DNA of 6,333 nucleotides, taken from positions 1 to 6,333 of the forward strand of contig NZ_JAHDSX010000076.1 of NCBI RefSeq assembly GCF_020969955.1, in the 5' to 3' direction. The position numbers were made by a program, and so were the translations under genes. Below are positions 1-6,333 of the stretch, piece after piece. Source of the DNA: Allobaculum fili (GTDB lineage Bacteria > Bacillota_I > Bacilli_A > Erysipelotrichales > Erysipelotrichaceae). The notes under the pieces were generated by a model. It had not been told where the DNA came from. It worked only from the letters and a program-made list of their open reading frames with translations, and searched no databases. Each line of letters opens with the position of its first letter. Within the stretch, counting starts at the first letter, position 1.

Positions 1-22
1 AATAGATTTTTAGAAAAAAGTG

Positions 23-43
23 AAAAAACTCGAATCATTCGAG
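23..43 (-). terminator. Weak intrinsic terminator, distal member of a tandem pair (minus strand)
   Basis: CTCGAA(29-34)/TTCGAG(38-43) form a 6-bp stem with a 3-nt loop. On the minus strand it is followed by T6 (A23-A28 on plus) and then a second T-run. The tail TAGAAAAAAG is duplicated exactly at 11-20 and 59-68. Confidence 0.35.
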
Positions 44-61
44 ATTTGACTTGAAGAGTAG

Positions 62-98
62 AAAAAAGACCACATCACTGCTTAACGCTGATGTGGTC
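62..98 (-). terminator. Rho-independent terminator (minus strand)
   Basis: Perfect 10-bp stem GACCACATCA(68-77)/TGATGTGGTC(89-98) with an 11-nt loop. On the minus strand it is followed directly by T6 (A62-A67 on plus). There is no T-run on the plus side. Confidence 0.7.
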
Positions 99-134
99 TG
101 AGAAATCTTAACTTAATGACATTGCTTATCATTC

Positions 135-217
135 GGAAGCAGCCCAGCTTCCAAAAATGCGTTCCTTGCCCAGGACGCATGATCCTCTGCTCATTCGCCC
201 GTGCAGAGGATTTTTTT
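135..217 (+). ncRNA. Candidate small RNA ending at the 182-217 terminator (5' end undefined)
   Basis: Three consecutive stem-loops: GGAAGC(135-140)/GCTTCC(147-152); GCGT.CCT/AGG.ACGC (159-178, one G-U or bulge); and the terminator 182-217. A -10-like TATCAT lies at 127-132 with no convincing -35. No SD-led ORF. The region is antisense to anything reaching the minus-strand terminator at 62-98. Confidence 0.2.
182..217 (+). terminator. Rho-independent terminator (plus strand)
   Basis: Perfect 9-bp stem ATCCTCTGC(182-190)/GCAGAGGAT(203-211) with a 12-nt loop, followed by T7 (211-217). On the minus strand it is preceded, not followed, by the homopolymer run, so it is plus-specific. Confidence 0.75.
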
Positions 218-282
218 ATGGGCACAAAATGCATTGGTCATTTCCGTAAGCTCAATCAGAAAACCGTTTTGGAGGACGGAAA

Positions 283-310
283 TAACGGGACGGTGCGGTG
301 TAACGGGACG
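283..310. repeat. Direct repeat TAACGGGACG x2 (283-292 and 301-310), 8-nt spacer
   Basis: Exact 10-mer read twice. The second copy runs into the 8-bp palindrome GGACGTCC (306-313). Function unknown. Confidence 0.8.
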
Positions 311-464
311 TCCTGGATCGAAAGAAAATGAGGAGGCGGTCGAAAGACTATGTATTCCATTTACGCATAAAAAATCGAAACAGCTTTCATTTCAGAGGCA
401 AATTGCCTTTATTCTCGTGAAGCTTGTTCAAGACGTCAGGGGCGGATAAAAAGTCAAGCGTTAA

Positions 465-494
465 TTGAAATATTCTAAAAATAGACGTTAAGAT
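465..494 (+). promoter_or_regulatory. Possible sigma-A-type promoter (plus)
   Basis: TTGAAA (465-470), an 18-nt spacer, then TAAGAT (489-494), which matches the -10 consensus at 4 of 6 positions. It would start a transcript near nt 501. Confidence 0.25.
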
Positions 495-544
495 AAGACC
501 GTGGAAATCAAAGCAGCAGATTTCCAATAATAATAATTTTTTCA

Positions 545-574
545 ATCATAATTTTTTTTCTTTCTTTTTCTCAA
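545..574 (-). promoter_or_regulatory. Possible sigma-A-type promoter (minus)
   Basis: On the minus strand: TTGAGA (574->569), an 18-nt spacer, then TATGAT (550->545, 5 of 6 to the -10 consensus). It would start a leftward transcript near nt 538 that could run to the terminators at 62-98 and 23-43. Confidence 0.3.
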
Positions 575-580
575 TAATTT

Positions 581-620
581 ACACAGAACACCCGGACCGC
601 CCATCCGGGTGTTTCTGTGT
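581..620 (+). terminator. Very strong hairpin, terminator-like
   Basis: ACACAGAACACCCGGA(581-596)/TCCGGGTGTTTCTGTGT(604-620): 16 bp with one bulged T and loop ccgccca. If only the GC-rich upper stem forms, the 3' arm supplies a UGUUUCUGUGU tail on the plus strand. There is no clean U-tract beyond the stem. Confidence 0.45.
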
Positions 621-636
621 CTGATGAAAAGAAATT

Positions 637-650
637 CTCTTTTAACTCTC
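637..650. repeat. 14-nt exact repeat CTCTTTTAACTCTC, copy 1 (partner at 1305-1318)
   Basis: Identical 14-mers at 637-650 and 1305-1318, each within about 20 nt of a strong terminator hairpin. Confidence 0.85.
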
Positions 651-732
651 ATTTTAGGTAAGGATCGGATACTGATCGTGGTCAGAGAAAGCCTCTGGTC
701 AAAGAAGCTGAATACAATTCAGGACTTCTTAT

Positions 733-744
733 TTCCTTTCTTCT
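733..744. repeat. 12-nt exact polypyrimidine repeat TTCCTTTCTTCT, copy 1 (partner at 1026-1037)
   Basis: Identical 12-mers at 733-744 and 1026-1037. The sequence is low-complexity, so a chance match is more likely than for a mixed sequence. Confidence 0.7.
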
Positions 745-765
745 CTTTTCATAATTTTCAATACC

Positions 766-798
766 GAAAAGTACCGGTTTGCCCGACCGGTACTTTTC
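766..798. terminator. Bidirectional-type terminator hairpin
   Basis: Perfect 13-bp stem GAAAAGTACCGGT(766-778)/ACCGGTACTTTTC(786-798) with loop ttgcccg. The A4/T4 flanks of the GC core give a short U-tract on either strand. Confidence 0.55.
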
Positions 799-928
799 AT
801 ATGCGGATGTATGAGAAACCGGAAGGCCGGATTCTGCGCGAACCGAGATCGCCGATAGAAGAGCTTCTGCCTAACGCCTGCTGTTTGGAAGCTGGGCGGG
901 ACTGGGATCTCTTTTTGCGCGGCATTTT

Positions 929-957
929 TTGTCTGAAAATTCTTTTTTGGTTTTAAT
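929..957 (+). promoter_or_regulatory. Possible sigma-A-type promoter (plus)
   Basis: TTGTCT (929-934), a 17-nt T-rich spacer, then TTTAAT (952-957, 5 of 6 to the -10 consensus). The predicted start is near nt 964. Confidence 0.3.
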
Positions 958-1025
958 TCGGCATAGAGGGTAAGAAATCGTCCGGTTTGAATAACCTGTG
1001 TTCTGGAGGTGCTGTTTCCTGATCG

Positions 1026-1037
1026 TTCCTTTCTTCT
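1026..1037. repeat. 12-nt exact polypyrimidine repeat TTCCTTTCTTCT, copy 2
   Basis: Identical to 733-744. Confidence 0.7.
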
Positions 1038-1304
1038 TTGACTGGACGACGCGGAGTGGATTTCTTCTGTCGCTGAGGCTGTGCACTCCCTGCTTTCTGC
1101 GGTTTCGGAGCGTATGCGATCCCACAAAAACAAGACCGAGGGAAGGCGAAATCCGCTCGTGAAATGACAAATGCTGCACCTTAATACCGTCTTAATAAAA
1201 ATGGGCATTGGAAAGCGTCTGACTTGCGTCAGTTGATATATTGAATTCGGGAAGAGACATAACGTTGGGTCAGCGCAGCGGCTGATCAATCCCTTCCATA
1301 TTTC

Positions 1305-1318
1305 CTCTTTTAACTCTC
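1305..1318. repeat. 14-nt exact repeat CTCTTTTAACTCTC, copy 2
   Basis: Identical to 637-650. It lies in a 37-nt G-free tract (1285-1321) immediately 5' of the terminator at 1326-1362. Confidence 0.85.
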
Positions 1319-1325
1319 TACGTAA

Positions 1326-1362
1326 TTGAAAAAGAAGGGTTGTGGCGGCCCTTCTTTTTCAA
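1326..1362. terminator. Rho-independent terminator, strong on plus and also usable on minus
   Basis: Perfect 14-bp stem TTGAAAAAGAAGGG(1326-1339)/CCCTTCTTTTTCAA(1349-1362). The GC core GAAGGG/CCCTTC is followed by T5 on the plus strand, with a second T6 at 1367-1372. Its A5 5' flank makes it symmetric. Confidence 0.75.
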
Positions 1363-1413
1363 TGCCTTTTTTGAAAAAACGGATGGGGCAGGAGGTTTGC
1401 GGGAGACGACAAA

Positions 1414-1444
1414 TTGAGAGCCCTGTGTGAATGCGTTTTATAAG
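1414..1444 (+). promoter_or_regulatory. Possible promoter of the 1483-2940 gene
   Basis: TTGAGA (1414-1419), a 17-19-nt spacer, then TTTATAAG (1437-1444, containing TATAAG and TTATAA). Confidence 0.35.
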
Positions 1445-1482
1445 CTGTTTCTGTTTAAGCGGTTTTTTGTTACGCTTTGACC

Positions 1483-2940
1483 ATGATGACTCCCAATTCG
1501 CCTAAGAATACAAAAAAGCCTGTTTCTGCGAAGAACACGGGCAAAAACAGAAAAAGAAAACGCAGGCTGACTCGAAAAGGAAAGATTGCACTCACGGTTG
1601 CGGTTTTAGTTATCGTCCTTTGCATCAGCCTTCTCTTTATGCGCCAGCCTTCGGTTGCAGAACGGCTTTCGCTTACCTATCTGGACTCCCTTACCCTCTC
1701 GGATCTCAACTCCAAACCGCAGGAAAGCTATGCGGATAAAACGCGTGTGGGCGACTACACGGTTTACGGTACGTCCCTTGTGTTTTACGATCAGACGTAT
1801 TCTCCTCTGGAAACCGACGGCTATTTTGGACGCAACGTCAAGCTGGTCAATATTAAAACCGGAGAAGAAATTACGACGACCTTTACCGGCGGCGGAGATA
1901 GTGGAATCGACTTGCAGAACCTGCCCGCCGGCGTTTATGAAGTGTATCTGACTAACGGCTATACGTACGCAAGAGCCTACAGCGATGAGGAAATGCACTC
2001 CTCTCCGCTGATTACGATGCGAAACGACAAGAAAGTCTCCAGCGTGCAGGTGGATGCTTCGAAAGACTATCTCGACAAGTTTAGCATCGACACCGATGAA
2101 AACTACATCTTTCTGACGGTAACGGAATCGCTGCCGATTGTGAAAGTGACCGATGTGGTCATCGACCCTTCCGGCTATCTGGTCGATCCAAACGGCATGC
2201 CTCTCGAATGGTACAGTGAGGGCAGCTTTGACGAGAGCGAGCACAGCTGGGAATTCGCTCAGCGTATTGCCAGATATCTCGAAAGCGCCGGGCTTCGCGT
2301 CACGTTCTCCCGCGATAAGGAAGAACTCAAAGGCTACGCAGGAGAAAACTCCCGCGCAGGGATCGGCTACTCTTCGCAGGCAAAAATCTTTTTGTCGCTG
2401 ACGATGAGCGATGCCGAGCAGCCCTATCCATATATGATCAGTTCGCCATTTACCAACGGCGTTCTGGGCAATTCGATTTCCAGCGCGCTTTTGAGCGATG
2501 GAATTTTGCTGAGCACGCCCGTAGTCTCTTCCCAGCTGAATATTGGAAATACGTACGACCAGCTCACTGTGGACGAGGCGTATGAGCTCGAACCGTATTC
2601 GCTGTTTCCGGCACTGCGCGAAACCGGCGGCCGTCTGACGAGCGCCGGCCAGAGCGAGCAGTGGAAAGCCAATGAGATGTTCTCCCAATCGTATGGAATG
2701 AACTCGCTGGTGTTCTGCTACGCGTCCAGTCAGAATGAAGCATCCAGAACGTATTTTCTGGAAAACGAAGATACGCTGGCCCGCGGAATCGCGCAGGGCA
2801 TTCTCAATGCCTGCGGCTATTCGATTACGCTTGACGAAAATTCCATTTCCCATGAGGAGGAAAGCCATTCCCAGACAACCGCTTCGCAAAGTGCGGCGGC
2901 TGCGTCTTCTGACTCGCCCGAAGACACTCCTTCCGAGTAA
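1483..2940 (+). CDS. Single-pass membrane protein with a beta-rich extracytoplasmic domain and a degenerate (probably non-catalytic) Amidase_3-like domain
   Basis: Long ORF (tracked from TTG 1477; ATG at 1483 and 1486; TAA at 2938-2940). It has a K/R-rich N-terminus, then a hydrophobic helix IALTVAVLVIVLCISLLFM (nt 1585-1641). The C-terminal half aligns by eye to the Amidase_3 pattern: VVIDPSGY..DPNG vs IDPGHGG.DPG; E.SWEFAQRIARYLESAGLRVTFSRD vs EkdlnL.iA..l...L...G..V.lTRd; AKIFLSLTMSD vs adlfiSiHaNa; ALRETGG vs vLre; SLVFCYASSQNE vs avLvElgFlsN.e; ARGIAQGI vs A.aia.GI. Acidic, Ser-rich tail. No SD upstream, so the start is uncertain. Confidence 0.85.
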   Translation: MMTPNSPKNTKKPVSAKNTGKNRKRKRRLTRKGKIALTVAVLVIVLCISLLFMRQPSVAERLSLTYLDSLTLSDLNSKPQESYADKTRVGDYTVYGTSLVFYDQTYSPLETDGYFGRNVKLVNIKTGEEITTTFTGGGDSGIDLQNLPAGVYEVYLTNGYTYARAYSDEEMHSSPLITMRNDKKVSSVQVDASKDYLDKFSIDTDENYIFLTVTESLPIVKVTDVVIDPSGYLVDPNGMPLEWYSEGSFDESEHSWEFAQRIARYLESAGLRVTFSRDKEELKGYAGENSRAGIGYSSQAKIFLSLTMSDAEQPYPYMISSPFTNGVLGNSISSALLSDGILLSTPVVSSQLNIGNTYDQLTVDEAYELEPYSLFPALRETGGRLTSAGQSEQWKANEMFSQSYGMNSLVFCYASSQNEASRTYFLENEDTLARGIAQGILNACGYSITLDENSISHEEESHSQTTASQSAAAASSDSPEDTPSE

Positions 2941-2958
2941 AATAAGCAGGAAAAAAAC

Positions 2959-3015
2959 AGGATCCTGAATCCGCCGGCTTTCATAGTGAAATCGGCCAAG
3001 AGGAGGATCCTTTTT
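2959..3015 (+). terminator. Rho-independent terminator of the 1483-2940 gene
   Basis: Composite hairpin: outer 8 bp AGGATCCT(2959-2966)/AGGATCCT(3004-3011), middle GCCG(2973-2976)/CGGC(2993-2996), inner TTTCA(2979-2983)/TGAAA(2987-2991) with a tri-loop, followed by T5 (3011-3015). Confidence 0.6.
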
Positions 3016-3069
3016 CTACGAAACGAAAAAGCCGAAGTACGGCTACTCCCATATCCGTCGTTTCCATGC

Positions 3070-3125
3070 GAAAAACGATACATCTCGTTTTTAATGCGTT
3101 ATGGAATCGGCAGAAAAACGATACA
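3070..3125 (+). promoter_or_regulatory. ABC-F 5' leader element: 13-nt direct repeat flanking a shared complementary segment
   Basis: GAAAAACGATACA occurs exactly at 3070-3082 and 3113-3125. TCGTTTTT (3085-3092) can pair 8 bp with AAAAACGA of either copy (3071-3078 or 3114-3121). Copy 2 abuts the SD AGAAAGGAAA (3125-3134). Confidence 0.3.
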
Positions 3126-3138
3126 GAAAGGAAATCCC

Positions 3139-5049
3139 ATGAAACTGCAGGTATCCAATTTATATAAGTCCTATGGCGCCCAGGACGTTCTGTCCAATGC
3201 AAGTCTGCAGGTCAAAGGCACCGAAAAAATCGGTCTGGTCGGGCGTAACGGATGCGGAAAAACAACGCTCCTCAACATCATCAGCGGAAAAGAAGATTTT
3301 GATCGCGGCGAAAGAATTGTCCCCAACGCGGTCCGGATCGGTTCACTGTCCCAGACCGTCTTTGAAGATAAAAATCAGACCGTTTTAGAAGCGCTCGAAG
3401 ACGTCTTCTTTGAACTGCGCAAAGTCGAAGCGGAACTGGCGCGGCAGGCGGAAGTGCTCGCGGAAGATTCCAGCGAAAAGCAGCTGGAAAAATACGACCG
3501 GCTTCAGACCCGTTTTGAATCGCTGGGCGGCTACGACTACGAACACGAAATGCGCAGCGTCTTCTTCCATTTTGGTTTTGAAGAAAGCGATCTTTCCAAA
3601 AAAATCAATGAGTTTTCTTCCGGTCAGCAGACCCGCATCGCGCTCGTAAAGCTGCTGCTGGAAAAGCCGGACGTTCTGCTGCTCGACGAGCCGACCAACC
3701 ATCTCGATCTGGATTCGATTGAATGGCTCGAAAGCTATATCAGCCGCTATCCAAGCGCCGTCATTCTCGTCAGCCATGACCGTATGTTTCTCGACCAAGT
3801 GTGCGATGAAATTGTCGAAATTGACCGCGGAAAAACGATGCGCTTTCCAGGCAGCTATTCTCACTACGTCAAAGCCAAGGAAGAGTGGATTAAGAAAAAC
3901 CACGACACCTACGTCCGTCAGCAGGAAGAAATTGCCCGTCTGGAAGCTCTGATTGAAAAATTTCGCTACAAGCGATCCAAGGCTGCGTTTGCCCAGTCCA
4001 AAATCAAATATCTCGACCGTATGGAAAAGCTCGACGATACGACCGCGGACAAATCGCGGATCAAAGCGGAGTTTTCCAGCGAACGCAAAGGCGGAAACCG
4101 GGTTCTGGAAGCAGAAGGCCTGACGTTTGGCTATGACCATCCGCTTTCAACGGTGAGCTTTGAACTGTTCCGTCAGAACCGCATCGGCATTGTCGGCCCG
4201 AACGGCATCGGCAAGTCGACCTTGCTAAAAACGCTGATTGGAAAGATCCCGCCTTTAGGCGGTCAGTTTGCGTTCGGCCATCAGATCGATATCGGCTACT
4301 TTGATCAGGAAACTGCCGCCATGCATTCCAGCAAGACCGTAATCGATACGCTCTGGGACGATCAGCCAGAAGCAAGCCAGACGCAGATCCGTTCCGTACT
4401 GGCTGCGTTCCTGTTTACCCAGGATGAGGTGTTCAAGGAAGTGAACGATCTGTCCGGAGGCGAAAAAGTCTGTCTCTCGCTCGCCCGTCTGATGATGAAT
4501 CACGATAACCTTCTGATTCTTGACGAACCGACCAACCATCTCGATATTCCAGCCAAAGAAGCTCTCGAAGCCGCGCTTAAAAACTATGACGGCACGCTGC
4601 TGTTCGTTTCCCACGACCGTATGTTCCTGTCCAAAATGGCCGATAAGGTTCTTGAAATCGGCGAGGACAGTCATCTTTATGACTGCTCGTATACCGAATA
4701 CGCGCAAAAGAAAAAAGAGGGAACGCTCGATTCCCTCAAAACAGCTGAAGTCCCGGCCTCTTCGCGCCGCGGCCGTACGCCGGCTGCAGCGCCCGCTCCC
4801 AAAACGGCTGCGCAGCTGCGTCAGGAGAAAAACACCCTTTCCAATCGCGTGACCAAACTCGAAGCCATGCTGGAAAAAGCCGAAGCTGAGCTGGAAGAGC
4901 TGCGTGAGCTTCGCTACGATCCGGAATATTATCAGGACTATCGCAAGATGGAAGAACTCGATGGCCGGATTGACGATAAGCATAACGAGATTGCGGCCTA
5001 TACGAAGGAATGGGAAGAGAAGATGTCCGCTCTTGAAGAGATGAGCTGA
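3139..5049 (+). CDS. ABC-F family ATPase (two ABC domains, no TMD, Uup/YdiF-like C-terminal coiled coil); probable translation or ribosome-associated factor
   Basis: ATG 3139 is preceded by AGAAAGGAAA with a 4-nt gap. The tracked start at 2986 is a GTG inside the upstream terminator. NBD1: Walker A GRNGCGKTT, signature FSSGQQ, Walker B LLLDEPTNHLD, H-loop VSHDR. Inter-domain linker ...RQQEEIARLEALIEKFRYKRSKAAFAQSKIKYLDRMEKL. NBD2: GPNGIGKST, LSGGEK, LILDEPTNHLD, VSHDR. A P/A-rich spacer precedes a heptad-like acidic/basic tail. TGA at 5047-5049. Confidence 0.93.
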   Translation: MKLQVSNLYKSYGAQDVLSNASLQVKGTEKIGLVGRNGCGKTTLLNIISGKEDFDRGERIVPNAVRIGSLSQTVFEDKNQTVLEALEDVFFELRKVEAELARQAEVLAEDSSEKQLEKYDRLQTRFESLGGYDYEHEMRSVFFHFGFEESDLSKKINEFSSGQQTRIALVKLLLEKPDVLLLDEPTNHLDLDSIEWLESYISRYPSAVILVSHDRMFLDQVCDEIVEIDRGKTMRFPGSYSHYVKAKEEWIKKNHDTYVRQQEEIARLEALIEKFRYKRSKAAFAQSKIKYLDRMEKLDDTTADKSRIKAEFSSERKGGNRVLEAEGLTFGYDHPLSTVSFELFRQNRIGIVGPNGIGKSTLLKTLIGKIPPLGGQFAFGHQIDIGYFDQETAAMHSSKTVIDTLWDDQPEASQTQIRSVLAAFLFTQDEVFKEVNDLSGGEKVCLSLARLMMNHDNLLILDEPTNHLDIPAKEALEAALKNYDGTLLFVSHDRMFLSKMADKVLEIGEDSHLYDCSYTEYAQKKKEGTLDSLKTAEVPASSRRGRTPAAAPAPKTAAQLRQEKNTLSNRVTKLEAMLEKAEAELEELRELRYDPEYYQDYRKMEELDGRIDDKHNEIAAYTKEWEEKMSALEEMS

Positions 5050-5105
5050 TCCGCAAAGAAAGAAGATATCGGCAGACATCCGTCTTCTTTTGCGGATCTG
5101 GTTTT
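5048..5105 (+). terminator. Long hairpin overlapping the ABC-F stop codon; probable terminator
   Basis: GATCCGCAAA(5048-5057)/TTTGCGGATC(5089-5098) plus AGAAGA(5061-5066)/TCTTCT(5083-5088), with a 3-nt bulge. It is followed by TGGTTTTCC, a T4 run offset by 3 nt, so the U-tract is sub-optimal. Confidence 0.45.
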
Positions 5106-5206
5106 CCTGTCTCAAGGGGATCGGCTCGTTTGTTCAAAGATCGTTCTGGTGCTTTCCTGCCGGATTCAGGAGAAACGCATCTTTTCCATATCAAATCATG
5201 AACAAG

Positions 5207-5240
5207 AAAGCGTCCGATCGAAGAGATCGGGCGCTTTTGT
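5207..5240. terminator. Bidirectional terminator between the convergent ABC-F and SDR genes
   Basis: AAAGCGTCCGATC(5207-5219)/GATCGGGCGCTTT(5225-5237): 13 bp with loop gaaga. One T-G pair on plus becomes a C-A mismatch on minus. TTTTGT follows on plus and TTTCTTGTT on minus. Confidence 0.7.
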
Positions 5241-5355
5241 CTGGAAAGGAAATCGGTCTGTCCGCGTGCCGTGCCTGGCATGGCCTCGGTCGGGATTCGA
5301 TCGGTTATCCAGTGAGAATTCTTTTTGATTTTGCCTTTTGACCCGCGTACAAGGC

Positions 5356-6111
5356 TTAGGAAATCCAGCCGCCGTCGACGACGAGCACGTCGCCGGAAAC
5401 GTAGGAAGACTGATCGGAAGCGAGGAAGAGCGCTGCGTTGGCGATTTCTTCCGGGGCTCCGGGTTCTGGAGACATTGCCAGCATTTTCGATACTTTTCCA
5501 TAGCCGTCCATGTTCGGCATGCCCATGGAAGTGCTGATTTCCGTGGCGATTCCGCCTGGAGCGATGGCGTTGCAGCGAATGCCGTCTGCCCAGTACATGA
5601 AGGACGTGTTCTTGGTCATGGAAATGAGGGCAGCTTTGGAGGCGCAGTAGATCACGCCGGCTACATTTCGCATGCCGCCGACCGAAGCGACATTGACGAT
5701 GGAGCCTTTGGTTCCTTTTTCCTTGAAGACTCTGACAGCCTTGCGCATGGCGCACATCGGGCCGAATACGTTGACTTTCATGACGTGATCGAATTTTTCA
5801 TCGGTCGCATCGGCTACGCCGGCCATGTCGTCCATGACGCCCGCATTGTTGATCAGAATATCGAAGCCGCCGAACGTTTCCAGACAGAAATCAATCATGG
5901 CGTCATTGTTTTCTGCGACGGATACGTCCGCTGCGAAGATTTCGACTTTTCCTGGCGCGTCGCTCAGCGATTCCTTGAGCGCTTCGAGGCGTTCCTTACG
6001 ACGGGCAACCGCTGCGACATTCGCGCCTTCCTTCACGAAACGTTCGACGATGGCTTTGCCCATGCCGCTCGAGGCACCGGTCACCACCGCGCATTTTCCT
6101 TCTAATAACAT
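5356..6111 (-). CDS. Classical short-chain dehydrogenase/reductase (SDR), FabG-like; substrate unknown
   Basis: 251 aa. Motifs: TGASSGMG (TGxxxGxG cofactor motif), NNAG, Ser (VASVGG) plus YCASK (YxxxK catalytic motif), PGGIAT. The ATG (6111->6109) is preceded by AAGGAGAG (6124->6117) with a 5-nt spacer. TAA at 5358->5356. Confidence 0.93.
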   Translation of the reverse strand: MLLEGKCAVVTGASSGMGKAIVERFVKEGANVAAVARRKERLEALKESLSDAPGKVEIFAADVSVAENNDAMIDFCLETFGGFDILINNAGVMDDMAGVADATDEKFDHVMKVNVFGPMCAMRKAVRVFKEKGTKGSIVNVASVGGMRNVAGVIYCASKAALISMTKNTSFMYWADGIRCNAIAPGGIATEISTSMGMPNMDGYGKVSKMLAMSPEPGAPEEIANAALFLASDQSSYVSGDVLVVDGGWIS

Positions 6112-6125
6112 TGGTACTCTCCTTG

Positions 6126-6141
6126 CCGGCTTGAACGCCGG
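6126..6141 (-). promoter_or_regulatory. Small GC hairpin in the SDR 5' UTR, just upstream of the SD
   Basis: CCGGC(6126-6130)/GCCGG(6137-6141) with a 6-nt loop. It lies between the TATAAT box and the SD, close to the predicted 5' end of the mRNA. Confidence 0.35.
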
Positions 6142-6153
6142 GTTTTGTCTACC

Positions 6154-6159
6154 ATTATA
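6154..6159 (-). promoter_or_regulatory. Consensus -10 box (TATAAT) for the SDR gene
   Basis: Perfect TATAAT on the minus strand (6159->6154), 42 nt upstream of the ATG. No acceptable -35 at 16-19 nt. A perfect TTGACA (6219->6214) sits 54 nt upstream, too far to pair with it. Confidence 0.4.
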
Positions 6160-6167
6160 GCCGCTTC

Positions 6168-6181
6168 ATTATGAATTATGA
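6168..6181. repeat. Tandem heptamer ATTATGA x2 (TCATAAT x2 on minus)
   Basis: Exact tandem copies at 6168-6174 and 6175-6181. A related ATTATAG at 6154-6160 carries the -10 box. Confidence 0.7.
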
Positions 6182-6263
6182 TAAGGCTTGCAGATTCCCC
6201 GAACGAATGTAAGTGTCAAACAATCGACGGGTATACGCGAGACTGAATATTAGATACGCTAAA

Positions 6264-6285
6264 CGGGATCCCTTTCGAGATCCCG
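6264..6285 (-). terminator. Hairpin, possible weak terminator of a gene entering from the right edge
   Basis: CGGGATC(6264-6270)/GATCCCG(6279-6285): 7 bp with an 8-nt loop. The minus strand has only TTT after it. The plus strand has T7 (6294-6300), but 8 nt away from the stem. Confidence 0.3.
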
Positions 6286-6333
6286 CTTGGCGTATTTTTT
6301 ATTCTTCATCGTTTTCTTCATACTTCGGATCCG

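Follow-up and report, generated by a model that had tools for sequence, protein, structure and literature searches.

The first 1,476 nucleotides of the 6,333-nt stretch of Allobaculum fili DNA analysed here (in its entirety, the window) raise the question of what a compact bacterial genome keeps in a long interval that is free of recognizable genes and dense in hairpins. A preliminary description had proposed this non-coding interval as the seat of an RNA-based element. The proposal is supported, with refinements: the interval proves to be an array of short sibling units, whose base pairs covary, not a single long structured RNA, and nucleotides 1–124 belong to an insertion sequence (IS) that the description did not recognize.

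Coding content, hairpin density and the insertion sequence

That nucleotides 1–1476 lack a credible coding sequence is borne out by gene callers, Pfam and protein searches alike. The interval is empty of gene calls in nearly all conspecific contigs, and Pfam searches with eight ORFs and all six frames of nucleotides 1–1482 return no credible match, the lone match (Pox_I6_C, E 0.054) being sub-threshold and at chance level. The longest ORF (186 aa, 729–1289, minus strand) was called once by a gene caller (L016), and a search of 5.8 billion proteins matches it to conspecific sequences only, at 99% identity. A tRNA/tmRNA scan of the window found none. Conspecific loci were located through the SDR and amidase-like proteins; an exact look-up of the ABC-F protein gave no record. 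In conspecifics free of the IS, the gene-poor gap extends over ~2.5 kb, past the left edge of the window, with a doubtful 86-aa ORF as its sole call.

Nucleotides 1–1476 contain five perfect hairpins whose stem measures 9 bp or more (67–99, 182–211, 587–613, 766–798 and 1325–1363), versus 0.11 (s.d. 0.40) in composition-matched random sequence; the 3.6 kb of downstream coding sequence contain zero. Including the imperfect hairpins at 29–43, 135–152, 157–180, 503–525, 702–730 and 1268–1287, the total is ~11, in agreement with the ten or more originally described. The whole window holds 16 terminator-like sites, where 8.1 ± 3.3 are expected. Short exact repeats (CTCTTTTAACTCTC twice, TATTTCCTTTCTT-like sequences four times) and an AT-rich trough (~400–800, GC 0.33–0.40), both described previously, are found as well. 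Hairpins with U-tracts had been reported on both strands; the hairpins exist, but they are mostly bidirectional-looking terminators of plus-strand units. Since several terminators look bidirectional, our strand call rests on promoters, U-runs and the asymmetry of covariance-model matches.

Nucleotides 1–124, including the hairpins at 29–43 and 67–99, are an IS end, foreign to the RNA array. All features of an insertion sequence are found here: perfect 18-bp inverted repeats and a 10-bp target duplication that delimit an element of 1646 bp when two loci are compared (L003 and L009), transposase genes (L003 16156–17465), and an empty site in relatives, seen in 14 conspecific contigs. Conspecific contigs align to the window from nucleotide 125 onward only. 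The IS splits the first unit, B, whose promoter, 5′ hairpin and CU tract lie beyond it (L003 17551–17680, 53.8 bits with covariance model R1); the intact unit of a conspecific contig (L009 3263–3410) scores 59.6 bits with R1, and the 3′ part left in the window folds with a z-score of −4.1. In A. mucilyticum, the corresponding position holds a 573-aa ORF that was considered as a "missing gene"; it is an IS transposase dissimilar to the window.

A conserved family of structured units

Regular-expression and covariance-model searches yield 43 distinct units in ~14 loci, each composed, from 5′ to 3′, of a −10 promoter (often extended), a 5′ stem-loop, a CU-rich tract and an intrinsic terminator, with predicted RNAs of ~90–150 nt. 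The consensus 5′ stem-loop is GGAAAUC-AAGCAGCAG-GAUUUCC; the commonest loop, AAGCAGCA(G), is exact in 13 units, and most others differ from it by one base or indel. The G-poor, CU-rich tract is unpaired, 32–88 nt long and centred on UUCCUUUCUU, and TTCCTTTCTT occurs with at most one mismatch in 39 of the 43 units. The linker between the hairpins has a median of 43 nt (72% pyrimidine, 4% G), and the terminator loop carries CGCC in 29/43 units. When single sequences are folded, the tract stays open between two hairpins (z-scores −4 to −6.5).

Four units are present on the plus strand of nucleotides 125–1476 (125–222, 501–618, 701–800 and ~1249–1373; Table 1). R1, built from related genomes, finds three of them on this strand: unit C (67.6 bits, E 5e-10, or 3.7e-12 for a search space of 1600 nt) and unit D (41.7 bits, E 3e-5) over the intervals given, and unit Z over 1266–1362 (26 bits). 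Unit C folds with a z-score of −6.5 and an unpaired tract, and unit D, which is collinear with A. mucilyticum L017 5650–5751, with −5.7. Orthologues of unit Z are located immediately upstream of the amidase-like gene in 8 lineages; it is 77% identical to its A. mucilyticum counterpart over 150 nt, compared with 67% for the adjacent coding sequence, and its terminator shows compensatory changes in 6 of 16 pairs. Outside the species, neither nhmmer nor blastn finds anything similar to the spacer at 223–443, which shows no conserved element and no R1 match. The spacer at 801–1233 is likewise without similarity outside the species, and R1 gives only 6 bits at 971–1063; it contains a CU-rich remnant (1023–1040) and an inverted fragment of unit B, nucleotides 884–897 being the exact reverse complement of 142–155. 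Only ~85–115 nt separate unit D from unit Z in A. mucilyticum.

Table 1 Features of nucleotides 1–1485 of the window
Feature	Position	Strand	Details
IS right end	1–124	not assigned	IS of 1646 bp, transposase with Pfam DDE_Tnp_1
IS terminal inverted repeat	107–124		18 bp, CTTAACTTAATGACATTG
Unit B, 3′ part	125–222	+	long variant split by the IS
Target-site duplication	125–134		CTTATCATTC
Unit B hairpins	135–152; 157–180		loop with GCCC; loop UUGCCCA
Unit B terminator	181–212		loop AUUCGCCCG; then U-run 213–219
Spacer B–C	223–443	not assigned	
Unit C promoter region	444–500	+	promoter scan; predicted start ~501
Unit C promoter parts	444–464; 465–470; 489–494		upstream box remnant GGATAAAAAGTCAAGCGTTAA; −35 TTGAAA; −10 TAAGAT
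Unit C	501–620	+	canonical sibling sRNA unit (candidate); R1 match 501–618
Unit C 5′ stem-loop	503–525		GGAAAUC-AAAGCAGCA-GAUUUCC
Unit C U/C-rich tract	~526–580		unpaired
Unit C terminator hairpin	581–620		loop CCGCCCA
Unit D	701–800	+	divergent sibling
Unit D 5′ stem-loop; CU tract	702–730; ~731–752		CU tract UAUUUCCUUUCUUCUCUUUUCAU
Unit D terminator	766–798		13-bp perfect stem, loop UUGCCCG
Spacer D–Z	801–1233		species-specific spacer or rearrangement debris
Unit Z	1234–1373	+	last sibling, position most conserved
Unit Z extended −10	1234–1242		TGATATATT; predicted start ~1249
Unit Z outer helix; hairpin	1250–1254/1293–1297; 1268–1287		
Unit Z invariant sequence	1299–1312		UAUUUCCUCUUUUA
Unit Z terminator	1322–1365		15-bp perfect stem, fold-extended; U-run 1367–1372
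Right border of array	1468–1485	+	start of amidase-like gene
Extended −10-like element	1468–1476	+	TGTTACGCT; 6 nt, then ATG (1483)

Across aligned homologues the base pairs covary. Compensatory changes are found in 14 of 17 pairs, and the covariation score is 0.481 versus 0.162, a value of 0.481 being reached by 0 of 500 shuffles. Base-pair cells are paired in 98.2% of cases versus 82.3% in shuffles, a fraction that is inflated because the alignment (A4) was fitted to the model; slid alignment controls give at most 69%. Most of the covariation comes from the terminator helix, as would be the case for any terminator, and the 5′ helix is mostly invariant, with double changes in 4 of 7 pairs. 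Indels caused RNAalifold, run on raw MAFFT alignments, to miss the 5′ hairpin, and the covariance-model structure was entered by hand. Rfam 15 returns 0 matches to the window at E ≤ 1, and for full arrays (L019, L009) at E ≤ 10 it returns noise only (VrrA, FsrA and RybB, at 20–24 bits against gathering thresholds of 40–80). The unit family is new to Rfam.

A gene-free gap of 1.3–3.5 kb with 5–7 units, extending from an NlpC/P60 gene to the amidase-like gene, is retained in at least six lineages of the Allobaculum clade, and Ileibacterium has at least one unit. Between related species, identity amounts to 92–95% for units, 76–83% for promoters and 56–65% for spacers; by this comparison, the units are under clear purifying selection. 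Neither a decayed protein nor an IS remnant extends across the region, and other genomes carry it. These data bear on the view that neutral junk or the decay product of a gene fills the region and that its hairpins are leftover terminators, in favour of which one can point to the roughly half of its native part (223–440 and 800–1232) that is unconserved spacer matching nothing, and to the single call of the 186-aa ORF. Yet the six frames have no protein similarity, homologues are confined to the species, and the units covary under purifying selection, so that this view is largely refuted for the units and extremely improbable for the region.

The units could also be selfish repeats of the MITE, REP or BOX type, devoid of RNA function in a permissive intergenic region: each genome has several hairpin-bearing copies, at times in inverted orientation, IS elements have inserted into the array of each cultured species, and two loci (L029, L018) have extra copies in nearby intergenic regions. 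The units, however, have neither terminal inverted repeats nor target duplications; what the copies share is promoter, start-site geometry and terminator rather than transposition signals, and they occupy orthologous positions across species, far better conserved than the spacers. Searches of phages, plasmids and viral contigs found no unit matches, and in metagenomes the pattern matches of a genome gather on a single contig, the restriction to one locus being judged from metagenome contigs. We regard a selfish origin as very unlikely. Single environmental pattern matches (Ga0... contigs) are chance hits to which the covariance model lends no support.

Tandem hairpin repeats of ~100–150 nt are also typical of Ibs/Sib-like loci, and the minus strand offers a purine-rich tract usable as a Shine-Dalgarno (SD) sequence before an ATG in some copies, for example a 34-aa ORF opposite L009 3263 and MIEKIIIIGNLLL opposite window nucleotides 503–545. 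The region might then be an array of type I toxin-antitoxin or small-peptide genes, each unit encoding a short peptide and, on the complementary strand, an antisense RNA. Among the copies, however, start, frame and stop of these small ORFs are not conserved: many lack a start codon, stops fall at differing places, and the frame across the hairpin varies (GNLLLDF versus EICCLIS). No conserved peptide is found on either strand and no Pfam match in any frame, and we give this reading hardly any credence.

Promoters and the amidase-like gene

Promoters and terminators of the units are predictions. When 39 unit upstream regions are aligned, a −10 element of the sigma-70 type, TAnnAT, often with TGn in front of it, ends 7 nt before the 5′ hairpin in most units, and most regions share a ATAAAGAAA...GAGCGTT element upstream of this −10. 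A direct repeat, TAAAGA-N5-TAAAGA, occurs 11 times at 66–79 nt upstream of units across loci versus 0.39 expected (~28-fold), typically at ~67 nt. Such a repeat is the kind of site that response regulators of the OmpR family bind. The CiaR-box pattern, searched with at most two mismatches in 31 unit promoters, gives three loose matches (−50, −80 and −37), none at the CiaR position.

On the right, the array ends at the amidase-like gene, which has no SD sequence; its mRNA is therefore probably leaderless. TGnTAnnCT, exactly 6 nt and ATG follow one another in 7 lineages (CGn in 2 of the 7). In 11 loci oriented by this gene, every match at E ≤ 1e-4 lies on its strand.

The position of unit Z, always on the same strand as the amidase-like gene and directly upstream of it, would also fit a cis-acting leader or attenuator of that gene, the upstream units being duplicated and possibly inert leaders. 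Its terminator ends ~25–45 nt before the ATG in four lineages, in front of a gene that lacks an SD sequence, and its promoter architecture is common to the other units. Against regulation in cis, the conserved extended −10-like element at its fixed distance provides the gene with a start signal of its own and fits a leaderless mRNA; in the window, L024 and L029, an insertion of 80–250 nt separates the Z terminator from the gene; and no conserved alternative antiterminator pairing is found. Canonical units mostly precede further units, not ORFs, and in L033/L041 and L048 gene and units occupy opposite strands. A riboswitch or attenuator would be placed in a 5′ UTR with an expression platform, whereas only Z consistently adjoins a gene. 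We consider a leader function distinctly unlikely.

Proposed function and relation to known sRNAs

The sequence data show a repeat family with a covarying structure, selectively conserved at a conserved locus and furnished with promoter and terminator signals; together these lead us to the reading that the units are probably multicopy sibling regulatory sRNAs, produced from the plus strand as their own transcription units and equipped with a seed resembling an anti-SD sequence. At the level of sequence, they have what trans-encoded sRNA genes generically have: promoter, terminator, no ORF and conservation independent of the flanks. We infer that they are transcribed, act in trans by base pairing and answer to a regulator, and that they have mRNA targets. 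The placement of the −10 would set the transcription start at the foot of the 5′ stem-loop, which may protect the 5′ end, bind a protein, or both. The CU tract, possibly with the C-rich loops, would serve as seed for purine-rich, AAGAAAGGAA-like ribosome-binding regions of target mRNAs, and pairing would block translation initiation; the shared direct repeat at ~−67 would allow the siblings to be co-induced. The tract around UUCCUUUCUU is complementary to ribosome-binding sites of the AAGAAAGGAA type, and duplex prediction pairs it with the SD regions of neighbouring genes. For the initiation regions of the few neighbouring genes covered, this prediction is non-specific, as any gene with an SD sequence pairs; the amidase-like mRNA ranks low. 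Pairing of the GCCC loops with the NlpC/P60 5′ UTR was considered and discarded, being confined to A. fili and not conserved in other species.

The lack of a specific mRNA target in duplex prediction would suit sRNAs that titrate a protein or act as sponges, through the 5′ hairpin and loop or the pyrimidine tract, instead of pairing with ribosome-binding sites. The sequence of the 5′ hairpin, including the loop AAGCAGCAG, is conserved well beyond the needs of pairing, a tandem multicopy arrangement suits titration, and the exact 14-nt complementarity between 142–155 and 884–897 could reflect RNA–RNA sponging. On the other side, 884–897 falls in non-conserved spacer, known protein-binding motifs are absent (for example, no GGA in the loops for CsrA), and G-poor, CU-rich unpaired tracts with C-rich loops are a hallmark of base-pairing sRNAs in low-GC Gram-positive bacteria (PMC4132741). 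As far as the sequence data go, a protein-binding or sponge role is as compatible with them as base pairing; as the explanation of the units in place of base pairing at ribosome-binding sites, we nevertheless judge it unlikely.

A more far-reaching form of the base-pairing proposal starts from the invariant tract UUUCCUUUCU, which differs at only two positions from CCUCCUUUCU, which we take to be the 3′ end of Firmicute 16S rRNA. The array might be a birth-and-death "nursery" of 16S-tail mimics, siblings that would be co-induced by a response regulator sensing the cell envelope and vie with ribosomes for SD sequences genome-wide. We think this improbable, though if true, leaderless mRNAs would be spared, including that of the adjacent SD-less amidase-like gene, and the array, located beside its beneficiary, would let the cell shift from SD-dependent to leaderless translation in a dosage-tunable way.

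Returning to sibling sRNAs with an anti-SD-like seed, the closest analogies come from other Gram-positive bacteria. In Listeria monocytogenes, a single intergenic region houses four of the LhrC copies, and the family is marked by LisR-dependent induction under cell-envelope stress. LhrC1–5 are multicopy, near-identical sRNA genes with a conserved upstream promoter element and dependence on the response regulator LisR; they are linked to the cell envelope and act by pairing at ribosome-binding sites (PMC4132741). Like the Allobaculum units, LhrC RNAs are poor in G and run from a 5′ stem-loop through a CU-rich single-stranded stretch to a terminator; their loops and stretch carry C-rich motifs (PMC4132741). 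LhrC has three UCCC motifs, in loop A, the stretch and the terminator loop (PMC4132741), whereas the Allobaculum units have UUCC in the stretch (UUCCUUUCUU), CGCC(C) in the terminator loop and a 5′ loop, AAGCAGCAG, that is not C-rich, so that the architecture is analogous and the motif is not. The arrays are also larger (5–7 units plus decayed copies), are fixed between peptidoglycan-hydrolase genes and belong to another phylogenetic group, the Erysipelotrichaceae; the Rfam model of LhrC has no match to the window or the full arrays at E ≤ 10.

The CiaR-dependent csRNAs of streptococci are families of highly similar sRNAs of 51–202 nt, in which, typically, two stem-loops surround an unpaired region complementary to SD sequences, and their promoters carry TTTAAG-N5-TTTAAG, a response-regulator-bound repeat of 11-bp periodicity, 10 nt upstream of the −10 (PMC3091779). 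According to folds and covariance model, the Allobaculum units likewise have two stem-loops flanking an SD-complementary unpaired region, as well as a promoter for each unit with a directly repeated hexamer upstream. They differ in that the CiaR box is absent (one marginal match among 31 promoters), the repeat is TAAAGA-N5-TAAAGA at ~−67 and not 10 nt before the −10, and CAU often lies 3′ of the CU tract, where a seed combining anti-SD and anti-AUG would need the reverse order; they have no match in Rfam. RsaE/RoxS and similar RNAs of Bacillales are terminator-ended sRNAs of ~100 nt that recognize G-rich ribosome-binding sites by means of unpaired C-rich motifs (PMC4132741). Length, terminator and unpaired C-rich motif recur in the Allobaculum units, but RsaE/RoxS are single-copy genes with UCCC/CCCC motifs and another structure, and the units have no Rfam match. 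On these comparisons, the units are best read as RNAs that would work like LhrC of Listeria or the csRNAs of streptococci.

Allobaculum species are gut commensals, some of which degrade mucin and are linked to inflammation. A literature search found no account of post-transcriptional regulation in this genus. The locus now supplies a candidate sRNA family for which a covariance model, the coordinates of promoters and terminators and a candidate regulator box are at hand. Intact copies adjoin divergent and dead ones, and IS insertions occur in two species; the locus thereby offers a clean system for following how sibling sRNAs are born, diverge and decay. The constant placement of the array, with a peptidoglycan-hydrolase gene on either side, hints at a link to cell-envelope physiology; the array may provide a testable entry to envelope-stress signalling in the Erysipelotrichaceae and would show why a compact genome retains an "empty" gap of 1.3–3.5 kb.

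A recurring unit in the gene-free gap

The preliminary description had singled out nt 1–1476 as a long interval without credible coding sequence, rich in RNA-type structure and a plausible seat of an undescribed RNA-based element. The structural signals proved real: this interval contains five perfect hairpins whose stems reach 9 bp or more, compared to 0.11 in composition-matched random sequence and none in 3.6 kb of downstream coding sequence. Terminator-like sites are in excess over the whole window (16 versus 8.1 ± 3.3), and both the GC trough and the short repeats are present. The lack of credible coding sequence also held, with gene callers placing no gene here in almost all contigs. Pfam searches of eight ORFs and all six frames of nt 1–1482 gave no credible match (the sole one, Pox_I6_C, is sub-threshold at E 0.054), and a 186-aa ORF has no homologue beyond the species among 5.8 billion proteins. 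The one ORF called in the native gap, in the conspecific contig L009 that is free of insertion sequences (IS), encodes 86 aa just 3′ of a skipping-rope RNA; it has no Pfam match and an odd composition, and its coding status is doubtful.

We found related genomes via homologues of the amidase-like protein. Each one examined contains a long gene-free gap 5′ of the amidase-like gene (2.58 kb in locus L019, 3.5 kb in L024, 2.26 kb in L026, 1.29 kb in L027 and 2.35 kb in L029). Searches with nhmmer limit conservation of the window gap to short segments, one of which recurs several times per locus. Copies of this segment set out in register show a unit of four parts: (i) a −10 element TAnnAT, often TGn-extended, that ends 7 nt 5′ of (ii) a 7-bp stem-loop, GGAAATC-AAGCAGCAG-GATTTCC, (iii) a pyrimidine (CU) tract centred on TTCCTTTCTT and (iv) a GC-rich terminator hairpin with a T-run. 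No conserved small ORF was found in the units on either strand.

A covariance model, R1, was built from 25 units, and its matches in the window fall on the + strand without exception. The weak match corresponds to the 3′ part of unit B, a longer variant that is intact in L009 (59.6 bits with R1) and was cut by an IS directly 3′ of its CU tract. Counted over 43 distinct units, TTCCTTTCTT occurs with at most one mismatch in 39, and CGCC lies within the terminator loop in 29. The unpaired linker has a median length of 43 nt with 72% pyrimidine and 4% G. The commonest 5′ loop, AAGCAGCA(G), is exact in 13/43, most others being one base or one indel off. The spacers 223–440 and 800–1232 are species-specific. 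A perfect 14-nt inverted match (GCCCAGCTTCCAAA and TTTGGAAGCTGGGC) joins the unit B hairpin to the second, non-conserved spacer; by estimate, chance alone would yield about 0.004 matches of this kind in 1.5 kb. The spacer copy probably derives from a former unit, a piece of which was inverted and left as rearrangement debris, and the complementarity could permit RNA–RNA pairing.

Coordinates of features in the window and in compared loci
Feature	Location	Strand	Details
Right inverted repeat of left-hand IS	window 107–124		18 bp, perfect; L003/L009 comparison
Target duplication of left-hand IS	window 125–134		10 bp, CTTATCATTC; L003/L009 comparison
R1 match, weak (unit B, 3′ part)	window 132–216	+	13.6 bits, E 0.039
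R1 match	window 501–618	+	67.6 bits, E 5e-10
R1 match	window 701–800	+	41.7 bits, E 3e-5
R1 match	window 1266–1362	+	26 bits, E 0.025 (1.9e-4 over 1.6 kb)
14-nt inverted match	window 142–155 and 884–897		perfect
TGnTAnnCT element and ATG	window 1468–1485		also L017, L018, L020, L024, L026, L027, L029
Amidase-like membrane protein	window 1483–2940
ABC-F	window 3139–5049
Short-chain dehydrogenase (SDR)	downstream of ABC-F	opposite
Unit B, intact	L009 3263–3410
Skipping-rope RNA (RF02924)	L009 2779–2863	+	42.8 bits, E 3e-7
86-aa ORF	L009 2938–3198	+
NlpC/P60 promoter motif	L009 about 1150–1266		also L024, L026, L027, L017, L019
IS66-family element	L003 7494–9812		TnpB_IS66 and DDE_Tnp_IS66 ORFs
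IS in A. mucilyticum array	L017 3641–5362		573-aa transposase ORF
Extra units	L029 23–913; L018 176–1462		nearby separate intergenic regions

Conservation of the units and their relation to the amidase-like gene

The model-based alignment has 98.2% of its pair cells paired, compared to 82.3% in shuffles, 14 of the 17 pairs show compensatory changes, and the covariation score of 0.481 (0.162 in shuffles) is reached by none of 500 shuffles, figures that come from an alignment fitted to the model and with most of the signal in the terminator helix. Slid controls are at most 69% paired. Single-sequence folds leave the CU tract unpaired, flanked by a hairpin on each side; their z-scores range from −4 to −6.5. 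Identity between related species is 92–95% in the units, 76–83% in their promoters and 56–65% in the spacers. The order of units C, D and Z is the same in A. fili and A. mucilyticum. Eight lineages have unit Z directly 5′ of the amidase-like gene. In this unit TATTTCCTCTTTTA is invariant and the terminator loop conserved, and identity to the A. mucilyticum counterpart is 77%, compared to 67% for the adjacent coding sequence. Recurrence of the units, covariation of their pairs and their conservation above that of the spacers support the proposed RNA element within nt 125–1476.

Units could be leaders of the downstream mRNA. Most of them, however, precede another unit, and at L033/L041 and L048 their strand is opposite to that of the amidase-like gene. 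In seven lineages this gene carries TGnTAnnCT (CGn in two of the seven) exactly 6 nt before its ATG and lacks a Shine-Dalgarno (SD) sequence, which suggests a leaderless amidase-like mRNA. The arrangement in series, the inverted copies and the gene's own conserved −10-like element argue against leaders, and we predict the units to be independent genes.

Locus layout, insertion sequences and distribution

In IS-free conspecifics, an NlpC/P60 hydrolase gene is followed by a gap of ~2.5 kb and the genes for the amidase-like membrane protein, ABC-F and SDR; the studied stretch comprises the right-hand 1.35 kb of this native gap and an IS end. The window aligns end to end with CP078088.1 of assembly GCA_022701175.1 (locus L003). 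Fourteen conspecific contigs are >99.7% identical to it; in most of them the alignment begins only at nt 125, and it never extends past nt 6208, so both window ends are IS ends carried by this genome only. The left-hand IS, delimited by comparing L003 with L009, measures 1646 bp, has perfect 18-bp inverted repeats and encodes a transposase with Pfam DDE_Tnp_1. Nucleotides 6209–6333 are foreign too, and an IS66-family element adjoins in CP078088.1; an IS copy therefore flanks the window on each side. In A. mucilyticum, too, an IS interrupts the array, so that both cultured species carry insertions within it. Between L003 and the window there are 21 gap openings and 0 mismatches, and many gene calls in L003 are fragmentary (three pieces for ABC-F, two for the amidase-like gene), which looks like homopolymer errors of that public assembly.

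The family occurs in Allobaculum, Ileibacterium valens (L023) and other Erysipelotrichaceae. JGI metagenomes, scanned with a strict pattern, yielded 23 stretches. R1 confirms animal-gut co-assemblies only, all with the NlpC/P60–amidase-like locus and one contig per genome; single matches from environmental metagenomes, which the model does not confirm, were rejected. Viral contigs and plasmids gave 0 matches. L029 and L018 contain extra units (in L029, three 5′ of a metallophosphoesterase gene), and the family is therefore not strictly limited to this gap. The skipping-rope RNA (gathering score 36.7) is found in the gene-free gap with an sRNA unit on either side; its position in IS-free conspecifics is ~330 nt left of the point corresponding to window nt 1. 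This motif has a reported association with particular nearby proteins, and its function is not established (PMC5737381).

Candidate regulation and mode of action

Upstream of many units we found a direct repeat of ATAAAGAAA-like half-sites at 11-bp spacing, followed by GAGCGTT. In 253 kb there are 39 sites that match TAAAGA-N5-TAAAGA with at most one mismatch per half; 11 of these fall 66–79 nt 5′ of a unit on the same strand, where 0.39 are expected. Sites of OmpR-family response regulators typically have this geometry. A CiaR-box search ruled out the CiaR box as the identity of the repeat. A CTTAAGAAA...GGTCATTTTGCTTCC motif is conserved among the NlpC/P60 promoters, and its TTAAGAAA half-site resembles those 5′ of the sRNA units; the promoter sequences hint at a common regulator of NlpC/P60 and the units.

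Several features of the units recur in Listeria LhrC1-5 and the streptococcal csRNAs: a hairpin at the 5′ end, an unpaired tract rich in CU and poor in G, loops rich in C, a terminator, and the presence of several copies, here putatively co-regulated. LhrC1-5 and csRNAs pair at ribosome-binding sites to block translation, with two-component regulators driving their expression (PMC4132741, PMC3091779). The Allobaculum units lack the UCCC triad of LhrC, however, and their promoters lack the CiaR box of the csRNAs. The Rfam comparison proposed at the outset, now run, matches the units to no family. The units therefore resemble both groups in their predicted working and belong to neither. As sibling sRNAs, with expression predicted from sequence, they would block translation by pairing of the CU tract with ribosome-binding sites. 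The predicted duplexes between the tract and the SD regions of nearby genes are good but unspecific, and the SD-less mRNA of the adjacent amidase-like gene pairs poorly; the units may alternatively act by protein titration or as a sponge. By analogy with LhrC and the csRNAs, the Allobaculum units would constitute a new sRNA family of a known kind.

Follow-up and report, generated by a model that had tools for sequence, protein, structure and literature searches.

Three hairpin-rich modules on the plus strand of a 6,333-nt stretch of Allobaculum fili DNA (contig NZ_JAHDSX010000076.1, positions 1-6333, hereafter the window) probably belong to a family of small regulatory RNA (sRNA) genes in Allobaculum that has not been described before. 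The best explanation for the segment 502-1372, to which we give a probability of about 0.7, is that it holds three members of this family whose RNAs would act in trans as translation repressors, by pairing with Shine-Dalgarno (SD) sequences. On this reading, the genes would be independently transcribed and arranged in a tandem, same-strand array specific to Allobaculum (Erysipelotrichaceae), each made up of a sigma-70-type promoter of its own, a stem-loop at the 5' end, an unpaired CU-rich tract of 25-60 nt that lacks G, and an intrinsic terminator. A preliminary description had proposed that sibling sRNAs form an array here and carry CU-rich tracts complementary to SDs, and the comparative data, namely a covariance model from related loci and conserved arrays, support this proposal. 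It had also counted three sibling modules: their shared layout holds, but they are not equivalent (one is of a type called A here, one of a type B and one divergent), and the members number five rather than three.

Layout of the modules in the window

The hairpins and G-free runs described earlier were all recovered at their positions. The hairpins of module 1 (502-526 and 581-620) fold at -7.7 and -25.0 kcal/mol, those of module 2 (680-700, 704-728 and 766-798) at -6.2, -5.3 and -19.8 kcal/mol, and those of module 3 (1268-1287 and 1326-1362) at -9.9 and -21.7 kcal/mol. The G-free runs span 520-585 (66 nt), 724-765 (42 nt) and 1285-1321 (37 nt), and are the three longest of the window, which holds no further G-free run of 28 nt or more. 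In dinucleotide-preserving shuffles of either 1-1476 or the whole window, the longest such run has a mean of 25-26 nt, and none of 1,000 shuffles produces three runs of at least 37 nt or one of at least 66 nt. The full modules also fold as described, with plus-strand z scores against shuffles of -6.6, -5.5 and -3.4 for modules 1, 2 and 3, respectively, the minus-strand values of modules 2 and 3 being weaker (-3.1 and -1.9). The G-U pairs said to be valid on the plus strand only are borne out in GGUCAGAG/CUCUGGUC and GGUCAGC/GCUGAUC, the minus-strand equivalents of which are A-C mismatches.

Several strings recur in this region: CTCTTTTAACTCTC at 637 and 1305, TTCCTTTCTTCT at 733 and 1026, CATAATTTT at 547 and 750, and GGTCAG at 680 and 1268. 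The positions given earlier for the shared strings are correct, but the 12-mer copy at 1026-1037 and the 14-mer copy at 637-650 lie outside intact modules. Both were considered as extra modules and rejected, the former lying in a stretch with no hairpins and matching the model at 6 bits, the latter having no hairpin context and a model score of at most 6 bits; they are possibly decayed remnants. A scan of the window for tRNA and tmRNA genes found nothing, and the segment 225-345 is unsupported as a structured RNA (z = -0.58).

Table 1. Features of the window, with strand and basis of assignment
Feature	Position	Strand	Details and basis
Right end of an insertion sequence (IS)	1-124	.	Inverted repeat CTTAACTTAATGACATTG at 107-124; alignment to L166, junction sequences
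Putative 3' remnant of a long type A sRNA gene, promoter-less	125-216	+	Intact copy in L164, fold
Predicted promoter of module 1	465-494	+	-35 TTGAAA (465-470), 18-nt spacer, -10 TAAGAT (489-494); consensus scan
Module 1, putative type A sRNA gene	502-620	+	Covariance model and fold; model boundaries 497-618
Module 2, putative divergent family member	680-802	+	Architecture, R1 score, fold
Predicted extended -10 element of module 3, TGATATATT	1234-1242	+	Alignment of TGnTATAnT
Module 3, putative type B sRNA gene	1249-1372	+	Synteny, R1 score, terminator U-G pairs
Translation-initiation region of the ABC-F gene, candidate site	3125-3141	+	AGAAAGGAAAU, exact 11-nt complement of the AUUUCCUUUCU seed

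A family of arrays in Allobaculum

Twelve copies of one layout were spotted by eye in six related loci, and a covariance model from related Allobaculum loci (R1) recovers modules 1-3 on the plus strand with the boundaries first proposed. R1 gives 35 matches (29 distinct) at E < 1e-6, in addition to weaker type B and divergent copies. A metagenome pattern (GGAAATC-N6-10-GATTTCC-N2-30-TTYCTTTC) returned mostly chance matches, with about nine loci bearing true copies among the matches listed, and these chance matches serve as a negative control for R1, the best of them scoring 32.8 bits.

Arrays of 3-7 copies are found at one locus in at least six Allobaculum lineages, with up to seven copies in L006, six in L005 and L068, four in L007 and five in the window's species, where one copy is split by an IS in the window and one lies beyond it. 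The search of related genomes that had been suggested for the layout thus finds both layout and CU motif conserved as multi-copy arrays. The array is flanked by two genes, one for an NlpC/P60 cell-wall hydrolase and one amidase-like, and copies with known context all occur at this one syntenic locus, on a single strand within each array. The type A copies of L007 run opposite to the genes on either side, and are therefore independent of read-through.

Two trivial explanations had been raised with the proposal, namely genome-wide low-complexity sequence and 3' ends of decayed genes. In 20-kb stretches of the same species, R1 matches above 26 bits occur only in this array, and no ORF is conserved on either strand. 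The set had also been called unnamed, and no Rfam 15 family matches any module of the window at E up to 1, nor do the best copies of L003, L007 and L068 match Rfam at E up to 5; a literature search found no paper on these RNAs and no described regulatory RNA for Allobaculum.

Within the window, module 1 can be read as a canonical type A copy. Its predicted transcription start, a consensus match, falls at ~501-502, and the -10 box lies 8 nt upstream of the hairpin sequence. The 5' hairpin GGAAAUC-AAAGCAGCA-GAUUUCC (503-525) is followed by an unpaired G-free tract (526-580) containing CAUAAUUUUUUUUCUUUCUUUUUCUC, and by a terminator with an inner stem at 589-611 and the loop ACCGCCCA; across copies, this stem covaries and the loop retains CGCCC. 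R1 scores this copy at 73.4 bits (E = 2.4e-10), with a fold z of -6.57. The sequence UUUCUUUC replaces the UUCCUUUC of other strains of the species, CC being missing from the seed of module 1 in the window's strain.

Module 2 is more cautiously regarded as a divergent copy, the homology of which rests mainly on layout. Its unpaired tract (729-765) carries the canonical seed AUUUCCUUUCUUCUCUUUU at 731-749, then CAU, its terminator has the loop UUUGCCCGA and a weak U-tail, and a candidate -10 box, GATACT, lies at 668-673. The R1 score of 31.4 bits (E = 0.008 over 537 kb, 9.4e-5 within the window) is near noise, the negative-control ceiling being 32.8 bits. The fold is stronger on the plus strand (z = -5.52 versus -3.09 on the minus strand), and the sequence is identical across five contigs of the species.

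Proposed pairing with translation-initiation regions

In the proposed mechanism, the CU tract would pair antisense, in trans, with the purine-rich SD and start-codon regions of mRNAs, and pairing at the SD would keep the 30S subunit from binding and so repress translation. Multiple siblings may supply dosage or slightly different seeds, and the conserved C-rich terminator loop (YCGCCC) may offer a second contact site. The CU core has a mean unpaired probability of 0.86. It follows a CAU in type B and several copies of type A (modules 1 and 3 of the window, L002 5209 and 7713), the CAU being absent from most type A copies.

In 20-kb neighbourhoods, the seeds pair better with initiation regions than with internal sites (p ~ 1e-5), pairing at or below -10 kcal/mol being reached by 25-40% of the former versus 4-11% of the latter. 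Seeds shuffled at constant composition do nearly as well at initiation regions as the real ones, and the complementarity is therefore largely compositional. The initiation region of the ABC-F gene could illustrate the type of site open to occlusion and is put forward as a candidate only, its predicted duplex with the type A seed reaching -16.6 kcal/mol in the species and -10 to -18 kcal/mol in orthologues. No neighbouring gene can be singled out as a specific target: the ABC-F and AsnS-like initiation regions pair well with the seeds, as does about a third of all initiation regions, that of the NlpC/P60 gene has a canonical AAGGAGGA and pairs only moderately, and the amidase-like gene has no SD.

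This largely compositional complementarity also favors the reading in which the RNAs are decoys or sponges for a pyrimidine-tract-binding protein (such as ribosomal protein S1, a KH-domain or cold-shock-type protein, or Rho) and do not pair with mRNAs. Protein-titrating RNAs such as CsrB and RsmZ typically combine high copy number with an invariant hairpin, and both are seen here, as many copies with an invariant 5' hairpin, next to G-free, C-containing tracts that resemble Rho-binding sites. However, the order of the 24-nt tract is kept across species and paralogues, which exceeds what a protein reading composition would need, the type B motif CAU-N5-CCUC mirrors an SD and its AUG, and there is no candidate protein, so that we hold the decoy reading to be unlikely.

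Type B copies and the amidase-like gene

Module 3 appears to belong to a separate, syntenic subfamily, type B. In five other loci (L002, L003, L005, L006 and L068), a type B copy lies just 5' of the amidase-like gene, syntenic and conserved, and in these loci and in the window the extended -10 element aligns as TGnTATAnT; the type B box of L007 is TGTATAGT, in which TG abuts TATAGT with no base between. The predicted transcription start at ~1249-1250, again a consensus match, would be followed by a purine-rich 5' leader, the hairpin GGUCAGC-GCAGCG-GCUGAUC, an unpaired tract bearing UUCCAUAUUUCCUCUUUUAAC at 1294-1314 (anti-AUG plus anti-SD), and the terminator with its U-run. R1 scores module 3 at 26.4 bits, which is inside the range of unrelated regex-selected DNA (best 32.8 bits), and the type B terminator has U-G pairs in 6 of 6 sequences.

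Could such a module act in cis on the amidase-like gene, as its 5' leader or an attenuator, and not be a free-standing sRNA? In seven lineages, type B is always on the same strand as this gene, 100-250 nt on the 5' side of it, and it ends with a terminator as an attenuator would. In contrast, a -10-like box (TGTTACGCT and its equivalents) is conserved 6-7 nt before the ATG of the amidase-like gene, which together with the lack of an SD suggests that this gene is probably driven from a promoter of its own and that its mRNA is leaderless. Furthermore, no alternative antiterminator pairing is seen in type B, and its layout and motif are common to type A copies that have no downstream gene. The leader reading is thus quite improbable, and a free-standing sRNA gene is preferred for module 3 as for the other two.

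Conserved structure, predicted promoters and strand

In the family alignment, 98.3% of stem cells are paired, versus 33-71% in slid controls. All nine terminator pairs show compensatory changes (97.7% of terminator cells paired), and none of 500 shuffles reaches the observed covariation score. The GGAAAUC/GAUUUCC 5' hairpin shows no covariation, its pairing resting on invariance and on nine U-G variants. Both this hairpin and the CU tract (AAUUUCCUUUCUUUUUUCUCUUAA in type A, UUUCCAUUAUUUCCUCUUUUAA in type B) are near-invariant and the terminator stems vary, with a CGCC, CACC or GCCC terminator loop in 24 of 29 copies.

The terminators have A-runs next to them in addition to U-runs, and thus tails alone do not fix the strand; in the stems, 33 G-U cells stand against 4 A-C cells. 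A TAnnnT -10 box lies 8 nt before GGAAAUC (7 nt in one case) in every one of the 15 type A copies aligned, which come from seven loci, usually with TG 1 nt 5' of it, and no consistent -35 element or hairpin was found between the upstream A-rich block and this box. The promoters and terminators of the modules are predicted as consensus matches.

These features bear on the reading of the modules as non-transcribed intergenic repeats (REP-, BOX- or MITE-like, or terminator cassettes) with no RNA product, which would account for their being multi-copy, hairpin-rich and intergenic, with a copy number that differs by strain and species and with IS elements and foreign genes inserted among the copies. 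Such repeats are poorly reconciled with confinement of the recovered copies of known context to one syntenic locus and one strand per array, with a -10 box at a fixed distance from the 5' hairpin, with the excess of G-U over A-C cells, or with a single-stranded tract better conserved than the stems. Nor do terminal inverted repeats or target-site duplications surround the units, this signature being present only at the IS (window 1-134). An origin from mobile elements was also rejected, as viral contigs, plasmids and phages contain nothing that matches the modules. The repeat reading is accordingly very improbable.

It is hardly credible that the signal belongs to the minus strand, where the purine-rich complements would serve tiny ORFs (MIEKIIIIGNLLL-stop, MKREERK-stop, MEGIDQPLR-stop) or decayed genes as ribosome-binding sites: each tract has there an AG-rich, SD-like stretch with an ATG within a few nt, and a 186-aa ORF is listed at 729-1289, but consensus type A copies have no ATG 3' of the purine tract, the type B mini-ORF is broken by 1-2-nt indels that change its frame and length among L003, L005 and L068, a terminator hairpin directly 5' of each putative SD leaves no promoter space, G-U pairs turn into mismatches, and the 186-aa ORF crosses module boundaries with no conserved counterpart, so that minus-strand coding was rejected on account of its non-conserved start and frame. 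On the sense strand, type A copies contain no AUG.

Comparison with known sRNA families

The cia-dependent small RNAs (csRNAs) of Streptococcus number 2-6 siblings per genome, and their genes carry a CiaR box (NTTAAG-N5-TTTAAG) that ends 10 nt 5' of the -10 (PMC3091779). As in the csRNAs, the family described here has several siblings per genome, each with its own promoter, 5' stem-loop and terminator stem-loop (PMC3091779). In both, the two stem-loops are separated by an unpaired stretch that could pair with the SD and, through CAU, with the start codon, the length is ~50-200 nt, and similarity among siblings peaks in the unpaired region. The Allobaculum promoters bear T[AT]AAG-type direct repeats, reminiscent of a site for an OmpR-family response regulator. 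These boxes are enriched 5.6-fold upstream. Counted from the hairpin, they stand at -91, -69, -58 and -26, and only about half of the promoters have them; the -26 box is separated from the -10 by 7 nt and lacks a partner 11 nt upstream, and the CiaR box itself is absent. Other differences are the lack of an Rfam match, csRNA family included, an anti-SD of UUUCCUUUCU instead of the CCUCC type, and a host from the Erysipelotrichia, not Streptococcus. Unlike the csRNA genes of Streptococcus, which are spread over several loci, those of Allobaculum form one tandem array.

LhrC1-5 of Listeria monocytogenes (with Rli22 and Rli33-1) are tandem sibling sRNAs whose single-stranded CU-rich regions bind mRNA SDs, their functional C-rich sites including the terminator loop (PMC5880928). 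Tandem siblings, a single-stranded CU-rich stretch and a C-rich terminator loop (YCGCCC, 24/29) recur here, possibly along with a link to the cell envelope, as the array lies between two cell-wall hydrolase-like genes. In contrast with LhrC, the 5' hairpin loop AAGCAGCAG is purine-rich and not CU-rich, and two of the three CU-rich LhrC sites have counterparts; the single-stranded tract is far longer (25-60 nt) and U-rich, no Rfam match is found, the regulator of LhrC is LisR, and Listeria belongs to another phylogenetic class. RoxS/RsaE of Bacillus and Staphylococcus likewise pair with SD regions through C-rich unpaired motifs, including loops, but are single- or two-copy, with CCCC/UCCC motifs and no long U-rich tract, and no Rfam family, RsaE included, matches the modules.

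A wider and doubtful reading is that the array would be a multi-copy anti-SD regulon under a common response regulator, whose seeds (...UUUCCUUUCU...) would copy the 16S rRNA 3' tail CCUUUCU and compete with ribosomes for the AGAAAGGA-type SDs that are frequent in Allobaculum, and thus act as a dosage-tunable global translation brake, of an origin separate from that of the streptococcal csRNAs but convergent with them down to the T[AT]AAG direct-repeat promoters. The GGAAAUC/GAUUUCC hairpin could then be seen as an SD-like sequence paired to an anti-SD copy, serving as a built-in switch or a protein handle.

Allobaculum species live in the gut, degrade mucin and have been linked to colitis and to host metabolism. 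If they possess a conserved array of 3-7 siblings, with an exact 24-nt seed that is invariant across species and with a cell-wall hydrolase-like gene on either side, this would provide the genus with a defined and testable post-transcriptional regulon. It would also be an independent example, outside the Bacilli, of the csRNA/LhrC design (many siblings, an anti-SD seed and a C-rich terminator loop), and bear on why this design recurs in Gram-positives. A new Rfam family could be started from the covariance model and the alignments.

A fourth copy split by an insertion sequence

The first 124 nt of the window align to L166 (CP078088.1) only, where DDE_Tnp_1 transposase genes are found, the match to four IS-free contigs of the species begins at 125, and a target-site duplication, CTTATCATTC, occupies 125-134. 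As the junction sequences show, this IS interrupts a fourth putative member of the family. The remnant has hairpins at 135-152 and 157-180, both with GCCC loops, and a terminator at 184-209 with the loop UUCGCCCG and a U-run (fold z = -3.55 for 100-232), and an intact version of the split copy is present in L164 (16047 to 15896, 60.4 bits). Since the seed of module 1 lacks CC and a fourth copy is split by the IS in the window's strain, single copies are dispensable or decaying.

An apparently undescribed family of putative sibling sRNAs in Allobaculum

The three modules of the window appear to represent a new family of putative regulatory RNAs of an established type, as their design is that of csRNA and LhrC, tested features of membership in either are missing, and literature searches on Allobaculum or Erysipelotrichaceae sRNAs returned nothing. 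Common to both known families and to the Allobaculum modules are sibling copies, a stem-loop at the 5' end, an anti-SD tract that stays unpaired, and a terminator with a possible role for its loop. In contrast to both, the Allobaculum family is without match to any Rfam family and occurs in a different taxon; it also lacks the CiaR box at the position that defines csRNAs (T[AT]AAG boxes resemble it, but do not match), and its 5' loop, unlike that of LhrC, is not CU-rich. Support for the family is good and its design is familiar, although it has apparently not been reported before. Within positions 1-1476, no credible ORF and no tRNA were found, and an Rfam scan at E up to 1 gave 0 matches.

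BLAST comparison of the non-coding region with related loci returns two matching pieces only: the hairpin of module 1 (502-620, type A), of which each locus has several copies, and module 3 (~1249-1372, type B), as a single syntenic copy. Read by eye, the matched places hold one recurring unit, made of a -10 box, a hairpin, a tract, a variable spacer and a terminator, in this order. A covariance model built from 15 copies (R1) retrieves 35 matches (29 distinct) from Allobaculum-like loci at E < 1e-6, besides weaker ones, and matches all three modules on the plus strand, in agreement with the single orientation proposed in the preliminary description. The sibling-sRNA array suggested there is likewise supported by the recurrence of the R1 family across Allobaculum loci. 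On a negative control of 776 kb of unrelated metagenome DNA, picked for a hairpin-plus-TTYCTTTC pattern, the top R1 score is 32.8 bits (the rest at most 25 bits), and modules 2 and 3 therefore need support beyond their score; the membership of module 1 is unambiguous.

Table. Features of the window and of the related Allobaculum loci (L002, L003, L005, L006, L007, L068)
Feature	Location	Strand	Details
Insertion sequence end	1-124		terminal inverted repeat CTTAACTTAATGACATTG at 107-124
Target-site duplication	125-134		10 bp, CTTATCATTC
3' remnant of fourth member	125-216		two GCCC-loop hairpins and UUCGCCCG-loop terminator
Module 1 promoter	465-494	+	TTGAAA-18-TAAGAT, consensus match
R1 match, module 1	497-618	+	73.4 bits
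R1 match, module 2	697-802	+	31.4 bits
R1 match, module 3	1262-1363	+	26.4 bits
Amidase-like start regions	window 1467-1488; L002 ~8260-8285; L007 ~8515-8542; L005 ~8110-8136; L068 ~9380-9403		-10-like boxes TGTTACGCT, TGTTAGTCT, TGTTACTCT, GATACT or TGTTAATCT
Membrane-anchored amidase-like protein	1483-2940		weak Amidase_3 match, 19.8 bits, below Pfam cut-off
ABC-F initiation region	3125-3141		AGAAAGGAAAU-CCC-AUG
ABC-F ATPase	3139-5049
Short-chain dehydrogenase	right of non-coding region, after ABC-F	-
Type A hairpin			GGAAAUC-(A)AGCAGCR-GAUUUCC
Type A tract			(U/A)AAUUUCCUUUCUUUUUUCUCUUAA
Type A terminator hairpin			loop YCGCCC
Type B promoter			extended -10 TGnTATAnT, conserved
Type B leader			purine-rich
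Type B 5' hairpin			stem GUCAGC/GCUGAU in window, AACCAG/CUGGUU in others; common GCGGCUG
Type B tract			UUUCCAUUAUUUCCUCUUUUAA, nearly invariant; CUUCCAUAUUUCCUCUUUUAAC in window
Type B terminator			long; U-G pair in 6/6 sequences
T[AT]AAG box examples	L002 5140-5160; L006 6560-6590; L003 1200-1230
Copies per locus			L006, 7; L005, 6; L068, 6; L007, 4 (inverted relative to flanking genes); L002, 4-5; L003, 3; window's species, 5

Modules 2 and 3

Type B copies lie just upstream of the amidase-like gene, at the same position in the window, L002, L003, L005, L006 and L068, with a diverged version in L007. The complement of their tract, AAAAGAGGAAAUAAUGGAAAG, resembles a ribosome-binding site with its AUG, so that the tract reads as an anti-SD plus anti-start sequence. 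Module 3 could instead be a cis-leader of the amidase-like gene, but in five lineages this gene is devoid of a Shine-Dalgarno sequence, and a -10-like box precedes its ATG by 6-7 nt, so that it is probably transcribed from a promoter of its own into a leaderless mRNA. Translation probably begins with the ATG at 1483, neither with the TTG at 1477 nor with the ATG further downstream that was chosen by the gene call in L164 (an IS-free contig of the same species).

Module 2 (680-802) is a probable divergent sibling, whose seed is the canonical AUUUCCUUUCUU and whose terminator loop has GCCC; its 5' hairpins differ from those of the family, its U-tail is weak and it has no clear promoter. It is identical across five contigs of the species, and no orthologue was found outside that species among the related loci compared. 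The 14-mer and 12-mer described as shared between linkers occur where they had been placed; two stretches, 637-650 (ATTCTCTTTTAACTCTC, closely resembling the tract of module 3) and 1015-1037 (GTTCCTTTCTTCTTTG), have no hairpins alongside and reach at most 6 bits with R1, and may be decayed remnants of more modules.

Genomic context and strain variation

The gene order kept around the array comprises Rex, a T-box with an AsnS-like synthetase, an NlpC/P60 hydrolase carrying choline-binding repeats, a long intergenic region, the amidase-like gene and ABC-F. Against a mobile repeat, the recovered copies whose context is known all sit at a single locus and share a strand within each array, and nothing similar was found in the viral contigs, plasmids and phages searched. 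In some species, unrelated protein-coding genes (118-573 aa) are inserted between sRNA copies (L006 3906-6102, L002 5932-7653, L068 4397-6879), making the array an insertion hotspot.

Relatives of its ABC-F protein assign the window to Allobaculum (Erysipelotrichaceae), and an exact-protein look-up with the dehydrogenase led to contigs of the same species. The window matches CP078088.1 (L166) over its full length (99.65%), and four further contigs of the same species between 125 and 6208 only. The insertion sequence (IS) is present in CP078088.1, with DDE_Tnp_1 genes, and absent from these four contigs; a hairpin (66-100) that has a minus-strand T-run is part of its end. It splits a fourth family member, a long type A variant of ~150 nt that is intact in L164 (16047->15896, 60.4 bits), so this sibling is probably inactive in the window's strain. 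In the remnant, three successive hairpins with loops AGCCCA, UUGCCCA and UUCGCCCG are followed by a U-run. A fifth member (L164 16950->16849, 73.9 bits) falls outside the window, to its left; it adjoins the NlpC/P60 gene, at a distance from the window start of ~740-840 nt in strains that lack the IS, and an 86-aa called ORF without Pfam match (L164 16108-16368) separates it from the fourth.

The module 1 seed is polymorphic within the species: where the window and L166 have UUUCUUUC, all four contigs without the IS have UUCCUUUC. Positions 552-572 read UUUUUUUUCUUUC in the IS-bearing lineage versus UUUUUUUCCUUUC in L164, L165, L167 and L168, and the canonical UUUCCUUUC core has thus lost its CC in module 1 of the window. 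In L166 (11062-14467), which differs from the window by 22 gaps, ABC-F is called as 3 fragments and the amidase-like gene as 2; these look like homopolymer indel errors of assembly rather than pseudogenes, since the ORFs are intact in the window and four other contigs.

Structure, promoters and strand

All hairpins, G-free tracts and shared strings of the preliminary description were re-located at their positions. The three modules hold the sole G-free runs of at least 28 nt in the 6333-nt window, with lengths of 66, 42 and 37 nt, and none of 1000 dinucleotide-preserving shuffles contains three runs of at least 37 nt, or one of 66 nt. The predicted folding also holds, as full modules 1, 2 and 3 reach z = -6.6, -5.5 and -3.4 on the plus strand compared with shuffled sequence, and modules 2 and 3 fold better on this strand than on the complement.

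In the alignment A4, whose figures are somewhat inflated because it was fitted to the model, 98.3% of cells are paired, the terminator displays compensatory changes in 9/9 pairs, and the covariation score exceeds those of 500/500 shuffles and of every slid register; the 5' hairpin shows no covariation in A4. Nine distinct copies carry U-G (GGUUUCC) instead of U-A in this hairpin, and both helices together hold 33 G-U cells against 4 A-C cells, an asymmetry expected only if the plus strand is the folded one. Evidence against minus-strand coding is that an ATG is missing past the purine tract in type A copies of the consensus kind, and that the mini-ORF of type B is in different frames in different species.

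A -10 hexamer TAnnnT, mostly preceded by TG, is found in 15/15 type A copies, 8 nt from the hairpin (7 in one copy). The CU core has a mean predicted unpaired probability of 0.86, and 24 of the 29 terminator loops carry CGCC, CACC or GCCC. Seed and loop are kept while stems vary, which points to selection on single-stranded sequence.

Pairing potential and putative regulation

Most likely, the CU tract would pair in trans with the SD and start regions of mRNAs and occlude them, a mode of action demonstrated experimentally for csRNAs (PMC3091779) and LhrC (PMC5880928). Seeds pair better with initiation regions of neighbouring genes than with internal coding windows (p ~1e-5), -10 kcal/mol or lower being reached by 25-40% of initiation regions versus 4-11% of internal sites. 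Composition-matched shuffled seeds pair nearly as well, and the complementarity to SD regions noticed earlier is therefore real but generic. AGAAAGGA-type SDs seem common in Allobaculum. As examples of possible pairing, AGAAAGGAAAU (3125-3135), at the start of ABC-F translation, is perfectly complementary over 11 nt to the module 2 seed AUUUCCUUUCU (-16.6 kcal/mol), and in A. stercoricanis (L007 4061-4088) the AsnS-like gene, which follows a T-box leader, has an initiation region that would form 17 bp with the type A seed (-18.8 kcal/mol).

About half of type A promoters carry T[AT]AAG boxes at ~-91, -69, -58 and -26 from the 5' hairpin, spaced by 11-bp multiples and at 5.6x background density in a post hoc positional analysis, which suggests a candidate binding site for a common OmpR-type response regulator; module 1 of the window (412-450) has degenerate boxes only. 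Downstream of the boxes there are often an A-rich block and a GAGCG- or GGGCG-like element.
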